DNA of 64,000 bases from a virus. Its lineage: Duplodnaviria; Caudoviricetes. How positions within the stretch are numbered: position 1 is the first letter of the stretch; the number at the start of each line of letters is the position of its first letter. The stretch is taken from the IMG/VR virus record IMGVR_UViG_3300027833_000011; one strand, given 5' to 3'. Positions 1 through 64,000 of the stretch are shown one piece after another. The position numbers and the translations under genes are program-made. Under the pieces are notes generated by a model, which was not told where the DNA came from, ran no database searches, and was given only the letters and a program-made list of their open reading frames with translations.

Positions 1-114
1 TATTATCCCGATTCGACTACAGAGGCAGAAGAAACATTATTTCTTAGTTTATTAACAGACTGGATTTACGAAAATAATTAAAAATAACCCTTTCATTTCT
101 CTTGGTGTTAAAGG

Positions 115-318
115 TTATTTAACTTCAATAAGTTCAGGTGTTTGAAACCAAAAACGAACAGGGTACTGCTCACCTATATTGCTTGAAACTTCCCATTTGG
201 CAGTTGGTATATCATAAATACCTATACCCGTCACCCAAGTATCATTAAAGTTATTCCACATTTTCACAATACACTCAAAGGTGTTTGATGGTAGTTCATT
301 TTTTACATCTTTCCACAT
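115..318 (-). CDS. hypothetical protein
   Basis: 67-aa ORF bounded by junction motifs. Confidence 0.7.
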   Translation of the reverse strand: MWKDVKNELPSNTFECIVKMWNNFNDTWVTGIGIYDIPTAKWEVSSNIGEQYPVRFWFQTPELIEVK

Positions 319-321
319 AAT

Positions 322-543
322 CTATTTCTCTTTTGTTTTAAAGATTTTGTCCCAACATTTCTCAATGCTACGCTCAAGGTTTATTCTGCAATCTCGCTCA
401 TACTCCCAAGCAAACTCACACATTGCCTCTTTCTCTTTCTCAAGCATTGATATAACTTTTTCTTCAATCAATCTTGCTGTGTCTAAATCCATTGGTAGGG
501 TTACTCTAACCCATTCCAACATTTCTTGCATTGGTGTTTTCAT
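322..543 (-). CDS. hypothetical protein ending FKTKEK
   Basis: 73-aa ORF; its ATG is supplied by the junction motif. Confidence 0.75.
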   Translation of the reverse strand: MKTPMQEMLEWVRVTLPMDLDTARLIEEKVISMLEKEKEAMCEFAWEYERDCRINLERSIEKCWDKIFKTKEK

Positions 544-562
544 TTCTCTTTGGTGTTAAAGG

Positions 563-937
563 TTATTTCTCCTCCAACTTAATATATGATTCTAAACATT
601 TTACCATATACTTAAACGTTGAGGGTTTCATCAAGTATTTGTATTTATATGCTTCTATCAATCCAACCATCCATGCATCCAACTCAACATGGAAGATGCT
701 ATATTCTGTGTGGTGAAAATCTTCCATATTAGGGCTAATGCAGTGTCCAAGTTCATGGAAGAATGATGCAATTTCTTCATCCTTGTTATCATATACACCA
801 ACCCATATTTCATCTCTGCCAGCACAAGCTGATTCGTTTAAGTAAGCATCGGGCCCATTTGCATTCCACCACTTATCACCGCGTTCTACTTTGTAAACTG
901 TAATCCCGTATCGAAGACCTATCTCTTGATAATTCAT
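563..937 (-). CDS. small HExxH (zincin-like) protein
   Basis: FFHELGH followed by a downstream E (ELDAW). Confidence 0.6.
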   Translation of the reverse strand: MNYQEIGLRYGITVYKVERGDKWWNANGPDAYLNESACAGRDEIWVGVYDNKDEEIASFFHELGHCISPNMEDFHHTEYSIFHVELDAWMVGLIEAYKYKYLMKPSTFKYMVKCLESYIKLEEK

Positions 938-1359
938 TTCTCTTTGGTGTTAAAGGTTTTTGTTTGTTGTACCATATGCAAAGCAAGTGTCATAAACCGA
1001 TTCACTTGTTCTTGGTTTGGTAGTTCTTCCTCCCACTGAATTTCACGGATGGATTCAAATGTATCACACACACTACAAGAGCCATAAGCCACTTCAGTGA
1101 ATATGTAGTCCGTTAGTGAGGGTTGGTAAGAACCATTACAAAGTACAAATATCTGAGTGCCTTGATAGTCTCCATCATCAATGCATTGGTATCTGTTCCA
1201 ATCCCACTCGTAAGCACCATAACTATCTAATGGTTCGGTAATCACTAAACCAAATAGTTTCTTATAAATATCCTCATACGATGAAGGCATATTATTAGTT
1301 AGCCATTCTTCAAGAATATACTTACGCTCTTCCCATTGTTTTACAAATTCTAAAATCAT
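934..1359 (-). CDS. hypothetical protein ending FNTKEK
   Basis: 141-aa ORF with ATGA overlaps at both ends. Confidence 0.8.
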   Translation of the reverse strand: MILEFVKQWEERKYILEEWLTNNMPSSYEDIYKKLFGLVITEPLDSYGAYEWDWNRYQCIDDGDYQGTQIFVLCNGSYQPSLTDYIFTEVAYGSCSVCDTFESIREIQWEEELPNQEQVNRFMTLALHMVQQTKTFNTKEK

Positions 1360-1538
1360 TTCTCTTTGGTGTTAGATGTTATTATAAATGGCGGTTCATA
1401 TGGATTCCTAGTTTCATTTGGATAATAAGGATTATAAGGGTAATATGTTACCTGATTTTGTGAAAGTAGTATTACGGCCTCTTCAGCAGTAATATGACTG
1501 TCCTCTAATAATCTTTGAACTATTTCTGATTTACTCAT
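1356..1538 (-). CDS. hypothetical protein ending SNTKEK
   Basis: 60-aa ORF with an ATGA overlap at its 3' end; its ATG is supplied by the junction motif. Confidence 0.75.
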   Translation of the reverse strand: MSKSEIVQRLLEDSHITAEEAVILLSQNQVTYYPYNPYYPNETRNPYEPPFIITSNTKEK

Positions 1539-1550
1539 CTCTCTTTGGTG

Positions 1551-2129
1551 TTAAAGTTTTCTGTGAAGTTCCATTTCGTAACTAATACGTCTTACCCATT
1601 TTTCATCATATAATGGAGTTAACCCAATACCTTTGTATTGTATTTCCTGTACAAAATCTAATTCACTTTCAGGGGTATTAATATAAGAAACTGTATACGT
1701 AAAATCAGTTATTTTAGGAACCTCTTTAGAATTAAACCTATGGTCATGTATAAACCCTTTTTTCTCATCGAACGTAACTAAGATATTATGATTTAAGTCT
1801 GTTGGGAAACAATCAAAATTATTGGAATCGTTATAAATGTCATCGACATCTTCAACTTCTGAAATATCAAAATTAAGGACCTCAACACCGTCAGAATTTT
1901 CAACAGTGATAGTGGTTTTTTTTTCGTAATCTAACGGTTTTGAAACGGACCATATATCTCTATTTGTTAGGTCTGAACCGATTACATCCTCAATACTATC
2001 ACCAATAACATTAATATCATCAATGTCCATTTCATCCATATAATCATATATGGTATCCACTTCGTCATCGGTCAAACTATAAGCCGACGAAACTACTTCT
2101 CTACCGTAAATTCTAACTCTGTAATCCAT
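1551..2129 (-). CDS. hypothetical acidic protein, paralog of 10635-11210
   Basis: Similar N-terminus (YxVxIxG..EVV), central DEKxG and C-terminal Y-x-G/D-x-x-L. Confidence 0.75.
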   Translation of the reverse strand: MDYRVRIYGREVVSSAYSLTDDEVDTIYDYMDEMDIDDINVIGDSIEDVIGSDLTNRDIWSVSKPLDYEKKTTITVENSDGVEVLNFDISEVEDVDDIYNDSNNFDCFPTDLNHNILVTFDEKKGFIHDHRFNSKEVPKITDFTYTVSYINTPESELDFVQEIQYKGIGLTPLYDEKWVRRISYEMELHRKL

Positions 2130-2178
2130 TTATTTATTGTTTGTTATTAGGCTAATATAATTAAAAAGTTAACACCAC

Positions 2179-2568
2179 CTATTTTAAATTGTATTTTTCT
2201 TTAACACGTTGACTGATAGGTATTGCTTCACCCTGTTCATCTATCCTAACAAACTTAATATTAGTAGCTAAAATTATTGCTTGTCTCCCATCATATACGT
2301 TGTGACTCCTAGCTTCAACCTTCAGTGTTACCGAAGTTCGACCAATTTGTTCTACATCACCATAAATTTTAAGTAGATGTCCTTCTTTCGCTGGTTTCTT
2401 AAACACACATTCATCAATAAGAACTGTAACCATTCTTGGTGTGTCACATATTTGAGATGCGAACGCAGCACCTGCAGCATCTACCCATGCTAATAATTTA
2501 CCTCCAAATAAGTTTCCGTGAAATCCTAAGTCTGATTTCTTAACGGGGTGTGTTGATATTAATTCCAT
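2179..2568 (-). CDS. acyl-CoA thioesterase, hotdog fold (YciA-like)
   Basis: DLGFHGNLFGGKLLAWVDAAG; GRTSVTLKVE; FVRIDEQG. Confidence 0.9.
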   Translation of the reverse strand: MELISTHPVKKSDLGFHGNLFGGKLLAWVDAAGAAFASQICDTPRMVTVLIDECVFKKPAKEGHLLKIYGDVEQIGRTSVTLKVEARSHNVYDGRQAIILATNIKFVRIDEQGEAIPISQRVKEKYNLK

Positions 2569-2658
2569 TGAACAAATATACTACAAAGACGAGATTCTTT
2601 CAATAGTAATATTGTTTATTTCTTTAAAAAACCATATATTTGTAAAAAGATTAAAGTA

Positions 2659-2907
2659 ATGATTAGAGAATGGAACGATAGTATCATATTTGAGTTTGAT
2701 AACGGATACCGTGTAAGTTTTAAATATGTCCGTAGTCATAGTGTTGCGGTACCAACAAGAGTCAAACCTGAAGTTATAGGACCTAAAAGCCAATACCTAA
2801 CTTCTAATTTTGTCGAAATAAATAAGACATATAATTCAAATGAATTGTCTAAACTTTTAGAGGTTGTTAGGAACCTTGATAAAAACCAAGAAATTAATAT
2901 ATTATAA
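2659..2907 (+). CDS. hypothetical protein
   Basis: 82-aa ORF, first of a tightly packed plus-strand run. Confidence 0.6.
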   Translation: MIREWNDSIIFEFDNGYRVSFKYVRSHSVAVPTRVKPEVIGPKSQYLTSNFVEINKTYNSNELSKLLEVVRNLDKNQEINIL

Positions 2908-2908
2908 T

Positions 2909-3157
2909 ATGGAAGATAACAAAACACAATTTTCAATGTTTCAGGACAAAGTAAAATTTGACGACCCTGTAGAGTTAAAAGAGTATATAAGAAATGGAGA
3001 CGGACCTGTAATTATACAATTCTTAGTGAGTATTTTAGAAACCTCAAATAAGAATGGTTCATTCTCTATCGCAGAATCGGTCATTATGTCAGAAGTTTTA
3101 GAAAGAGCATCTGCACTATTGGCGTTAATCACAACAAAACAAAATAAAGATGAATAA
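2909..3157 (+). CDS. hypothetical protein
   Basis: Start reassigned to the ATG at 2909, right after the upstream stop. Confidence 0.6.
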   Translation: MEDNKTQFSMFQDKVKFDDPVELKEYIRNGDGPVIIQFLVSILETSNKNGSFSIAESVIMSEVLERASALLALITTKQNKDE

Positions 3158-3272
3158 AGATAAGAAAAGTTTTAGTAAGAAAGCCGGTAATTTAGCACTA
3201 ATAGGTTTAGGTTTATACCTATTCAAAACATTAGGGGATAAACTAGTTAAAACCTCTAACAATAATGAGTAA
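3150..3272 (+). CDS. 40-aa membrane peptide MNKDKKSFSKKAGNLALIGLGLYLFKTLGDKLVKTSNNNE
   Basis: Translated by hand; overlaps both neighbours by 8 nt; basic N-terminus then a hydrophobic stretch. Confidence 0.6.
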   Translation: MNKDKKSFSKKAGNLALIGLGLYLFKTLGDKLVKTSNNNE

Positions 3273-3462
3273 CGACACTATCGATGAGGGTCATTATTTA
3301 GAATTCATTGATAGGCTTCACGTTGTGTCTTGTATGATTGATGAACACCTATTGGGACATCCCTTAACAACTGTAGAGAAAAAAGCTAAGAAACGGATAT
3401 CTAAAGCCTTAGACCTAATTCAAGACACATACCAAGAAATTGGTTCAAAAATGACAATATGA
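3265..3462 (+). CDS. hypothetical protein
   Basis: 65-aa ORF in the packed run. Confidence 0.65.
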   Translation: MSNDTIDEGHYLEFIDRLHVVSCMIDEHLLGHPLTTVEKKAKKRISKALDLIQDTYQEIGSKMTI

Positions 3463-3572
3463 TATGTAAGTGTAATACACCAATGGTCTTGATAGGTAAT
3501 TCAGATTACAATAAATGTTGGACTTGTAATAAGTGTGGTAAAACTGATTACTACTACGAAAAAGATAAGTAG
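3459..3572 (+). CDS. 37-aa zinc-ribbon miniprotein
   Basis: MICKCNTPM...WTCNKCGK; ATGA overlap upstream and abuts the next ATG. Confidence 0.65.
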   Translation: MICKCNTPMVLIGNSDYNKCWTCNKCGKTDYYYEKDK

Positions 3573-3776
3573 ATGTTTTGGGTTAGTATGTATTTGATTG
3601 TTGGTACCATATTTATGGCGTACTTAGATTATTCCTTAAAAGATATGGAAGAATGGTCTGATGAAGAACCGATTAAGTTTTCTAACACTGACAGGGTCAA
3701 AATCATAGGTTTATGGCCAATTTCTATTTGCGTTTATATTTATAGTATAATAAAGACAATTAAAGAATCGGATTAA
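3573..3776 (+). CDS. small membrane protein
   Basis: Two hydrophobic segments; LWP motif. Confidence 0.7.
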   Translation: MFWVSMYLIVGTIFMAYLDYSLKDMEEWSDEEPIKFSNTDRVKIIGLWPISICVYIYSIIKTIKESD

Positions 3777-3777
3777 T

Positions 3778-4986
3778 ATGGCATCTAAGGTAATTAAATT
3801 GACAGAGTCAGACCTTAAACTTATTGTGAGTAATATTTTAAAGGAACAACAAGAAAAAGTGTATAGTGATTATGACACTAAATATGATTATAAAGTGTCT
3901 AAAGGTAATTGGGTTGCGAGTAAAAAAGGTGAAAATAAATGGTTCTCCCTTTCAAAGTATCCTAAATCAATTATTAAATTAGATAGTGCATATCCTAAGG
4001 CACGTAAATCTATATCTGACAAAACATCTATTTCAAAAGATACATCTATTTCAAAAGATAAACCCACTAACAATAGTGTTTTTAAATCAAAGGAAGAGGG
4101 TGATGTATTTAGAGGATGGATGAATAAATATTACCCCAAAACCTCAAAAAAGTTACAGTTAGACATTACAGGTAAGTTCGATAATAGTTATATTAGAAAG
4201 GCGTTAAACAGTAAAGTTAAACGTAAAGATGGTAGTATAACTACCTTTGGGGTGTTATATGCTGAAAAACACTTAAAAAAGACTGACCCTTCTTCATTTG
4301 ACAGAGTCTTAGACCTAATAGGTTGGAATGAAGATAAAGAATCGATTAAGAAGGATAATAACTTTATTTTAACACAACAAATAGATAAGACTAAAGTAGC
4401 TGCAGATACTATTAAGGTTAATAATATATCACAATCTAAAAAAGTGTCCGACATTATGAGTTACGATAAAGATGATTGTGCCACTTTTGTTAATGACTTT
4501 ACTACAACAGTAGGGACCGTCGGTGATGCGTGGTTATCACATGACATAGACGCAGCCGGTAAAAGAGTACACTCAATTTATACCAAAATTGATAACAACG
4601 ATGTTAAAAAATATAAGGACTTATATCAAAGGTTATTAAAGGGTGAATCCGTTGTGTCAGATATTAAATCATTCAACGAGGAACTACTACAAAAAGGCCC
4701 TAAACCAACAGACTTAAAACTTAATGATATTGTTGGTATTTACTACGAACCTTCAACAAACCATGAGAAAGCGTTTAAAAACGCGGGTAATGATTATTTC
4801 GTGGATGGTGACCCTAAACAACCTGGTACAGTTTTAAAAGGTGGTAGAGGATTCTCATTCAATACTCACGTAGGTATTGTAGGTGCATTTAAAAACGGAA
4901 CACCTATAGTCTTCCATAATGTGCACGGTACAATATATTCGGAACCGGCAAATAAGTTATCCATTACTTGGGTAAAAAGAACATAG
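3778..4986 (+). CDS. putative virion-associated NlpC/P60/CHAP-like amidase
   Basis: N-terminal KVIKLTESDL...ILKEQ tag; C-terminal DCATFV ... HVGIV ... IVFHN (Cys-His-His arrangement). Confidence 0.6.
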   Translation: MASKVIKLTESDLKLIVSNILKEQQEKVYSDYDTKYDYKVSKGNWVASKKGENKWFSLSKYPKSIIKLDSAYPKARKSISDKTSISKDTSISKDKPTNNSVFKSKEEGDVFRGWMNKYYPKTSKKLQLDITGKFDNSYIRKALNSKVKRKDGSITTFGVLYAEKHLKKTDPSSFDRVLDLIGWNEDKESIKKDNNFILTQQIDKTKVAADTIKVNNISQSKKVSDIMSYDKDDCATFVNDFTTTVGTVGDAWLSHDIDAAGKRVHSIYTKIDNNDVKKYKDLYQRLLKGESVVSDIKSFNEELLQKGPKPTDLKLNDIVGIYYEPSTNHEKAFKNAGNDYFVDGDPKQPGTVLKGGRGFSFNTHVGIVGAFKNGTPIVFHNVHGTIYSEPANKLSITWVKRT

Positions 4987-4994
4987 TAATTAAG

Positions 4995-5783
4995 ATGGGT
5001 AAAAAAATCATTAAACTGACCGAGTCAGAATTATACGAAATCGTTAATAATATAATTAAGGAACAGAAACCTGACCATTTAATGCCGGGTCAACCTGATA
5101 ATCCAATGAATCCGCTCTGGACCAAAATGAATGTCTCCATAGAAAAGGCTAAATCAAAATACAAATGTGTTCCTGAACAATTCAGATATCCTGTAGATGT
5201 GTTAATAGAAAGAGGATACAGTAAATTGTGGGTTAAAGTCGCTTTAGGTATCGTTGGTAGAGAATCTTCATTTTCTTCAGGTGCTAGATATAATGTTACC
5301 AATTTTATGAAACAAATAGGTAGTATGGTTGGGTATGATACCTCTTTAGGTCCTGCACAGATGAAAGGGTCCACTGCTAAAGATTTAGGTATTACAGAGA
5401 ATGAATTGTTTACCGATTTAGGAGCATTAGACGCGGCATATAAACTTATCAAAAGAAACTTTAAAGAAGCACGTAATAATGGTTATGATGAAAATAAATC
5501 TAATCTAGGTGTTAAAGGAACAGGTAATGCCACGTTAGATATTGCCATTGGTTCATATAACTTAGGACCAAAAGTTATGGGTCCTTGGTGTGAATCAATA
5601 GACCCTGAAAGGAAACAAAAAGGGTTAAAAACAAAATGCTCTAAAATCCCTAAAGAACAACAGGTACCTGTTAAGAACTACATACCTAACTTCCATACTG
5701 AAAGATGGGACGGTGTAGATATCACATCACACGGATATATTTTAGAAGTGGCTGATTGGGTTAGGAAAATGAATTGTTTCTAA
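4995..5783 (+). CDS. lytic transglycosylase (SLT-like)
   Basis: IVGRESSF (catalytic E-S), GPAQMK, AIGSYNLGP; same KIIKLTESEL...IIKEQ tag; start reassigned to 4995. Confidence 0.75.
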   Translation: MGKKIIKLTESELYEIVNNIIKEQKPDHLMPGQPDNPMNPLWTKMNVSIEKAKSKYKCVPEQFRYPVDVLIERGYSKLWVKVALGIVGRESSFSSGARYNVTNFMKQIGSMVGYDTSLGPAQMKGSTAKDLGITENELFTDLGALDAAYKLIKRNFKEARNNGYDENKSNLGVKGTGNATLDIAIGSYNLGPKVMGPWCESIDPERKQKGLKTKCSKIPKEQQVPVKNYIPNFHTERWDGVDITSHGYILEVADWVRKMNCF

Positions 5784-5784
5784 T

Positions 5785-6489
5785 TTATTTGAAATTACCG
5801 TAAATGTAAGTTGTTGGAGTTTTTATTCCTACTTCTTTTTTAATAACATCAGGAACTGAAGCGAATTTAACTTCACCATTATTCCCTGAGAATTTGTAAT
5901 CCACAGACGTACCACCGTCAAGTAATATTCCATCAATAATATCATATCTCTTAGAAAAGTCTAATAACTCTTTAATAGTGACAAATCCGATTCTATTAGA
6001 CGATACAATGATTATATCTCCATTACTATTTTGACCCATTAAAGTTCTGTATCTTTTTTGTTTTGCGTGATTCTTAGAAATTAAATCTTCATTCACTTTA
6101 CCATTATCAATACCCCATAAAATCGTCTGTGACGAGTATTCGGTCATATACGGACACTTTTTAGCGCTTACGTATGGTTTACCATTTTTAACGTAAAAGA
6201 ATCCACCACCTTTAACTCTACGACTTTTTCTCTTACGGTCGATTATCACTAAACCGATAGCCGCTTCAGTTGTGAAGAAGTTACTGTTAATATAGAAATC
6301 ACTATTATCAGGTCGAGTCTCAGAAACCCCAAACTCCATTTCCCCGTTTTCTATTTTTACTATATTATATAGTAAATCACTAAAAACCTTAGTTTTGTAT
6401 TTTTCATTTATTTTACTTACTGACCCACTTAGGAATCCAAAAGAAATTATTAAAAGTATTGTTTGTTTTATCATACTGTAAAGATACAT
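5785..6489 (-). CDS. phosphodiester glycosidase (NAGPA) family protein
   Basis: INSNFF, RYRTLMG, ILLDGGTS; N-terminal signal peptide. Confidence 0.75.
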   Translation of the reverse strand: MYLYSMIKQTILLIISFGFLSGSVSKINEKYKTKVFSDLLYNIVKIENGEMEFGVSETRPDNSDFYINSNFFTTEAAIGLVIIDRKRKSRRVKGGGFFYVKNGKPYVSAKKCPYMTEYSSQTILWGIDNGKVNEDLISKNHAKQKRYRTLMGQNSNGDIIIVSSNRIGFVTIKELLDFSKRYDIIDGILLDGGTSVDYKFSGNNGEVKFASVPDVIKKEVGIKTPTTYIYGNFK

Positions 6490-6521
6490 AATTAAATTGA
6501 AACTACAAAGTTAAATGATAT

Positions 6522-6854
6522 CTAAATTGACATCATCCAACCTAATCTGTTCATCCTTTCAGCTTGACTATATTTCGCCTTATACATTGACTTAGTATCA
6601 ACATACATACCCTCCATACGAAAGCAATGACCCTTACCTTCTACTTTGTTAGGAACCGTAAGGTATTCACGTTTGTCCTCATCCCAAAGAGCCCAATGAG
6701 CTTTAGTCTCCATTTCCTTTGCTCTTTTAACCGCTTCACGTTTGTTGGGTGCCCATACATCGTTGAAACCCGTAGTAGTACCGTTCTCATTAATCCAATT
6801 GAATTGGTAGTTGTACTCCCCTAAATTATTACGCCATAATTTTTCTCTTGCCAT
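6522..6854 (-). CDS. hypothetical protein
   Basis: 110-aa ORF with an upstream TATCTTTG box. Confidence 0.7.
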   Translation of the reverse strand: MAREKLWRNNLGEYNYQFNWINENGTTTGFNDVWAPNKREAVKRAKEMETKAHWALWDEDKREYLTVPNKVEGKGHCFRMEGMYVDTKSMYKAKYSQAERMNRLGWMMSI

Positions 6855-6899
6855 ATCTTGTCTTATTTTGATACTACAAAGATAAACAAAAAAAGGATA

Positions 6900-7451
6900 C
6901 TACCAAGGATTTTTTTTGTTAAAATCCATAAAAGAAATACCATTCTTATCTTTGTCAGATAGGATAAGGTCTTTCAGGTCTTTAAGTGGTAAGTTGATAT
7001 CTTCGTCTGTGTAGTCGATACAGACTTCGTGTTCTTTATCGTAAAGGTTAGTACATTTATACACTACAATAGAATCATCTTCTAACGTATAAAAGGCGTG
7101 TCCAAATCCAGGAGGTATCCAAAATTGATTCCCTTTATCTCCGTCTAAGATTACTGATTCCCATTGTCCGTAAGTGTCTGAAGTTCTTCTAAGGTCTATT
7201 GCGAAATCAATAACTTTACCTTTAACAACTCTCACTAATTTACCTTGAGTATATGGTGGTAATTGACAATGTATCCCTCTAAAGACACCTTTTTTTGATG
7301 TTGATTGATTTTCTTGAATAAACTTATAATTGAATCCATTTTTTTCTAATAATATCTGACTATAAGTCTCTGAGGATACTCCTCTTTCGTCTTTATGTTG
7401 TATAGGGGTAAACTCTACAGGTCCCTCGATAAATGTTTTTCTGAATTTCAT
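6900..7451 (-). CDS. rfbC: dTDP-4-dehydrorhamnose 3,5-epimerase
   Basis: DERG, QENQSTSKKGVFRGIH, QGKLVRVVKG, DLRRTS, WIPPGFGHAF, LSDKD. Confidence 0.95.
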   Translation of the reverse strand: MKFRKTFIEGPVEFTPIQHKDERGVSSETYSQILLEKNGFNYKFIQENQSTSKKGVFRGIHCQLPPYTQGKLVRVVKGKVIDFAIDLRRTSDTYGQWESVILDGDKGNQFWIPPGFGHAFYTLEDDSIVVYKCTNLYDKEHEVCIDYTDEDINLPLKDLKDLILSDKDKNGISFMDFNKKNPW

Positions 7452-7500
7452 AACTTAATTGGTTTATACAAAAATAGTATATTTTTAATTATATTAAAGA

Positions 7501-8178
7501 CTAAACCACAGTAAGAATTCTCTGTACTACTGTCGAGTCTGAAAATAATGGTTTGTCTAAAGATGATGTTAAGCTATCAATTTGAGGACAATAATAATCA
7601 TTTTCTAATCGATGGAAAATTAGTGAATGGTATGTGTCATTAGTCGGTAAATCAACGATAGAATCATCACCTAATTTCACCCATCCACTTTCTAAAAAAA
7701 TAGTATGTCTGAATATAATTTCATTACCAATATGTTTAGTCCATAATTTAGAAGTGTCTAATGGTAATATTTTAATTTCACCCACAACACTTTCCTCTTT
7801 AAATGTGGTGTACGTATCATAAAACTTTAACGTATGTAACGAATTTAAAGCACTATCCATACGTTTAGTATCCTCCTCTGTTAAATAGATATCAGGAACA
7901 TTGAAACTAACATTGAACATGTCTTCATAATAACTTAAGTATTTAAGAACTTTATTTATCCTACCACATACTTCACCCATTAAATACTCATAGGAAAAAC
8001 TTTTTCTAGTGGATATAAAATCAAATAAAGGATTGATTGTTGGTCTACCTGATGCGATAATAAGTGTCTCACCCAAACCTGTGTATTTTAAGGTAATTGC
8101 ATTCCCAACTAAAAAGGTCTCACCATATAATGACCTAAATAATGAATCAAACGACTTTTCCATTTTACTTATTTCCAT
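7501..8178 (-). CDS. hypothetical protein
   Basis: 225-aa ORF. Confidence 0.7.
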   Translation of the reverse strand: MEISKMEKSFDSLFRSLYGETFLVGNAITLKYTGLGETLIIASGRPTINPLFDFISTRKSFSYEYLMGEVCGRINKVLKYLSYYEDMFNVSFNVPDIYLTEEDTKRMDSALNSLHTLKFYDTYTTFKEESVVGEIKILPLDTSKLWTKHIGNEIIFRHTIFLESGWVKLGDDSIVDLPTNDTYHSLIFHRLENDYYCPQIDSLTSSLDKPLFSDSTVVQRILTVV

Positions 8179-8231
8179 ATTAATTAACTTGTCTTTAATA
8201 TAAATATACCAACATTGTGATATTTATATAT

Positions 8232-8561
8232 ATGAATCAAAAAGATAGAGACAGATTAAAAGAGCGTGAGTTTTTAAGTTTAATTAAAAACGCTAGTAGA
8301 AATAGACTTATAATTACATCGGTTGTGTTATTAACCTTTTTACTTATTATGGGTGGTATTGGAATGGCTCTTTTAGGTGATACCAATCCGATAGACCAAG
8401 AATGGAAAGAAATTCTTTTATTGGTATTAGGTGCGTTCATCGCGTCTTATGGTAAAATAATAGATTTTTGGTTTCAAAAAGACAATCAGGTTGAGAGAGA
8501 ACTAATCGACGCAGCCGAAGGAGATGACGATTGTAAAGATTGTGATAAAAAAGATTGTTAA
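8232..8561 (+). CDS. two-TM membrane protein (holin-like size and topology, unproven)
   Basis: Two hydrophobic helices, IIDFWF, charged C-terminus; TATTTATA at 8221. Confidence 0.65.
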   Translation: MNQKDRDRLKEREFLSLIKNASRNRLIITSVVLLTFLLIMGGIGMALLGDTNPIDQEWKEILLLVLGAFIASYGKIIDFWFQKDNQVERELIDAAEGDDDCKDCDKKDC

Positions 8562-8860
8562 GATAAAGAAATTTCGTTATCGATTTCGTCCGATATTGGT
8601 TGTAAGAACTCAATAATCATACTATCCACTTCAGTTTCCATATCAAACCCGAAAAACTTACATTCCCGTTTCATCTTATCGTTAACATCCATAATCTGAC
8701 CTTTAAGACTCATAAGTCTAGCCGAAATTTTATTAACCCTAGTTGGGTCAGTAACACCTAAAGATTTCAATTCCTCTCTAATTTGACGATATATATCTCC
8801 CCAGGTTTTTTCGTACCCCTTAATAACTAAGTAGTTGTATAGTTTTTCTTTTTTGTCCAT
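8558..8860 (-). CDS. hypothetical protein
   Basis: 100-aa ORF. Confidence 0.7.
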   Translation of the reverse strand: MDKKEKLYNYLVIKGYEKTWGDIYRQIREELKSLGVTDPTRVNKISARLMSLKGQIMDVNDKMKRECKFFGFDMETEVDSMIIEFLQPISDEIDNEISLS

Positions 8861-8883
8861 ATTAATAAATACATTCGTTTTAT

Positions 8884-8920
8884 AAAAAACGAGACCAGAA
8901 AGTAGCGAACTTCTGGTCTC
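8884..8920 (-). terminator. intrinsic terminator whose loop matches the 23S rRNA GTAGCGAA sequence (antisense)
   Basis: Perfect 10-bp stem GAGACCAGAA/TTCTGGTCTC (8891-8900/8911-8920); the U-tract is on the minus strand. Confidence 0.75.
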
Positions 8921-8966
8921 TATCGCCCATAACTATAGACGGTCCTAAGAGTGGTCTTCAAACCAC
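8891..8966 (-). ncRNA. candidate RNA complementary to 23S rRNA H69-H71
   Basis: Plus strand CCATAACTATAGACGGTCCTAAG vs conserved 23S CCGTAACTATA-ACGGTCCTAAG, plus GTAGCGAA in the hairpin loop. Confidence 0.45.
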
Positions 8967-8975
8967 ACTGTTATT

Positions 8976-9218
8976 TTAACTACTTTTAGCCCCTTTACTA
9001 GATTGTAATATTTCACCAATAGGACCCTTTTCGTTATTTATTAATTCTATAATTTCTTCAGAGTTATAACGTTTACCTCTAAATAGTACTGTACCTTCGT
9101 TTTCAAAATTAAGGTACGCGTCTTTAGACGTTTTAAAATACGAACAGGCTTCGTAGTTTTCACGTTCCTCATTTATCGAAATCATTTCATCGTACCAATC
9201 TATTATCAAGTTTCTCAT
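8976..9218 (-). CDS. small protein with a UVR-like ExYExC motif
   Basis: EERENYEACSYFK. Confidence 0.6.
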   Translation of the reverse strand: MRNLIIDWYDEMISINEERENYEACSYFKTSKDAYLNFENEGTVLFRGKRYNSEEIIELINNEKGPIGEILQSSKGAKSS

Positions 9219-9271
9219 CTCTTAAATGATACCAAAGGTTAAAAATAAATAAAGTTAAATATTTATATAAT

Positions 9272-9919
9272 ATGAAGAACATTGAAGAAACCATCGATTT
9301 TTTAAACGGAAAGGAAATTAACATTAAACATCCGTACGCGGATTTTACATTTATATTTAATAAACCCGTAATGTGTGGTGGTACGTTATACCTATCTGTT
9401 TGGGATTTAAAAGGTAAAGTAAGTTTTGACGGTGATAAATGGTTTGACGTTGATACTCTAAAACCAAACGAAGAGTTTTACGTTGAATATTTTTATGAGA
9501 CTATCGTAAATGATTTTGGGTGGGTATATCAAGACATATATGCAACTTTAGACGTGATTATGTCAGGAAGTATACTTAGAAAGTTTAAAATAATATCAAT
9601 ATCTAATAAACCTAAACCCACAGTTTTGGAGTTAGATTGTGATATGGTAGACAAGATGGATAGAAAATTACTATTTATAATAGATGAGGCTCGAAGAAAA
9701 TTGTCTGAGAAGTACGAGATAAAAGGTTTATCAATAAGCGGGGAGCATATTATAATAGTAGACCTAATAGATAATACATTACCAAGTATTGATTTACTTG
9801 AAGAGGAAATTCCTGTTGAATATAGTGAAAAATTATTTGACATTGAAAAAGGAATTAACTACATTCTTAATAACATGGGTATTGACCGATTTTGTGTTGG
9901 AAAAATACATAAACAGTAA
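9272..9919 (+). CDS. hypothetical protein
   Basis: 215-aa ORF with TATTTATA at 9260. Confidence 0.7.
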   Translation: MKNIEETIDFLNGKEINIKHPYADFTFIFNKPVMCGGTLYLSVWDLKGKVSFDGDKWFDVDTLKPNEEFYVEYFYETIVNDFGWVYQDIYATLDVIMSGSILRKFKIISISNKPKPTVLELDCDMVDKMDRKLLFIIDEARRKLSEKYEIKGLSISGEHIIIVDLIDNTLPSIDLLEEEIPVEYSEKLFDIEKGINYILNNMGIDRFCVGKIHKQ

Positions 9920-9936
9920 AACAAAATTATATTATT

Positions 9937-10227
9937 ATGACAACAGTTTTAATTATTTTAGCGGTAGTAATTGTGGGGTTCGTGATTTACAAAAAGACAA
10001 AATCGTCAGGAACAACAACTAATACAACAACCAGTAATGTAACTACTAGTACAACACAAGGTGGTGGTGGAAGTAGTTCATCAAATGGTTCAGGAAGTGG
10101 TTCAGGAAGTGGTTCAGGGACAACAACAACAACAACACGAGGTGGTGGTGGAAGTAGTTCATCAAACAACAAAGGTGGCGGCGGAGCCGTACGAGGTTCA
10201 GGTGCCGGTGGAGGTTCTTCCAACTAA
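9937..10227 (+). CDS. membrane-anchored Gly/Ser/Thr-rich protein
   Basis: N-terminal TM helix; 35-bp duplication (10051-10085, 10132-10166) and GGTTCAGGAAGT tandem repeats; followed by a terminator. Confidence 0.75.
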   Translation: MTTVLIILAVVIVGFVIYKKTKSSGTTTNTTTSNVTTSTTQGGGGSSSSNGSGSGSGSGSGTTTTTTRGGGGSSSSNNKGGGGAVRGSGAGGGSSN

Positions 10228-10246
10228 AGGACTAAGAAAACATTAT

Positions 10247-10272
10247 AAAACCCACTTATGTGGGTTTTTTTT
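10247..10272. terminator. bidirectional intrinsic terminator
   Basis: AAAACCCAC-TTAT-GTGGGTTTTTTTT between convergent genes. Confidence 0.85.
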
Positions 10273-10279
10273 GTGCCAA

Positions 10280-10600
10280 TTAAATATTAGGGAAGTTTGC
10301 CAAATACAATTCACAATCGTCAGTGACTTTTAAAACGTTATGACAAGACTCATACCATTCTAATTCTTCTAATTTAGGTATTATCCATTTACATAAGTCA
10401 TACACTAAATCTAAATCTGAAACATAATCAGGGGTAATGGAATTAGTCCATAAAGACATTAATTCTTCTGAACTTAACGACGATAAAAATCTACTGATAT
10501 AGATATAATCAATATTACGAATACCATCCTCTAATTTGGCTAAATCGTAACATAATAAAAGATTCTCTTGAATAACGGATATATTTCTAATTTCGCTCAT
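10280..10600 (-). CDS. small protein with a UVR-like ExYExC motif
   Basis: LEELEWYESCHNVLK. Confidence 0.6.
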   Translation of the reverse strand: MSEIRNISVIQENLLLCYDLAKLEDGIRNIDYIYISRFLSSLSSEELMSLWTNSITPDYVSDLDLVYDLCKWIIPKLEELEWYESCHNVLKVTDDCELYLANFPNI

Positions 10601-10634
10601 ATAGTAAAGATTATTATAATAAATAATCCAAACT

Positions 10635-11210
10635 CTATAAAATTATTAAATTATCTGTGGTTTTATTGATATAAGTTTTAAGGCGTAATTCTTCAGCAAT
10701 AACTGTTTCCAATTTAAGATACTCATCCCCATACATAAAACCTGTCACTAAATATAAGGGAGTTTTTAACGTCTCAATTTTAGTGACTAATAATGTAAGT
10801 AAATCTTGGTTGAATGGTTCTTTAGTTTTTAGGGTAGATTTAACTAATATCCCTTTTTCGTCCATAATTGAATGTATACTATCGAACTCTACTAAAGAAT
10901 AATAATCATCTATAAATGTTTTTATTGTTGTTGTGGTTAATATATTAACACTATCGTTACAAATTCCTTTAACCTTAACTCTACAATTATTAGGATATGC
11001 TCCGTATACGTGACATATATCGTCTAATTCATACCAAGAATTAACCCCCAAATCAATATTATTTAAATGATGTTCATCATTGAATATATCTTCTAAAGGT
11101 ATATTATTATTTTTCATATAGTTTTTTATACTACGCATTTCATTACCGTCTAACTCGCAGGCAACGACTTCACACCCTAAACCTATTATTTCAACAGTAT
11201 ATTTATACAT
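10635..11210 (-). CDS. hypothetical protein, paralog of 1551-2129
   Basis: Shared motifs as noted for 1551-2129. Confidence 0.7.
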   Translation of the reverse strand: MYKYTVEIIGLGCEVVACELDGNEMRSIKNYMKNNNIPLEDIFNDEHHLNNIDLGVNSWYELDDICHVYGAYPNNCRVKVKGICNDSVNILTTTTIKTFIDDYYSLVEFDSIHSIMDEKGILVKSTLKTKEPFNQDLLTLLVTKIETLKTPLYLVTGFMYGDEYLKLETVIAEELRLKTYINKTTDNLIIL

Positions 11211-11646
11211 CCACCTTTATAATGTTAATACCGTTAGATAGAATAAATTCCTCCAACTCTAAGTTTAAGTGATACTCTTTTGAGTAATCTTCATTATAGT
11301 ATATGTTCTTAATACCTGAACCAATGATTAGTTTAGTGCATTGCGCACAAGGTCTCATTGTTGTGTAGATATCTGCACCGTCAATAGAAATACCTTTACG
11401 AGCCGCCCATATAATTGCGTTTTGCTCTGCGTGTATTTCATATTTTTTACTCCACTCGTAGTGTTCAGGTGTGATTTGATGGTCCCAAACATCACAACAG
11501 TTCGGATACCCCTTAGGGGTTCCATTATAACCCGTAGAAAGTATCCTATCGTCTTTAACGATGATAGAACCTACGTGAGCACCAAGACAATTACTGCGTT
11601 CTGCAATAATTTGCGCTATTTTCATATAAGACACTATTGAATTCAT
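11203..11646 (-). CDS. dCMP deaminase (ComEB-like)
   Basis: STGYNGTP, HAEQNA, PCAQC. Confidence 0.92.
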   Translation of the reverse strand: MNSIVSYMKIAQIIAERSNCLGAHVGSIIVKDDRILSTGYNGTPKGYPNCCDVWDHQITPEHYEWSKKYEIHAEQNAIIWAARKGISIDGADIYTTMRPCAQCTKLIIGSGIKNIYYNEDYSKEYHLNLELEEFILSNGINIIKVDV

Positions 11647-11690
11647 ACTTCTTTTAGTGTAATATTAGTTTATTAAACTTAATTAATCAA

Positions 11691-12305
11691 ATGGCAGAAA
11701 ATAAATACGGATGGGACAAAAGTCAATACACCTACGAGGGTGATAATTTAATAAACGAAAAAGGTGAATCTGTAATGATGGGATGGGAAAGACCTATTAT
11801 GAAAAAAGTTTGTGACATTATCACACATAATCGTGGTGACGTATTAAACATTGGTTTCGGTATGGGTATTATCGATACTATGATACAGAAAAGAAAAGTT
11901 AAGTCACATACTATTATTGAATCACACCCTGACGTACAAGAAAAGATTAAATCAGACGGATGGTTAGAAAAAGATAAAACTAACATTATCTTTGGTAAGT
12001 GGCAAACCGAGATTAAAGACTTACCAAGATTTGACGGAATATATCTCGATACATGGTATGATGAAAGAGTCATGAATATCAAACCACTATTGGAAAACTG
12101 CTTGAAAGATAATGGAGTCTTTAGTATGTGGTACAATCATAATGAATTTGAGAGGGTTAAAAACGTATTAGGTGACTCATACAATTATGAATACCGATAC
12201 ATTGAAAATGAAAATTTAATACCCGAGGACCAATATAAGGAAGGTGGTTACTATATTAACCCTAAACGAAAACGCATAGTAATACCAATAGTCACTAAAA
12301 AATAA
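11691..12305 (+). CDS. Rmt2/GAMT-like SAM-dependent methyltransferase
   Basis: VMMGWERPIM, VLNIGFGMGII, HTIIESHP, WQ, FDGIYLDTW. Confidence 0.8.
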   Translation: MAENKYGWDKSQYTYEGDNLINEKGESVMMGWERPIMKKVCDIITHNRGDVLNIGFGMGIIDTMIQKRKVKSHTIIESHPDVQEKIKSDGWLEKDKTNIIFGKWQTEIKDLPRFDGIYLDTWYDERVMNIKPLLENCLKDNGVFSMWYNHNEFERVKNVLGDSYNYEYRYIENENLIPEDQYKEGGYYINPKRKRIVIPIVTKK

Positions 12306-12324
12306 AATAAGTAAAAATCAAGAA

Positions 12325-12450
12325 ATGGTTAAAAAGGATGAATGGAAATTCTTATATTGGGATGAACCTATAGAAGATAAAGAAAATAAGGTCGAAGACG
12401 AAGACAAACCAAAGTCTAAACCAAAAACCAACATTAATCACAATAAATAA
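12325..12450 (+). CDS. 41-aa hypothetical miniprotein
   Basis: MVKKDEWKFLYWDEP..., translated by hand; ends at a terminator. Confidence 0.5.
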   Translation: MVKKDEWKFLYWDEPIEDKENKVEDEDKPKSKPKTNINHNK

Positions 12451-12477
12451 AAAAACCCTCTGATGAGGGTTTTTTTT
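12451..12477. terminator. bidirectional intrinsic terminator
   Basis: AAAAACCCTC-TGAT-GAGGGTTTTTTTT. Confidence 0.85.
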
Positions 12478-12478
12478 A

Positions 12479-13099
12479 TTAAATAAGTCCTTGGTCTTGT
12501 TGTTCGTAGAACGTACCTTTCTTCGATTCTATATTTTCAATAGTCACGGGTTTGTAATCCCATAGATTGATTGCTATTGCGTATCTAGTACCTCTCGTAA
12601 CTTGTTGTACCCTATGTAATTGACCTGCGTCAAATATGATGAGTCTATTTGGTTTTGGGTGTATTTGTTCATATCCAGCGTCATAATCTAATTCGTAGGT
12701 GTCCCAAACTTGTAACGCACCACCATCAATGTCGTGTTCTATTGGGTAATAAACGGTACCAATTACCGGTCTTTTAACTTCTCCTGTAAAATGCCACAGG
12801 TCTTCGTCTTTATCGAAGTGTTGTTTTAAATGGTCTTCTTTTGTTTGGTCAGAAGCGGATTGAATACCAGTCCAATGTTCAAAACCTTCAACTCGTAAAT
12901 CTTCATTTAACGGACAATTAGTCCCCCATATATATTCAATCAATTCTTCCCTTAATGTTTCAGGCTTTCTATTCCACCAACCTTCATACCAAGAGTAGTT
13001 TCCGTGACTACCCCAAAATTCTGAGTTCTCCTGAGTTAAGGACTCTCTTATTCTTTTTAGTAGATTTTCATCTTGAACAAAATTATCAATTACTATCAT
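12479..13099 (-). CDS. 2OG-Fe(II) oxygenase
   Basis: HFD, GGAL, PKPNRLIIFD, LHRV, RYAIAINLW. Confidence 0.88.
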   Translation of the reverse strand: MIVIDNFVQDENLLKRIRESLTQENSEFWGSHGNYSWYEGWWNRKPETLREELIEYIWGTNCPLNEDLRVEGFEHWTGIQSASDQTKEDHLKQHFDKDEDLWHFTGEVKRPVIGTVYYPIEHDIDGGALQVWDTYELDYDAGYEQIHPKPNRLIIFDAGQLHRVQQVTRGTRYAIAINLWDYKPVTIENIESKKGTFYEQQDQGLI

Positions 13100-13250
13100 T
13101 TTTATCTATTAAGTGTATATTTTTATTTCTTTGTTGTTTTCTTTCGTATGAAAGTGTTTTCCGACGAACGTACTCACCTAACTCCATATCATTAGGATAT
13201 TTCCTAACCGTCTCTAAAATTAGATTCCAATCATCAGACTTCAAGTTCAT
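13086..13250 (-). CDS. 54-aa hypothetical miniprotein
   Basis: MNLKSDDWNLILETVRKYPNDMELGEYVRR..., translated by hand. Confidence 0.6.
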   Translation of the reverse strand: MNLKSDDWNLILETVRKYPNDMELGEYVRRKTLSYERKQQRNKNIHLIDKNDSN

Positions 13251-13349
13251 ACCTAAAAATATGGTATTTATTTATAATCGTCAATAGATTATTAACGGAT
13301 AAATAGATATATTTATATTTATAGTCAATAACACACTAATAACAAAAGT

Positions 13350-14276
13350 ATGTCTAAGTACGATGAAATCCCATTTAAAAAAAATATAAAACAATTAGTC
13401 GATGTGGCTTTAATGGTGACTAAACTTAACAAACATAAGTTTGAAACTGATAAACCCACATTACAGTGGTACACCAGGGTTTTAGAAAAAACAATGGTTA
13501 ATAAAATAATTAAGACCTCTAAATTTAATTTAGACGTACCTATCACCTTTGAAAGAGATTGTGTTGGGTTTATTGCGTATCTAATGGACATTAAAGGTAT
13601 GTTGTTTGAGGAGGCGTATTTAAGAGTAATTAAGAAAGAAAACATTATTTATTACATCGATTTCATGGGTCACGAATCATTACAAAGAAATGACTGTGGA
13701 GCATGTGAAGGAGAAGGAACTAGAACTTGTGTTATCTGTGATGGTTATGCTGAGGTAGACTGTCAAGAATGTGATAATGGTTCGGTCGAATGTGAATACT
13801 GTGATGGAGATGATGATGACTGTAAACATTGTAACGGTACTGGTTTAACTACCTGTGAAGATTGTGATGGTGATTATTCAATAAGTTGTCCTGAATGTGC
13901 GGGATACGGTAACGTTGATTGTGAAGAGTGTAGTACAGACACGTCATTTGAAAATTATGAATTAGAATTTGAAGTCGATTCTTATGTTGTAATTGATGAC
14001 AGAGTTAAGGAGTTTGTGACGGAATTAGAAGAGGGTCAGGAAACATTAAGTCATTTTGAAAAAATATGTAATAATTACGACCCACCAATCGAATATAGTT
14101 TTTTCCGTAGTCACACTGCTTATCTTAGGAGTGAATATGAATCAACCGATTGGAAATTTGAAGTGGAACATCAAGGACTTAGGTTTGAAAAAAAGGACCA
14201 TAAAATATTAATTAATAGTGGTTTTGAATCTACTGATAGTTCGGTAATTGATGATATTCTTGATGAGATGTTCTAA
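13350..14276 (+). CDS. protein with a DnaJ-type CxxCxGxG zinc-finger repeat array (no J domain)
   Basis: Eight CxxC motifs, including CGACEGEG, CKHCNGTG and CPECAGYG; no HPD motif. Confidence 0.75.
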   Translation: MSKYDEIPFKKNIKQLVDVALMVTKLNKHKFETDKPTLQWYTRVLEKTMVNKIIKTSKFNLDVPITFERDCVGFIAYLMDIKGMLFEEAYLRVIKKENIIYYIDFMGHESLQRNDCGACEGEGTRTCVICDGYAEVDCQECDNGSVECEYCDGDDDDCKHCNGTGLTTCEDCDGDYSISCPECAGYGNVDCEECSTDTSFENYELEFEVDSYVVIDDRVKEFVTELEEGQETLSHFEKICNNYDPPIEYSFFRSHTAYLRSEYESTDWKFEVEHQGLRFEKKDHKILINSGFESTDSSVIDDILDEMF

Positions 14277-14282
14277 TAACAT

Positions 14283-14313
14283 TTTGTAATTCAAACTTAA
14301 TTTACTATCTTTG
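14283..14313 (+). promoter_or_regulatory. Bacteroidota housekeeping-sigma promoter
   Basis: TTTG-N19-TATCTTTG, 24 nt upstream of the ATG at 14338. Confidence 0.8.
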
Positions 14314-14337
14314 TTATCTAATCTAAAAAGATAACCG

Positions 14338-15735
14338 ATGAAAAAATTAATCCTACTTGTTTTTGTACTTACTGTAATGTCTTGTGAAAAAGACGAAATT
14401 TATATTGAAGTACCACCAGTTGATGTTGTAATTTCTAATGACATATCTGATTCAGTTGACTTATACGGAGATTCTTCATTAGGATTAAACATATACCTTA
14501 ATTCAAAAGATAGTGATGGTCGTTCTTGTATTAGTTGTCATCTATCACCAACAGGTATCGATATTGTACAATTTGGTAAAATAGACATTAGACAACAAGA
14601 TTCTATCGTGGTTAAAAGAGCTACAGGTCATATCACATTAGAAGAGTCATATCATATTGCTGCGTATTTAAAAACATTAAATGCACAACCAAACAACAAT
14701 GGGTCGATATCCACTATGATTGGAATAGACAACTCTAACGGTGTTGAACCTTCTCAGGTTTGGGATGGGTCAACCTCTTTAACAGTAAACGAAATTAACA
14801 ATTGGGATTTCCGTAATGGAATATCATATGATTTTGAATTTCCTCGTTGGTTTAAGGGAGATGAAACTAACACAATGTATGACGATAATTTAGATTGGTT
14901 ACCCGAAACCGACCTATTAACCGAAAAGGGTATTCAATACGACGATGAATATATCGACTATATCGATAATCCAACCAAAGGGAATCTAAAAAAACTACTA
15001 ATCCATTCACACCATAAGTTAAGTGAAGGTGAACGTAACCCGGGGGAACACGGATTTAATGACTTCAACAAGTCTTTTGACTACCAACGTTGGATGGCAA
15101 CTCTATACATGCAACACGTAATAAAACCAAATAGTGACTTAGTATTTGGGGAGGAAATCGATGGGTATGACTTAGGTGATTTTTCCCTATCCGATGGAAT
15201 ATGGGATGTTGGTAATATTGCACGTAGAAGTCAAGATAATGGGTCTAATGTCGGAAATGGTAATGAAGTCGATAATCGTCTTCTAAACGAGGTTCAATGG
15301 TTGTACTTGGGTTGGTTAACTAATTATGGTAAACGTAACTCTAACGAGTCACAGTACATCGGCACGGCCCTTAAAGACTTCGGAGAAGAAGACTTGGCAT
15401 CATTAGTTATACTTAAGAGTATTATCAATCGTTCACCTAACAGTCAACGTATGTATGATGATGTGTTTACAATGGGATATATCACTAGTGATGATATGTT
15501 TTACGAATCGGTTATGTTTGGATTAAACTTTCTTATTGATGGAGCAACTAACAACAATGATTTTACATTGTTAACTAATGAAGGGATTCAAGTAACATTA
15601 GGGTACTTAAAAAATGACGATGGTAACCCAAGCCTCAAAATGTTTGTAGAAAATAAAGGTTTCTTATCTCAAACAGAAAAGAACACACTAATCAATAAGA
15701 TTAATACCCTTTACGACTTAGTAGACGACATGTAA
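14338..15735 (+). CDS. lipoprotein with a c-type heme-binding CxxCH motif
   Basis: Lipobox-like VMSC-EKDE; SCISCH; class-I cytochrome c-like ending HIAAYLKTL. Confidence 0.65.
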   Translation: MKKLILLVFVLTVMSCEKDEIYIEVPPVDVVISNDISDSVDLYGDSSLGLNIYLNSKDSDGRSCISCHLSPTGIDIVQFGKIDIRQQDSIVVKRATGHITLEESYHIAAYLKTLNAQPNNNGSISTMIGIDNSNGVEPSQVWDGSTSLTVNEINNWDFRNGISYDFEFPRWFKGDETNTMYDDNLDWLPETDLLTEKGIQYDDEYIDYIDNPTKGNLKKLLIHSHHKLSEGERNPGEHGFNDFNKSFDYQRWMATLYMQHVIKPNSDLVFGEEIDGYDLGDFSLSDGIWDVGNIARRSQDNGSNVGNGNEVDNRLLNEVQWLYLGWLTNYGKRNSNESQYIGTALKDFGEEDLASLVILKSIINRSPNSQRMYDDVFTMGYITSDDMFYESVMFGLNFLIDGATNNNDFTLLTNEGIQVTLGYLKNDDGNPSLKMFVENKGFLSQTEKNTLINKINTLYDLVDDM

Positions 15736-16850
15736 GAGATTCTTTTTAGTAAAGTACTTACTGACTCATCGTTATTAATATCAATCTCGTTAAACGGATG
15801 TGTGAAGTATAAAGTATTTGGTTTTAAATCATCATCTTTATCATTAGCATAAACACGATTAGTCGTATTATCAAAATGATTATAACCTATTAGTTGAGTA
15901 AATGAAAAGGTGTCGTCCATAACGTATAATGTATAATATAACTTATAAACTAATTCATCATCCCAAAACCAACGTTGTGATGATTGAAATTTTTTAATAA
16001 TCTCATGAATACCGTGTTTTTTAAAAATCTCAGTTGGGTACGAAAATATCTCATTAACTGGCCACGGATGACATAAGAACTTATTGTATGCGTTTTCGAC
16101 AATATTTTTTTTATCATCTTCACTCGTAAACGGGATTGATAGATAATCAATTACTGAGTTTAAAATGAATAGTATATCATCAGACTTGTCTGTGGTTATA
16201 ATATTATCAAACGCAGTTTCACCATCATAATGTTCTGACCCCCATATATATTTATTTATTCTGGTTTTTTCAGGTTCTTCTGAAATTATTGAAATGATAT
16301 CGGAAAGTCTATTAATGTGATGACCGAACCCTGTGTTTAAAGACGCACACATAAAAGGAAGACGAACACCAATCTTACGGTATGACTTAATTAAATCTTC
16401 AATACCTTCAAAATAAGAATATCTATTTCCACTAATATCAAAAGAGTATATGTCAGTGTCTAATGTGATTAAGTAATCGTATTTGTCGATTAGAGACGAA
16501 TCAGGTTTAAGGGCTTTGAAATGATATGAAGACGTGTGAATTTTAAAACCTAATTCTTCAAACAATGGCATATACTCCATAAAGTCATAGTCTTCAGGAA
16601 CACATATATACCTATCAAAATCTTTTAAATCGGTTTTACGTAAGAAAGACACTACGGAGTAGTAACACAAATAGATATATTCAGGTTTTAACCCAAACAG
16701 ATACCATATCACCGCAACATCACCACCACGATTTGGAAATTCATATGTTTTATCGTATACCGTCGGCTCTAAAGTTAGTAAGGACCTAACCTTATTGAAC
16801 GAATTACTGTCCACACTATCTCTTAATTGAGTCAATAGGATATCTAACAT
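15711..16850 (-). CDS. putative GT-A-like glycosyltransferase
   Basis: LITLDTDIY (DxD after a hydrophobic strand); WDDE. Confidence 0.45.
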   Translation of the reverse strand: MLDILLTQLRDSVDSNSFNKVRSLLTLEPTVYDKTYEFPNRGGDVAVIWYLFGLKPEYIYLCYYSVVSFLRKTDLKDFDRYICVPEDYDFMEYMPLFEELGFKIHTSSYHFKALKPDSSLIDKYDYLITLDTDIYSFDISGNRYSYFEGIEDLIKSYRKIGVRLPFMCASLNTGFGHHINRLSDIISIISEEPEKTRINKYIWGSEHYDGETAFDNIITTDKSDDILFILNSVIDYLSIPFTSEDDKKNIVENAYNKFLCHPWPVNEIFSYPTEIFKKHGIHEIIKKFQSSQRWFWDDELVYKLYYTLYVMDDTFSFTQLIGYNHFDNTTNRVYANDKDDDLKPNTLYFTHPFNEIDINNDESVSTLLKRISYMSSTKS

Positions 16851-16852
16851 AA

Positions 16853-17482
16853 CTATTCATGAAATAATAAATCCCCAGCAACACAATACCTCCAACCAAA
16901 CTCTTTAGGTACCAACTTAGGTTTATGGAATACATCCCCATCGAAGAAACATAATTTACCTTTGGTTACCGGCATTGAATATATGTCTTCTTTGTGTGCG
17001 AATAACAAATCTGAATGTGGTGAGCCACACTCTAAAGTGTTTAAATAAAAAGAAAAAGAGTATGTTGAATCAACCTGATTATCATCACCATCGATTCTTG
17101 GGTCTGTAATGTTTTTACGATGTGTGTGCCAATATGGAGTATGTTCGTCCTGAGCAGCAATAATCCATAAAGTGGAATTTAGTAAGTCTAAATTTTTACC
17201 CTCTAAACTTCTAAGTGAACGAGCGAATGTTAATGCGAACCAATAAGGGTCATTTGCGAAATAAGGTAAGTCATCAACATCCAATGGGAAATGAACACCA
17301 GGCCCTTGGTCTTCTATAACTCCATCGTCATTTTTGTTAGACCCTAAATATTCATCGGACCATAAGTCTTTAATCAACTTATCGTCATCTAAATCTTTTA
17401 TTTTTTGAAACTCAGTAGTATAGACATAGTAATCACCTACTTTTATTCTTTCTATCTTTGGGGTTCTCATTATTTGACTCAC
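16853..17482 (-). CDS. putative 2OG-Fe(II) oxygenase
   Basis: WHTH, FSFYL, FFDGDVFHKP, RYCVAGD. Confidence 0.75.
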   Translation of the reverse strand: MSQIMRTPKIERIKVGDYYVYTTEFQKIKDLDDDKLIKDLWSDEYLGSNKNDDGVIEDQGPGVHFPLDVDDLPYFANDPYWFALTFARSLRSLEGKNLDLLNSTLWIIAAQDEHTPYWHTHRKNITDPRIDGDDNQVDSTYSFSFYLNTLECGSPHSDLLFAHKEDIYSMPVTKGKLCFFDGDVFHKPKLVPKEFGWRYCVAGDLLFHE

Positions 17483-17741
17483 TATCTTTAAGGTATTGTT
17501 TAACGACCGACCTAATCGTTGTTATATTATCGGTCACAGAAGATTTATTTCCTTTAGTAAAAGTAGGGTGTGTATATAATTTGTGAAGTATTTCAAAGAT
17601 AATTTCTCTACGTGTTGTATTACTAACAAAGTCCTTTCTATATTTAGAAGGATTCTTTCTCATTACAATATATTCTATCCATGCGTATTTAATAAACACG
17701 ACAAAAACAACTATACCATATAATACTATGTAGTTATCCAT
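17433..17741 (-). CDS. membrane-anchored hypothetical protein
   Basis: N-terminal TM helix. Confidence 0.6.
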   Translation of the reverse strand: MDNYIVLYGIVVFVVFIKYAWIEYIVMRKNPSKYRKDFVSNTTRREIIFEILHKLYTHPTFTKGNKSSVTDNITTIRSVVKQYLKDSESNNENPKDRKNKSR

Positions 17742-17742
17742 T

Positions 17743-18084
17743 TTATCTTCTCTTAGCTCTTGTTAATGAAAATCTTATGAAGGTACCAGCACTAAAGATA
17801 CCAGGTACCCAAACACCAATATAAGTAGCTTCTTCTCTATGACCCATAAACCACATAGCGATTGACGCAATTAACGTAACTCCACCTAATACGTATATAA
17901 CCTTATCAGAGTATTGTAACTCAGTAAAGGTTTCTATTTGTTTAGTTTTAGGGGTATAACTTTTAGGTTGTATTTTAGGACCTGAAGCCTCTATCTTCTT
18001 CTTATTGTTGTTGTTATGGTAGTATCTCCTTTTTTTAGGTTTTGGACTACCACTAACGTTGTTTTTGTTATTATTTTCTGACAT
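17743..18084 (-). CDS. membrane protein with a basic low-complexity N-terminus
   Basis: PKKRRYY; two C-terminal TM helices containing YIGVWVP. Confidence 0.7.
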   Translation of the reverse strand: MSENNNKNNVSGSPKPKKRRYYHNNNNKKKIEASGPKIQPKSYTPKTKQIETFTELQYSDKVIYVLGGVTLIASIAMWFMGHREEATYIGVWVPGIFSAGTFIRFSLTRAKRR

Positions 18085-18154
18085 AATTCTATTAAGGGTA
18101 TTAATTTATGAACCCATATAATATATATTAATCTTTTTATTAGTAAAAGACAAA

Positions 18155-18367
18155 TTAAAATTCACTTATTTTTAAACTAACTAAACGGTCTATCTTTTTT
18201 ACACATTCATCGAAGGTATTACACATCACTATGGGTTTCCATGTTTTAAAGATGATATAATTAAAGGTTCTATATTCTACCACATAAGAGACTATATTAC
18301 GAATCTTAGTTTCTACGATTCTATACCTTAGTTTTTCTATACGTTCTATCTCTTCCCTCTGTAACAC
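18155..18367 (-). CDS. hypothetical protein
   Basis: 70-aa ORF. Confidence 0.6.
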   Translation of the reverse strand: MLQREEIERIEKLRYRIVETKIRNIVSYVVEYRTFNYIIFKTWKPIVMCNTFDECVKKIDRLVSLKISEF

Positions 18368-18475
18368 TATACTTTTTTTTCTCTATATATATTATTTTAT
18401 GTGGTAAGGCCGCGGACCTTTGATTACTTTCTAAGTAATACAAATATAATCTTTCCAAATATTAATATCATAGTA

Positions 18476-19231
18476 ATGAAAGTAAATTTATCAACATATA
18501 AGATTCTTAAAGAAAGTATATGGGATAATAGATTCAAAATACCTGTATATGATGTAGTACATGGTATCCTTACTAAGTATAAGGATAATGAAAGATATAT
18601 TCAAGAAATACTTACATTAAGAGAACTAATACTTAAATGTGATAGTAAACTTATAAACTATAATGTGAGTAACCCTATGGATAAACACTTTGTACGTTTA
18701 ATTGAAGTCTCTGTAACGAATGACATGAGATACCTTTTATTTGAAACCTATAAGGATATCTTGGATAATAATCACTTAGATGATGTTCCTAATATAATGA
18801 TATTAGAATACTGTATACTAAGAGAGATATTCCTTAAATTAAAGGTAATAGATATTAATTACGGATTAAACATAACTGAAGAAGATTATCTTAAGGATAT
18901 CCTCCTCCCGTATCCTGATGAAGATGATTATAGTAAATACCTTTTAGATAAACATCACCCTCACATTGTACATCAGTTTACTGAGTATATGGAAGATGAT
19001 TCCTTATCACAGGTTTTATGTGATTCTGTAATGGAGTATCAGAAGGAACTAATAAAAATGTGTCCCATTAACATTAATGTCGGAGACATTGAAATTTATA
19101 CACACCCTTCGTATGAGTTCACATTACCCTTACTCCCTTCAGTTGCTAAACATATAAACCCATTATTTAATGAGTTATTAGGTATAGAACTAAACACTTC
19201 TTCTTCTGAATATCCTTCTCACTCATTATAA
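18476..19231 (+). CDS. hypothetical protein
   Basis: Start reassigned to the ATG at 18476. Confidence 0.65.
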   Translation: MKVNLSTYKILKESIWDNRFKIPVYDVVHGILTKYKDNERYIQEILTLRELILKCDSKLINYNVSNPMDKHFVRLIEVSVTNDMRYLLFETYKDILDNNHLDDVPNIMILEYCILREIFLKLKVIDINYGLNITEEDYLKDILLPYPDEDDYSKYLLDKHHPHIVHQFTEYMEDDSLSQVLCDSVMEYQKELIKMCPININVGDIEIYTHPSYEFTLPLLPSVAKHINPLFNELLGIELNTSSSEYPSHSL

Positions 19232-19335
19232 GTAAATCTGTAAATCGTGTTTGCCACGACCGAATGGGAGTGGGTTAACGAATTACTGATGTATTTTGTA
19301 ATATTCTTAAGAGATATAAATTAGAAGTCTAAAAC

Positions 19336-19600
19336 TAACTTTGTAGTGTCTTTCATACGCCGGTAACGACCTTCGTCGATTGGTGGTTTTGTTGAAGAAA
19401 TGTCTGAATGGGGGTCTTTTTAAATTATTGACGATTTCCCTCGTAAAACCATCGATTAATTAACTTTGTAGTCCCTTTCATGCGCCGGAAACGACTTCGT
19501 CGGACTGTTGAGATTGTCTATAAAAAAGAAAAACCCATCGTTTATAATGAGTTTAATTAACTTTGTAGTGTCTTTCGTACGCCGGAAACGACTTCGTCGA
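19336..19600 (+). repeat. three 43-44 bp direct repeats TAACTTTGTAGTGTCTTTCRTRCGCCGGWAACGAC(C)TTCGTCG
   Basis: Copies at 19336-19379, 19461-19503 and 19558-19600, separated by 81 and 54 nt. Confidence 0.9.
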
Positions 19601-20488
19601 TTATACGTGGACTATTGTACCTGTAGAACCTGATGGAAGTGGGTCAGTAAATTCTATTCGACTATTAACGACATTTACAGTATAGTTCACACCCTTCTTT
19701 TGGATGAGTCCGTTAACTTCGACTAATATAACCTTATTTAAAGTATCCGTCGTAGTGTAGTTAGATGTGGAACCATTTCCTATGATATCTGTAGTAGAAA
19801 CTGCTGACGTAATATCATTACCCCAAAACATAATAGTACCTGACATCCCCGATTGTGGGGCTTCAGTGAATGTAATAACCTTACCACTAACATTATAGTC
19901 AGTACCTTTCTTCTGTATAAGACCATTTAATTCCACATAAAGAACTTCATTTAATGTTGTCGCCTCTACTGTATATGATGTTGTAGAACCATCAGAAATG
20001 AAATCAGTACTTAGTATGTATTGTGCGAAATCTGCTGATTCATTTTCAATTGTCTTAAAGATGACGTTACCATTACCATCGGTTGCCATTACTTGTCCTA
20101 ATGTACCATCAGATGACGGTAATAAATATGAATCACTAATTTTTACTTTTCCTCCGTCAGTAATTGTAATACTATCTGTGATTGTAGTATCGCTTGAAAC
20201 AAATCTAAAAACAACGCTATTCGATTCTTTAGTGACTTTTAAATTATCTGACACATATAATTCTTCAGTGTATGTTTTCCCATACCTCTTAGTTAAAGAA
20301 CCTAAATTATATAATCCGTTATTAGACGGTATTAAGTCACTTCCTAAGTTTTGAATAGAAACATCCCCCGTAAATGACGGACTATTAAGGTTAGCCTTTT
20401 GATTTGTATGTTCATTAACTTTCCCTATGATGTTATTCATCTTACTGGAAACGAGGGTGGCTATTGTACTTAATTGTGTATTAGACAT
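19601..20488 (-). CDS. tail-fibre/virion structural-like protein
   Basis: KANLNSPSFTG; two repeats of VE(L/V)NGLIQKKGxxYxV...IxFTxxxxSG. Confidence 0.65.
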   Translation of the reverse strand: MSNTQLSTIATLVSSKMNNIIGKVNEHTNQKANLNSPSFTGDVSIQNLGSDLIPSNNGLYNLGSLTKRYGKTYTEELYVSDNLKVTKESNSVVFRFVSSDTTITDSITITDGGKVKISDSYLLPSSDGTLGQVMATDGNGNVIFKTIENESADFAQYILSTDFISDGSTTSYTVEATTLNEVLYVELNGLIQKKGTDYNVSGKVITFTEAPQSGMSGTIMFWGNDITSAVSTTDIIGNGSTSNYTTTDTLNKVILVEVNGLIQKKGVNYTVNVVNSRIEFTDPLPSGSTGTIVHV

Positions 20489-20564
20489 GTTCTATTTTAT
20501 TGTGTTTTTACTATTGTAAGTTTACATTTATTTTTATTATAAATAAAGCAAAATATAAAAAGTT

Positions 20565-21179
20565 TTATTTTTTAACTAAAATCAGTGAAAAATCATCTAC
20601 TGAATAGTCATCTATTAATGTTATTACAACGTCCTTAAACTCGTCGGTTAATTTCTTTACCAACTCTTTTTTATTAAAAGACACTTGAACTTCACCTATA
20701 AAATGTTCTTTATCTAATAGGTTTAGACAAACTCCCACATCACTAATAGATAAGAAATGTGAAATATGTTCTATCAATTCTTTTTCATCAAATCCTATTG
20801 AAAATACCCCACTTGCATAAGTCCATTCAAACTTTTCTAAGAAATATAGAATGTTAGTATTCAATACTCTAATTTCATCTCCATACCTTTCTTTGGCTAT
20901 TTTTATGAAATCGGGCATGATGTCGATTCCTGTATAATCAACATTAATATCATTCAACTTTAAATAACCATAAAGGTCAGATAATCCAGAACCAAAATCC
21001 AAAACTCTATCTCCGTTTTGAACATAATCTAAGAATACGTTAAACCTATCAGTTTGACTGTCTCTATCTCTCCACCCTAAAAGAATAGGGTCGTCTTCAG
21101 AGTTTGCTAAGTCAGTCATCACCTCATAAAAGGCTTTTGATAATGTTTTCTGATTAATGTTATTCGTATTCAGGTTCAT
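20565..21179 (-). CDS. class I SAM-dependent methyltransferase
   Basis: LGW..SQ..RF, VLDFGSG, YTGIDI, ASGVF. Confidence 0.88.
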   Translation of the reverse strand: MNLNTNNINQKTLSKAFYEVMTDLANSEDDPILLGWRDRDSQTDRFNVFLDYVQNGDRVLDFGSGLSDLYGYLKLNDINVDYTGIDIMPDFIKIAKERYGDEIRVLNTNILYFLEKFEWTYASGVFSIGFDEKELIEHISHFLSISDVGVCLNLLDKEHFIGEVQVSFNKKELVKKLTDEFKDVVITLIDDYSVDDFSLILVKK

Positions 21180-21792
21180 ATGATAGCCATGTGGTTAATA
21201 TTGTTTTATTTGAAGACATTGGTGTTCTTCCTCTATGTATATAAGGGAAAGATGCTGGGTGGATTAACAACGTACCCTTTGTCGGTTTGAATGATAACAT
21301 TTTACCATCTTCATCATTAGCATATATAAAGTCAGTTTCTCCACCTTCTTCTACATCATCTAAGTAAAGTAAGAAAGAAAATAATCTTCTACTCATTTCG
21401 AAGGTTCCTGTCTCTGCGTGCCATGCGTTATAGTGACCTGTAGATTTAGGATATTCTTGAACTTGTAGTAGTTCATAAAAAGTCGGGGCTAAAAACAAAT
21501 CTTCACCCGGTTTAGTCTCGTCTTGATGTGGGAAATTACCTAAGTATTGGTTAACAATAATTTCATTAAATTTTTCAATCACACCATAACCAAATAATAC
21601 ATCGTCTTCTACTGGTGATGAAAGAATATCAAAATCAATTGATGATTTAATTGTATCATTTACCCCTGAACCTGATTGTCCTTGGTAAGCCAATTTTAAT
21701 GTTTTTGCTCTTTCGAACCTTTCTAATATTAAGTTACATTCTTCATGAGTAAAAGCCCCTTCAAAGTAACCTATTGTGTTTTTTAATTCCAT
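21160..21792 (-). CDS. 2OG-Fe(II) oxygenase
   Basis: WHAE, LLYLDDVEEGGETDF, PASFPYIHRG. Confidence 0.9.
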   Translation of the reverse strand: MELKNTIGYFEGAFTHEECNLILERFERAKTLKLAYQGQSGSGVNDTIKSSIDFDILSSPVEDDVLFGYGVIEKFNEIIVNQYLGNFPHQDETKPGEDLFLAPTFYELLQVQEYPKSTGHYNAWHAETGTFEMSRRLFSFLLYLDDVEEGGETDFIYANDEDGKMLSFKPTKGTLLIHPASFPYIHRGRTPMSSNKTILTTWLSYEPEYE

Positions 21793-21793
21793 T

Positions 21794-22528
21794 TTAATAG
21801 TTTAATGTGTTTTTATTACCTGTTTCTTGTCCCCACCAACCTGCCATGGCCAATCTTTTTACCTTTACGTTTGGTACAACTTCGGATACGTAGTGCATAT
21901 GACCCATACTCGTAGCTAAATCAAACATCGTTAGTGTATTAAATTTAGGAACATTTATTTTCTCAATCAAGTTTTCATTCATTTTATCTTGAAAATGTAG
22001 GTTACCACCATATTGAGGTTTCCAATCTTTACTTAAGTTATATACAAACCCTAACACCCCATTTGGTCCGTCACTATGAGGAGATAAGAAATCTCTATCC
22101 GTGTACCACGAAGCAAATAACTCATTAATTTTTGTTACTTTATATCCTGTTAAATAATCTAAAAAAGACACTACCTCTTCCGATAGTACGTCATGTCTGA
22201 ATTGACACTCCTCACACCAACAACCCTCTACGTGGTCATCGTTTGTCCTTCTAAAACTATAAGAAAATTTGTCTTCACTAAACGCCTTTCTAGCGGTTTC
22301 GTCAGATGTTTTAATATAATCTATATTATCTTCTGTCCATCTTGTAATGTGCATGTCTTGGTCTTTAGATGGTCTGGATGAAACATTCCACCAATCTTGA
22401 GGCATTGAGTTTAAATGATTCCACAGTTTTTCTGCGTACTCCTCATCTAACCAATTATTAATTGTAACAATACCGTTTTTTAAAAATTGATATTTTAACT
22501 CTCGTATGTTTAAGTCTTTGTTAATCAT
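21794..22528 (-). CDS. 2OG-Fe(II) oxygenase (prolyl-hydroxylase-like)
   Basis: FLSPHSD, WKPQYGGNLHF, PKFNTLTMF, HYVSEV, RLAMAGW. Confidence 0.9.
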   Translation of the reverse strand: MINKDLNIRELKYQFLKNGIVTINNWLDEEYAEKLWNHLNSMPQDWWNVSSRPSKDQDMHITRWTEDNIDYIKTSDETARKAFSEDKFSYSFRRTNDDHVEGCWCEECQFRHDVLSEEVVSFLDYLTGYKVTKINELFASWYTDRDFLSPHSDGPNGVLGFVYNLSKDWKPQYGGNLHFQDKMNENLIEKINVPKFNTLTMFDLATSMGHMHYVSEVVPNVKVKRLAMAGWWGQETGNKNTLNY

Positions 22529-22562
22529 AATAACATTATTATAGTGTTTTACTATCTTAAAT

Positions 22563-22907
22563 TCAATAGTTTTTATTTTTTAAATTATTAAGTCTAACCT
22601 CTAATTGCTCAAAACAATCTATAAAAGCACTGTTTTCTAATTCGGACCTACTTGAGTGATACCCTTTAACTGAGAATGAAAAACCACTACGTAGTTGTAT
22701 ATGACCAACCCATTGAGATTCATTAAAACATTCAACACTTAAAATAATACCTATAGAGTCAAAAAAATAATAAAGACTCCTTATATGGTATAAAGATAAT
22801 ATAGACCTATTAACGATTGGTGTGTTTGGGAATACTGTCTCCTTAAAAAATTTAAAAGAAAGAGGGTATTCATCTATTACCTTACCCCAATCAAAAATAT
22901 TGTCCAT
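22563..22907 (-). CDS. hypothetical protein
   Basis: 114-aa ORF. Confidence 0.65.
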   Translation of the reverse strand: MDNIFDWGKVIDEYPLSFKFFKETVFPNTPIVNRSILSLYHIRSLYYFFDSIGIILSVECFNESQWVGHIQLRSGFSFSVKGYHSSRSELENSAFIDCFEQLEVRLNNLKNKNY

Positions 22908-22912
22908 ATATA

Positions 22913-23134
22913 TTATCTTTTAACCCCTATATCAGTATATTTATACCAAATTCTTTCATGTACAAAATACAATATCATTTTGGTTACGACTTCTGCCCCA
23001 CCAATACTCAATCCAATTAGTGGGTCACCACTAATATACCAACTTAATAAAATGGTATCAACAGTACCAACAAGTCTCCAAGTTAACGTCTTTAAAAAGT
23101 GACGCTTAAGAGTGACTTTCGTCTTCTTAGTCAT
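22913..23134 (-). CDS. DUF2061 membrane protein
   Basis: KTLTWRLVGT, YFVHERIW. Confidence 0.9.
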   Translation of the reverse strand: MTKKTKVTLKRHFLKTLTWRLVGTVDTILLSWYISGDPLIGLSIGGAEVVTKMILYFVHERIWYKYTDIGVKR

Positions 23135-23532
23135 AACTTACCGTCAACTTTCATTTGCTCTCTAATAGAGGTTGCTGAAATATCCCCAATCTCTATTGGT
23201 GGTACGTGTTCAATAATATCATAACCAACACCTCTACCATAGTTGATAGATTCAATGTCAGGAATAATTGTTGGTAATACCTTTCCTTCGTTTATTAAGT
23301 CTTTTAACTCCCCTTCCTTTACCATCTCTAAGATTTGTTCTGCCGTCCAAGGATTTTTGTCATCTGGTTTCACATCTCTAATACCTAACCACACATTATA
23401 ACCCTCCTTTAGTCTTTCATTGATTAACCAAAGGTGACCTTTGTGTAATGGTTGCCATCTTCCTGCGAAGAATGAGTATTTAACATCTGATGTGGATGAC
23501 TCTTTATCTGCTTTCGCTTTAAATTCTGCCAT
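23131..23532 (-). CDS. HIGH-motif cytidyltransferase-like nucleotidyltransferase
   Basis: FAGRWQPLHKGH, ISATSIR. Confidence 0.88.
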   Translation of the reverse strand: MAEFKAKADKESSTSDVKYSFFAGRWQPLHKGHLWLINERLKEGYNVWLGIRDVKPDDKNPWTAEQILEMVKEGELKDLINEGKVLPTIIPDIESINYGRGVGYDIIEHVPPIEIGDISATSIREQMKVDGKL

Positions 23533-23550
23533 AGTTCATTTGTTTTTATT

Positions 23551-23736
23551 TTATTCTGCCGAGATAAACTCTCTTAATGCGTCAACTAATTCAGTATCAT
23601 TTTCCACTAAATTACCTTTTACCATGATATCTCCGTTCTGTCTTAATTCTAGAACTGGAACGTCTAAACCTGTGACGTTAAATATAATAGCGTTTTCTGC
23701 CAAGTTTGTTGGTGTTACTTCTATACCTTCTTCCAT
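23551..23736 (-). CDS. hypothetical protein
   Basis: 61-aa ORF within the cysC operon. Confidence 0.65.
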   Translation of the reverse strand: MEEGIEVTPTNLAENAIIFNVTGLDVPVLELRQNGDIMVKGNLVENDTELVDALREFISAE

Positions 23737-23742
23737 TTTTTT

Positions 23743-24198
23743 TTAAATGTTTAAATAGTTTATTATTTCAACTAATGAAGATTCAACAGGTACGTTTGTT
23801 GTATCAACATCTAAGAAATCCTTTTTGGGTTGTACATATTCATCACTATGAAAATGCTCTCTTCCTCTTATCTCTGTTGTGTGAACAAAGAATTCTTTAA
23901 CCTCATCACCTAATCGGTCTTTGAAAGATTGTCTCATATTTTCGTAAGGAGCTACTAAAGAAACAACGACATCATTTCCTTTGTTATTTAGGAATTGAGA
24001 TATGTTTTGTGCTCTCTCAATATTAGCCTCCCTACCCTTTTTAGAGTAATCTTTATTCGCGGTTAATTCTCTTAGGTCATCACCATCTACATGAAATATA
24101 GTCTTTTTATGTGGATAGTTAACCTCTAAATACTCTTTTAATGTCTTAGCTAAGACAGTTTTTCCGTGGCCAGGTTGGCCTGTAAACCAATATATCAT
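23743..24198 (-). CDS. cysC: adenylyl-sulfate kinase
   Basis: WFTGQPGHGKT, VDGDDLR, YSKKGR, VVVSLVAPY. Confidence 0.9.
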   Translation of the reverse strand: MIYWFTGQPGHGKTVLAKTLKEYLEVNYPHKKTIFHVDGDDLRELTANKDYSKKGREANIERAQNISQFLNNKGNDVVVSLVAPYENMRQSFKDRLGDEVKEFFVHTTEIRGREHFHSDEYVQPKKDFLDVDTTNVPVESSLVEIINYLNI

Positions 24199-24201
24199 AT
24201 G

Positions 24202-24396
24202 TTATTTTAAATGGATTTGTTTATTACGATTGTTTTTACCTTCAGGACATTCCTCAACTTCTTCATTTGTTGAAAACGGTTTAATGTAACACCCTTGACC
24301 GGCACCCTCAATATAACCAATTCGTTGATATATTGAAGTGTTAAAGGTGTATGGTGTTTGAGCCCCACAAAGCACACAAAGGTCTTTTTTATCCAT
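24202..24396 (-). CDS. small CxxC protein
   Basis: CVLCG...YIEGAGQGC. Confidence 0.65.
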   Translation of the reverse strand: MDKKDLCVLCGAQTPYTFNTSIYQRIGYIEGAGQGCYIKPFSTNEEVEECPEGKNNRNKQIHLK

Positions 24397-24440
24397 ACCT
24401 TAAGTATAGACACAATCAAACGTAAAATCAATATGAGAGA

Positions 24441-24468
24441 AAAAAAAAAGAACCTCAGTAGAGGTTCT
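24441..24468 (-). terminator. intrinsic terminator
   Basis: A-tract followed by AGAACCTC-AGTA-GAGGTTCT. Confidence 0.75.
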
Positions 24469-24608
24469 AATTTATTATTTTAATAAGGTATGTTAATATG
24501 AAATATCTGTCAATTAACTAATTTTAAGATACATCATTATTACGAGTATACTAATAAATAGTTAATTTCTATAAAAACTACAGACTTAATCTAATTTTTT
24601 TTCGAGTA

Positions 24609-24830
24609 TTATACTTTAAACGTCACTTTTACCCAATTACCAGAACCTTCTAAGACTAATTCAGGGACTGTTTTAATAATCAAAGTATCATAACCAAATG
24701 AAATATTATCTCCCTTAAAGAAACTAACCCCGTCATTAAATACTACTCCGTCATCTTTAACGATATAATCAATGTTCTTAGTCTCCACGAACATGATACC
24801 TGAAACAATCATTTTAGTATACTTCCCCAT
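24609..24830 (-). CDS. hypothetical protein
   Basis: 73-aa ORF. Confidence 0.55.
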   Translation of the reverse strand: MGKYTKMIVSGIMFVETKNIDYIVKDDGVVFNDGVSFFKGDNISFGYDTLIIKTVPELVLEGSGNWVKVTFKV

Positions 24831-24971
24831 TTGTTATTATATTAATTAGATTATTTTATAAATATATAAATAGATTTGGTTAAAACCAAAAGTAACGTTA
24901 ATTATGTTTTATATTATACTATAGACATAATTAGTGAATTATTTAATATTTATATACATAACGTTAAAACA

Positions 24972-27239
24972 ATGAAGATAAAATTCACAAATAAACAGAT
25001 TGCGAATATTCTGAATGAGTCATCTGAAGACCACATAGTTAGGGCAATTAAACTTATCGGTGGTATTCACGCCGACAATATCGCGTCTGTTGATATAATA
25101 AAAGGGTTACTTAAAACTAAAGGACTTGGAAGTGTTAGGTTAAGGTTAAAACAAGATTACGATTTAGATGGTATCCCAAAATTAAAAGATAGAATTAGAT
25201 TTCATGAGTATTGGAATCGATTCACAGGAACAACTGACGGTAGAGGATTTGCGTTCGAAGGTTTAATCGCAGGTTTATTTGGTGGTGAAACAACCTCTAA
25301 ATTAAATTATGAGGACCCAGATAATAACAAAAAAAATCCGACACAAGACGTTATAATTTCAACGAAAGAAGGGTCAAAACACTACTCCTTAAAAGTAGTT
25401 AGAGACGCATCGGAAAGGTTTAGTTTAGGGTCGTATAAGAAAAAATTATCTGACTATTTTAAGGCGATAGATAGTGACTCAAAAGAAACCGTGATGGAAT
25501 TCTTAACTGATGAGAATAATGATAAAGAACTAAAAATAGAATTTTTAAATTCTTGTTACGCAGATGATATTATTTTTCTATTCGCATATATAGATGTACC
25601 TAATAGAGCAATTAAATACACTATATGTCCTGTTTTTGGTGATGATGGTGTTATTGATAGGATAGTAAATAAAGGTGGTTTAATGTCAGGTAAGTCAGGC
25701 CCAAACTCAATAGGGTTAAGTCCTAAAAACTTAGAGACATGGGAAATAAAATTCCCAAATGTGACAGAAGAAGAAGTTAATCGATTTTTACCGAACGAAA
25801 AAGGTGTTAGAAATAAAGATAAAGTTTACTCATTGTTTAGTGATGAAATAAAATCGTATTTAAGACCTGAGGTTTTAGATTACATATACAATAATAAAGA
25901 ACGTCTATCCTCTGAACTTACTATGTTAGATGAGTCAGTAGTGGACTTACTAACTAAATTTTATGAGTTAGATATCGAACCATCCAAATACGATGACCTT
26001 ATTGTTGGATTGACAGATGAAGATGTTACCAAAGATTTTTTACGTAATTTAGATAGAAAATCACTTAAGTCTGGTAACGTAGAAGATAATGTCATAAAAT
26101 ATATCGAAAAATATAAGAAATCACTTACCGATAGAGTTTCTCCTGAACCTGAGCACGAAGATAGTTATTTCGTTGATGATGATGAGGAACAAGAAAAATC
26201 TAAAATAGGTAGAAAATCATTTATAAAAGAACTAAGACCTTTACAGGTAGAACTATTGAAATTACAGGAACACGTTAAGAAAACAGGTAAATCTGTTGTT
26301 ATTGTATTTGAAGGTAGGGATTCGGCAGGTAAAGGGTCAACAATTAAAAAATTCATAGAATACCTACAACCACAATACTACAAAGTAGTTGCGTTAGGAA
26401 TACCAACACCAGAAGAAAAGAAGAATTGGTTTGACAGATATGAAAGAGAAATAGAATCAGGTAAAATTATATTCTTTGATAGAAGTTGGTACAATAGAGG
26501 TATTGTAGAACCAGTAATGGGATACTCAACAATGGAAGAATATACTGACTTTATGGAGAATGTGGGTAGTTTTGAAAGTTCACTTTTATCAAAAGGATAC
26601 GATGTTTTTAAGTTTTGGTTATCTATAACACAAGACACACAAAGAAAACGTTTCGACATGAGAAAGAACTCACCACTTAAGTATTGGAAATTCTCACCTA
26701 ATGATGAAGCATCTATTGATAAGTGGGACGACTATACCGAATATAAAGAAAAGGCGTTAAAACAAACGGCTGAGGTTATTCCATGGTCAGTTGTGGATAC
26801 AAACGATAAGAGAGCGGGAGCACTTAACTCAATTAGAACAGTTCTAAATAAAGTAGATTACGAAGGTAAAGATGACAAAAATTTAGGTATGATTTACCCT
26901 GAAGTCGTTACCACTGTTGATGAGATTCAAGATTTAAATGAAGATAATTCATTTATGAGAAGAAGAGTTGATAAGGTAGTATTTAGAAAGATAGTTAACC
27001 CTAAGGTAACTATAACAGTTGAGAAACATCCTAACGGTCAGATTGTGGACATTATAAACAAATATAATATTAGGTTCCCATTCGTTGTTGGACAAGTGTT
27101 AAATGCCGGATATAAGACATGGGCAAGTGTTAATGGGTATGAGACATCCATCGATGGGTTTAACTTTAAAGGTGGTCCTGAAAAGAAGAAATTTGGTATA
27201 CCTGTTAGTATGTTACCACCAGAGTTAAAAAATCTTTAA
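24972..27239 (+). CDS. ppk2: multidomain protein: PD-(D/E)xK-like N-domain, polyphosphate kinase 2, and a C-terminal module
   Basis: VFEGRDSAGKGSTIK, FDRSWYNR, WLSITQDTQRKRF, SPND, PWSVV; N-terminal GFAFEG...QDVII...YSLK; start reassigned to 24972. Confidence 0.9.
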   Translation: MKIKFTNKQIANILNESSEDHIVRAIKLIGGIHADNIASVDIIKGLLKTKGLGSVRLRLKQDYDLDGIPKLKDRIRFHEYWNRFTGTTDGRGFAFEGLIAGLFGGETTSKLNYEDPDNNKKNPTQDVIISTKEGSKHYSLKVVRDASERFSLGSYKKKLSDYFKAIDSDSKETVMEFLTDENNDKELKIEFLNSCYADDIIFLFAYIDVPNRAIKYTICPVFGDDGVIDRIVNKGGLMSGKSGPNSIGLSPKNLETWEIKFPNVTEEEVNRFLPNEKGVRNKDKVYSLFSDEIKSYLRPEVLDYIYNNKERLSSELTMLDESVVDLLTKFYELDIEPSKYDDLIVGLTDEDVTKDFLRNLDRKSLKSGNVEDNVIKYIEKYKKSLTDRVSPEPEHEDSYFVDDDEEQEKSKIGRKSFIKELRPLQVELLKLQEHVKKTGKSVVIVFEGRDSAGKGSTIKKFIEYLQPQYYKVVALGIPTPEEKKNWFDRYEREIESGKIIFFDRSWYNRGIVEPVMGYSTMEEYTDFMENVGSFESSLLSKGYDVFKFWLSITQDTQRKRFDMRKNSPLKYWKFSPNDEASIDKWDDYTEYKEKALKQTAEVIPWSVVDTNDKRAGALNSIRTVLNKVDYEGKDDKNLGMIYPEVVTTVDEIQDLNEDNSFMRRRVDKVVFRKIVNPKVTITVEKHPNGQIVDIINKYNIRFPFVVGQVLNAGYKTWASVNGYETSIDGFNFKGGPEKKKFGIPVSMLPPELKNL

Positions 27240-27243
27240 TTAA

Positions 27244-27606
27244 ATGAAAACACCAATTATAAAATATAGTGATAAAATATTAGATAGGTTAAGTTGGTTT
27301 ATGAGAATAGGTGGTATCACATTATGGCCATTCATCATACTTAGAGAACGTTATAATGTAACAAACGCCGATTATAATAAGAGAATTATCAATCACGAAT
27401 CAATACATATCAAACAACAACAAGAACTTTTAGTGATACCTTTTTATGTGATATACGTCATAGAGTGGTTCATAAAACTTTTCTTCTATGGTAAGGACGC
27501 ATATTATAATATTTCATTTGAGCGTGAAGCTTACAGTAACGAATATGACTACAAATATCTAAATAGAAGAAAAAATTATAATTGGATTTATAGGTTATTT
27601 AAATAA
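27244..27606 (+). CDS. conserved HExxH membrane protein
   Basis: INHESIHIKQ, YVIEW, ISFEREAY. Confidence 0.75.
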   Translation: MKTPIIKYSDKILDRLSWFMRIGGITLWPFIILRERYNVTNADYNKRIINHESIHIKQQQELLVIPFYVIYVIEWFIKLFFYGKDAYYNISFEREAYSNEYDYKYLNRRKNYNWIYRLFK

Positions 27607-27639
27607 AAAGACTATTTATAGTGATAAAACAATATTAAA

Positions 27640-28332
27640 ATGAAAAATATAAACGAAAACATTAACAGGTTAAGACAAATTATGTCTTACGATAGAAGTA
27701 GAGGATTATTAGTTAATGAATCTCAGTACTCAATTGAGGATAGTGTTGAACTAGACGAGCAAGAAGAAACAGTTAGTGGTGTTGAAGCAATTGCTAATAA
27801 AATATATCAAGCATCTAAAGGTCTTGGTACCGATGAAACTTCATTTATTTCTGCAGTTAAAGATATTAAATCTAAGGATGAATTTAATCAGGTTGATGAG
27901 TTATTAAAAGCAACAGACTTTGGCGATGAAACACAAGGTTTTGAATACTTCGTATCCGATGAGATGGGAGGTTCTTCAACAGAAGTAAGTGAAATTTTAG
28001 CACACCTTAAAACTATAGGTGTTGAACTTTCAGGTTATTCTGAAGAAAAGGAAGAAGTTGCTTCAGACCCGTTTGATATTGAAAAAATCAAATCAGGAGA
28101 ACAGTTCTTAAAGAAAGGTCAAGGTAATGAATCTTCAGAAACTGTTACAAGTGTTCAGGAACTTTTAATTACTAAAATGGATACTATTGGTGTTACTATA
28201 GATTTTGAACAATCAGATTTAGGTAATTACGGACCTAAAACCGCAGCCTTAGTAACGGCGTTTCAATCGATGAACAACTTAAAACCTGACGGTATTGTTG
28301 GAGCTAAAACCATAGCAGCTTTAATGGGTTAA
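27640..28332 (+). CDS. annexin-like repeat plus peptidoglycan-binding domain protein
   Basis: IYQASKGLGTDE; C-terminal YGPKT..VTAFQ..NNLKPDGIVGAKT (PG_binding_1). Confidence 0.75.
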   Translation: MKNINENINRLRQIMSYDRSRGLLVNESQYSIEDSVELDEQEETVSGVEAIANKIYQASKGLGTDETSFISAVKDIKSKDEFNQVDELLKATDFGDETQGFEYFVSDEMGGSSTEVSEILAHLKTIGVELSGYSEEKEEVASDPFDIEKIKSGEQFLKKGQGNESSETVTSVQELLITKMDTIGVTIDFEQSDLGNYGPKTAALVTAFQSMNNLKPDGIVGAKTIAALMG

Positions 28333-28353
28333 ACAAATTTAACAAACATACAT

Positions 28354-28381
28354 AAAAAAAGAGGACTTAGGTCCTCTTTTT
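28354..28381. terminator. bidirectional intrinsic terminator
   Basis: AAAAAAAGAGGAC-TTAG-GTCCTCTTTTT. Confidence 0.85.
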
Positions 28382-28386
28382 TATTT

Positions 28387-28995
28387 TTAAGTATTTTCTG
28401 TACTGAAGAAAAAGGTTTGAAATAACCTACCACTCTCATTGTCATGACCAAAGTAATCTAATGAAGCATGAAAGATGTCCCCTCTGTATAAAACTAACCG
28501 ATTATAAACATTACCAATTGTATCAACTAATTCCCATTTAGTGTAATCTTGATAATCATTTTCCATTAACGACAAAGGTTCTTCATTGAAAGATAGTCTT
28601 TTACCATTAACATCTCTAGGTACTCTATATACCCCTGTGTCTTTATGTCTAAACAATCCTGTTCCACCCGTGTGTGGTGCGTTTGGTGATAAGTAACATA
28701 CACCTGCCCACCCTGTGGTACTATCAGAGTGTATCCAAGTTCTATCTGCCGACGTAGTTATTTGAAATGCCCCCGTATACATATCTTCACCATCATTATC
28801 TCCCCAGTAAGTTATCTTACCGTCATGTGGTTCGATAATACTATTAATGTGATATTTTAAGTCGTCATTTAAGAATGACTTTGTCCTATTTCCTGGGTAA
28901 TTACCTCTAACACCAAACTCTTGGTTAAGAGCAAATTCTCTAACCCCGTCTGGTTCCTGATAAAAATTATCAATTATTATAACGTTAACTTCCAT
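28387..28995 (-). CDS. DUF6445-like putative 2OG-Fe(II) oxygenase
   Basis: IDNFY..P..VR, YPGNRT, IHSD, YLSP, YNRLVLY, RLFQTFF. Confidence 0.75.
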   Translation of the reverse strand: MEVNVIIIDNFYQEPDGVREFALNQEFGVRGNYPGNRTKSFLNDDLKYHINSIIEPHDGKITYWGDNDGEDMYTGAFQITTSADRTWIHSDSTTGWAGVCYLSPNAPHTGGTGLFRHKDTGVYRVPRDVNGKRLSFNEEPLSLMENDYQDYTKWELVDTIGNVYNRLVLYRGDIFHASLDYFGHDNESGRLFQTFFFSTENT

Positions 28996-29045
28996 TTATT
29001 CTTCTGTGTAAGTATTTATATTTATAGTATAAAGATATTAAATAA

Positions 29046-29225
29046 ATGAAAAACAATAAAGAGACGACAACAAACTTTTTAGATTTATTAATGTATAAGG
29101 TGTATACTAACGGTAATATAATCACTGATGAAGAAGATGAAAGAATGAGGAGAAGTTTTAAACTTCAAATTCATTGGAATAAGAACAGGAACGATTTACC
29201 TAAAAGAATTAAAGAAATGTTATGA
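29046..29225 (+). CDS. 59-aa hypothetical protein
   Basis: Translated by hand; ATGA overlap with the next gene. Confidence 0.55.
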   Translation: MKNNKETTTNFLDLLMYKVYTNGNIITDEEDERMRRSFKLQIHWNKNRNDLPKRIKEML

Positions 29226-30058
29226 GTAAATATAAATCTGAAAAATTAGAAGACTTAATCAAATCCACTAACGATGACACAATAAAGTCAGTGTTATTTA
29301 ATCTAAAATTAGTGCCTACATTCTCTTTAATGATTGAGGCGACGTATCAACCAATACAACAATTTTTAATTGGTGAGTACCCTACTTTAACTTCTGACGA
29401 TATTACTTCTATCGCATTGGCGGCCACATGTTCATTCATTTTTAAATCTTACGATAGAATAAAACAAGGTAGAGAACTTAAGGGATATTTAGAATCTAGA
29501 GATTTAGAGATTAAAGTTGAGGAAACAAAGACTCAACTAACAAAGTTACTTAAGATTGGTTCTAACATATTAAAAGATATGGGTTATAGTGTTGGTACTA
29601 TGTCGGGAATATTAGGTTTCGCATTTATTTTGCAACCACTTATGATGGGGATATCAGAACTTATGGGTCGTAACTCAGATTTTAACATTGACAATATGTT
29701 TAACTACGTAATATTAGGTGTTGCCTTTAAAGGGTCTTTATTTTTAGAGCAGTTTATAACTAAGTTCACTAAAGAGTTTGAAAAAGAACCTAAAATTGGT
29801 CCTAAGGTTAAATGGCCTAAAGAATTTAAATACGGAGAAAAAGAATACGGATTAATTAAACAATCTAAAGATAGGGCGACGTATGAAAATAAAAAAGGTA
29901 AAGGGGATAGACTTACGTTTGGTTCTGAAAAAGAAATGACCGACTATCTTGAAGATTATACGGCTCCTAAAGGTGGTACTCAATCCACACAGTTAGGTGA
30001 TACGTATTTGTCAGAAACTCAACTGAAAAGTTTAATGGATAGTATTATTCTAAAATAA
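29222..30058 (+). CDS. hypothetical protein with a C-terminal LSETQL motif
   Basis: 278-aa ORF. Confidence 0.7.
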   Translation: MSKYKSEKLEDLIKSTNDDTIKSVLFNLKLVPTFSLMIEATYQPIQQFLIGEYPTLTSDDITSIALAATCSFIFKSYDRIKQGRELKGYLESRDLEIKVEETKTQLTKLLKIGSNILKDMGYSVGTMSGILGFAFILQPLMMGISELMGRNSDFNIDNMFNYVILGVAFKGSLFLEQFITKFTKEFEKEPKIGPKVKWPKEFKYGEKEYGLIKQSKDRATYENKKGKGDRLTFGSEKEMTDYLEDYTAPKGGTQSTQLGDTYLSETQLKSLMDSIILK

Positions 30059-30392
30059 CAACATCAGGTAATCCTACTTCAGTCATTCTATGAACTAAAT
30101 AGTCTTTTAGAAAGTCGTCATCAAAATAATCATCCATCCAATTACCAAATGGTATCATCACATATCTTTGTCTGACAGTCTCTGACGAATAATCCCATTC
30201 GTCAGTAAAATCAATTAATAAGTCAGTATCGATACAATACGATTCAATTTCGTCTAATGGTATCGTATAATATCTGGAGTGCTCATCCGTAAATTTTATG
30301 TCATGATAGTCAATATCTAACATAAAATCTACATGAATATCATCTTCATGCTCAAACCAATCATTAATACTTCGGATTTTTGGTACTTTCAT
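30045..30392 (-). CDS. acidic hypothetical protein
   Basis: 115-aa ORF. Confidence 0.65.
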   Translation of the reverse strand: MKVPKIRSINDWFEHEDDIHVDFMLDIDYHDIKFTDEHSRYYTIPLDEIESYCIDTDLLIDFTDEWDYSSETVRQRYVMIPFGNWMDDYFDDDFLKDYLVHRMTEVGLPDVVILE

Positions 30393-30435
30393 TATATTTA
30401 ATGTAGAAGTTTATTTTTAAAAAGTATACCTAACT

Positions 30436-30702
30436 ATGAAATTAAAAGAAATATACCAATTCCAATACGACCAACTAATTGAAACATTGGAAGTTGAGTT
30501 TACCTTATATAACGATTCCGATAATTCATATCGGTTAATTAACCTTAACTTAATTGAGATAATACCACTGTTGAGTAACCCAACAATATTAGAGGAATTT
30601 GATGTTGATGAATTAATGGAAGACATCACTATAATTGAAGAGATAATTGAAAATTATTTAGATATTTATTCTGACGAAGTACCAAAAGAAGAATTTTTAT
30701 AG
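30436..30702 (+). CDS. acidic hypothetical protein
   Basis: 88-aa ORF. Confidence 0.65.
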   Translation: MKLKEIYQFQYDQLIETLEVEFTLYNDSDNSYRLINLNLIEIIPLLSNPTILEEFDVDELMEDITIIEEIIENYLDIYSDEVPKEEFL

Positions 30703-30713
30703 TATTTATTATT

Positions 30714-31142
30714 ATGAAGTTAATTAACATATTAAAAGAATCGATTCAATACAAAGTTCAATTTGAAAGTTCAGATAAGAAAATGGTGGAGGAGTTTGTC
30801 ACGTTTATTAAGAAAGAACTATCAATTAAAGAAGATATTGACGTTATCTTACAAAACGATAAGAACGGAATTAAAACCACCGCAGTTTACAATTATGGTG
30901 GTGGAGATAAATCGACAATCAAAGTATACTGTAGAGATAGACAGTTAATTGATGTTTTACGTTCTATTGCTCACGAGATGACACATCACATGCAGTTTGA
31001 GAATGGTAAGTTAGATGAGAAACCTGCAGATGTTGGTGGACCTATCGAAGATGAGGCAAACGCTAAAGCTGGTGAGTTAGTTAAAAAATTCGCTCAAATG
31101 GGTAACGATATATACCCTAAGTCTGAAGACGATACTCTTTAA
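30714..31142 (+). CDS. zincin-like metallopeptidase
   Basis: LRSIAHEMTHHMQ...IEDEANA. Confidence 0.8.
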   Translation: MKLINILKESIQYKVQFESSDKKMVEEFVTFIKKELSIKEDIDVILQNDKNGIKTTAVYNYGGGDKSTIKVYCRDRQLIDVLRSIAHEMTHHMQFENGKLDEKPADVGGPIEDEANAKAGELVKKFAQMGNDIYPKSEDDTL

Positions 31143-31666
31143 GGACCAATACGCTCTAAGTGCATTGTAAACTTTGTAAATGTTTTCTCAGGGGAACCAT
31201 CTTCCCATTGTCCTGAACTCGACAAAATTAAATAATCAATCCCATCTGCAACTATAGTGAAAACCCTTTTAGTATTGAAGTAATCTATTTCAATTCTTCT
31301 ATATTCTCCCGTCGCTAAATCTTGGTACGTATAGTAATTAAAATCATACTCCCATTCATCCCCTAAATTAGAAAGATAGTATCCTCCATACACTTTAGCA
31401 TATGTGAAGTGAATTCTTTCACCAATATCCAATACGTCTAATGGTTCTATTGGGTCTTTCATTGAAAAGGTACCCGCAACAATCATAGTATCGATGACTT
31501 GACCCGTTATTAAGTTTTGACCTGTTGCCGATATAAATTCCACTTTGTAAGTTCCACTCAGTGTTGGTGTGGCGGGTAAATCAAATTCAGCTTCACAACT
31601 AAACAATGATAATACTAATACACTACAAGCTAAAATTCGATAAATCGATGTCTTTAAATCCTTCAT
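31139..31666 (-). CDS. lipoprotein
   Basis: LSLFSC-EAEFD lipobox with an acidic patch. Confidence 0.65.
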   Translation of the reverse strand: MKDLKTSIYRILACSVLVLSLFSCEAEFDLPATPTLSGTYKVEFISATGQNLITGQVIDTMIVAGTFSMKDPIEPLDVLDIGERIHFTYAKVYGGYYLSNLGDEWEYDFNYYTYQDLATGEYRRIEIDYFNTKRVFTIVADGIDYLILSSSGQWEDGSPEKTFTKFTMHLERIGP

Positions 31667-31991
31667 TTCTTTTTAAGTTTATTCCTGTTGCACGTTCTCC
31701 TGGTTTGTTTGGGTCCATGTCGTTAATGACATATCTCCCTCCCCTTCCGATACCCATCAGTAACGTATTATATGGTATATCGTGTTTTGTTAATTCTTTT
31801 TGTGTCTGATACCTTAAGTATTCAGGTCTTGCCGTTGTTAATATAATATGTTCTCCATTATTATACCACTCTTTTAATTTCTCTATTACGTCTACAATTG
31901 GTGTAGGTTCTGATGTCGTATAAGTTTCGAACTTACGATAATGGAATATAGTTCCGTCTATATCACAAAAAATTGTTTTGTTTTTTACCAT
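31623..31991 (-). CDS. HAD-superfamily phosphatase-like protein
   Basis: FCDIDGT, LTTARP, INDM. Confidence 0.85.
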   Translation of the reverse strand: MVKNKTIFCDIDGTIFHYRKFETYTTSEPTPIVDVIEKLKEWYNNGEHIILTTARPEYLRYQTQKELTKHDIPYNTLLMGIGRGGRYVINDMDPNKPGERATGINLKRNEGFKDIDLSNFSL

Positions 31992-32206
31992 TAAATATCA
32001 TTTGTTACTTTATCCAAGTCCTGTTGTAGTTTTTGGATTTTCAGTTTATTGTCTTTATTAGACATTTTTAACTCAATAATCAAAGTTCTTAATCTTTTAA
32101 TGAAATAATCTTTATATTCCCCGTCATCAACCATACCTTGGTGTGGTATTTGATTCATTTCCTCTTCTGTCAGATTGTTTAGATAAAATTCTTTTATTTT
32201 ACTCAT
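31991..32206 (-). CDS. hypothetical protein
   Basis: 71-aa ORF. Confidence 0.6.
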   Translation of the reverse strand: MSKIKEFYLNNLTEEEMNQIPHQGMVDDGEYKDYFIKRLRTLIIELKMSNKDNKLKIQKLQQDLDKVTNDI

Positions 32207-32295
32207 ACTTAGTTAATTTTTGATAATACAAATATAACATTTATTTTTAAACTAACAAAGGTTAAATGATATTTATTATAGGTTAGACCACAAAC

Positions 32296-32754
32296 ATGAA
32301 GAAACTACTTATTATATTACTTATACTGACTTTATCAACTTGTACCCCAAGACATAAAGGGACTAATGTAGATAAAGAACTATACACTGTCTATACGGAA
32401 TTTTTAGAAGATTGTAGGAAACATGGTATCGATATGAACAAATACCCTAAGTTAAGTAATTTAAAACTAAAATCTATGACAGAAGAAACTGTTGGTATAT
32501 GTATAACAGACGAAAATTTAATATACAAGTATCGTAATGTATATTTAAATAATGAAATTACTGATGAGTTTCTACTTAAGTTTATTGCGTATCATGAAAT
32601 GGGTCACTGTATCTTTAACTTAGAACATGATTCATTATCGGAAGGACATACAATAATGACCCCAAATATTAATCTACTACTAAAAGATGAATACAAAAAA
32701 AATTGGGACACTATGAGGTTTAAGTATTTTCAAAAAATCCGTAACAATCAATAA
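32296..32754 (+). CDS. secreted or lipoprotein matrixin-like metallopeptidase
   Basis: Signal peptide with Cys; HEMGHCIFNLEH; Met-turn IMTP. Confidence 0.75.
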   Translation: MKKLLIILLILTLSTCTPRHKGTNVDKELYTVYTEFLEDCRKHGIDMNKYPKLSNLKLKSMTEETVGICITDENLIYKYRNVYLNNEITDEFLLKFIAYHEMGHCIFNLEHDSLSEGHTIMTPNINLLLKDEYKKNWDTMRFKYFQKIRNNQ

Positions 32755-32821
32755 TACATACTTATATTTACATTCTAAGGTATTATATTACCTTTTTTCT
32801 ATAATACAAATATTTATATAG

Positions 32822-33037
32822 ATGAAGGTATTAGTAACCAAAGAACAATATAGTAAATTGAACCTAACCCCACAATCGGATATTGGAGAGCAAGATGACG
32901 TTGAAGGTGGAGAAGGGACTACATCATACCCTAAATGGGAGACAGGAATACAAAGAGGTCCTGCCAATAATATTGATGTAACAAAATGGTCTGATATCGT
33001 ACAATTAACGAGAGGTAAAGCAAATCCAATACCGTAA
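32822..33037 (+). CDS. small hypothetical protein with cargo-like N-tag
   Basis: MKVLVTKEQYSKL; internal WExG.xRG motif repeated twice. Confidence 0.7.
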   Translation: MKVLVTKEQYSKLNLTPQSDIGEQDDVEGGEGTTSYPKWETGIQRGPANNIDVTKWSDIVQLTRGKANPIP

Positions 33038-33041
33038 TATT

Positions 33042-34343
33042 ATGATAGAAAAGACTAACAATCTATTTGAGGATAAAGAAATTAAAGAACTTAAAACTCT
33101 ATTAGAAGAGAATCAAAGACAACTTAACCTGCTAACCTTTGATTATAAAGAAAATGGTGGTGATAACACAAACAAAAATCAAATTAACGAACAAAAATGG
33201 TTAGACAATGTTCAGACAGTATTTGATTGGGCAGGTTTAGTACCGGTGTTTGGAGACGCAATTGATGTCATCAATGCGTTGATATCGTTTACAAGAGCAA
33301 GCGTTCAGGGTAAATTCATGCCACATGGACTTAATGGTCTTATTAGTGTAATCGCAATAATACCCGTTGTTGGTTCAGCAATAGCAATACCATTTAAAGC
33401 GATATTTAAGTTTATTCCTGTTGCTTCAGCAACAAAGATAATTAAAGAACTTTCTAAAGGTACTGGTGAAGGGGCGGCTACTTTACTTGAAAAGGCGGTT
33501 AAATCAAATCCAAAAGCGTCTGGAGTTTTTAATAAGTTTAAAGACTTGTTAGTTAAGAATTTAGATACGGTACTTAAAGGGACTAAAATAATTAAAAAGG
33601 TATTTGGTGGATTAGCAATTATTCCACTAACAAAATTAGATGACAAATTAGCAGCAGCAGGTATTGCGTTAATCACTAAACTAGAAAAGTTTTTTATAAA
33701 ACTATCTAAATCAGGAGGTAAGGCAACCGCTAAAACTGCTAGTAAATTAAGTTTATCTATCGCTGAAGTTCCCACAAGAATGTTAACGAAAAGAGGTCGT
33801 TTAGCGGCTAAAGGGTTTAAGTTTGGAACTTCAGGGGGAAAAAGAATGTTCTACGCATCTCAAGATATGTTTAGTAAATATTTACAGAAATCGGGAACAT
33901 CATTACTAAGTAAAGAATCTCAAAACGCAATCTTTAAACAATCGATAAAAAATATATCAGGACCCGCAATGAAGAGTGGAGAATCGGTGTCTCAATATAT
34001 GTTAAGAACTAAATTAGGTGATAAGTTAACGAGAGAATTTACTAACTTAACAATACTTAATAATCCTAAAATATTTAAAGACTACTTAAATTCTTCAGAC
34101 GCAAGTCAAAGATTTAAAAGTTTTATTAAAACAATCACAGACCCAACTGTAGTAAGAGACGCCACAGGTGCTTGGGGAGCCCTAAGAAAAGTCACATTAA
34201 AAGCCGGCTTAGGAATGGGAACTGAATATCAATCAGACGATTATTATTTTAACCAGGGTGAAAAGAATAGAATCCAAAAACAAAACAATATCGAAGATAA
34301 AAACAAAAAAGGTTCTCATTACGGACAAAAAAGAGAAGTGTAG
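33042..34343 (+). CDS. pre-toxin-TG-like domain protein
   Basis: LDNVQTVFDWAGLVPVFGDAIDVINA...AIIPVVG, followed by a K/G/A-rich helical region. Confidence 0.6.
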   Translation: MIEKTNNLFEDKEIKELKTLLEENQRQLNLLTFDYKENGGDNTNKNQINEQKWLDNVQTVFDWAGLVPVFGDAIDVINALISFTRASVQGKFMPHGLNGLISVIAIIPVVGSAIAIPFKAIFKFIPVASATKIIKELSKGTGEGAATLLEKAVKSNPKASGVFNKFKDLLVKNLDTVLKGTKIIKKVFGGLAIIPLTKLDDKLAAAGIALITKLEKFFIKLSKSGGKATAKTASKLSLSIAEVPTRMLTKRGRLAAKGFKFGTSGGKRMFYASQDMFSKYLQKSGTSLLSKESQNAIFKQSIKNISGPAMKSGESVSQYMLRTKLGDKLTREFTNLTILNNPKIFKDYLNSSDASQRFKSFIKTITDPTVVRDATGAWGALRKVTLKAGLGMGTEYQSDDYYFNQGEKNRIQKQNNIEDKNKKGSHYGQKREV

Positions 34344-34345
34344 TT

Positions 34346-36151
34346 ATGAAAGAATTAAACAGAATTAAAAATCTTATTAACAAAGTAGAAACTAAAAACT
34401 TTGTCATTACAGAACAAGACGACCCAGGTTTAGTTGGTGGTTTATGGGATTTAGCAACAGGAGCCGCGGGTGGTTTATATGATGGGGCTAAAGATGCCGT
34501 TAACAAGACAATACCTTATCTGGTTGATAAGACTAAAGGGGTTAAACTTTTACAACTAAGACCATTTTCAGGAAATATAGAAACCGTAATTAACTCATCA
34601 TCTAAATTATTCGTTAACCAACTTAAGAATAGGGTTGATAGTGATACTGAAATCTATAACTCTTTAGTTATATTACAAAATTTAGTGACAGGTGCGAATT
34701 CAAACTCCATAGTAGATAAAAATGGTTTAGACTTTAAAATTTGGGAAGTGTTAGAAGCGTTTACCATTGGTGTATATTTTGCATCAAGAGGTCAGGAATT
34801 TACCTATGATAAGTTTTGGGATATAGTAGAAAGTGACGATATTGATGATTATTCTGATAGGGTTATTAAGTATGTTGAAAGTTCAATAATGGACTTAACT
34901 ATTGGTGGTACGGCTACTAATATCAGTGAATGGTATCCTGACTTTTTTGAATCAGGACAAACAATGTCCGCGATTTGGAACACAGACAGATTAGATGGTG
35001 ATTGGGATACTTCTGAAATACCATTACTAATAAACTCAATCGACATGTCAAAATATGAAGGTAAAATACAAAGTGAGTTTGAAACTAAACTTTCAGGTGA
35101 TATCTCATGTTATACGACAGGTGGATTAAAATTCGCTAAGATTGGTGGTTCTGAAGTCGATAACGCAGCCATTAGGACAGAAAAGAATTGGATAACAATA
35201 TTCTACTATAATAAATCAGGAGTTTTAACCGCCAACATATATTACAAAAAAGTAAACTCACAACCAGTTGCGATAACAACAGACATTGATTGTGGAAGTC
35301 GTGGGACTGTTGTACGTAACGTACAGGGTCTTAATGAGACATTGAGTTATTCATTAAGTAAAAACCTTTTAAACGAACAAGAAGACGTTGAGGATGTGAT
35401 GATAGGTGATATCAGAGTAGGTGTGAATAGAAAGGCATATAACCATATGTTATCTCTTTATAGAAAGGCTAATAACATTGAATCGCCTTCTGACGATACC
35501 AAACCATCTCCTGAAGACACAACTACCGATAAAGAGGTTTCAAGTAAATCAGATTCAGGAGTAGAAACACCACCGGTAGTAGACCCTGAAAAAACTAATA
35601 TTGAAAAACTGATTGATATATTAGTAGAGAAAGGTGGTAACCCAAGAGAACATTATGAAAAAGACAGTACTCGAGCAAGTATCGGGTCTGTGGCATTAGG
35701 TTCGGAGGTATCCTCTGAAGAATACCTTAAAGATGAAGAAACTGTTTACGCACAGAAAGTCATCGAAAAATTAAATAATGGGTCATTCGTTATAAAGAAG
35801 TATGACGAGGATGAAAAAGATGAAAAGGAAGAAGAAAGAATCATTGACACAACTAGTAAGATTTCAAACCCAACACCACTAGAACTTAAAAAGATAGAAG
35901 AAATTGGAGACGACGCAGTCGCTAAAACAAATAATAAATTAAGTTTCGATAAAAATCGTATCAAAAATGTTAGAGTAACATCAAACGAATCTAAAGTTAT
36001 TTATATAGCAATTGAAGATATTACCGATATTTTAACACAAATAGAAGGTGAATTAGAACAAGTATTTGGAGGCGATTGGATGTTAGATAAATCCAGAAAT
36101 AGACTATTCTCATCAAATAAAATATACATATTTACAAAAAAAGAACAATAA
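34346..36151 (+). CDS. large hypothetical, probably virion-associated protein
   Basis: MKELNRIKNLI...ITEQ tag; 601 aa. Confidence 0.7.
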   Translation: MKELNRIKNLINKVETKNFVITEQDDPGLVGGLWDLATGAAGGLYDGAKDAVNKTIPYLVDKTKGVKLLQLRPFSGNIETVINSSSKLFVNQLKNRVDSDTEIYNSLVILQNLVTGANSNSIVDKNGLDFKIWEVLEAFTIGVYFASRGQEFTYDKFWDIVESDDIDDYSDRVIKYVESSIMDLTIGGTATNISEWYPDFFESGQTMSAIWNTDRLDGDWDTSEIPLLINSIDMSKYEGKIQSEFETKLSGDISCYTTGGLKFAKIGGSEVDNAAIRTEKNWITIFYYNKSGVLTANIYYKKVNSQPVAITTDIDCGSRGTVVRNVQGLNETLSYSLSKNLLNEQEDVEDVMIGDIRVGVNRKAYNHMLSLYRKANNIESPSDDTKPSPEDTTTDKEVSSKSDSGVETPPVVDPEKTNIEKLIDILVEKGGNPREHYEKDSTRASIGSVALGSEVSSEEYLKDEETVYAQKVIEKLNNGSFVIKKYDEDEKDEKEEERIIDTTSKISNPTPLELKKIEEIGDDAVAKTNNKLSFDKNRIKNVRVTSNESKVIYIAIEDITDILTQIEGELEQVFGGDWMLDKSRNRLFSSNKIYIFTKKEQ

Positions 36152-36152
36152 A

Positions 36153-36800
36153 ATGGAATTAAAAGAATCAATACATAATAGTTTAGTTAAACTTTATGAC
36201 AGTAAAACAAGTACCGTAGAAGAAAGGTATAAAAAAATGTTTGGTGATGTTGTAATCACAGAACAACACATAGAACCGTTAGGTTATTTTATGTTACGTG
36301 AATCGTTTAATAACGATAATAACCTTAATGAAGGTCTATTTGATTTCTTTGGTGGTTTATTTAAAAACTTTGGTGGTAACGTTGAGGAACAACTTAAAGA
36401 ATGGGTTATCGGTAAGGCAATGGACTGGTTTGTAAAACCATTCTTAGGAAAGATTGGTGGTGAAGATGGTGCTATGTATGAAAACATCAAGAAGTATGTT
36501 CAGGTAACTTTCGCAGACATGCCATTTACACAAATAGTTTCAACTATAACTAATTGTTCTAAAATGACTAAATTACTTATTTTAGGTATGTTTGAATTTA
36601 TGTTAGATAAGATGTTAACAAACTTATCATTTGATAGTGTTATTATGGATAACATAAGACAACAATTAGATAAGTCATTTATTGAGGATAGTTCGTTAAT
36701 CAACAAACTTACCGATATGGTAGACGATGTGGTATGTTCTAGAACATCAAACTTAAAGGATAAGTTATCAGATATGGATTTAGACTTTTCATTCGCATAG
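36153..36800 (+). CDS. hypothetical, probably virion-associated protein
   Basis: LKES, ITEQ, LRES and LNEG sites in the N-terminal third. Confidence 0.7.
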   Translation: MELKESIHNSLVKLYDSKTSTVEERYKKMFGDVVITEQHIEPLGYFMLRESFNNDNNLNEGLFDFFGGLFKNFGGNVEEQLKEWVIGKAMDWFVKPFLGKIGGEDGAMYENIKKYVQVTFADMPFTQIVSTITNCSKMTKLLILGMFEFMLDKMLTNLSFDSVIMDNIRQQLDKSFIEDSSLINKLTDMVDDVVCSRTSNLKDKLSDMDLDFSFA

Positions 36801-36823
36801 TAAGAAGTGAAAAATATTAATAT

Positions 36824-36855
36824 AAAAAAAGAGAACTAAATTAGTTCTCTTTTTT
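36824..36855. terminator. bidirectional intrinsic terminator
   Basis: AAAAAAAGAGAACTAA-A-TTAGTTCTCTTTTTT. Confidence 0.8.
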
Positions 36856-37644
36856 ATTTATCCAAAAGTCAATTACTTTATCTAAATCGTATGTTTCTGT
36901 TGATTGGTCGTAAGCACACATATGACATAAGTGTGGGTCTTTATCTTCAGGTCTTATTTCCCAAGAATGTCCACAGTTATCACAATGTACGTCTGGTGAT
37001 TCATTTCCAAAAAAGAAGTGTTCATTCACTCTCTTATCGGGTCTAAAACGATTAGGATTCGCCTTAACCGCTGACTGTGGAAACCTATTACCATTTCCGT
37101 GTCTTCTAGCCTTAGACAACGTCCTAGCGATTTCATCAACATCCGTCTTCATTCTACCTTTTTTGGTACCATAGTGTCTCATCCACATAGACAACACTTT
37201 AGACGATAATGACTTAACTTGTTTGTTTATATCGCCATTCTCATCACTACCAATAGTTACTGATATTATTTTATCCCTAATGTCATCAGCATTTGAAAGG
37301 ACTCTATCAAAAGCCTCCTTATGTTCTGAAAAATCTCCATCATCATCTAAATCATCACTAAGATGTGGGGCTTTAATATATGCGTATTTTTCTATAAACT
37401 CAGAACCTGACCATAATAAGTCAGAAGCTTGAAACATATTAACCACACCACTCTCTCTTACATCATCTAAGAACTCAAAAAAGTCCGACGAATAATTTTT
37501 TATGGTTTGTAAGTTTTTGTTATCATTCTTAATAACCTCATATTGTTTAATCAACGCCTTAACTTTATCACCTTCTAAAATAGAATCTTTAGTGATGACC
37601 CTTAATTGTTCTTCTGTTATCTTTATGTTTTTAATCTTACCCAT
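36841..37644 (-). CDS. multidomain hypothetical protein (DUF5049-like segment plus zinc ribbon)
   Basis: KITEEQL tag; FLDDVRESGVVNMF; CDNCG...CHMC. Confidence 0.6.
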   Translation of the reverse strand: MGKIKNIKITEEQLRVITKDSILEGDKVKALIKQYEVIKNDNKNLQTIKNYSSDFFEFLDDVRESGVVNMFQASDLLWSGSEFIEKYAYIKAPHLSDDLDDDGDFSEHKEAFDRVLSNADDIRDKIISVTIGSDENGDINKQVKSLSSKVLSMWMRHYGTKKGRMKTDVDEIARTLSKARRHGNGNRFPQSAVKANPNRFRPDKRVNEHFFFGNESPDVHCDNCGHSWEIRPEDKDPHLCHMCAYDQSTETYDLDKVIDFWINKKEN

Positions 37645-37655
37645 ACTAATAAATA

Positions 37656-38108
37656 CTACTTACATATAGAATCGGCCGCAGTTATAGCCCACAAGGATTG
37701 TGGTTTAACTCTCGGAGTAAACCCCATAGACTCAACATAACCAACTGCCGCCCTTAATACTTGACTTGACCGATACTTCGGGTCAGGGTTTAAATCTAAA
37801 TCGACATATTTAATTGGAATACCAAATTCGTGATTTAACTTACTCGCTAGTATGATACTTCGGTCCACTTCACCCCATAATTTACTAAAGTTATTTAATA
37901 TTTTAGGTACAGATTCTTTACAATATAAGACATGACCCCCTTTATTATTCTTATGTAAAACAACAACAGTTGCGTAAATTGTAAAATTTTTAGTATTTTG
38001 TGAATCACACCCAACGTATAAGTCGGTACCTGGATTTTCAAATAAATAGTTGGTTACGTACTCCCCAACGTTAATTTTTTTGTGGTCACTTAATTTTTTA
38101 AATATCAT
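37656..38108 (-). CDS. RNase H-like YkuK family protein
   Basis: YVGCDSQ, LWGEVDRS, VDLDLN. Confidence 0.88.
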   Translation of the reverse strand: MIFKKLSDHKKINVGEYVTNYLFENPGTDLYVGCDSQNTKNFTIYATVVVLHKNNKGGHVLYCKESVPKILNNFSKLWGEVDRSIILASKLNHEFGIPIKYVDLDLNPDPKYRSSQVLRAAVGYVESMGFTPRVKPQSLWAITAADSICK

Positions 38109-38178
38109 ACTTCTGTTATGTCATTGTTTTTTTTTAAATAAGGACCTTACCTTTATTATAATATAAGATATTTATTAA

Positions 38179-38238
38179 ATGAATCAACTAAGATTCAAGT
38201 GGTTTCGTACCATAATCTTAAATAGAAAAGGGGGTTAA
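38179..38238 (+). CDS. 19-aa micropeptide MNQLRFKWFRTIILNRKGG
   Basis: TATTTATT box 2 nt upstream of the ATG and its own terminator 10 nt downstream. Confidence 0.4.
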   Translation: MNQLRFKWFRTIILNRKGG

Positions 38239-38248
38239 ATTATCTACC

Positions 38249-38273
38249 AAAAGAGGACAGTCCGTCCTCTTTT
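38249..38273. terminator. bidirectional intrinsic terminator
   Basis: AAAAGAGGAC-AGTCC-GTCCTCTTTT. Confidence 0.85.
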
Positions 38274-38289
38274 GTTTTTGTGATAAACA

Positions 38290-38817
38290 CTACTTTCTAA
38301 GTTTAAGGGTATTATCCAAGAACTTCAAGTCCAAACCAATTTCATTATCGTTTAACCTTTTATTTTTATAAAATACGTCTTCATAGTAATCTAAAGGAAT
38401 ATTTAACTCCTCAGATAATTTGTTCATCATATCAACTCTATCGATTACTTTACGGTGTAATTCTTTTTCAGTGACATCAATCTGTTCATTAAACTCATAT
38501 TCAGATAAATGATAATTAGTATCTTTTTTAAACCCATCATCTCTCCACGTCTTAGAGACCCAATAAAGAGATTCAGACATCGCAACGATATCTCTACGAC
38601 TAAGTAAGATTATTTTATCAAAATATTTAGAAAGTTTAATATATTCAGTTAAGGTGTTATGATTAATTAGAGTCTTTACCACCACATCACCATTCAAAGG
38701 GATATCTTTTTGTGTGTTGAAGGGTTCAAATAATGAGGTGATGTTATAATATGAAGATATTGATTTCATTAAATTTGTTGAACCACACCTTGAATTACAT
38801 ATTATTAAGACCCTCAT
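38290..38817 (-). CDS. sulfotransferase-like P-loop protein
   Basis: SRCGSTNL, FEPFN, ILLSRRD, YYED. Confidence 0.7.
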   Translation of the reverse strand: MRVLIICNSRCGSTNLMKSISSYYNITSLFEPFNTQKDIPLNGDVVVKTLINHNTLTEYIKLSKYFDKIILLSRRDIVAMSESLYWVSKTWRDDGFKKDTNYHLSEYEFNEQIDVTEKELHRKVIDRVDMMNKLSEELNIPLDYYEDVFYKNKRLNDNEIGLDLKFLDNTLKLRK

Positions 38818-39280
38818 ATTTTTTTAATATTTTACTAAATTTATCGTAAGCCCACATATCATTAGGTATTGAATTTCTAACCCAGTTTTCTAATAAAATT
38901 ATTTTACACTTAAGGGCACGGTGTTTAATAGATATATTATCATAGACTGTTTCATCCATTTCACCACACAAAGTAGAGTCACCCGTATCCACTAAGAAGT
39001 CAACGGTTACCCCGTTAATCACTATTGTGTACTTATCCCTAAATTCGAAGTTACATAAACGACTATAGTATGAAGGTTTACGTTCAGGTAAATCAAAATG
39101 ATTTTTTATTTTTTCAAAGGTTTCGTTATCATCAATAATAAAATCAATATCTCCAATAGGTTTATCCGCATTTCCGAGTAATAAATAATCTTCTAAACTG
39201 CCACCAACACTAATTTCATTATCTGTGATTTTATTTAAATCGATTATGATTTGTTTGTGATTATTAGATAATATTTCCAT
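38795..39280 (-). CDS. pol-beta-family nucleotidyltransferase
   Basis: VGGSL...IGDIDFII...VDFL. Confidence 0.7.
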   Translation of the reverse strand: MEILSNNHKQIIIDLNKITDNEISVGGSLEDYLLLGNADKPIGDIDFIIDDNETFEKIKNHFDLPERKPSYYSRLCNFEFRDKYTIVINGVTVDFLVDTGDSTLCGEMDETVYDNISIKHRALKCKIILLENWVRNSIPNDMWAYDKFSKILKKYEGLNNM

Positions 39281-40031
39281 TGTCTTTGTAAGTTTTAAAT
39301 TCTCTACTTTCTAAATATGACTTAGCAAACTGATAAAACATATCCAAATGTTTACGTCCACCGTACATATGTAAATATTGGTTTTCATCATATAACGGAG
39401 TTGATTTCCAATTATAATATTCAGACAAACAAGATAAACTATGTTCCCCTAATGTCATACTTGGTATTATAGCTTCGACTTTTTCATGAGGAAACACATT
39501 GTAAAACCAATCTTTCATCTTAAAATATCTATCTAAGTAGATGTTTTTTATTTCATCGGTTCTAAAACCCATAATACCAATATTAAACGCCCCCAAATAT
39601 TTGTTGCTCCATTCAGGAAATACTTCACCAATACCATAATCTGTAAAGTTTTTTAAATTTTCTTTGTAATAGTATTCGTGTAGAGTGATTTCAGTATGGT
39701 CATAATACACATCAGAATCGTTTAATGTAAAAGGTTTAGTAATAAACAAATCCCCATCAACGTGTAAGAACTCACCCGTTTCATTACTAATCGCCTCAAA
39801 CTTTGGTTCACTCCATATGTAATTCTCAGGGTCTTTTTTTAACATTTTCACCTCATCGACTAAATGACCTAATCGTTCTGCCCCGTATTCATCGGTATAT
39901 AACGTCACCGGATAAAATTGTCGACACAATCTAATAGATAATTCATAGAACAAAAAGTTATGTTCTAAATTAACACCTTTAAAGTAGTCATCATCATCAA
40001 TGCTTGTATTAAAACTATATATTATTCTCAT
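39264..40031 (-). CDS. putative glycosyltransferase-like protein
   Basis: LYTD, WSEPK, FLHVDGDLF, FNIGIMGF, YLHMYG. Confidence 0.6.
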   Translation of the reverse strand: MRIIYSFNTSIDDDDYFKGVNLEHNFLFYELSIRLCRQFYPVTLYTDEYGAERLGHLVDEVKMLKKDPENYIWSEPKFEAISNETGEFLHVDGDLFITKPFTLNDSDVYYDHTEITLHEYYYKENLKNFTDYGIGEVFPEWSNKYLGAFNIGIMGFRTDEIKNIYLDRYFKMKDWFYNVFPHEKVEAIIPSMTLGEHSLSCLSEYYNWKSTPLYDENQYLHMYGGRKHLDMFYQFAKSYLESREFKTYKDNGNII

Positions 40032-40078
40032 AATTTAATAATACAAAACCCATCCATAAAGTATAGACGTTCTATAAT

Positions 40079-40110
40079 AAAAAAACCACCCCGATTAAGG
40101 AGTGGTTTAT
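40079..40110 (-). terminator. terminator downstream of the tmRNA
   Basis: Minus strand AAACCACTCC-TTAATC-GGGGTGGTTT plus U-tract. Confidence 0.8.
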
Positions 40111-40114
40111 CTAA

Positions 40115-40531
40115 TGGTGGAGGTGCCGGGTTTCGAACCCGGGTCTTGTTCAGTCCACCTATAAAGGACTACACGTTTAGAACAGTATTTTCTAATACTT
40201 CGAAATTTGTTGGTTATTATTCATCATTGCAACCAACACCCAATGAACGATTCAATTTTGGGTTTAATCGTACTCTACCACACTGCGGACTTCTGTTGCT
40301 AGGTTATGTGTCCTGACCGACCCCATGTAACCGACTCTTAGAGTGGGTTACTGTTAACACGTAGTCTAACTATGCGTTAACGATAGCTTCGTCAGCTACT
40401 AAGCCGAACATTGCCATCTCGTTGTAAACGTTGCCGTCTAAAAAAATTGTCACCGTAGATTAAAGTGATAGGAAACATCTCACTACGTGCCCCGTATAAC
40501 TGACCCTGCCAATCAATTCCAAGTCACCCCC
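40115..40531 (-). ncRNA. ssrA: tmRNA
   Basis: 5' GGGGGTGACTTGGAATTGA; 3' GACCCGGGTTCGAAACCCGGCACCTCCACCA; G3.U70 alanine identity pair; tag ORF 40435-40370 GNVYNEMAMFGLVADEAIVNA*. Confidence 0.92.
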
Positions 40532-40536
40532 ATTAA

Positions 40537-40794
40537 TTAAACTATCTCCGGGTCTTTATAATAATCTTCTTTCAACAAAGACCATATATGACCCATAATT
40601 CTTTCTATTGTTTTAATTTTGTCGTGGTCTCCTAAGAAAAGAGCATTTTCACGAGATTCGGCTAAAACAAAGTATTCTTTTTTTAAGGATTCAAAAAACA
40701 TATTTTCCATTATACTAATTCTTCTACTATTCCAATAATTTCTGAAATAACTAACACTATAGTCGCAGAAATTAAATCGAACGGGATTAAACAA
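40537..40794 (-). CDS. hypothetical protein (start uncertain)
   Basis: ORF overlapping the upstream gene. Confidence 0.5.
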   Translation of the reverse strand: MFNPVRFNFCDYSVSYFRNYWNSRRISIMENMFFESLKKEYFVLAESRENALFLGDHDKIKTIERIMGHIWSLLKEDYYKDPEIV

Positions 40795-40895
40795 TAACCA
40801 AATATACGAATTCCTGATTTAATAAACGATATGATTTGATGCCATTTTTGATTTGGCATTTTCTCAATATTCTTCTCTTTAGGTTTTATCAACAT
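40710..40895 (-). CDS. small membrane protein
   Basis: WHQIISFIKSGIRIFG...EIIGIVEELV. Confidence 0.7.
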   Translation of the reverse strand: MLIKPKEKNIEKMPNQKWHQIISFIKSGIRIFGYCLIPFDLISATIVLVISEIIGIVEELV

Positions 40896-40896
40896 A

Positions 40897-41418
40897 TTAG
40901 TAATCTTTAATTATTTCCATATTATTACACCACTCCCCAATATTTTTTTGATTCATTAGTAATTCTTCAGGGTATAAGTATCCCCACAAACTACCATCCG
41001 TATTAATTAAAAACTTTTGAAAGTTCCATGTCACTTCACAATTAACCCCTTCTTGTGTTAAGTTGTTATTATATTGTAAGAAATTATATAGTTCACTGTC
41101 TTTAACCGATATTTTACCCATTAACTTAACGGTCGGATATAAATCCAACACTCCATACTTATCACAGAACTTAGCGATTTCTTCTTCACTCTTAGGTTCT
41201 TGACCTCCAAAATCATTCGAAGGATATAGGTATATTGAAACCTTGTCTTTCATCTTGGTTGCAAACTCAAAAATATCTTTATAATTACTATCGGTATAGC
41301 CACACTCTGATGCGACATTTATTACTATTGATTTCATACCTCTGAATCGAACATACGATGGGTCTATTACTCTACCATCGTAGGTTTCTTGTATAAATTG
41401 ATTAAAACTATTTTTCAT
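40897..41418 (-). CDS. glutathione peroxidase (Cys-type)
   Basis: NVASECGYT, PSNDFGGQEP, WNFQKFLI; start reassigned to 41418. Confidence 0.92.
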   Translation of the reverse strand: MKNSFNQFIQETYDGRVIDPSYVRFRGMKSIVINVASECGYTDSNYKDIFEFATKMKDKVSIYLYPSNDFGGQEPKSEEEIAKFCDKYGVLDLYPTVKLMGKISVKDSELYNFLQYNNNLTQEGVNCEVTWNFQKFLINTDGSLWGYLYPEELLMNQKNIGEWCNNMEIIKDY

Positions 41419-41423
41419 AATTA

Positions 41424-41840
41424 TTATATTACCACTTTGTTTATGTGTAGATGTTTTACTCCGTAACACGCCGCTTTGAATACACTATCTCTTGAGAGTT
41501 CTTTCTTTGAAGTATTTGAAAAATCAACCAATAAACGATTTAATTCTCCTTTAGTCACACGTGATTTAAACGATTCGATACTCTGTTTAGAGGTTTCAAA
41601 CTGTGTTAAGTCCATAGTACCACGTGCGATATTAGTCATTTTCAAATCCAAAGATACTAATCTACTATTAAAAAAATACACATTATCAATTAAAAACTCA
41701 ACACTATATGTTCTCCAATAATCACGTCCTTGAAGTTCAACTTCATAAACACGGGTCTTACCCTTAGTTAGTGTAGAGATGATTTTTCCTTTATTAAGGG
41801 ATTTTTGGTTTTGTTCTTGAGATTTTTCGTGTACGGTCAT
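41424..41840 (-). CDS. hypothetical protein
   Basis: 138-aa ORF with a canonical promoter upstream. Confidence 0.7.
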   Translation of the reverse strand: MTVHEKSQEQNQKSLNKGKIISTLTKGKTRVYEVELQGRDYWRTYSVEFLIDNVYFFNSRLVSLDLKMTNIARGTMDLTQFETSKQSIESFKSRVTKGELNRLLVDFSNTSKKELSRDSVFKAACYGVKHLHINKVVI

Positions 41841-41863
41841 AATAGTTATCTTTTAATGTTCAA

Positions 41864-41894
41864 CAAAGATAAGAATTAAGTTTGTATTACCAAA
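41864..41894 (-). promoter_or_regulatory. Bacteroidota housekeeping-sigma promoter
   Basis: Minus strand TTTG-N19-TATCTTTG. Confidence 0.8.
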
Positions 41895-41905
41895 ACATTT
41901 TTGAG

Positions 41906-42187
41906 TTATTTTCTGATTATTGGCTCATAAAGTTTCAAAATGTTGTTTAATTTTTTACATTCTTCATACTTTTCATAATATTCCAATCTCTCTAGTGTTA
42001 CGTTACCATAATATATTAGGGCTTCCATATTATTATCAAATCCGTCTACCGTTGAAAAGGTAATTGTGGATTCCCACTCTCTATATGTCATTTGTTTATA
42101 GAGTTCGTAACTCTTTAAGGTGTCTGATAAGGTAGACTTATTTGTCATACCAGTATTTGTCATCACCACATAATCTTCATAGTACAT
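41906..42187 (-). CDS. small protein with a UVR-like ExYExC motif
   Basis: LEYYEKYEECKKL. Confidence 0.6.
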   Translation of the reverse strand: MYYEDYVVMTNTGMTNKSTLSDTLKSYELYKQMTYREWESTITFSTVDGFDNNMEALIYYGNVTLERLEYYEKYEECKKLNNILKLYEPIIRK

Positions 42188-42240
42188 AATCGTTTACATA
42201 TTCTTATATATATCTTATCATTAGTTATAATCTATAGAAA

Positions 42241-42825
42241 ATGAGTAAAAATTATTTTGACCATAAGGAAACGATAGAGCGGTTTAGTAAAATAATCGTT
42301 ACAGGCCCTCATGGGTCAGGTAACAAAATAACTGCGTATATTATAGATTCTGATTATGATAACTTAAATCATGAGAGATGGGAAGAAACCGTTTATGATG
42401 ATGAAACCTTTAAAGATAAACTTAACTCTTCAGATAATTATGTGTCTTTTTGTCCTTCATGTTCAGGTCTACTTCACAGAACGATTGACGAACTAAAAGA
42501 TGTGTTAGTTATTTTTATGTACAAAGACATAGGAGAGATTAGGGATTATCGAGAACGTAACAACATAATACAATCAATTAATAATTATGAATATCCTGTC
42601 TATGAAAATATTATCAATAACGAAGGGTCTCACTTAAACCTAAACATTGAAAATGACGGATTAGAAGAAGTTACTTACACTCTATGGGAAAAATATCAAA
42701 AAAATTTAATCCCTAATTATATTGAAATTGAACATTCTTCATTATCCAAACATTGGAAGTGGATACCTAAAAATAAAAGAACCGACTTTAAAGAGTGGCA
42801 AACAGAAATTGGGGAGAAACCATAA
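42241..42825 (+). CDS. P-loop (sulfotransferase- or kinase-like) protein
   Basis: IIVTGPHGSG, VIFMYKD. Confidence 0.55.
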   Translation: MSKNYFDHKETIERFSKIIVTGPHGSGNKITAYIIDSDYDNLNHERWEETVYDDETFKDKLNSSDNYVSFCPSCSGLLHRTIDELKDVLVIFMYKDIGEIRDYRERNNIIQSINNYEYPVYENIINNEGSHLNLNIENDGLEEVTYTLWEKYQKNLIPNYIEIEHSSLSKHWKWIPKNKRTDFKEWQTEIGEKP

Positions 42826-42858
42826 CTTAATGGTATTTATATATAAACAAAAACAGAT

Positions 42859-43302
42859 ATGAAAAATTTTAACTTAATTCAAGAAGAGATTGAAAGAATA
42901 CAAGGTCTTCATGAATCAGCAACTAAAAAATTAGACTTTTCAAGATTTGAGTTTACGATAAACGAATCTGAGGAAAAACTAAACGTATTAAACGAACTAA
43001 TGGAAAAATGTGGTTCGATGATGTACGAAATCGCATGTGCTAACGAAGGGACATGTATGGAGTCATACGGTAAAATGTGTGAATCATTAAACGAAATGGC
43101 AGAATCATACGGTGAAAAATGTAAAGAGACTTCACTTAAAGAAGGGTGGATGACTGAAGAAGAGTTGAATGAAAATCCAGCATTAATGTCTTTAGGTAGA
43201 GCAGCAGCTGCAGGAGCAGGTTCAGCCATGGTTAACAAAATTATGGATGAAACTGAAGAGGCATTAGAAGAGTCTTCAGAAGAAGATTCAACTGAAGAAT
43301 AA
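42859..43302 (+). CDS. acidic, Met/Cys/Glu-rich probable virion-cargo protein
   Basis: LIQEEIERIQGLHES tag; repeated LxE sites. Confidence 0.65.
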   Translation: MKNFNLIQEEIERIQGLHESATKKLDFSRFEFTINESEEKLNVLNELMEKCGSMMYEIACANEGTCMESYGKMCESLNEMAESYGEKCKETSLKEGWMTEEELNENPALMSLGRAAAAGAGSAMVNKIMDETEEALEESSEEDSTEE

Positions 43303-43323
43303 TAATTTTTAAAATTAATATAA

Positions 43324-43551
43324 ATGTATACAATTATAACAAAAATAGGCTCAAGCGAAATCGACTTAGCATGGTTATCAGAAAACTCACAATTAAGTGA
43401 CGGAGCTTTAGTTTGTCAACACGAAGATACTGTCGTAACTTTTGATGAATTTAATAGCGTAACACACTCAATATCAGAAGTGGCTTCATTACCTGAGAAT
43501 TTCTCTCCAGAAACACATCAATTAGTTAACGGAGAAATTGTCTTAGTATAG
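43324..43551 (+). CDS. hypothetical protein
   Basis: 75-aa ORF. Confidence 0.6.
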   Translation: MYTIITKIGSSEIDLAWLSENSQLSDGALVCQHEDTVVTFDEFNSVTHSISEVASLPENFSPETHQLVNGEIVLV

Positions 43552-43985
43552 TGAGTAGATATTGTATAACCATTCCTGAATTAAATGATGATTGTTGGGA
43601 AGTTATTCCAACATATGTTAACGGTAAAGAGTTATGCGATTTACAAAACAAAACACCTAAACCGTCTAAATTCATATATGACGGAAAGACATATAACTTT
43701 TCAGAACACATAATAAGAGAGTTAACAGAAACGGAATTAAAGGATTTAACCCATTTACCTAAACAAGAACAAACCGTCAATAGACAAAAGGAAGAATATC
43801 AAAAATGGTTATTTTTGAATGATGAGTCTGAAAGGTTAGGTATCTCAAGTTTTAAAGTTGGTGAAACGAAATATAATACAATTAATAGAGAGGAATTTAA
43901 ATTAGTTGTTGAAGAAGGAAAAAAACAAGGTAAGTTTAATATTGAATATCGAGAAATGATTTTTAGTGTGTATCACTATTGTTAA
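43551..43985 (+). CDS. hypothetical protein
   Basis: 144-aa ORF with a GTG start overlapping the upstream stop. Confidence 0.55.
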   Translation: MSRYCITIPELNDDCWEVIPTYVNGKELCDLQNKTPKPSKFIYDGKTYNFSEHIIRELTETELKDLTHLPKQEQTVNRQKEEYQKWLFLNDESERLGISSFKVGETKYNTINREEFKLVVEEGKKQGKFNIEYREMIFSVYHYC

Positions 43986-44199
43986 TACATTTTTCATCAC
44001 TACAGGTTAAAAGGGGTTCAGACCCCTTTTTTCTTGCGCAAACAACACATATATCACTAACGGGTTCTTCTTCGTCTAAGACACTTAATGGGTCTGTAAT
44101 ATCAACATCTAAGGCGTTAGGGAATCTTTCTGCTATACGAATTACTAAGATAACTAAACAGGTTACAAACGATATGTAAAGTATTATGTTTAAAACCAT
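43963..44199 (-). CDS. membrane-anchored small protein with a C-terminal CxxC...CxxxxC
   Basis: TM helix plus CVVC...CSDEKC. Confidence 0.6.
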   Translation of the reverse strand: MVLNIILYISFVTCLVILVIRIAERFPNALDVDITDPLSVLDEEEPVSDICVVCARKKGSEPLLTCSDEKCINNSDTH

Positions 44200-44831
44200 T
44201 ACCTAAGGGGTGGACCACTAATCCATAATACTAAAGAACGACGAATTCCTGTTTTTACTTTATTTACTCGATGTAACATAAAAGAAGGGAATATCGTTGA
44301 TAATCCTTTTTCTTTGGGGGTGATTAAATCTATAGGGCCTGTTTTCATTTCTAAGTAACCTCCTTCATATTCGTCCTTATCAGAGAGTTGTACCGTAATT
44401 GATATTTTACGATAGTCTACTTCATCTCCGATGTCTAAATGCCAATCATAATGACCGTCTTTAGTTCCATAATATTCGGTATATTGTATTTCCTCTATAA
44501 TACTATTTACGTCAAACCCCCATAACTCATTATTAGCTTCTAATGCCATATTGATTAGTCGTTCGTAAATATATTTGGTCTCTTCGTTCATTGGAACCCA
44601 CCTAACAATAGAACTTCTAATACCTTCATTTATAACTTCTGATTCCATATCACTACCAATTTCGGCGTTTACCGTTGGTAGTGTTGAGCAGTAATCAATA
44701 ATGTGTTGGATTTCAGAATCATCAAATGAGTTAGAAAAACTATACACCTGATTAAACTCTTTCGTTCTAAAAGTGTGTGATGATAAAATTTCATTTAATT
44801 CGTTTTTGGTGGTTGGGTTTTCTCCTATCAT
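44199..44831 (-). CDS. PKHD-type 2OG-Fe(II) oxygenase
   Basis: YDWHLD, RKISITVQLS, YEGG, FPSFMLHRV, RRSLVLW. Confidence 0.92.
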   Translation of the reverse strand: MIGENPTTKNELNEILSSHTFRTKEFNQVYSFSNSFDDSEIQHIIDYCSTLPTVNAEIGSDMESEVINEGIRSSIVRWVPMNEETKYIYERLINMALEANNELWGFDVNSIIEEIQYTEYYGTKDGHYDWHLDIGDEVDYRKISITVQLSDKDEYEGGYLEMKTGPIDLITPKEKGLSTIFPSFMLHRVNKVKTGIRRSLVLWISGPPLR

Positions 44832-46516
44832 TCTATGTGGTGTATTTTATTATCTATTATTAAAGTTTTAATACCTAAATCATTCGATATTTCAAATAAA
44901 GTCTTAAAGTAATTAATATGTTTATTATTAACACTAGTAAAGTCATAATGACCCAAATATTCTCTATCTGTTTCTTTTAATAAATTATATAAAAACGGTG
45001 TGATAATTTCGTTTACTACAAACAAATTAACATAACCATCATCATGAATAAACTCTTTAAATAAGTGCGGTTTTTTAGGTTTTGATAACGTGTTGTTATC
45101 ATAGGTATATTTAACGTTGGTAAAATGTTTTTCATAATAATCTTCTTTTATTATTACAACAGGTTTCTCAAACGGTTTTTTAATTAATAATGATTTCTTA
45201 TTTATATATTCTTTTGAGTCCACATCAAATACTATTCCGGTATACCCATAACTTTTTTCGGTACACTCTGGATTGTTAGTCTTATAACCAATTAACTCAG
45301 TACTTAATTTAAGAGATAAGTCAGGATAATTAATTTTATAACCTAAATTTTTATATGAATCGTAATACGGTGAAGTTGAGAGTATAAAGTCTCTGTTATA
45401 TACTCTTCTAGTTCCTTCAATCATATTCACATATAGTGCACCACCTAATGACGTTACTTCTTCACTATTAAACGGTGAGATATGAATGTTTAAATATGGA
45501 AATGTCTCTAATATTTTGGTATTAAGTCTTCGATTTTCAAAGACACTTCCACTTAGGGTTAAGTTATGAGTAAAATTACCCGAATAGTTATTAACACTAT
45601 CCTCTATTAATTTAATTACGGTATTCTCAACAACTCGTTGAGTTATTGCTGCAGTTTTAAGTGCGTATTTACTATTAATGTCATCTATATTAAATGAAGA
45701 AAAGGGTATTTGTTTGTGTCTTTTTTCGTCTTGTCTATATTGAGATGTACTGTGTTGAAAGAAAAAATTTAGTTCGTAATTGTCTTTTATTTTACTAATT
45801 GGGTTGTTAACCCCTTCATCAATAATATCTTTTAAATTATCGGGTATGTTATATCTGGTGGACATATCACACAATGTACTTCTATTTATATATCCCAAAC
45901 CAAAACCTAACAATTCAGTTATTTTAGGATAAAGTTTACCTACAGATATCATCGGTCTATTAACTATAGAAATATCATTACCCTTACTCACTGAAACAAC
46001 AGACCCATCTACAGGTGTCTCATCAAAACTACTAACGGTTATGTTAATTGAATTTGTGAAGTTAGATGTTAGGTACCCATAAGCGTTATAAGATAAATCA
46101 GGAGAAACCACATACGACCTAATAACAAAGTCTTTATAAACGAAGTGTCCTTTAATATAGTCATAAGGTTTTTTAGTGAATGGTGGGTTTAACGACCCTA
46201 AGTCAGTCGCTTGTTTTGACTCTAGTCTAAAATCTTGTTTAGTGTAGTGAGGACTGATTCCGTATTCACTATCGGGAACAAAAGCAACCCTATCGAAATC
46301 GAAATCGGATTCTTTGTATCCAACAAGTACAACCCAATCAATATCGTCTAACGTAACATCGGTGCCCGTAATAAAAGATGAAAGACTCTCATTCTTTATT
46401 ATATTTCGGTCATTTCCATAATTAATTTTATGGAATGAAGTGTGTTTTATAATCTTACCATCAATGAGAAGAGAAAAACTCCCATTAAATCCAAAATTTA
46501 TTGATAATATTTTCAT
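44828..46516 (-). CDS. degenerate NodU/CmcH-type carbamoyltransferase
   Basis: MKILSINFGFNGS, AAITQRVVE, LTLSGSVFEN, LGGAL; the HHxxH motif is absent. Confidence 0.65.
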   Translation of the reverse strand: MKILSINFGFNGSFSLLIDGKIIKHTSFHKINYGNDRNIIKNESLSSFITGTDVTLDDIDWVVLVGYKESDFDFDRVAFVPDSEYGISPHYTKQDFRLESKQATDLGSLNPPFTKKPYDYIKGHFVYKDFVIRSYVVSPDLSYNAYGYLTSNFTNSINITVSSFDETPVDGSVVSVSKGNDISIVNRPMISVGKLYPKITELLGFGLGYINRSTLCDMSTRYNIPDNLKDIIDEGVNNPISKIKDNYELNFFFQHSTSQYRQDEKRHKQIPFSSFNIDDINSKYALKTAAITQRVVENTVIKLIEDSVNNYSGNFTHNLTLSGSVFENRRLNTKILETFPYLNIHISPFNSEEVTSLGGALYVNMIEGTRRVYNRDFILSTSPYYDSYKNLGYKINYPDLSLKLSTELIGYKTNNPECTEKSYGYTGIVFDVDSKEYINKKSLLIKKPFEKPVVIIKEDYYEKHFTNVKYTYDNNTLSKPKKPHLFKEFIHDDGYVNLFVVNEIITPFLYNLLKETDREYLGHYDFTSVNNKHINYFKTLFEISNDLGIKTLIIDNKIHHIE

Positions 46517-46725
46517 ATTTAACCTGAGATTCGTTTTTTTTTCACTATTTATAAAATGTAGGTCTCTACTACATAAAAACCAACATTTATTAACCTTTTA
46601 CCAATGCCCGATAAATCAAATAATGTATTTAAGGGGACTATTGATAGTAATGAAATTATCATTACAACTATCGACGGTTTCGAAAATTACTACACCCACG
46701 AAGACGAAGATACATTTTTATTTAT

Positions 46726-46950
46726 TTAAAGGTTCTTATGTAATGAATTATAGTAATAATCTTTAGATTGTAAAAACCAATCCCATAATTCATCTTTAAA
46801 GTTTTTTCTAAATTCATCCATTTCATCAGTTAATAGTGAACCAACACATATTAGACTACACGTCTTATGATGGGCGAAACTACCTATTTCTCCGTAATGC
46901 CCGTTCTTAAGTTTACTGTAAGTGTTTAGTACTTCAAATTCTGTTATCAT
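46726..46950 (-). CDS. hypothetical protein
   Basis: 74-aa ORF. Confidence 0.6.
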   Translation of the reverse strand: MITEFEVLNTYSKLKNGHYGEIGSFAHHKTCSLICVGSLLTDEMDEFRKNFKDELWDWFLQSKDYYYNSLHKNL

Positions 46951-46954
46951 ATCT

Positions 46955-47104
46955 CTATTTAATTATTTTGTAAAAAAAGTAATCTGTGGCGTAATGAGAC
47001 ATAACGATTTCTCCATTTAGAAGTTTCTTTTTCTCGTCCACAGTAAGTTCTGTTGTTGTTTTTCTTTTCAGGTATCTAACCCCATCAATCATTGTTCGTG
47101 TCAT
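46955..47104 (-). CDS. 49-aa hypothetical protein
   Basis: MTRTMIDGVRYLKRK..., translated by hand. Confidence 0.5.
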   Translation of the reverse strand: MTRTMIDGVRYLKRKTTTELTVDEKKKLLNGEIVMSHYATDYFFYKIIK

Positions 47105-47155
47105 ATTTTATATTATTTAACGTGGTAAATATACAAAATAAATTAAAGATAACGA

Positions 47156-47183
47156 TAAAAAAAGGGACTCATTTCTGAATCCC
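47156..47183 (-). terminator. terminator after tRNA-Glu
   Basis: Minus strand GGGATTC-AGAAAT-GAGTCCC-TTTTTTT. Confidence 0.8.
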
Positions 47184-47204
47184 GATTTCCTCTCTTCCAT
47201 TAAG

Positions 47205-47276
47205 TAGCCCGTAGGGGAATCGAACCCCTCTTACCAGGATGAAAACCTGGCGTCCTAGCCGATAGACGAACGGGCC
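47205..47276 (-). tRNA. tRNA-Glu(TTC)
   Basis: Cloverleaf; CCAGG-TT TTC AT-CCTGG; GGTTCGATTCC; CCA not encoded. Confidence 0.95.
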
Positions 47277-47286
47277 ATAATACTAA

Positions 47287-47733
47287 TTATATCACCACTT
47301 TTAGTCCTACGTTAAGATAGTTTAAACCTCTCCTTATTTGTAAAACTCTACTTGTTAACCAAACTCGTTTGTAGATATAAACATCACCACCATACTGTCC
47401 TAACAATAAACCACTATCGTTGTTTATACGATATAATGGACCTACAGATAATTTAACTTTCCTGATTGGTCTGTATTGATAACTAACAAAACCATACACC
47501 GTACCATTATGCCCTTTACTCATCATATGTAATCCTACAGAGTAGTCATACCAATCTATTGATGTTGCGACACCGTATGCGTGAAAACAACTAATTAATG
47601 AAACAGTTGCGAACACATCCTGATTCACGTCCCAATTTTTAACTTTATAATATGGTGAACAATTCTGTGACCATACCATACTACTTAAAAATAATGTCAA
47701 TAATAATAATCTCCTCTTCATCTTCATCTTCAT
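47287..47733 (-). CDS. signal-peptide protein, beta-barrel-like
   Basis: Signal peptide; alternating hydrophobic strands; ends [10 protein letters not shown]. Confidence 0.6.
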
Positions 47734-47743
47734 CTTCTTTTAG

Positions 47744-47817
47744 CGGTCTGGACGAGATTCGAACTCGCGACCCCATGCGTGACAGGCATGTATTCTAACC
47801 AACTGAACTACCAGACC
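47744..47817 (-). tRNA. tRNA-Asp(GTC)
   Basis: CATGC-CT GTC AC-GCATG; GGTCTGG/CCAGACC acceptor stem. Confidence 0.95.
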
Positions 47818-47820
47818 GTT

Positions 47821-47906
<86 letters not shown>

Positions 47907-47910
47907 TATT

Positions 47911-48165
47911 TTACTCACTATCTTTAGTAACGTATTCATACACTACCCCGATATTCTCCACTTGATGTTCGGCAAATGACTTACCTGATTTAGTATAAAG
48001 TATTTTGGTATCACCAATAACCTCAACCTCATCAACAACTTCAATATCTTTAGTACCGATAGGTATGACGTATTGACTTTGTAACTCATCTAACGTTGTT
48101 GTAACATAGTCATTTAATAAACTATTGTCAAACGTATCGTCGCTATTATCGTAATAATCAGACAT
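47911..48165 (-). CDS. acidic hypothetical protein
   Basis: 84-aa ORF. Confidence 0.6.
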
Positions 48166-48397
48166 TGGTATCGTCTTTTAAATTGAAGTTATCTTCCAAT
48201 TCTTTAATTAATTTTTTAATCTCATCGGTGTTAAGGGTGATATGAGTAAAGAAATCTCCTTGCGCTCTCATTGTTAATTGAAGTTTCATCCCCTCTTTAC
48301 CACCACTGAATCTTGTCAATGACATTTCAGTATTTTCCATTTCATTAGTCTTTTGACTATGAAACTGTCCTTTAAGTGTTTTTAATTCTGTTGACAT
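48158..48397 (-). CDS. hypothetical protein
   Basis: Start reassigned to the ATG at 48397, downstream of the TATCTTTG box at 48424-48431. Confidence 0.65.
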   Translation of the reverse strand: MSTELKTLKGQFHSQKTNEMENTEMSLTRFSGGKEGMKLQLTMRAQGDFFTHITLNTDEIKKLIKELEDNFNLKDDTNV

Positions 48398-48441
48398 AAC
48401 ATTAACTGTTTTTTTGTTCACTACAAAGATAAGACATTTAT

Positions 48442-49095
48442 TTAGATTAGAGATAAGAAATTAAAAGTATTTTCGATAGTACTATAAAGTTGTCCTCTAT
48501 GTTTTAATACTCCACAAATATTATGTAAATCACTGTCTTGAGGATAAAGAGTGATATTGTCAGACGATGACACCCATTCCGCATGTTTAAGGTCAAATTT
48601 ATTGTCTCCGCTATAGATGATAGATATTATCGTGTTAAAATCATTTTTAAATAAAAAGGGTTTTAAGTCTAAATAGTAGTCACTCATTATTCCATTTTTT
48701 TCTAAAATTGGAAATCTAAAGTCATTGAATAGGTCTCTTTTTTTATGTTGTAATAATGTTTGAGGACAGAAGGACAAAGATTTATTTGGGTTACAAAATA
48801 TCGAGTATAATATGGCAGCATAACCACCCATACTAGACCCTAAAAATCCTGAATTTTTATATCCACTAATTATAGTTGTAATGTGCTCTGAAAGTAATTT
48901 AACCGACTCATATCCTTTAACTCCGTTTACATACCAAGAAAGAAGGTCGTCATAAACGTATAAAACATCACAATTATATTTTGTAATTGTTTTACTGAAT
49001 TCTTTAGGGGTTTCACCTAAAACCCTATTAACTCCACTTGAAAAGGTTACTATAATATTTTCATAACCCCTTTTGTCATGATATACAGTATCCAT
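48442..49095 (-). CDS. alpha/beta-hydrolase-fold protein
   Basis: FLGSSMGGYAA nucleophile elbow; PQT; D..D; H. Confidence 0.8.
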   Translation of the reverse strand: MDTVYHDKRGYENIIVTFSSGVNRVLGETPKEFSKTITKYNCDVLYVYDDLLSWYVNGVKGYESVKLLSEHITTIISGYKNSGFLGSSMGGYAAILYSIFCNPNKSLSFCPQTLLQHKKRDLFNDFRFPILEKNGIMSDYYLDLKPFLFKNDFNTIISIIYSGDNKFDLKHAEWVSSSDNITLYPQDSDLHNICGVLKHRGQLYSTIENTFNFLSLI

Positions 49096-49319
49096 TATAG
49101 AGTCTTTTTATACTCTAATATTGTCTTACACTTCTCATACTCCTCTAAGTCTTCAAAATGCTCTAAAAGGGTATCACAGGTGTCTGAGTTTATACCCTCA
49201 GTAGGGTCAAACAACATAAAACTTTCAGTACTCACCATTACATCTTCAACAGTCATGTTTTCAGCTAATATATCATAAGTATTTAACATTGCAATATGTA
49301 ATTCGTGTAGTTCTTTCAT
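49095..49319 (-). CDS. small protein with a UVR-like ExYExC motif
   Basis: FEDLEEYEKCKTI. Confidence 0.65.
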   Translation of the reverse strand: MKELHELHIAMLNTYDILAENMTVEDVMVSTESFMLFDPTEGINSDTCDTLLEHFEDLEEYEKCKTILEYKKTL

Positions 49320-49386
49320 AATGTAAAATTAGTAAAAATAATGAGTATTAACAACTATTGACCGAGGTTTTTTATATGATAAAATT

Positions 49387-49950
49387 TTAATGGATTATTT
49401 TACCCGCACATTCAGTTATTGAATATCTAACACCCTTAGTTACCTTAGTTACTTCGTGTTCTAACCTACCATCGTAAATGATTACCGAACCCTTATCTTT
49501 TGGTGCAATATTACCATCAATAATTAATTCACCACCTTCATAATCCTCAGGACTTGAAAGTTGAATTGTCATAATCCATTGTCTATCAAACCCATTACCA
49601 ACCTCAAGGTCAGTATGTAGAGAATGAAAAGACCCTTCAGTGTACTGAGTAAAATAATGTGGACCCTCAATACCAAAATCTTCTTTGAAGAATAAAGAGA
49701 AAAGACTTTCAATCTTATTTGAAAGATATTTGATTTTGTTTTTAGGTATACCAAAAATAGTAACCTTTCTGAATTTATGAGATAACGAGGTTTTACCATT
49801 GGCTAATGTATCCCATTCATTATGGTATATCTCATAAATTAATGGCGTTTGTTTCCACCTTTTTAATAGAAAATAAATCTCTTTTTCGGTGAAAGAATTT
49901 TTAATGTGGTAAAACCCATTATTTTTAACAATATCAGAAGTATCTATCAT
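49387..49950 (-). CDS. PKHD-type 2OG-Fe(II) oxygenase
   Basis: LHTD, TIQLSSPEDYEGGEL, LEHEV..V.KGVRYS. Confidence 0.9.
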   Translation of the reverse strand: MIDTSDIVKNNGFYHIKNSFTEKEIYFLLKRWKQTPLIYEIYHNEWDTLANGKTSLSHKFRKVTIFGIPKNKIKYLSNKIESLFSLFFKEDFGIEGPHYFTQYTEGSFHSLHTDLEVGNGFDRQWIMTIQLSSPEDYEGGELIIDGNIAPKDKGSVIIYDGRLEHEVTKVTKGVRYSITECAGKIIH

Positions 49951-50013
49951 ACAGATAAATATATCTAGTTTTCTTGTTTAATTCGAACCGACTGAAATAT
50001 GGAGAGATAATAG

Positions 50014-50087
50014 TTACCCGACTAGGACTCGAACCTTCGACCTACTGATTATGAGTCAAGTGCTCTAACCAACTGAGATAAAAGTCC
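50014..50087 (-). pseudogene. chimeric pseudo-tRNA(CAT)
   Basis: The 5' 62 nt nearly match the tRNA at 50606-50679, but the 3' acceptor strand TCGGGTA does not pair with the 5' GGACTTT. Confidence 0.75.
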
Positions 50088-50096
50088 GTAAAAAAA

Positions 50097-50501
50097 AAAG
50101 TGAGTTCTTTGACGTTTTATTTATTATCCGTTAACTACGGATTTTTTATTACTATCTAATTGTCTATAAATATCAGCGACGTGTTCACTCATAATATTTA
50201 CAGTTTTATCAACTCTACTGTCAATATGACGGTAGACTTCATTCATGTTATTTTCACTAACACTATGTAGACTCTCCACATAATCCATTAGCTCTTTTTT
50301 AATCTTTTCAGATTCGTTATACTGATTTTCGTTTTCTCGATTCAGTCGGTTTATTTCCTCTTTTAAGGTCTTTGTTGACATATAATTCACAAACGTACCC
50401 ACAACCATTACTAATACAATGACCGTACATACACCTAAAATAAATGATGTTATTTCCATAATTTCTGTTTTATTTAATTGTTATGTCAAAGAACTCACTT
50501 T
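50097..50501. repeat. perfect 17-bp inverted repeat flanking the ORF at 50124-50459
   Basis: AAAGTGAGTTCTTTGAC (50097-50113) and GTCAAAGAACTCACTTT (50485-50501). Confidence 0.85.
50124..50459 (-). CDS. membrane-anchored coiled-coil protein
   Basis: TM helix; VYRHIDSRVDK. Confidence 0.75.
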   Translation of the reverse strand: MEITSFILGVCTVIVLVMVVGTFVNYMSTKTLKEEINRLNRENENQYNESEKIKKELMDYVESLHSVSENNMNEVYRHIDSRVDKTVNIMSEHVADIYRQLDSNKKSVVNG

Positions 50502-50502
50502 G

Positions 50503-50583
50503 TTGGGAAGGAGGGACTCGAACCCCCAAGCCTTTCGGAACGGATTTACAGTCCGTCGAGCCAACCAATTGCTCAACTTCCCA
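50503..50583 (-). tRNA. tRNA-Tyr(GTA)
   Basis: ACGGA-CT GTA AA-TCCGT; variable arm; TGGGAAG/CTTCCCA acceptor stem. Confidence 0.92.
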
Positions 50584-50605
50584 TTGTTGTGGAAGAACTC
50601 ACTTG

Positions 50606-50679
50606 TGGACCTTGAAGGACTCGAACCTTCGACCTACGCATTATGAGTGCGGTGCTCTAACCAACTGAGCTAAAAGTCC
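50606..50679 (-). tRNA. tRNA(CAT), Ile2 or elongator Met
   Basis: CGCA-CT CAT AA-TGCG; GGACTTT/AAGGTCC acceptor stem; paired first base, so not an initiator. Confidence 0.88.
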
Positions 50680-50788
50680 GTCAATATAGAGAGGTTTTGG
50701 GTGTTTCAGGGTTACAGGATTGCCGACCGTACTACTAACCCTTTTTCAATGATGTCGTGCCTAACTGCGTACTCACCTCTCTAACTTA

Positions 50789-50983
50789 TTATAGATAATA
50801 ATATAATCCAACAACTATTAAAGCGACTATGAAAGAGACACAACCATAACCCATAACCTTATAGTTAGATTCCATTTGTTTAGGGCTTCTACCCTGATTA
50901 CTTCGATATTGTCTAAATTTATCTTTTTCCATATCCCACTCTTTAGTTCTTCCTTTGAAAATATTTGGTTTGTTTTTACTCAT
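50789..50983 (-). CDS. small basic protein with a C-terminal TM helix
   Basis: RQYRSNQGRSPKQ...hydrophobic tail. Confidence 0.7.
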   Translation of the reverse strand: MSKNKPNIFKGRTKEWDMEKDKFRQYRSNQGRSPKQMESNYKVMGYGCVSFIVALIVVGLYYYL

Positions 50984-51004
50984 TTGTGTTTTATTAATAA
51001 TTTG

Positions 51005-51078
51005 TGAACCCGATAGGATTCGAACCTATGACCGTCTCCTTAGAAGGGAGATGCTCTATCCAGCTGAGCTACGAGTCC
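51005..51078 (-). tRNA. tRNA-Arg(TCT)
   Basis: TCTCC-CT TCT AA-GGAGA. Confidence 0.95.
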
Positions 51079-51111
51079 ATTTGTTGGGGGAGTGGTAGTC
51101 TCCCCCTTTAG

Positions 51112-51197
51112 TACCACGGGACGGGCTCGAACCGTCACGGACATTACTGTCCATTGGATTTTAAGTCCAACGTGTCTACCAATTCCACCACCATGGC
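51112..51197 (-). tRNA. tRNA-Leu(TAA)
   Basis: TTGGA-CT TAA AA-TCCAA; variable arm. Confidence 0.93.
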
Positions 51198-51327
51198 ATT
51201 TGATACTAATCTTCCATTAAGCAAATAACGTTTGTAATCTAATACGGTGTAAAGATAAATCAAAATTATCTTAAAACCAAATCTTGAGGTAATTTGGTAA
51301 ATATTTTATATATAATCATAAAACTCA

Positions 51328-51585
51328 CTACTCGTCAAGTGACCTTTGTATTTTTTCTTTAAGGTTATTAACCTTAGAACATAATTCGTATTCTTCTAAA
51401 ATTGTAAGGTCGTTTAATAATGAATCACAAATGTACAAATATAAAATCAAATCATTACCAAACTCAGGAATACTTTTTTTAGATTTAGCAAAATCTATAT
51501 CTTCATCTTGTATTTTAATTATTTCGTCATATAGACCCATAACCTCAATAAAACTAATATTATCCATTACCATATGTTTTTTCAC
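51328..51585 (-). CDS. small protein with a UVR-like ExYExC motif
   Basis: LTILEEYELCSKVNNLK. Confidence 0.65.
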   Translation of the reverse strand: MKKHMVMDNISFIEVMGLYDEIIKIQDEDIDFAKSKKSIPEFGNDLILYLYICDSLLNDLTILEEYELCSKVNNLKEKIQRSLDE

Positions 51586-52849
51586 TATAATAAGTATCTA
51601 CTCCTCTACCAACAACAGTTGTTTTACAATTTAAAGTACTTATAAACCTTTCAAACTTAACCATTCGTTCTTTTTCAGAATAAAACAAATTAAAATAATC
51701 TGTTGAGAAAATATTAGAAATATTAATTAGATTATTGTTACCATTTAAACGATGTAGACAATTAAGTGGGTCATTAATAATATCAGTTTTAATTATTTCG
51801 ATGTTTAACGTCCTAAATTTTTCGAGTAACTTTTTAAAATTACCAACTCCTCCGTAAAACGAATACACTTCCTCTGATAGACGTATTAAGTCGTTCGAAG
51901 GAATCCCATCGATACTTAGTTTTTCGATTGTCTTACCTATTAACCTAACACCTTCGGGTTTATTTATCACTAAGTCTGTTATGGTTAACTCTTCAGAGTT
52001 AATAACATAATTAATCCATTCAATACTACTAGAACTAAAGTCAAAAAAGACAATTTTACTCTTATCGTGTATTAAATTACTGTGTAATAAATCTAAAAAT
52101 TTAAAACCAGCACACGGTAAGGCAACAACATCATAAGTTAAGTTAGTTTTCTCTTTCATAAAACTAATTTCTTCCGTGTTAAATAACCATGTCTTATCGG
52201 GTGAGTTTAATAATGGATATAATAATAATCTTTTTGTGTAATCAATTTCATCACTATATTGTTTATTATCAATTAAATTAAAGAATTTATCCGAGTTATA
52301 TTCAGGATAACAATATGCCTTTGACCCACGTATGTCATCATTAAAAGGGATAATATTATAATCGTTTAGTAAAAAACTATTTATAAAAGACCATCCCCTG
52401 TCTAAAGTATTATATTCACTATATTGGATTGGTTTCTCTAATCTCACCCAGTGTGGTGTATAATCATCATGTATGTTACTTTCTGACCTAACAATGTTAA
52501 CTATAGACTCTGAACTGTCCTCTTTATTTCCATATGTTGGACGACCAATATTTACCCATTTCTTATAGTCAAAAACTATAAACTGAGGGTGTAGTTCATA
52601 CCATTGGTCTTTACGGTCTAATATATGACCCATTAATCCTAATGATGGGTCATCAATAAACGGTTGTAAAACTGTATCTAAAAATTGATTGGTGTGGTAT
52701 ATACGATTACCCGATGAAATGATAAACACATAGTCAGTATCGGTGAGTTGACTCAACCCGTCATCAATAGTTTTACATTCTATAACATCTAAAACGTACT
52801 GTTTTTGTTGTGATAAACGTTTTAGATAAAACTGAGTAAATTCCCTCAT
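51560..52849 (-). CDS. large hypothetical protein (start uncertain, 52849 or 52927)
   Basis: About 430-aa ORF; GHILDR...ELHPQF, HDDYTP and DUF115-like GFKFLD segments. Confidence 0.7.
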   Translation of the reverse strand: MREFTQFYLKRLSQQKQYVLDVIECKTIDDGLSQLTDTDYVFIISSGNRIYHTNQFLDTVLQPFIDDPSLGLMGHILDRKDQWYELHPQFIVFDYKKWVNIGRPTYGNKEDSSESIVNIVRSESNIHDDYTPHWVRLEKPIQYSEYNTLDRGWSFINSFLLNDYNIIPFNDDIRGSKAYCYPEYNSDKFFNLIDNKQYSDEIDYTKRLLLYPLLNSPDKTWLFNTEEISFMKEKTNLTYDVVALPCAGFKFLDLLHSNLIHDKSKIVFFDFSSSSIEWINYVINSEELTITDLVINKPEGVRLIGKTIEKLSIDGIPSNDLIRLSEEVYSFYGGVGNFKKLLEKFRTLNIEIIKTDIINDPLNCLHRLNGNNNLINISNIFSTDYFNLFYSEKERMVKFERFISTLNCKTTVVGRGVDTYYSEKTYGNG

Positions 52850-52904
52850 TCTACGTTCTAAAAATATGTTAGGGATATGTGTCGATATATGTAAAATTGT
52901 AATT

Positions 52905-53114
52905 TTAAATCCCAAGACTATTATCAAAATTTAAAGTTCTTATTAAAGATTGTGAGCAAGAATGTGCGTTAATTAACCATGTTTTCTGAGGGGTAGGTAA
53001 ATCCTGTAAATCTCCTTCTAATACGATTCCGTTTTTAGATATGGTATAAACCCCTTCAGATAATTCAATATCAAACCCTTCGATATTAATTTTTATTTCT
53101 CTTTGACTTTGCAA
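52905..53114 (-). CDS. hypothetical protein
   Basis: 69-aa ORF. Confidence 0.55.
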   Translation of the reverse strand: MQSQREIKINIEGFDIELSEGVYTISKNGIVLEGDLQDLPTPQKTWLINAHSCSQSLIRTLNFDNSLGI

Positions 53115-53322
53115 GTTTTCTCTCTTTTCTTAATTTCTTATCAGATAGTCCTCTGTGTTCAACATTGACAGTTTCAGAAGAATCCTTTGACATCTTAACC
53201 TTTTTAGTTTTTCTGTATTCAGATTTTGGACAAAAAAACCAAGAACCACTATTAACTAACATATTTGCGGTTGAGTCATCGACTCTTTTAACCGTACCTT
53301 CATTGTTTTTAACTGTTTTCAT
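53086..53322 (-). CDS. small basic protein
   Basis: VKRVDD..A...V.SG.W.FCPKSEY; K/R-rich tail. Confidence 0.7.
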   Translation of the reverse strand: MKTVKNNEGTVKRVDDSTANMLVNSGSWFFCPKSEYRKTKKVKMSKDSSETVNVEHRGLSDKKLRKERKLAKSKRNKN

Positions 53323-53451
53323 AAATCATGAGTTTTAAAAAAACCCTCTCAGTTGAAAGGGTTTTATTTTATTGTGCTCCACCATCAATTTTTTTATAAG
53401 GTTTGAAACCTTTGGGTCGACTAGTTTTAAAACAGGTCTATTTTAATTATA

Positions 53452-54294
53452 CTACAAATCAAATCGATTTTCAAGGGTAAGTTTAACATTATCTAAATGA
53501 ATGTCATATTCTTCTTCAGTGAAAAGCCAATCAGGAAATCCAACGGAACCACTGTTGGGTGAGACTACCTGAACTAAATCGTTATTATATTTTAAGTATA
53601 TTGCCTTTTCATCGATATCTTTTAAATTGGTCATTCTATCAACCATAGTGTTCATAATAGTATTAATGTTGTTTCTATGTTGAAAACCTAAAAGATGTAG
53701 GAATTCGTGTTTAATTAATAAATCATTATACTCTCTAACCCAAAAGCTACCCTCACCTATAGAACATAGGTCAGGATTTACGATATCACTATTAGTATCA
53801 GAAAGCCATTCTTCATTTTTAAACGTCGCCTCACCCAACCTATCAGGATTAGGTACTATATTAAGTAACGATTGATAAACATCTGGACCAAACACAATTG
53901 TTATGTCAGCATCGTCAATGTTATTCACCACATTGAATTTGATGTTTTCATCTTCAATGATACCATCTAAGACCGAAAAGAAGTTTATTAATTCGTTTTT
54001 AGCATTAACATTATTAAACGATTCGTGAAAAAAAACGTCAATTTTTTCTGTACCTTTAAAACCCCCGTGTTTCCATCTAGCCGGTTTTAAATGATAGGTA
54101 TCCCCTTCATAATTAAACTTACCTGTAGAGATTTGTGAATAATGTGTGAGATATGGTTCAATATTTGACTCAGCCTCTATCGAGTCGATTTCACCAAATC
54201 GTAAATATGGTTCTTCCTCACAAGATAATAAAAAAAATATTATCGATAAATATATTATCGAAAGTTTAAGAAAAGTTTTACTATAATCCTTCAT
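53452..54294 (-). CDS. lipoprotein metzincin/matrixin-like peptidase
   Basis: LLSC-EEE; HEFLHLLGFQH; IMN Met-turn. Confidence 0.8.
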   Translation of the reverse strand: MKDYSKTFLKLSIIYLSIIFFLLSCEEEPYLRFGEIDSIEAESNIEPYLTHYSQISTGKFNYEGDTYHLKPARWKHGGFKGTEKIDVFFHESFNNVNAKNELINFFSVLDGIIEDENIKFNVVNNIDDADITIVFGPDVYQSLLNIVPNPDRLGEATFKNEEWLSDTNSDIVNPDLCSIGEGSFWVREYNDLLIKHEFLHLLGFQHRNNINTIMNTMVDRMTNLKDIDEKAIYLKYNNDLVQVVSPNSGSVGFPDWLFTEEEYDIHLDNVKLTLENRFDL

Positions 54295-54361
54295 AGTTAT
54301 TTATATTTTAAAATTAGAAGACAAAGATAGTAAATTTAATATTTATATAAAAGAAAAATCC

Positions 54362-54589
54362 ATGAATAAAAAAAAATACCCATACACCTCTTTTATTTGT
54401 GGAGGGTTTTTGGGTCTTATTTTTTTAGGTAAAGTAAATTCTGTGGTTATGGTTCTCTTAGTGGAGCATAGTACTCTAACAATGAAAATGCTTTATGGTA
54501 TTAATAGTATTTTTAAAATATTAATAGTTTCACAAATAATAGGATATGTTTATGGAATGATTTTAATTTCCATAAAAAAGAAAGGTTAA
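54362..54589 (+). CDS. small membrane protein
   Basis: Two hydrophobic segments; TATTTATA at 54340. Confidence 0.5.
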   Translation: MNKKKYPYTSFICGGFLGLIFLGKVNSVVMVLLVEHSTLTMKMLYGINSIFKILIVSQIIGYVYGMILISIKKKG

Positions 54590-55269
54590 CCACCTAACAT
54601 ATTTAATCTCATTTCAATAGATTTAATGGAGTTAATTCGACTATTCATTTCCGTAAACACTTCCTTATCTAGTTTAGCGCTAACAACATTAATATTATTA
54701 CGTAAGTTAGTAACTTCTGTTGTTAGATTTTCTATTTTTTGTGACAGTCCCATTAAAGAATCTGAAGACGGATTTGTTGGGTTTATACCATCGAATCTAC
54801 TTTTTAACTCAGAAACAACAATATTATTTCTTTCATCAAAACTCACTAAATTAGTCGCTAATGATAATACGTCTTTCTCTCTTAAAGTCTTTTCCTCATT
54901 AATTCTAGTTGATAATGAGTGGTCTACTGATGTCAGTTCAGTTGATTTATTTAAAATTTCTGCGGAACATTTTATCTGAATAGAATTATACCCATCCACA
55001 ATTAAACGTTTGACAGGTTCTGTGGTTAATTCTTCAGGCGTTCTTTCTCCAATTGTTGATACTCTAACATTAATACTTTCAACAACATCGTCAAAACTCC
55101 TAAGTTTTTCGGTTAATGAAAAATTATTACCATTAACTTTAGTGTTAATGGTTCTTTTATTGTCGATTATTTCTTGTTCCAATTTCTGAATAACCTCCAC
55201 TAATTTTTTAATGATATTATTTGGGTTTGGTTGTCCTTCTTGGTTTCCTTTATTAAATGTCACTGCCAT
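54586..55269 (-). CDS. coiled-coil protein
   Basis: Heptad-rich 227-aa ORF. Confidence 0.7.
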   Translation of the reverse strand: MAVTFNKGNQEGQPNPNNIIKKLVEVIQKLEQEIIDNKRTINTKVNGNNFSLTEKLRSFDDVVESINVRVSTIGERTPEELTTEPVKRLIVDGYNSIQIKCSAEILNKSTELTSVDHSLSTRINEEKTLREKDVLSLATNLVSFDERNNIVVSELKSRFDGINPTNPSSDSLMGLSQKIENLTTEVTNLRNNINVVSAKLDKEVFTEMNSRINSIKSIEMRLNMLGG

Positions 55270-55337
55270 AATGAGATGTTTTTATAATAATATAAAAAAT
55301 ATTGCATAAAAAAAAGAGGAAACCCTCTTTAATCTAT

Positions 55338-55423
<86 letters not shown>

Positions 55424-55425
55424 TA

Positions 55426-55545
55426 CTAAGATATTCGATACCCGACATACCAAAGGTCTACTCGTATAAACCAATTACCCTTATTTTTACCAAACCCAAT
55501 TCGTAACATTCTATTTTCTGAAGTTAATGGAATTTTAGTAACCAT
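55426..55545 (-). CDS. 39-aa hypothetical miniprotein
   Basis: [39 protein letters not shown], translated by hand. Confidence 0.55.
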
Positions 55546-55546
55546 A

Positions 55547-55696
55547 TTAAATTGCTCTGTTTCGTCTGCGATTGTCCCAAGCCACTTTTTTCGTGCTCCC
55601 TAACATTCTTAGTCTTAATACTTTACTGTTGAATGTTTCTCGGACACTATTTAATTGTGTGTTACCGTTCGATTGTTGATTTGATTCCATTGTCAT
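55547..55696 (-). CDS. 49-aa basic miniprotein
   Basis: MTMESNQQSNGNTQLN...WDNRRRNRAI; stops 1 nt before the next ATG. Confidence 0.6.
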   Translation of the reverse strand: MTMESNQQSNGNTQLNSVRETFNSKVLRLRMLGSTKKVAWDNRRRNRAI

Positions 55697-55712
55697 TGTT
55701 ACTTTTTTATTG

Positions 55713-55785
55713 AGCCTCTTGCCAGACTTGAACTGACGACCTGCTGATTACAAATCAGCTGCTCTACCAGCTGAGCTAAAGAGGC
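55713..55785 (-). tRNA. tRNA-Thr(TGT)
   Basis: GCTGA-TT TGT AA-TCAGC; GCCTCTT/AAGAGGC acceptor stem. Confidence 0.95.
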
Positions 55786-55831
55786 GTGAACATATATATA
55801 CAAATATAATAATAAAAGACCATACTTTCTT

Positions 55832-56611
55832 CTATTTTTTACCAAAAATGCTCTTAAAAAATTCTTTGATTGTTTTTCTCTTTCTTTTGTAAGGAATGAC
55901 TAACTCAGAAGTGGTGTCATCGATTGTTGTCCAAATTTCCATATGTGAACCCCATTGCTCGTAATAGTATGTGGAATGTCCGTTATCGGCCCAATCCCAT
56001 CCCCACGAATTTCTTATAATAAAACCGTGTTTATCATAACCAACAATACAAACGGCATGTCCACCTTTAATTCTATTATTACCAAACGAAGGTGCCCAAA
56101 ATTCAGGTTCGTTAGAATAAACAGGGAATGTTGCATAACACGGACCGTTTTTATATAACGACTTCTTCAACCCATCTATTGTGTTAACTTTCGCATATCC
56201 AATAATCGTGTGGTTTAAAGCTTCTTTAAACACTTCAGAAGGTATGTCATCAATGTTTTTCCATTTTTTTCTGAATGACTTATCATACGGTAACCCATAT
56301 TTTTGTAGTATTTGCATCGTATTTCGTGCGTACATTCCTCTTTGTGGTTTATTAGACCTAAGATTATAAATGAAATGTTTAGAAAGGGTTTTTTTTAGTC
56401 CATAGTCTTTAAGTTCTTGCCATTGTTTCATCGCTGCCGCAGCATACGCGGAACACGGACCATCAACACCTTGATTCCATGCTCCTGGAAGTTCCTTTCG
56501 GTAGTCAATTTTTTTAGGTAGTTGTAAATCAGGATTGAGTAATCCTTCAACTTGTAGGTCTCTTTCATCGAAAGGACTTATTTCTTCGTTCAATAAATCA
56601 AAATTTACCAT
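55832..56611 (-). CDS. papain-family (C1) cysteine peptidase
   Basis: NQG..GPCSAYA, GGHAVCIVGYD, IRNSWG. Confidence 0.93.
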   Translation of the reverse strand: MVNFDLLNEEISPFDERDLQVEGLLNPDLQLPKKIDYRKELPGAWNQGVDGPCSAYAAAAMKQWQELKDYGLKKTLSKHFIYNLRSNKPQRGMYARNTMQILQKYGLPYDKSFRKKWKNIDDIPSEVFKEALNHTIIGYAKVNTIDGLKKSLYKNGPCYATFPVYSNEPEFWAPSFGNNRIKGGHAVCIVGYDKHGFIIRNSWGWDWADNGHSTYYYEQWGSHMEIWTTIDDTTSELVIPYKRKRKTIKEFFKSIFGKK

Positions 56612-56732
56612 ATGCGCACTTTATATATAATATAAATAGTATATTTTATTTGATTTTTTAAATATTATTAGTTAAAAGTGCTGGGATGCTAGAACTAGTA
56701 AGTGTAAAAAAATATTAGTAAAGTGTTATCGT

Positions 56733-56770
56733 AAAAAAAACCTCAAGTCTGTACAACTGTAGACCTGAGG
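56733..56770 (-). terminator. orphan minus-strand terminator in a divergent intergenic region
   Basis: CCTCAGGTCT...AGACTTGAGG (G.U wobble on the minus strand only) plus T8. Confidence 0.7.
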
Positions 56771-56858
56771 CTTTAAATGATTTTAATACATATAGATTCT
56801 ACTCTACTGTATTGATAAATATCACTTTAAGGATATATTTATATTAATAATATAGATT

Positions 56859-59666
56859 ATGTCTAAAATTAACGAGGGGTTTAAAGTTGATAAGTCTGAA
56901 TATAAAAAGATTTACGACGACGAAAATTATTTATTGGTTGTACCATTAACACACACGGCATCCTGTAAGTATGGAGCAAATACAAAATGGTGTACAACAA
57001 AAAGAGACGACGATAGCGATTTTGATGAACACGTCACAATGGGTGTGTTAGTATATCTAATCATTAAAAACCCAACAATTCACAATCAAATGTCTTCACA
57101 AAAATATGGACTATATAGGAGTAATGGTTATGAACTAAAAGACTTAATAGTTTATGACGAACTAAACAATGAACACCTAAATGGTATTAAATATTTAAAA
57201 AATGAGTTTGATAAAGCAGATAGAAATTCAGACGGTATCAAAATTATAGATATTTATAATAAACACTACCAAGAAAATAGTATTGGATTTATGATGAATA
57301 GACCTGAAAAAATTAATGAAGACCTATCAATAGAGTCGATTAAACCGTTGTGTAACCGAATGGTTATTCGTAAGAAGGGTGGTTTCGCTCAATTGAATAA
57401 GTCGAGTATTATATACTACACTAAAGGTGGTAAGTTTGTAGCGTCGGATGCGTTAAAGAATAACGGCATTCAAATCCCATTTAGAATAGGTGATTCTATC
57501 CATGAAGTTATGAAGTGGGTTGAAGAAAACAAATATGAAGTTAAACAATACGGTAGAACGGGTAAATCTAAAAGATTAAGTGAAGATACTGAAGAAAAGA
57601 CATACTCCCCATCACAACAAAGATTAATCGACGCCTTTAATGAAACCCCTGATTTGTATAACTTATGTTATATAATATTAAGTGGGTTATATGAGGATGA
57701 TATGTTAGAAAAACATATTGACAACTCTGAAGAACTAAAGTCCATTGACCTTGTTGTTGACGGACGTAAAGGTTATTTTTCAGTTGAGTTTGAAACTGAT
57801 GATGAATTTTCAGAATTTTTTGCTGATGGTATGACCGATGCTTATGAGTTATGGCACGTAAGATATAGAGACCCCGATTATGAGTATTATAGTGATGGAG
57901 CTTGGGAGGATGTTGATAGTGAAAATTATCACATACAATCTTTAAATGAAGAAGAGTTAAGAAATATTTATAACGTTCTTGTAGAAAAAGGTATTATATC
58001 AAAACGAGAGAAAACAACTAAAAACCCTACCGACAATTTTAGTATTGATGAATATATAGCAAAAACGTTAAAAACTATGTTTGTTAAAGAAGAGAGAAAA
58101 TTAGCGGAAGAATATCAAGATTTTACTACGAGATGTTACGCAGAAGGATTCGCAAAGGAAATGAATAGAGTACATGAAGAATGGTTAGATTATGGTTTTA
58201 AAACTATAGGGTTGATTGAAAAAGACGAATTAAGGGAATATGAAATACAGGTCTCCTCCCTTTTTAAATATTTAATAAGACCATCACATAGAGGTTACAA
58301 TATTCAATACACAATCGAAAAATCTAAGAATTTAAGACAAGGTATTGGTTCAGCTTCCGATTTATTTAATATGCAAGACGCTAAATATGACTATTTTGAT
58401 GAAAGTGAAAGAGGACATGATTACAAAGAATTTAAATCCGATTGGACAAAATCGTTAATCGACAAGATTAATAATGAATACGAACTTGAGATTGATGAGT
58501 TTAAAGAAGACCGTGTGAAATTACTTAAACACGGTATTGACATTCTTAAATACCCTGAACACAAAGATGATACATATCTTACATCTTGGGACCTTAAATC
58601 TAATCGATACGACAATTATAAACACAAAATGGCAAACGGTAAAGAATTTATATATTTGGGTTATTCCATAGATACGGGATATCATAGAATTTGTATGACC
58701 GAGTTAGATGAAAAACCGAATGGTGAAACATACTACCGAGAGAGGTCAAGTGTTAGACAAGTTGAATCAGATGATATTATAACATTATTAACACAAACAA
58801 GTTTAGACTTGAAAGAATCTTTTAATGTTATTAAGAGAAGTTTATTTGAACAAGATGAAGAAATAATGACATTATATTACGCAATGATGAGTGATTTAGT
58901 TAAGTACTATGGAGAAGATAATGTCGACTTAATTGGTTCACCAGCAAAAATAGTTATTCGTGATAATAATATTAGATTAAAAGGGGAAACGTTAGTTTTC
59001 ACCACCAAAGGAAAAAAAGAGGTCGTAAATATAAAAGATTATTCAACAAACAACCAAGGAATTGTTTACCCATCAATAAAACCCATTACTGATAGAGTGT
59101 TAAAAACCCTTCCTACAAAAAAAGAAACAAAAGTAACTACTAATAAAAATTACGTAGACGGTACTAAACTAAAAGCCTCTCAAAATTTTTGGACCACAAT
59201 AAAAACTGATGAAGGTAGTATAAAACAAAAAGGAGACCCCGTATTGAAAGCATATAAATTAGGTGATGGTAGAGTCACAATTGGATGGGGACACACAGGA
59301 GCACTTTCTGAACCAACCCCTAAAGTTGGTGATGTAATCACTAAAGAACAGGCACAAAAATACTTACAAAATGACGCTACTGAATCCGCTAACTGTGTTA
59401 GACGTTTCTTAAATGAATGGAAATCAGATGAAACTATTAAAAACAATCATATGATAACACAGAATATGTTTGATGTATTAGTTTCTTTAGTGTTTAACGC
59501 GGGTTGTCAGGGGTTAAGAAAGTCTAACTTTATTAAGTTAGTTAAAGAAAGAAAATATAAATCAGCAGCAAATCTCTTACCTAAAGATAAGACAATGATT
59601 AATGGTAAATTTAGTAAGGGTCTAGTATCAAGAAGACAAAGAGAATCTAAATTATTCCTTAAATAA
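56859..59666 (+). CDS. 935-aa multidomain protein with a C-terminal GH24 phage lysozyme
   Basis: DEG...LKAYKLGDGRVTIGWGHT, QNMFDVLVSLVFNAG, GLVSRRQRES; N-terminal PLTHTASCKYGANTKWCT domain. Confidence 0.88.
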   Translation: MSKINEGFKVDKSEYKKIYDDENYLLVVPLTHTASCKYGANTKWCTTKRDDDSDFDEHVTMGVLVYLIIKNPTIHNQMSSQKYGLYRSNGYELKDLIVYDELNNEHLNGIKYLKNEFDKADRNSDGIKIIDIYNKHYQENSIGFMMNRPEKINEDLSIESIKPLCNRMVIRKKGGFAQLNKSSIIYYTKGGKFVASDALKNNGIQIPFRIGDSIHEVMKWVEENKYEVKQYGRTGKSKRLSEDTEEKTYSPSQQRLIDAFNETPDLYNLCYIILSGLYEDDMLEKHIDNSEELKSIDLVVDGRKGYFSVEFETDDEFSEFFADGMTDAYELWHVRYRDPDYEYYSDGAWEDVDSENYHIQSLNEEELRNIYNVLVEKGIISKREKTTKNPTDNFSIDEYIAKTLKTMFVKEERKLAEEYQDFTTRCYAEGFAKEMNRVHEEWLDYGFKTIGLIEKDELREYEIQVSSLFKYLIRPSHRGYNIQYTIEKSKNLRQGIGSASDLFNMQDAKYDYFDESERGHDYKEFKSDWTKSLIDKINNEYELEIDEFKEDRVKLLKHGIDILKYPEHKDDTYLTSWDLKSNRYDNYKHKMANGKEFIYLGYSIDTGYHRICMTELDEKPNGETYYRERSSVRQVESDDIITLLTQTSLDLKESFNVIKRSLFEQDEEIMTLYYAMMSDLVKYYGEDNVDLIGSPAKIVIRDNNIRLKGETLVFTTKGKKEVVNIKDYSTNNQGIVYPSIKPITDRVLKTLPTKKETKVTTNKNYVDGTKLKASQNFWTTIKTDEGSIKQKGDPVLKAYKLGDGRVTIGWGHTGALSEPTPKVGDVITKEQAQKYLQNDATESANCVRRFLNEWKSDETIKNNHMITQNMFDVLVSLVFNAGCQGLRKSNFIKLVKERKYKSAANLLPKDKTMINGKFSKGLVSRRQRESKLFLK

Positions 59667-59696
59667 AAAAACACCCTGTTGGGTGTTTCTTTTTTT
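59665..59696. terminator. bidirectional intrinsic terminator
   Basis: AAACACCC-TGTT-GGGTGTTT with flanking A and T tracts. Confidence 0.85.
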
Positions 59697-59700
59697 GTGT

Positions 59701-60750
59701 TTAAAATAAACGGTACTGTGACGAGGGTGAGAACTTCGACTTTAGAGATTCATATAATTTCTTACATTCTTTCTCTGTTAGGTAGACACAGTTTCCTGTT
59801 TCGTACTCTTCAATCGTAATTCCTGATGAATCCTCATCAAATATCACAACACCTTCACTTAACCATTTAGAGTTTTCAGATTCGTATACATCATCTTTAG
59901 AGTCGTTAAAATATTTAGGTGTGTCATTTTCATAGTAGTATTTATCCTGTAAACCATACATAGTCATACTTACACCACAGTCAATGGCTTTTTCTACGTC
60001 TACCAATGCAATAAATTCGTTCACACTGTGCATGTTATAATATCCACATGAGATATTGATACACGACACTGGTAATTTGTTTTTAAGTTGCATCACGTCG
60101 GTAAAAGGGTGTGATTGTTCAATCATCGGGTTACCAAAGGAATTTTCGATGATTGGTTTCATTGTATTGATAAATTCACCGTTTATTTCATACAAACGAA
60201 CTCCCGAGCAAATCTCGGTAATTAAGTGGTCTCCAGGTGCGTCATACTCACAAACAAATGTTACATCGTTAAAAAACTCAACATCTGCGTTTGATGACCC
60301 TATACAACCAATTTCTTCAGATACGAAGAATGCTAATTTACACTCTTGAACATTACGAAGTATTTCTAAACAAATAAAAATACCTGATTTATCGTCCCCA
60401 CCAATACCCGTAGGGTTTCCTTGGTCGTTTACTGCGTAAAGAACATCGAATTCTTCGTTACCAAATGACTTGCCGAAAGTGTTAGGTTTAGTTTTAACCC
60501 CTTCAACTACGTTGATGGTGTCTATTTCGTGCACCGTATCGGTGTGTGAGATAAAACACGGGTACGAATCAGACTCACCTTTAGTCACATAAATGTTACT
60601 AAGTTCGTCTAAGTAGTAATCGAGATTAAACCCACTATCAATCATATGGTCAAGTTGAGTACAGATGAAGTTAATCATCTGAGACTCATTTCTTGACTTA
60701 GTTGGTACTGAAAGTAGTTTTTTAAACCTATTTAACCTTTGCTCGTTCAT
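59701..60750 (-). CDS. M20/M28-family metallo-hydrolase
   Basis: SHTDTV, GGDDKSG, SEEIGCIGS, GYYNMHS. Confidence 0.88.
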   Translation of the reverse strand: MNEQRLNRFKKLLSVPTKSRNESQMINFICTQLDHMIDSGFNLDYYLDELSNIYVTKGESDSYPCFISHTDTVHEIDTINVVEGVKTKPNTFGKSFGNEEFDVLYAVNDQGNPTGIGGDDKSGIFICLEILRNVQECKLAFFVSEEIGCIGSSNADVEFFNDVTFVCEYDAPGDHLITEICSGVRLYEINGEFINTMKPIIENSFGNPMIEQSHPFTDVMQLKNKLPVSCINISCGYYNMHSVNEFIALVDVEKAIDCGVSMTMYGLQDKYYYENDTPKYFNDSKDDVYESENSKWLSEGVVIFDEDSSGITIEEYETGNCVYLTEKECKKLYESLKSKFSPSSQYRLF

Positions 60751-60768
60751 TGTTTATTAATTTGAGTA

Positions 60769-60800
60769 CAAATATATCTCATTTAATTTTAAAATCCAAA
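60769..60800 (-). promoter_or_regulatory. Bacteroidota housekeeping-sigma promoter
   Basis: Minus strand TTTG-N20-TATATTTG. Confidence 0.78.
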
Positions 60801-60807
60801 ATAAAAA

Positions 60808-62835
60808 TTACTTTTTTTCTGTAACTGAAATTTTTTCAGAATCCTTATTAATTTTAAGTGAGTATTTTTTACCCTCAACAATTCCTTTACCTAAAACTTC
60901 TTCTGCAATAAAGTCTTCAATATACTCTTGAATTGCTCTACGTATTGGTCTTGCTCCATATTTAGCATCAAACCCTTTGTCTGCTATAAAGTCAATGATT
61001 GATGGTCCAAAGCTAATATTGTATCCTCTTTCTACAATTCTCTTTGAGAGTTTATTCATTTCAATCTTAACGATTTTACCAATGTTTTCTTTCTCTAACG
61101 ATTTGAAGACAACGATATCATCTAAACGGTTTAGGAATTCAGGTGAGAACTCTGCTTTTAGTGCTTTTTGAATAACACCTTTAGTAAGTTCTTCATGTTG
61201 TGAAACGGTGGAGTCTGTACTAAATCCTAATCCCGTTCCGAAGTCTTGTAGTTTTCGTGCTCCGACATTAGAAGTCATAATAATTAAAGTGTTCTTAAAG
61301 TTAATCTTACGACCTAAACCATCTGTTAAGTGTCCTTCATCTAATACTTGAAGTAGAATATTAAAGACATCTCTATGTGCTTTCTCAATCTCATCGAAAA
61401 GTATAACAGAGTAAGGTTTGTTTTTAACTTGTTCGGTTAATTGACCACCTTCGTCATGTCCTACGTATCCTGGAGGAGACCCTACTAACCTAGAAACTGA
61501 GTGTTTTTCCATTAACTCAGACATGTCCACACGAATCATTGCTGATTCATCACCAAAGATTTCACGAGCCAATGTTTTTGCTAAGTGAGTTTTACCAACA
61601 CCTGTTGACCCTAAGAAGATAAAAGAACCGATTGGTCTATTAGGTTCTTTAATGCCCACACGATTTCTACGAATTGCTTTAGAAATTTTAGTAACGGCAT
61701 TGTCTTGTCCGATTACGTTAGCCTTTAAGGTTTTTTCTAAGTTAAGTAATGACTTAGCTTCATCACTATCTAAACGAGTTACAGGAATGTTAGTCATATC
61801 TGAAACGATTTTATAAACATCATCTTCAGTAATTAAGGTTCTGTTTTCGTTTTGTTTTTGTTCCCACTCCTCTTTCTCAGTAGTTAACTTATTAATTAAC
61901 TTTTTTTCTTGGTCTCTTAGTTCTGCAGCAATTTCATAGTTTTGTGTCTTAACAACATCTAACTTTTTTCTTTTAATTTCGGCAACTTGTAGTTTAAGGT
62001 CTTCAATAAATTCAGGTAATTTAACATCTATTTGTGCCTTTGCACCTACCTCATCTAAGATATCGATAGCCTTGTCAGGTAATTCACGGTCGGTAATATA
62101 CCTATCAGATAAAGTAACACACGCCTTTAATGATTCTTCACTATACTTAACCTTGTGGTGGTTCTCATATTTAGATTTGATATTAGAAAGTATAATCATT
62201 GTTTCCTCAGTTGTCGCAGGGTCAACCAATACTTTTTGGAAACGTCTTTCTAATGCCCCATCTTTTTCAATATTCTCACGATACTCATCTAAGGTAGTCG
62301 CACCAATACATTGTATTTCACCACGAGATAACGCTGGTTTAATGATGTTTGAAGCATCTAACGAACCTGAAGAATTACCCGTTCCAATAATGGTATGTAT
62401 TTCGTCAATGAAGACTACTACATTATCATTATCAACTAACTCTTCTAAAATAGCCTTAAGTCTTTCTTCAAACTGTCCACGGTATTTAGTACCCGCAACA
62501 ACAGAAGTTAAGTCTAACGAAACAATACGTTTATCCGCTAAGTTTTTAGGACAGTCTCCTTGATGTATTTTTATAGCCAACCCTTCAACGATAGCGGTTT
62601 TACCCGAACCAGGTTCACCGATAACAATTGGGTTATTCTTTTTACGACGAGATAAAATCTGTGCAATTCTATTAATTTCTTTCTCTCTACCAATCACAGG
62701 GTCAAGTTTTCCTTGTTCTGCCAATTTGATTAAGTCACGAGAGAAATTATCTAACACGGGTGTTCTCGAATCGTTTTTACTTTTCTTCATTGGAAGTCTT
62801 CGACCTCCACCTTGTTCTTCAAATTCTGTATCCAT
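60808..62835 (-). CDS. clpC: ClpC-type AAA+ unfoldase lacking the N-terminal domain
   Basis: GEPGSGKT and GSTGVGKT Walker A motifs, IDE/FDE Walker B motifs, UVR segment QNYEIAAELRD; starts at TPVLDNF. Confidence 0.93.
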   Translation of the reverse strand: MDTEFEEQGGGRRLPMKKSKNDSRTPVLDNFSRDLIKLAEQGKLDPVIGREKEINRIAQILSRRKKNNPIVIGEPGSGKTAIVEGLAIKIHQGDCPKNLADKRIVSLDLTSVVAGTKYRGQFEERLKAILEELVDNDNVVVFIDEIHTIIGTGNSSGSLDASNIIKPALSRGEIQCIGATTLDEYRENIEKDGALERRFQKVLVDPATTEETMIILSNIKSKYENHHKVKYSEESLKACVTLSDRYITDRELPDKAIDILDEVGAKAQIDVKLPEFIEDLKLQVAEIKRKKLDVVKTQNYEIAAELRDQEKKLINKLTTEKEEWEQKQNENRTLITEDDVYKIVSDMTNIPVTRLDSDEAKSLLNLEKTLKANVIGQDNAVTKISKAIRRNRVGIKEPNRPIGSFIFLGSTGVGKTHLAKTLAREIFGDESAMIRVDMSELMEKHSVSRLVGSPPGYVGHDEGGQLTEQVKNKPYSVILFDEIEKAHRDVFNILLQVLDEGHLTDGLGRKINFKNTLIIMTSNVGARKLQDFGTGLGFSTDSTVSQHEELTKGVIQKALKAEFSPEFLNRLDDIVVFKSLEKENIGKIVKIEMNKLSKRIVERGYNISFGPSIIDFIADKGFDAKYGARPIRRAIQEYIEDFIAEEVLGKGIVEGKKYSLKINKDSEKISVTEKK

Positions 62836-62929
62836 ATATAAAAACTTTTTTTTGTTTTTGACTCTACAAATATACTACATTTTATCTAAAAAACAATAGA
62901 ATTACTATTTGTCAGTATTATTAGACTAT

Positions 62930-62948
62930 AACTGACACTTTGTCAGTT
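62930..62948. promoter_or_regulatory. palindromic operator candidate AACTGACA-CTT-TGTCAGTT
   Basis: Perfect 8-bp inverted repeat between divergent clpC and dnaK; extra half-site TGTCAGT at 62910. Confidence 0.6.
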
Positions 62949-62985
62949 AATCCCTATTCGGTATTTTTTTTGACCTAAGGAACCA

Positions 62986-63017
62986 CAAAGATATGTATTA
63001 TAGTTTAATCAACCAAA
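62986..63017 (-). promoter_or_regulatory. Bacteroidota housekeeping-sigma promoter toward clpC
   Basis: Minus strand TTTG-N20-TATCTTTG; a second TTG-N19-TATATTTG at 62867-62896. Confidence 0.72.
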
Positions 63018-63118
63018 ACATAACATATTAAATAAATCTAAACGTTTGTTGAATCTTTTAAAAAAATTATTTATTTTTGGATTGACTACAAACGTCTAAT
63101 ATTAAAAATTAAAAACAC

Positions 63119-64000
63119 ATGGGAAAAGTAATTGGTATTGATTTAGGAACAACAAACTCTTGTATTTCATTTATGGAGGGTGGAGAACCTAAAGTCATTG
63201 TAAATAATGAGGGAGGTAGAACTACCCCTTCAATTGTATCGTTTAAGGATGGCGATATTAAAGTAGGAAACACTGCAAAAAGAGTTTCCGTTACGAATCC
63301 TTTAAATACGATTTATTCGTCTAAAAGATTTATTGGTCAACGATATAGTGAATTAAACGATGACCATAAAAACGTGGCGTATAAGATTAAAAAAGGAAAT
63401 AACGATTCTGTCGTGATAACTGCGAATGGTAGAGATTACGTACCTCAAGAGATATCGGCAATGGTATTACAAAACATTCGTAAGAGTGCCGAATCGTTTT
63501 TAGGTGAGTCTGTTACTGAAGCGGTTATTACGGTACCCGCATATTTTAATGATTCACAACGTCAGGCAACTAAAGAAGCTGGTGAAATCGCAGGGTTAAA
63601 AGTATTACGTATTATTAACGAACCAACGGCAGCGGCATTAGCATATGGATTGGATAAGAAAGATAAAGACATGAAGGTCGTTGTCTTTGATTTAGGTGGT
63701 GGTACATTTGATGTATCTATTTTAGAGTTAGGAGATGGTATCTTTGAAGTACTTTCTACTAACGGTGACACCCAGTTAGGTGGTGATAACTTCGATGAAG
63801 CCATTATTGACCACTTTATGTCCTTAATCGAAATTCAATCAAACGTAGATATCTCTGAAGACCCAATGGCGATTCAAAGAGTTAGAGAGGCGGCTGAGAA
63901 AGCTAAGGTAGAGTTATCAACGGCAAATCAAACCTCTATTAGTTTACCTTATATATCTGCAGGTTCTAGTGGACCAATTCATTTTGAGACTACATTGACA
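63119..64000 (+). CDS. dnaK: DnaK/Hsp70 (5' part, runs off the window)
   Basis: [52 protein letters not shown]. Confidence 0.97.

Follow-up and report, generated by a model that had tools for sequence, protein, structure and literature searches.

Small early genes are the usual site of host-takeover and anti-defence functions in phages, and how such genes spread between phages is, to our knowledge, poorly understood. Elements close to the one analyzed here have been described in two groups of phages. In T4-type phages, promoter-early stem-loops (PeSLs) combine a sigma-70-like early promoter with a stem-loop terminator, and a Shine-Dalgarno sequence comes next (Arbiol et al. 2010, PMC2839356; Comeau et al. 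2014, PMC4122927). In cluster K mycobacteriophages, the start-associated sequence (SAS) is a 13 bp element (Pope et al. 2011, PMC3203893) with the consensus GGGATAGGAGCCC and an AGGAG Shine-Dalgarno core; 11-19 copies are scattered over half the genome and no role as a recombination joint has been described.

We analyzed a stretch of 64,000 nucleotides (referred to as the window) from the Caudoviricetes record IMGVR_UViG_3300027833_000011, in which an initial annotation had noticed a 22-bp motif at six consecutive gene junctions and had interpreted it as the possible boundary of gene cassettes. Six copies in the same orientation, one at every gene junction between positions 91 and 1560, were indeed present (two exact and four variant), as compared to a chance expectation of 0 (no matches in shuffled sequences). 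The minus-strand 22-mer CTTTAACACCAAAGAGAAATGA occurs exactly at 540-561 and 934-955, with one mismatch at 1535-1556 and with two mismatches at 1356-1377; the copy at 93-117 carries a one-base deletion, and a degenerate copy at 322-348 has ATAG instead of ATGA, with the next ATG 5 nt beyond. The 22-bp motif was real, but the conserved element proved to be longer, i.e., approximately 27 nt in its complete form (AAACCTTTAACACCAAAGAGAAATGAAA). The consensus of 225 copies from other contigs, rAAACCTTTAACACCAAAGAGAAATGAaa, is likewise approximately 27 nt long and sharp-edged; it extends from about -22 to +5, with an invariant ATG and a near-invariant ATGA. Conservation is confined to these 27 asymmetric nucleotides, which supply stop codons in two frames as well as the ATG of the next gene. 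No hairpin, promoter or terminator was found in the element.

The array lies on the minus strand, downstream of two backbone genes with the same direction, i.e., a 4HBT thioesterase (2179-2568) and a gene for a 192-aa protein (1551-2129); between these genes (1551..2568) and the array, neither a promoter-like nor a terminator-like site was found. The ATG (1538-1536) of joint copy 1 (1533..1560) starts cassette 1 (60 aa; 1356..1538), which ends in NTKEK at the TGA of joint copy 2 (1354..1381), an ATGA stop-start overlap; the closest DNA relative of this cassette is in contig L080 (76%). Cassette 2 (141 aa; 934..1359; closest DNA relative in L108, 68%) matches phrog_12588, which has no function assigned, and also ends in NTKEK. 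It is followed by joint copy 3 (932..959), which in natural variants is fused directly to the terminal copy, with 841 bp skipped. Cassette 3 (124 aa; 563..937; closest DNA relative in L022, 92% over 119 nt) contains an HExxH motif and shows a weak metalloprotease match; its own TAA lies right before joint copy 4 (538..565). Cassette 4 (73 aa; 322..543) belongs to the commonest cassette family (F0; 38 of 243 ORFs) and is 83-91% identical to copies in L011, L121, L082 and L056. Joint copy 5 (322..348) is the degenerate one, and cassette 5 (67 aa; 115..318; 86% identity to L072 over 132 nt) starts at an ATG (318-316) that does not come from the motif. The ATG of the terminal joint copy 6 (91..117) opens an ORF of only 14 codons.

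The relation of the motif to the reading frames was as described in the initial annotation. Three ORFs stop before or inside the motif (the 192-aa ORF at the TAA within it, the 124-aa and 67-aa ORFs at a TAA immediately ahead of it), while those of 60, 141 and 73 aa run through it and end in NTKEK or KTKEK; moreover, the motif supplies five of the six downstream ATGs, and the six ORFs show no relationship among one another. The claim that the motif is conserved regardless of reading frame is supported. Searches of Pfam and PHROGs gave nothing firm on the function of the cassette proteins. In this large marine Bacteroidota phage, the five window cassettes form a strain-variable island, located at the 3' end of a backbone operon.

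A scan for the exact 21-mer core of the motif identified more than 120 IMG/VR viral contigs; among approximately 185,000 prokaryote genomes the 21-mer occurred in 7 MAG contigs only, and it was absent from cultured phages. As contigs were retrieved via the exact 21-mer, the apparent conservation is inflated; copies that were not used for retrieval differ by 0 to 7 mismatches over 26 nt, a continuum that homogenisation plus decay would be expected to produce. Ten records, including complete ones of 59-62 kb and 116-118 kb as well as a 212-kb fragment, were checked individually; each contains one small co-oriented array with 1 to 5 copies, and the motif is not used by other genes. Motif-bearing phages differ strongly in genome size and gene content. 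Grouping of the contigs by common backbone genes was uninformative, as single linkage merged nearly all of them. ORFs opened by the ATG of the motif had a median length of 61 aa, as compared to 18.5 aa for random ATGs. Among 139 cassettes with a following joint, the stop codon was the TGA of ATGA in 64 cases and the internal TAA in 33; 70% of upstream cassettes terminate at stop codons of the motif. The motif string was not found in the literature, and literature searches on flavobacterial phage motifs and on phage bS21 yielded nothing relevant.

Comparison among contigs showed that single-gene cassettes bounded by the motif change order and presence, with breakpoints within the motif, as the cassette interpretation had predicted. 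The 243 motif-led ORFs were assigned to 118 families, which occur in permuted orders (e.g., in L042 as compared to L122), and the closest relative of each window cassette was found in a different contig. The starts of similarity between contigs cluster at -25 to -21 relative to the ATG, and its ends cluster at 0 to +9. Motif positions up to and including -12 co-vary with the family of the upstream cassette, while positions from -6 onwards co-vary with the family of the downstream cassette; as the left half thus tracks the upstream gene and the right half the downstream gene, the switch lies within the motif. In three marine DNA metagenomes from three studies, contigs of this phage's locus assembled from public runs join position 91 to position 933 via 12 shared motif letters, with three cassettes removed; the shorter side of this joint in one of the metagenomes (X2) measures 91 nt. 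Moreover, 21 of 60 whole contigs end no more than 200 nt from a copy, as compared to approximately 3 expected. Perfection of the motif was not correlated with the spread of the cassette family (rho -0.07, p 0.26). An RNA library (X15) contained contigs of cassettes 100-960 without the flanks; these contigs may derive from other, more abundant phages or from library DNA and thus provide no evidence for transcription of the locus or for RNA ends.

The nearest record to the window (G001) shows 80-87% identity in both flanks, lacks the whole cassette block and contains no copy of the motif. The outer edges of the end copies delimit the missing block, with joint copy 1 at its left edge and joint copy 6 at its right edge. 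As recombination from motif to motif should leave one copy and G001 keeps none, the block must have entered or left by another route. A search with the 192-aa protein revealed no further relatives at this locus, and searches with the flank patterns matched, apart from the record of G001 itself, a single unrelated context (L131). In contig L117, a homologue with 27% identity to the 192-aa gene is not followed by a joint; the array of this contig is located 9 kb away.

In the interpretation that we propose (with a probability of about 0.6), the motif acts as a portable stop-start joint in translation and doubles as a short homology for recombination. At the mRNA level, the joint would end the upstream small gene, either at the TAA in cTTTAAc or at the TGA of ATGA, and would then offer the next ATG in an unstructured, A-rich context; unrelated small genes in a row would be translated as one coupled polycistron. 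The built-in start suggested in the initial annotation and a stop-start overlap can be read directly from the junctions; coupled translation would follow from their layout. At the DNA level, the 27 nt are the sole sequence common to otherwise unrelated cassettes, so that recombination from copy to copy, either within one genome or between co-infecting phages, could delete, insert or swap whole genes with their start and stop intact. Exchange is most likely homology-dependent and performed by phage enzymes of the Erf/RecE type or by host enzymes. In L080, genes for an Erf-like annealase and a RecE-like exonuclease lie immediately upstream of the array, and members of the RecE-like exonuclease family are found near arrays in 43 contigs; among the window ORFs scanned near the array, no recombination genes (including those with tyrosine or serine recombinase domains) were identified. 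We infer that the copies are kept alike by the exchange itself. Counting against the proposal are the other route required at G001, the lack of a correlation between motif perfection and family spread, and the absence of recombination genes among the window ORFs scanned.

Alternatively, the motif might serve translation only, by enhancing it, by promoting reinitiation or as an operator to which an RNA-binding factor of the host or the phage binds; in this role it would be comparable to the SAS of cluster K. Cassette turnover at gene boundaries would then have ordinary causes, and the motif would be retained simply out of need. The invariant ATG, the near-invariant ATGA, the extent of the motif around the start codon and the frequent use of its stop codons are consistent with such a role. 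The same is true for its unstructured RNA, as minimum free energies at the six junctions (-0.5 to -4.5 kcal/mol; z from -0.95 to +1.3) were no better than those of shuffled sequences. The motif is also under tighter constraint than the adjoining coding sequence, which could reflect a specific binding partner instead of exchange. Furthermore, the cultured Tenacibaculum phage Gundel_1 has an array of 11 small genes downstream of genes for NinB, a DnaA-like protein and replication, a similar setting in which the junctions are loosely similar and A-rich. We nevertheless consider it unlikely that translation is the only role, as both the linkage switch and the natural deletion joints fall inside the motif rather than randomly near gene ends, as each genome has one small array only, with other genes lacking the motif, and as no factor common to all lineages was found. 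Shine-Dalgarno pairing is not used in Bacteroidota, and pairing of the motif with Flavobacteriales 16S rRNA was unremarkable, both for the best duplex (-13.9 kcal/mol vs. -12.9 +/- 2.0 for shuffled sequences) and for the 3' tail (-7.5 vs. -6.7 +/- 2.1). Other genes of the same contigs show only weak upstream A-richness, and the motif deviates from the optimum reported for F. johnsoniae (PMC6847099) by a G at -3 and a C at -12; these observations agree with the earlier opinion that a plain ribosome binding site would explain the motif poorly. The unremarkable pairing and the deviation from the optimum also speak against a role in translation only.

A site-specific recombination site, acted upon in an integron-like manner by an unrecognised phage or host recombinase, would account for cassettes that are single, co-oriented and promoterless, and for a block in G001 that is missing up to the outer edges of the end copies, with none remaining. 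The switch between -12 and -6 and the 12-nt overlap of the deletion joints at -8 to +4 would also fit a fixed crossover near -8 to -6. However, tyrosine and serine recombinases (PF00589, PF00239) had no match in ten motif-bearing records, four of which are at least 97% complete, neither an inverted repeat nor an attC-like site that could fold as a single strand was found at the six junctions, and no attI-like platform gene recurs beside the arrays. As phages that differ greatly in size and gene content moreover carry the same arrays, we regard this explanation as very unlikely, and the integron analogy is not supported as a mechanism; homologous recombination on the shared 27 nt is simpler. 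Even less probable, in our opinion, is a signal for transcription or RNA processing, e.g., a boxA-like site for antitermination, a site of cleavage by an endoribonuclease, or a promoter that is used by a phage RNA polymerase or sigma factor and gives near-leaderless mRNAs. With approximately 27 nt, the asymmetric and sharp-edged element does have the typical size of single-subunit RNA polymerase promoters, some motif-bearing contigs contain a weak sigma-factor-like gene, and the core CTTTAACA equals the boxA core of E. coli rrn, a lead only (a literature search with the boxA string gave no useful source). Yet the ATG belongs to the element, upstream ORFs read through it, and there is one array per genome with none ahead of other operons; the presence of the motif in phages of unrelated gene content also argues against one phage-specific polymerase. 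A sigma-70-type scan yielded 11 sites as compared to 14.0 expected, none of them at the copies, the Bacteroidota -33/-7 pattern TTTG...TAnnTTTG had no match in positions 1-2900, the array showed no excess of promoter-like or terminator-like sites, and no Rfam family matched positions 1-3000 at E values up to 1.

It is also conceivable, though doubtful, that the joint is a dedicated exchange site, recognised by an unknown enzyme or by the translation machinery of marine Flavobacteriia, through which unrelated phages share one cassette pool. Such a pool of accessory cassettes would be community-wide, reaching from phages of approximately 60 kb to jumbo phages, and would represent a viral counterpart, without integrase, of integron-cassette metagenomes. 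The stop-start joint proposed above is of interest since small early genes are marked by one short sequence across more than 120 contigs from uncultured marine phages with very different genome sizes and since population data show that cassettes come and go at this sequence. As with attC primers for integrons, primers or k-mer searches directed at the joint could be used to retrieve the complete pool of mobile cassettes from viromes, and the joint offers a testable case of translational gene linkage in Bacteroidota.

Among known systems, the joint appears to work like the PeSLs of T4-type phages while being built differently. Both are short conserved regulatory sequences ahead of small genes without known function in plastic regions, and both contain the breakpoints at which related phages differ by insertion, deletion or replacement, with homologous exchange assumed in both cases. 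Mini-circles that arise by exchange of adjacent copies are a further characteristic of PeSLs. The joint, on the other hand, lacks a host-type early promoter, a stem-loop and a Shine-Dalgarno sequence; it consists of 27 nt that form a stop-start overlap within a polycistron and spans phages of very different genome size, whereas PeSLs occur in one phage family. As recombination at conserved regulatory joints is already known from PeSLs, the advance lies in the breadth and the different build rather than in the principle. The joint shares with the SAS its short, asymmetric form and its single orientation at the starts of non-structural genes of different families. [quoted passage not shown] The joint differs in its length of 27 nt, in a sequence other than GGGATAGGAGCCC that has no Shine-Dalgarno core, in its restriction to one small array per genome and in clear cassette shuffling. 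Integrons likewise carry co-oriented, promoterless and mostly single-gene cassettes that vary between close relatives, as observed here; the arrays described here, however, have no IntI, no attI and no attC in the form of an imperfect palindrome that folds as a single strand, and their repeat is part of the coding sequence and of the translation signal. In the nin region of lambdoid phages and in the early operons of other phages, small genes likewise lie densely behind those for replication and recombination and are coupled by ATGA stop-start overlaps, but ordinary overlaps of this kind share 4 nt only, whereas the joint keeps 27 nt across unrelated genes and phages.

On the minus strand, nucleotides 1-2400 of the window hold an operon (sequence and ORF list) in which a 4HBT-family thioesterase gene (2568-2179) and a gene encoding a 192-aa protein (2129-1551) are followed by five small genes, encoding, in order, proteins of 60, 141, 124, 73 and 67 aa. 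CTTTAACACCAAAGAGAAATGA or a variant of it is present on the same strand at each junction from the 192-aa gene on; matches are exact at 540-561 and 934-955 and have one mismatch at 1535-1556 and two at 1356-1377, while reading of the sequence adds a copy with a one-base deletion (93-117) and a degenerate copy (322-348). Shuffles (100) gave no match to CTTTAACACCAAAGAGAAATGA; the motif that the initial annotation had placed at all six junctions is real. Its account of the reading frames also agrees with the ORF list, i.e., the TAA within the motif closes one of the six upstream ORFs, a TAA just ahead of it closes two, and three read through to a C-terminal NTKEK or KTKEK; the motif's own ATG is the next start at five of the six junctions, although the last of these opens just 14 codons. 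The 124-aa protein (563-937) carries an HExxH motif (FFHELGHC) and weakly matches the phage metalloprotease family phrog_87 (E = 0.001). The thioesterase gene shows 78% DNA identity to Flavobacterium phage vB_FspM_immuto_2-6A and 71% to IMG/VR contig L016, and is a conserved auxiliary gene of large flavobacterial phages.

Alignment of 225 copies, drawn from the listed IMG/VR contigs that carry the exact 21-mer core of the motif, defined an element of approx. 27 nt with sharp edges (consensus rAAACCTTTAACACCAAAGAGAAATGAaa). One frame of this element is closed by the TAA in cTTTAAc, a second is closed by the TGA of ATGA, and the third is open. Cassettes lying ahead of another copy stop at TGA in 64 and at TAA in 33 of 139 cases; only about 4 of the 139 have their own stop just ahead of the element. 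ORFs starting at the motif ATG have a median length of 61 aa as compared to 18.5 aa for random ATGs of the same loci. At all six window copies, the surrounding RNA lacks structure (folding no better than shuffles), no terminators were found at the copies, and no Rfam family matched; the array showed neither an excess of sigma-70-like sites nor a match to the Bacteroidota -33/-7 promoter pattern. Together with the stop/start layout, these results identify the element as an intercistronic stop-start joint within a polycistron. The core of the joint, CTTTAACA (1533-1560 and other copies), is the same as that of the E. coli rrn/lambda boxA, and CGTTTAACAACG is located approx. 83 nt upstream of the 16S gene in a Flavobacteriales rRNA operon (L134:1418-1429); this may be a coincidence in AT-rich DNA.

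The initial annotation had held that a plain ribosome-binding site explains the motif poorly, and several observations agree. According to ribosome profiling and reporter data from F. johnsoniae (PMC6847099), A is a positive determinant at -3, -6, -12 and -13, whereas positions -3 and -12 of the joint are G and C, respectively. The starts of 796 other ORFs in motif-bearing contigs showed weak A-richness only, and the best duplex of the joint with Flavobacteriales 16S rRNA or its 3' tail was no better than those of shuffled motifs. Moreover, all ten records checked contain only one small array of 1-5 copies on a single strand, so that the joint does not serve these phages as a general signal. 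The joint is thus no plain ribosome-binding site.

When other phages were scanned, as the initial annotation had proposed, more than 120 viral contigs of IMG/VR carried the exact 21-mer among the matches listed. The 21-mer was nearly missing from approx. 185,000 prokaryote genomes (seven matches, all MAG contigs, mostly in Flavobacteriaceae, Flavobacteriales or Saprospiraceae bins) and had no match in 50,697 cultured phage records. Motif-bearing records include viruses of 59-62 kb (G011, G014) and 116-118 kb (G007, G008), all complete or nearly so, and one of 212 kb that is 76% complete (CheckV). Many contigs have their array in the replication and recombination region; members of a RecE-like PDDEXK exonuclease family are present in 43 of the listed contigs, usually approx. 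1 kb upstream of the array, and genes for a ParB-like nuclease, a RusA-like resolvase and the large terminase subunit are found downstream. In contig L080, the array comes directly after genes for an Erf-like annealase and the RecE-like exonuclease. A comparable arrangement is present in a cultured phage, Tenacibaculum phage Gundel_1 (Pachyviridae), where eleven small genes follow NinB, a DnaA-like protein and replication genes; their junctions are only loosely motif-like. A protein of 245 aa that weakly matches an RNA polymerase sigma factor (L021:3800-4537, plus strand; phrog_1740, E = 3e-8) recurs in 11 of the listed motif-bearing contigs. Arrays span both ends of G014 (the record of L062, classed as having direct terminal repeats) and of G009 (the record of L045), and the point at which assemblies of such phages open tends to fall within the array.

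Motif-led ORFs with a minimum length of 25 aa (243 in the listed contigs) fell into 118 families, which recur beside different neighbours and in permuted orders (e.g., F4-F11-F17 in L042 and F4-F17-F11 in L122). The nearest DNA relatives of the window's five cassettes are on five different contigs (68-92% identity), and in L080 the window's first cassette is directly followed by its fourth. When the loci were compared with one another (all-against-all blastn), the starts of similar stretches clustered at -25 to -21 from the ATG and their ends at 0 to +9, positions that correspond to the joint's two edges. Rare variants at -12 or further upstream were concordant among junctions with a common upstream family, those at -6 or further downstream among junctions with a common downstream family, and positions -11 to -7 were linked to neither. 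As this linkage switches between -12 and -6, the exchange point is inside the joint and not at arbitrary sites near gene ends. Single-gene cassettes shuffled at the motif, with changes of order and presence that break there, are what the initial annotation had raised as a possibility.

The nearest of the records compared, G001, shows 87% identity to the window over 1563-3272 and 80% over 1-83, and has 12 nt (C1:87437-87448) in place of the window's 1,479 nt (84-1562). The window-only block begins at the outer edge of the first joint and finishes at that of the last. As the first joint supplies the stop codon of the 192-aa gene, this protein and its G001 counterpart differ in their last residues. 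When contigs of public marine runs were aligned to 1-3200, breaks fell at joint copies. A 91-to-933 joint via 12 shared motif letters, with three cassettes missing, was found in three DNA runs from three studies (the shorter side is 91 nt in run X2); other copy-to-copy joints connect 103 with 538, 565/567 with 934, and 560 with 941. The cassettes at 100-960 had a depth of up to approx. 100x that of the flanks, indicating that the same cassettes also occur in other, more abundant phages of the same water. In metatranscriptome run X15, contigs of these cassettes reached a word depth of up to approx. 18,000, with zero over the flanking backbone; these are probably from other abundant phages and do not demonstrate transcription at this locus. 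Contigs of all four runs aligned, including the RNA library, contain a joint going back 105 nt within the 67-aa cassette (128-232), which suggests a duplicated or rearranged cassette in other phages. Contig ends were located within 200 nt of a copy in 21 of 60 whole IMG/VR contigs (approx. 3 expected), which fits assembly graphs branching at arrays.

With regard to mechanism, the initial annotation had likened the shuffling to an integron. Its suggested search for tyrosine or serine recombinases gave no match to PF00589 or PF00239 in ten motif-bearing records, of which four have a completeness of at least 97%, and the joint has no dyad symmetry; a phage-encoded integrase is therefore unlikely. 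Of what the initial annotation had proposed, the cassette shuffling is supported and the integron mechanism is not supported. Exchange between short repeats that depends on homology, with later decay of the copies, would fit the Erf/RecE-type genes beside many arrays, the 12-nt overlaps of the joints, and a continuous range of 0-7 mismatches per 26 nt among copies not used for finding contigs. However, the 12 nt at the empty G001 site are unrelated and hold no joint copy, so that simple copy-to-copy recombination does not account for this site; motif perfection does not track the spread of a cassette family; and conservation in the joint exceeds that of the coding sequence next to it, which could indicate a specific binding partner. 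Alternatively, there may be a fixed crossover near -8 to -6 within the joint.

Overall, the feature is real and its reading as a cassette array is supported, although the array is not an integron. PeSLs (promoter-early stem-loops) of T4-type phages show the same behaviour as the joint; however, they are defined by an early promoter and a stem-loop (PMC2839356, PMC4122927), and tests of the joint array found neither. The start-associated sequence of cluster K mycobacteriophages resembles the joint in anatomy (PMC3203893), but the joint differs in sequence, has no Shine-Dalgarno core and is confined to a single array. The motif string was not found in the literature searched, within which this joint and its breadth are new.

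What the first reader, a model, noticed from the sequence alone, without database searches (positions are those of the whole stretch)
8884..8966. Phage RNA complementary to 23S rRNA helices 69-71, with one segment displayed in a terminator loop
Seen in the sequence: plus-strand 8927-8949 CCATAACTATAGACGGTCCTAAG matches the universally conserved bacterial 23S sequence CCGTAACTATAACGGTCCTAAG, with one inserted base and one G>A change. The adjacent 23S octamer GTAGCGAA (8902-8909) forms most of the loop of a perfect 10-bp hairpin. The U-tract puts that terminator on the minus strand, so the transcript (3' UTR of ORF 8976-9218) is antisense to rRNA. The G>A change becomes a tolerated G.U pair in that duplex and disrupts the H69 stem in the sense reading. 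Established: H69 forms intersubunit bridge B2a, contacts RRF and release factors, and is modified by RluD and RlmH; the same sequence is the I-CeuI site. Inference: a 3'-UTR-derived sRNA that pairs with, guides modification of, or protects host 23S rRNA, with the loop acting as a kissing seed.
Basis: partly seen in the sequence, partly recalled or inferred. Interest (0 to 1): 0.8.

Follow-up and report, generated by a model that had tools for sequence, protein, structure and literature searches.

The report
Phage RNA antisense to 23S rRNA
A roughly 90-base folded RNA at the end of a phage gene, found in hundreds of aquatic phage contigs but in no bacterial genome searched, keeps unchanged exactly the bases that could pair with helix 69 and its neighbour in the host's large ribosomal RNA, which suggests an undescribed way for phages to contact the ribosome.

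Summary
As a single match it is not significant: blastn-short of the window against E. coli 23S gives E=9. What makes it significant is that it belongs to a large phage RNA family that has no match in Rfam.

The family layout, read on the minus strand, is:
- stop codon
- hairpin A
- unpaired (C/U)UUAGGA
- hairpin B carrying UAGUU
- intrinsic terminator with an invariant UUCGCUACU loop

Main results:
- It was found in 0 of 185,579 species genomes.
- It follows 46 of 55 distinct regions downstream of ribonucleotide reductase (RNR) genes that were sampled without using its sequence.
- All three stems covary, and G.U pairs place the RNA on the minus strand.
- All 20 invariant alignment columns, and 26 of the 34 columns at least 90% conserved, lie in three blocks. 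These blocks are the reverse complement of 23S 1908-1929 and 1930-1937, covering the H69 loop and the mostly unpaired strand after it.

Best reading (about 0.5): a phage RNA module at the 3' end of an mRNA that docks on domain IV of 23S rRNA. Its effect is unknown. Rival readings are a folded RNA with some other partner, or a mobile terminator cassette.

The parts
8976..9218 (-). Upstream ORF of 80 aa with no family match. Its stop codon (8976-8978) lies about 9 nt before hairpin A. In most relatives this position is held by the ribonucleotide reductase alpha gene.
   Evidence: 98% identical in the one close relative; for the relatives.
8951..8966 (-). Hairpin A: 5-bp stem GUGGU/ACCAC with loop UUGAAG. 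The loop AAG (8956-8958) probably pairs with the CUU at 8947-8949 as a small pseudoknot.
   Evidence: All 5 pairs of helix 1 covary. The loop G/A covaries with the linker C/U.
8940..8949 (-). Block 1: CUUAGGACCG. UUAGG and CCG are invariant in the family. It is the reverse complement of 23S 1920-1929.
8924..8942 (-). Hairpin B, the 'anti-H69' hairpin. It carries block 2, UAUAGUUA (8930-8937), the reverse complement of 23S 1911-1918. The window copy has one extra C and one G.U pair relative to the family consensus CCGUUAUAGUUAACGG.
8891..8920 (-). Intrinsic terminator hairpin with a 10-bp stem. The 10-nt loop (8901-8910) holds block 3, UUCGCUAC (8902-8909), the reverse complement of 23S 1930-1937.
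   Evidence: All 10 stem pairs covary. The loop is invariant.
8884..8889 (-). U tract of the terminator, seen as an A run on the plus strand.
8878..8974 (-). The whole module as matched by covariance model R1.
   Evidence: 81.9 bits. The window copy was in the seed alignment.

Best explanation
The locus encodes one member of a widespread, phage-specific structured RNA module that forms the 3' end of a minus-strand transcript. The module consists of hairpin A, an unpaired (C/U)UUAGGA stretch, hairpin B and an intrinsic terminator.

Its conserved non-stem bases form three blocks: CUUAGGACCG, UAGUU and UUCGCUAC(U). Together these are the reverse complement of 23S rRNA 1908-1929 and 1930-1937.

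I infer that the module docks by base pairing on domain IV of the host large-subunit rRNA. The unpaired stretch and the terminator loop would serve as seeds against the mostly unpaired 1925-1937 strand. UAGUU would pair with the H69 loop. The target form would be free 50S or nascent/pre-50S 23S.

Shown here: the family, its fold, its strand, its restriction to phages, and the match between conserved bases and complementary bases.

Inferred, not shown: that pairing happens, and what it does. Candidate effects are blocking subunit joining or late 50S maturation, tethering a 50S to the mRNA, or exposing the rRNA to nucleases.
For: 1. It is a real family.
- Pattern scans hit 34, then at least 120, viral contigs and at least 120 metagenome contigs.
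- Of 55 distinct regions downstream of RNR homologues, fetched without using the element's sequence, 46 carry it.

2. The fold is supported.
- 91% of cells are paired, against 71% in shuffles.
- The covariation score is 0.517, against 0.173 in shuffles and at most 0.156 when the pairing partners are slid.
- 17 of 20 pairs show changes on both sides.

3. The strand is the minus strand.
- Many G.U pairs would be A.C mismatches on the other strand.
- The U tract and both flanking genes are on that strand.

4. Conserved bases coincide with complementary bases.
- All 20 invariant columns, and 26 of 34 columns at least 90% conserved, lie in the three blocks.
- Stems vary freely.
- The partner strand of hairpin B differs between subfamilies, yet UUAGGACCG-N3-4-UAGUU persists.

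5. The target is plausible.
- Predicted duplexes are -27 to -38 kcal/mol with 1905-1931 and -12 to -14 kcal/mol with 1926-1938.
- In the Rfam LSU consensus, 1912-1918, 1926-1928, 1930-1934 and 1936-1944 are not in helices.
- The target sequence is identical in E. coli and in a Flavobacteriaceae 23S.

6. No other target was seen. The five large contigs contain no sense copy apart from the element itself.

7. It is phage-specific. There were 0 hits in one genome for each of 185,579 species and 0 of 151 Flavobacteriaceae.

8. H69 can be reached by antisense agents. An anti-H69 PNA inhibits E. coli growth (Kulik 2017, as cited in PMC7038079).
Against:
- Complementarity is not continuous. The positions opposite A1918 and A1919 mismatch in about half of the distinct sequences, because they covary within hairpin B.
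- In some subfamilies the UAG of block 2 sits in a stem.
- The CUU of block 1 probably pairs with the hairpin A loop. The C/U alternation opposite G1929 is therefore not clean evidence for wobble pairing with rRNA.
- Block 3 is out of antisense order, so the complex would need separate local helices rather than one duplex.
- From general knowledge: in mature ribosomes this region lies at the subunit interface, U1911, U1915 and U1917 are pseudouridines, and 1915 is N3-methylated, which would weaken the loop pairing.
- Ribosomes far outnumber any single transcript.
- The phage itself needs ribosomes.
Confidence: 0.5

Rival explanations
1. The module is a structured 3'-end RNA whose conserved bases serve its own tertiary fold, or bind a phage or host protein or another ligand. 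Possible roles are transcript stabilisation, processing or controlled termination. Its likeness to antisense 23S would then reflect ancestry, not present function.
For: - Three covarying helices plus a probable pseudoknot point to a compact fold.
- Block 2 is partly sequestered in stems in some subfamilies.
- There is one copy per phage contig, always at a gene end.
- No binding data exist.
Against: - It does not explain why every invariant base is complementary to one contiguous 30-nt stretch of rRNA.
- It does not explain why different subfamilies differ from antisense 23S at different positions while keeping the rest.
- Simple capture of an rDNA fragment would not move the octamer into a terminator loop.
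- No Rfam family matches.
Confidence: 0.3
2. The module is a mobile terminator (or terminator plus promoter) cassette, like the PeSLs of T4-type phages. It would be kept similar and spread by recombination between gene cassettes, and its sequence would matter only as a point of homology.
For: - The same module follows unrelated genes: RNR alpha, T5orf172, a DNA methylase, HAD phosphatases, amidases and ORFans.
- L210 and L091 carry two copies flanking small inserted ORFs.
- PeSLs are described in PMC2839356 and PMC4122927.
Against: - Recombination homology would preserve stems as well as loops. Here the stems covary freely while the loops and linker are invariant across lineages whose RNR proteins are about 80% identical.
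- There are only one or two copies per contig, unlike repeated PeSLs.
- It gives no reason for the rRNA complementarity.
- It can be true alongside the main reading.
Confidence: 0.08
3. The functional strand is the plus strand. On this reading the RNA mimics 23S H69 and its flank, acting as a decoy for an enzyme or toxin that recognises that part of rRNA.
For: The plus strand carries the rRNA-sense sequence, including an H69-like hairpin.
Against: - G.U pairs in all three helices become A.C mismatches on the plus strand.
- The U tract and all flanking genes are on the other strand.
- The inner pairs of the H69-like stem are not conserved.
- The octamer is permuted relative to rRNA.
Confidence: 0.04
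4. The feature acts at the DNA level, as a target or decoy site for an I-CeuI-like homing endonuclease, or as a relic of a group I intron insertion site.
For: The two blocks together spell the 27-bp I-CeuI site region. RNR genes are known hot spots for homing elements (general knowledge). A T5orf172 gene lies upstream in two contexts.
Against: - The site is split and permuted, with 15-20 bp between the halves, and its inner positions vary.
- Covariation follows RNA pairing rules, including G.U.
- No endonuclease gene is consistently adjacent.
- The order of the blocks is opposite to that of a group I internal guide sequence (seen in L042).
Confidence: 0.03
5. The resemblance to rRNA is chance.
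For: The window copy alone scores E=9 against one 23S.
Against: Family-wide invariance of about 26 bases, all complementary to one 30-nt rRNA stretch. By my arithmetic, 4^-26 times about 2x10^7 possible placements in an rRNA operon is below 10^-8.
Confidence: 0.005

Closest known systems
3'-UTR-derived and antisense base-pairing sRNAs of bacteria and phages (for example the MicC-type seed plus terminator architecture, PMC3469820)
   Same: Both sit at the 3' end of an mRNA and share its intrinsic terminator. Both have short conserved unpaired or loop seeds flanked by covarying stems.
   Different: The complementary partner is 23S rRNA, not an mRNA. There are three seeds, one of them inside the terminator loop and out of antisense order. 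Nothing is known about Hfq or ProQ involvement, or about processing.
Viral mRNA elements complementary to rRNA: TURBS of caliciviruses and influenza B (PMC3035654, PMC2793014, PMC11921876)
   Same: Both are structured RNAs encoded by a virus, located next to a stop codon, whose conserved unpaired motif is complementary to ribosomal RNA.
   Different: TURBS pairs with 18S rRNA of the small subunit, lies upstream of the stop codon and drives reinitiation. This module lies downstream of the stop, includes a transcription terminator, and matches the large-subunit rRNA of bacteria.
Ribosome-associated ncRNAs (rancRNAs), for example yeast rancRNA_18, which binds the 60S E-site region (PMC8632108, PMC8938821)
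   Same: Both would be small mRNA-derived RNAs that act on the large subunit itself.
   Different: rancRNA_18 is 18 nt long, cellular, and not defined by long rRNA complementarity. Ribosome binding is not shown for this module.
PeSL promoter-terminator cassettes of T4-type phages (PMC2839356, PMC4122927)
   Same: Both are portable terminator modules found between unrelated genes, and duplicated copies flank inserted ORFs.
   Different: PeSLs are many per genome and are defined by homology. This module occurs once or twice per contig, and its stems covary around invariant loops.
Archaeal and eukaryotic rRNA guide RNAs (C/D and H/ACA)
   Same: Both are small RNAs with conserved stretches antisense to conserved rRNA, including the H69 region, which is heavily modified.
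   Different: The module has no C/D or ACA boxes and no pseudouridylation pocket, and the order of its guide segments does not fit. No partner proteins are known in bacteria or phages.
Synthetic anti-H69 PNA (Kulik et al. 2017, cited in PMC7038079)
   Same: Both are antisense to helix 69 of 23S rRNA. The PNA shows the site can be reached and that hitting it inhibits growth.
   Different: The PNA is an artificial short oligomer. The phage module is a natural folded RNA with additional seeds.

Membership tests
Intrinsic (Rho-independent) terminator | G+C-rich stem-loop followed directly by a U tract on the transcribed strand | tested here: met
   minus strand 8920..8891, 11 pairs counted, followed by GUUUUUU. 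The same layout is present in all family members.
Any Rfam 15 family | Covariance-model score at or above the gathering threshold | tested here: not met
   One search found nothing at this locus. Searches gave only chance-level hits (E of 0.2 or more, scores far below gathering) for the window copy and for L006.
3'-UTR-derived base-pairing sRNA | Shares the 3' end and terminator of an mRNA and carries a conserved unpaired seed | tested here: met
3'-UTR-derived base-pairing sRNA | Accumulates as a separate small RNA, through processing or an internal promoter | not testable with these tools
rRNA-directed antisense RNA | Conserved bases are complementary to a defined rRNA segment | tested here: met
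   the segments are 1908-1929 and 1930-1937.
rRNA-directed antisense RNA | Physical pairing with rRNA in vivo or in vitro | not testable with these tools
   Requires crosslinking, footprinting or co-sedimentation experiments.
C/D or H/ACA guide RNA | Box C (RUGAUGA) with box D (CUGA), or an ACA box 3 nt from the 3' end with a pseudouridylation pocket | tested here: not met
   Read directly from the alignments. No conserved boxes are present, the 3' end is a U tract, and the order of the guide segments does not fit.
I-CeuI-type homing site or group I intron guide sequence | A contiguous recognition site, or a guide sequence ordered as 3'-exon complement then 5'-exon complement | tested here: not met
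   The site is split and permuted. A natural intron guide in L042 has the opposite order.
PeSL-type mobile regulatory cassette | Many near-identical terminator/promoter copies per genome, flanking variable ORFs | tested here: inconclusive
   There is one copy in each of five large contigs. However, L210 and L091 carry duplicated copies around inserted ORFs, and the flanking genes are diverse.
r-protein or enzyme decoy (rRNA sense mimic) | The folded, transcribed strand carries the rRNA-sense sequence | tested here: not met
   G.U pairs, the U tract and the gene orientation all place the RNA on the antisense strand.

The most novel reading that the evidence does not exclude
The module could be a phage device for attacking or steering host large subunits in order to feed DNA synthesis. 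It is co-transcribed with ribonucleotide reductase in most lineages. On this reading it docks on 23S 1908-1937 at the subunit interface. That is 5-6 nt upstream of the cut after residue 1942, with which RNase E starts 23S breakdown in E. coli (PMC4931109). An sRNA can place RNase E about six bases downstream of its pairing site (PMC3469820). The docking would keep subunits apart or expose that entry site, so that ribosomal RNA becomes a source of ribonucleotides for RNR. This is speculation built on adjacency and gene linkage.
Probability: 0.1. Interest if true: 0.95.

Novelty: new variant of a known kind. Interest (0 to 1): 0.8.

Why it matters
Phages are known to reach the ribosome through proteins, tRNAs and tmRNA. 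I found no described phage or bacterial RNA with conserved complementarity to 23S rRNA. There is no Rfam family for it, and ten full-text searches, including searches for the motif words themselves, turned up nothing.

Helix 69 forms bridge B2a and cannot easily mutate, so an RNA aimed at it would be a target the host cannot escape.

If pairing is real, it opens a new class of phage-ribosome interaction, gives a natural lead for antisense inhibitors of H69, and provides a probe of late 50S assembly or ribosome turnover during infection.

If pairing is not real, this is still a new, abundant and well-supported structured RNA family of aquatic, partly jumbo-sized, phages. Its sequence constraint would then need another explanation.

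Tried and rejected
- **Single-match statistics.** blastn-short of the window against E. coli 23S gave E=9, so the window copy alone proves nothing.
- **Isolate phages.** blastn of the locus and of a relative against 50,697 phage records gave no real match. The nearest isolates by RNR are Flavobacterium phages immuto and MaF61 and Cellulophaga phi14:2. immuto and MaF61 have only 11-28 nt between the RNR alpha gene and the next gene; phi14:2 was not examined.
- **First pattern in genome contigs.** The first pattern hit 43 places, but all are genuine 23S genes in which the H68 loop happens to read GTAGCGAAG. They are not the element.
- **Rfam.** Both gathering and E-value modes found nothing.
- **Earlier findings of this scan.** Nothing was found.
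- **Whole-length duplex folding.** Folding against the full 23S timed out or gave meaningless long-range pairings. It was replaced by block-wise duplexes.
- **Hairpin A.** It has no consistent rRNA complementarity.
- **Phage-internal sense target.** None was found in five contigs.
- **Downstream gene as the regulated partner.** Rejected: the downstream genes are diverse.
- **Functional theme among non-RNR upstream genes.** None is clear.
- **Wobble-compatible substitutions as proof of rRNA pairing.** Weakened, because the C/U site covaries with the hairpin A loop.
- **Second weak model hit in the window.** The hit at 29922-29996 has E=0.12 and no terminator, so I treat it as chance.
- **RNR in the window or its relative.** Absent from the window and from the 92-kb relative.
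- **Considered and rejected on block order.** A group I guide sequence, an H/ACA pocket, a trans-cleaving ribozyme arm arrangement and a permuted intron-exon were each considered. They were rejected on the order of the blocks and, for the permuted intron-exon, because protein-coding genes flank the element where intron halves would have to lie.

Full report
**1. The observation**

- Plus strand 8927-8949 differs from 23S CCGTAACTATAACGGTCCTAAG by one G>A change and one inserted G.
- GTAGCGAA (8902-8909) fills eight of the ten loop positions of a perfect 10-bp hairpin (8891-8900 with 8911-8920).
- The A run at 8884-8889 makes this a terminator for the minus strand only.
- The hairpin lies downstream of minus-strand ORF 8976-9218.

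On its own the match is not significant. Against one E. coli 23S it scores E=9.1 and ties with many exact 12-13-mers.

**2. It is a member of a large family**

- A pattern requiring only the two blocks in this permuted order hit 34 IMG/VR contigs. All show the same layout, with different, compensating terminator stems.
- The same kind of pattern in one genome for each of 185,579 species hit only true 23S genes, where the H68 loop happens to contain the octamer.
- All 33 viral contigs holding the hairpin-B word also hold the loop octamer.
- For a sample that does not depend on the element's own sequence, I fetched 80 loci through the upstream gene of the relatives. That gene is ribonucleotide reductase alpha (Pfam; loci). 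Of 55 distinct downstream regions, 46 carry the element. The other nine have a plain terminator or no spacer.
- A looser word pattern hit at least 120 viral contigs and at least 120 metagenome contigs. The metagenome hits include marine (TARA, GOS-type) contigs alongside many JGI and ENA records. The same pattern hit 0 genome contigs.
- The covariance model found nothing in 151 Flavobacteriaceae genomes.
- The model found exactly one copy in each of five contigs of 92-176 kb. CheckV rates these contigs 28-61% complete, so the genomes are probably of jumbo size.

**3. Anatomy**

Read on the minus strand, the module has these parts in order:
- the stop codon of the upstream gene
- hairpin A
- an unpaired (C/U)UUAGGA stretch
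- hairpin B, CCG-nn-AUAGUU-nn-CGG in the RNR lineages
- a short spacer
- a 9-10-bp terminator with loop (G/A)(U/A)UCGCUACU
- a U tract

On the model-guided alignment of 54 distinct sequences:
- 91% of cells pair, against 71% in shuffles.
- 17 of 20 pairs change on both sides.
- The covariation score is 0.517, against 0.173 for shuffles and at most 0.156 for slid partners.

G.U pairs occur in all three helices; for example, 12 distinct sequences have G.U at one pair of hairpin B. These fix the folded strand as the gene-sense strand, which is the minus strand in the window.

More distant members from non-RNR contexts pair the middle part differently:
- UAG pairs with CUA in some.
- A CGGGA/UCCCG stem appears in others.
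- In others the CUUAGGA sits in a loop closed by ACGG/CCGU.

All of them still keep UUAGGACCG-N3-4-UAGUU and the loop UUCGCUACU. Primary sequence is therefore under selection, not only shape.

The first base of the unpaired stretch (C or U) covaries with G or A in the hairpin A loop (GAAG versus GAAA):
- The counts are 39 C-G, 33 U-A, 14 C-A (three of them mis-scored) and 3 U-G.
- Fisher P is 4e-10, not corrected for relatedness.
- Both states and an intermediate occur within one close subfamily.

A 3-bp pseudoknot is likely.

**4. Relation to 23S rRNA**

- Of the 34 alignment columns at least 90% conserved, 26 lie in three blocks. The other eight are stem or U-tract positions, plus one A in the hairpin A loop.
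- All 20 invariant columns lie in the blocks.
- The blocks are the reverse complement of 23S 1920-1929, 1912-1917 (with CGG opposite 1908-1910), and 1930-1937.
- The positions opposite A1918 and A1919 vary, because they form covarying pairs of hairpin B.
- Different subfamilies depart from antisense 23S at different places.
  - The window has an extra C and a U opposite G1910.
  - The RNR consensus has an extra A.
  - One subfamily has G opposite U1917 and extends the match to 1906-1909.
- Block-wise duplex energies are -27 to -38 kcal/mol and -12 to -14 kcal/mol.
- In the Rfam LSU consensus structure, H69 is 1906-1924 with loop 1912-1918. C1925-G1929 is a lone pair. 1930-1934 and 1936-1944 are not in helices. 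The displayed parts of the phage RNA therefore face parts of domain IV that are not locked in long helices.
- The target is identical in E. coli and in a Flavobacteriaceae 23S.
- Hairpin A has no rRNA match.
- No sense copy exists elsewhere in five phage contigs.

**5. Context**

- In pattern-derived sets, which are not biased towards RNR, 47 of 68 viral elements and 24 of 58 metagenome elements with at least 2 kb of upstream sequence follow RNR alpha.
- The rest follow unrelated genes: T5orf172, a DNA methylase, HAD phosphatases, amidases and many ORFans.
- Downstream genes are diverse.
- In the window the element follows an 80-aa ORFan. Neither the window nor its 97%-identical relative holds an RNR gene.
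- L210 and L091 carry two copies around small inserted ORFs. One of the L091 copies is the terminator with its loop only. This resembles cassette shuffling by PeSLs in T4-type phages (PMC4122927).
- The nearest isolates by RNR are phages of Flavobacterium and Cellulophaga, at 47-59% amino-acid identity. The two Flavobacterium isolates examined have no room for the element downstream of RNR. The hosts are therefore not established.

**6. Mechanism**

The best-supported reading is an RNA module at the 3' end of a transcript that base pairs with domain IV of 23S rRNA. The basis is the coincidence of conserved bases with complementary bases, their display in loops and linkers, the lack of any other target, and the restriction to phages.

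Which form of the rRNA is bound, and with what effect, is inference.
- Free 50S and late pre-50S are the plausible targets, because the region is at the subunit interface.
- From general knowledge, H69 is pseudouridylated, and 1915 is N3-methylated late, on 70S.
- An anti-H69 PNA inhibits E. coli growth (PMC7038079), so the site is reachable.
- Stoichiometry argues against global inhibition of mature ribosomes. It favours either a cis role, capturing one 50S per transcript, or action on the much rarer nascent 23S.

A more speculative link follows from three facts. 23S degradation in E. coli starts with an RNase E cut after residue 1942 (PMC4931109), which is 5-6 nt beyond the last complementary base. 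An sRNA can position RNase E six bases downstream of its pairing site (PMC3469820). The module's commonest neighbour is RNR, which would use the ribonucleotides released. I rate this reading at about 0.1.

**7. Rival readings**

- A compact folded RNA with a protein or other partner, in which the rRNA likeness is only ancestry, cannot be excluded without experiments (0.3).
- A recombination cassette explains the spread but not the pattern of constraint (0.08 as a sole explanation).
- A sense-strand mimic, a DNA-level homing site and chance are each contradicted by tests made here.

**8. Novelty**

No Rfam 15 family matches. Ten full-text searches, including searches for the motif words themselves, found no description.

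I file it as a new variant of a known kind, namely antisense or rRNA-complementary viral RNA elements. If pairing with 23S is shown, it would be the first phage RNA of this sort.

Noticed in passing
window 40115-40531 (-) and 47204-55785 (-): The phage window carries a full-length tmRNA gene (Rfam 80 bits) and nine tRNA genes: Glu, Asp, Ser x2, Tyr, Met, Arg, Leu and Thr. ARAGORN did not report the tmRNA.
   Followed up: no
window 60808-62835 (-): A 675-aa ORF strongly matches an FtsH-like ATP-dependent protease family (phrog_4871, E=2e-245). This is unusual cargo for a phage. Most other large ORFs in the window have no family match.
   Followed up: no
window 9937-10227 (+): A 96-aa ORF begins with a hydrophobic stretch and continues with long runs of T, S and G (low complexity). 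It lies just beyond the neighbouring gene.
   Followed up: no
window 29922-29996 (-): A weak partial hit of the RNA model (E=0.12). It consists of a hairpin A look-alike followed by CUUUAGGAGCCG, with no terminator behind it. Probably chance.
   Followed up: partly
L042, L044, L051, L062 (about 10 nt after the pattern match) and L073: Several Acidobacteriota and Acidimicrobiales MAG 23S genes are interrupted right after CCTAAGGT or CCTAAGGTAG. In L042, L051 and L062 the inserted sequence starts with a guide-like GGTTCGCTAGCCTTAG. These look like group I introns at the classical L1931-region site.
   Followed up: no
L210 (two copies about 785 nt apart) and L091:3580-3675 plus 4108-4184: Duplicated copies of the module flank small inserted ORFs. 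The second L091 copy is only the terminator with the invariant loop. This suggests cassette insertion by recombination at the module.
   Followed up: partly
relatives, 0-10 nt upstream of hairpin A and 5-40 nt downstream of the U tract (e.g. L204, L273, L088): A recurrent (U)AAGAUA or UAAAG motif, often containing the upstream stop codon, precedes the module. A sigma-70-like TGAAAC ... TATAAT pair often follows the terminator. Neither was analysed statistically.
   Followed up: no
G002-G005 and IMG/VR contigs up to 464 kb (e.g. L190, L204, L214): Many carriers of the module are very large contigs. CheckV rates the 140-176-kb contigs as 45-61% complete, so much of the family probably sits in jumbo phages.
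   Followed up: no
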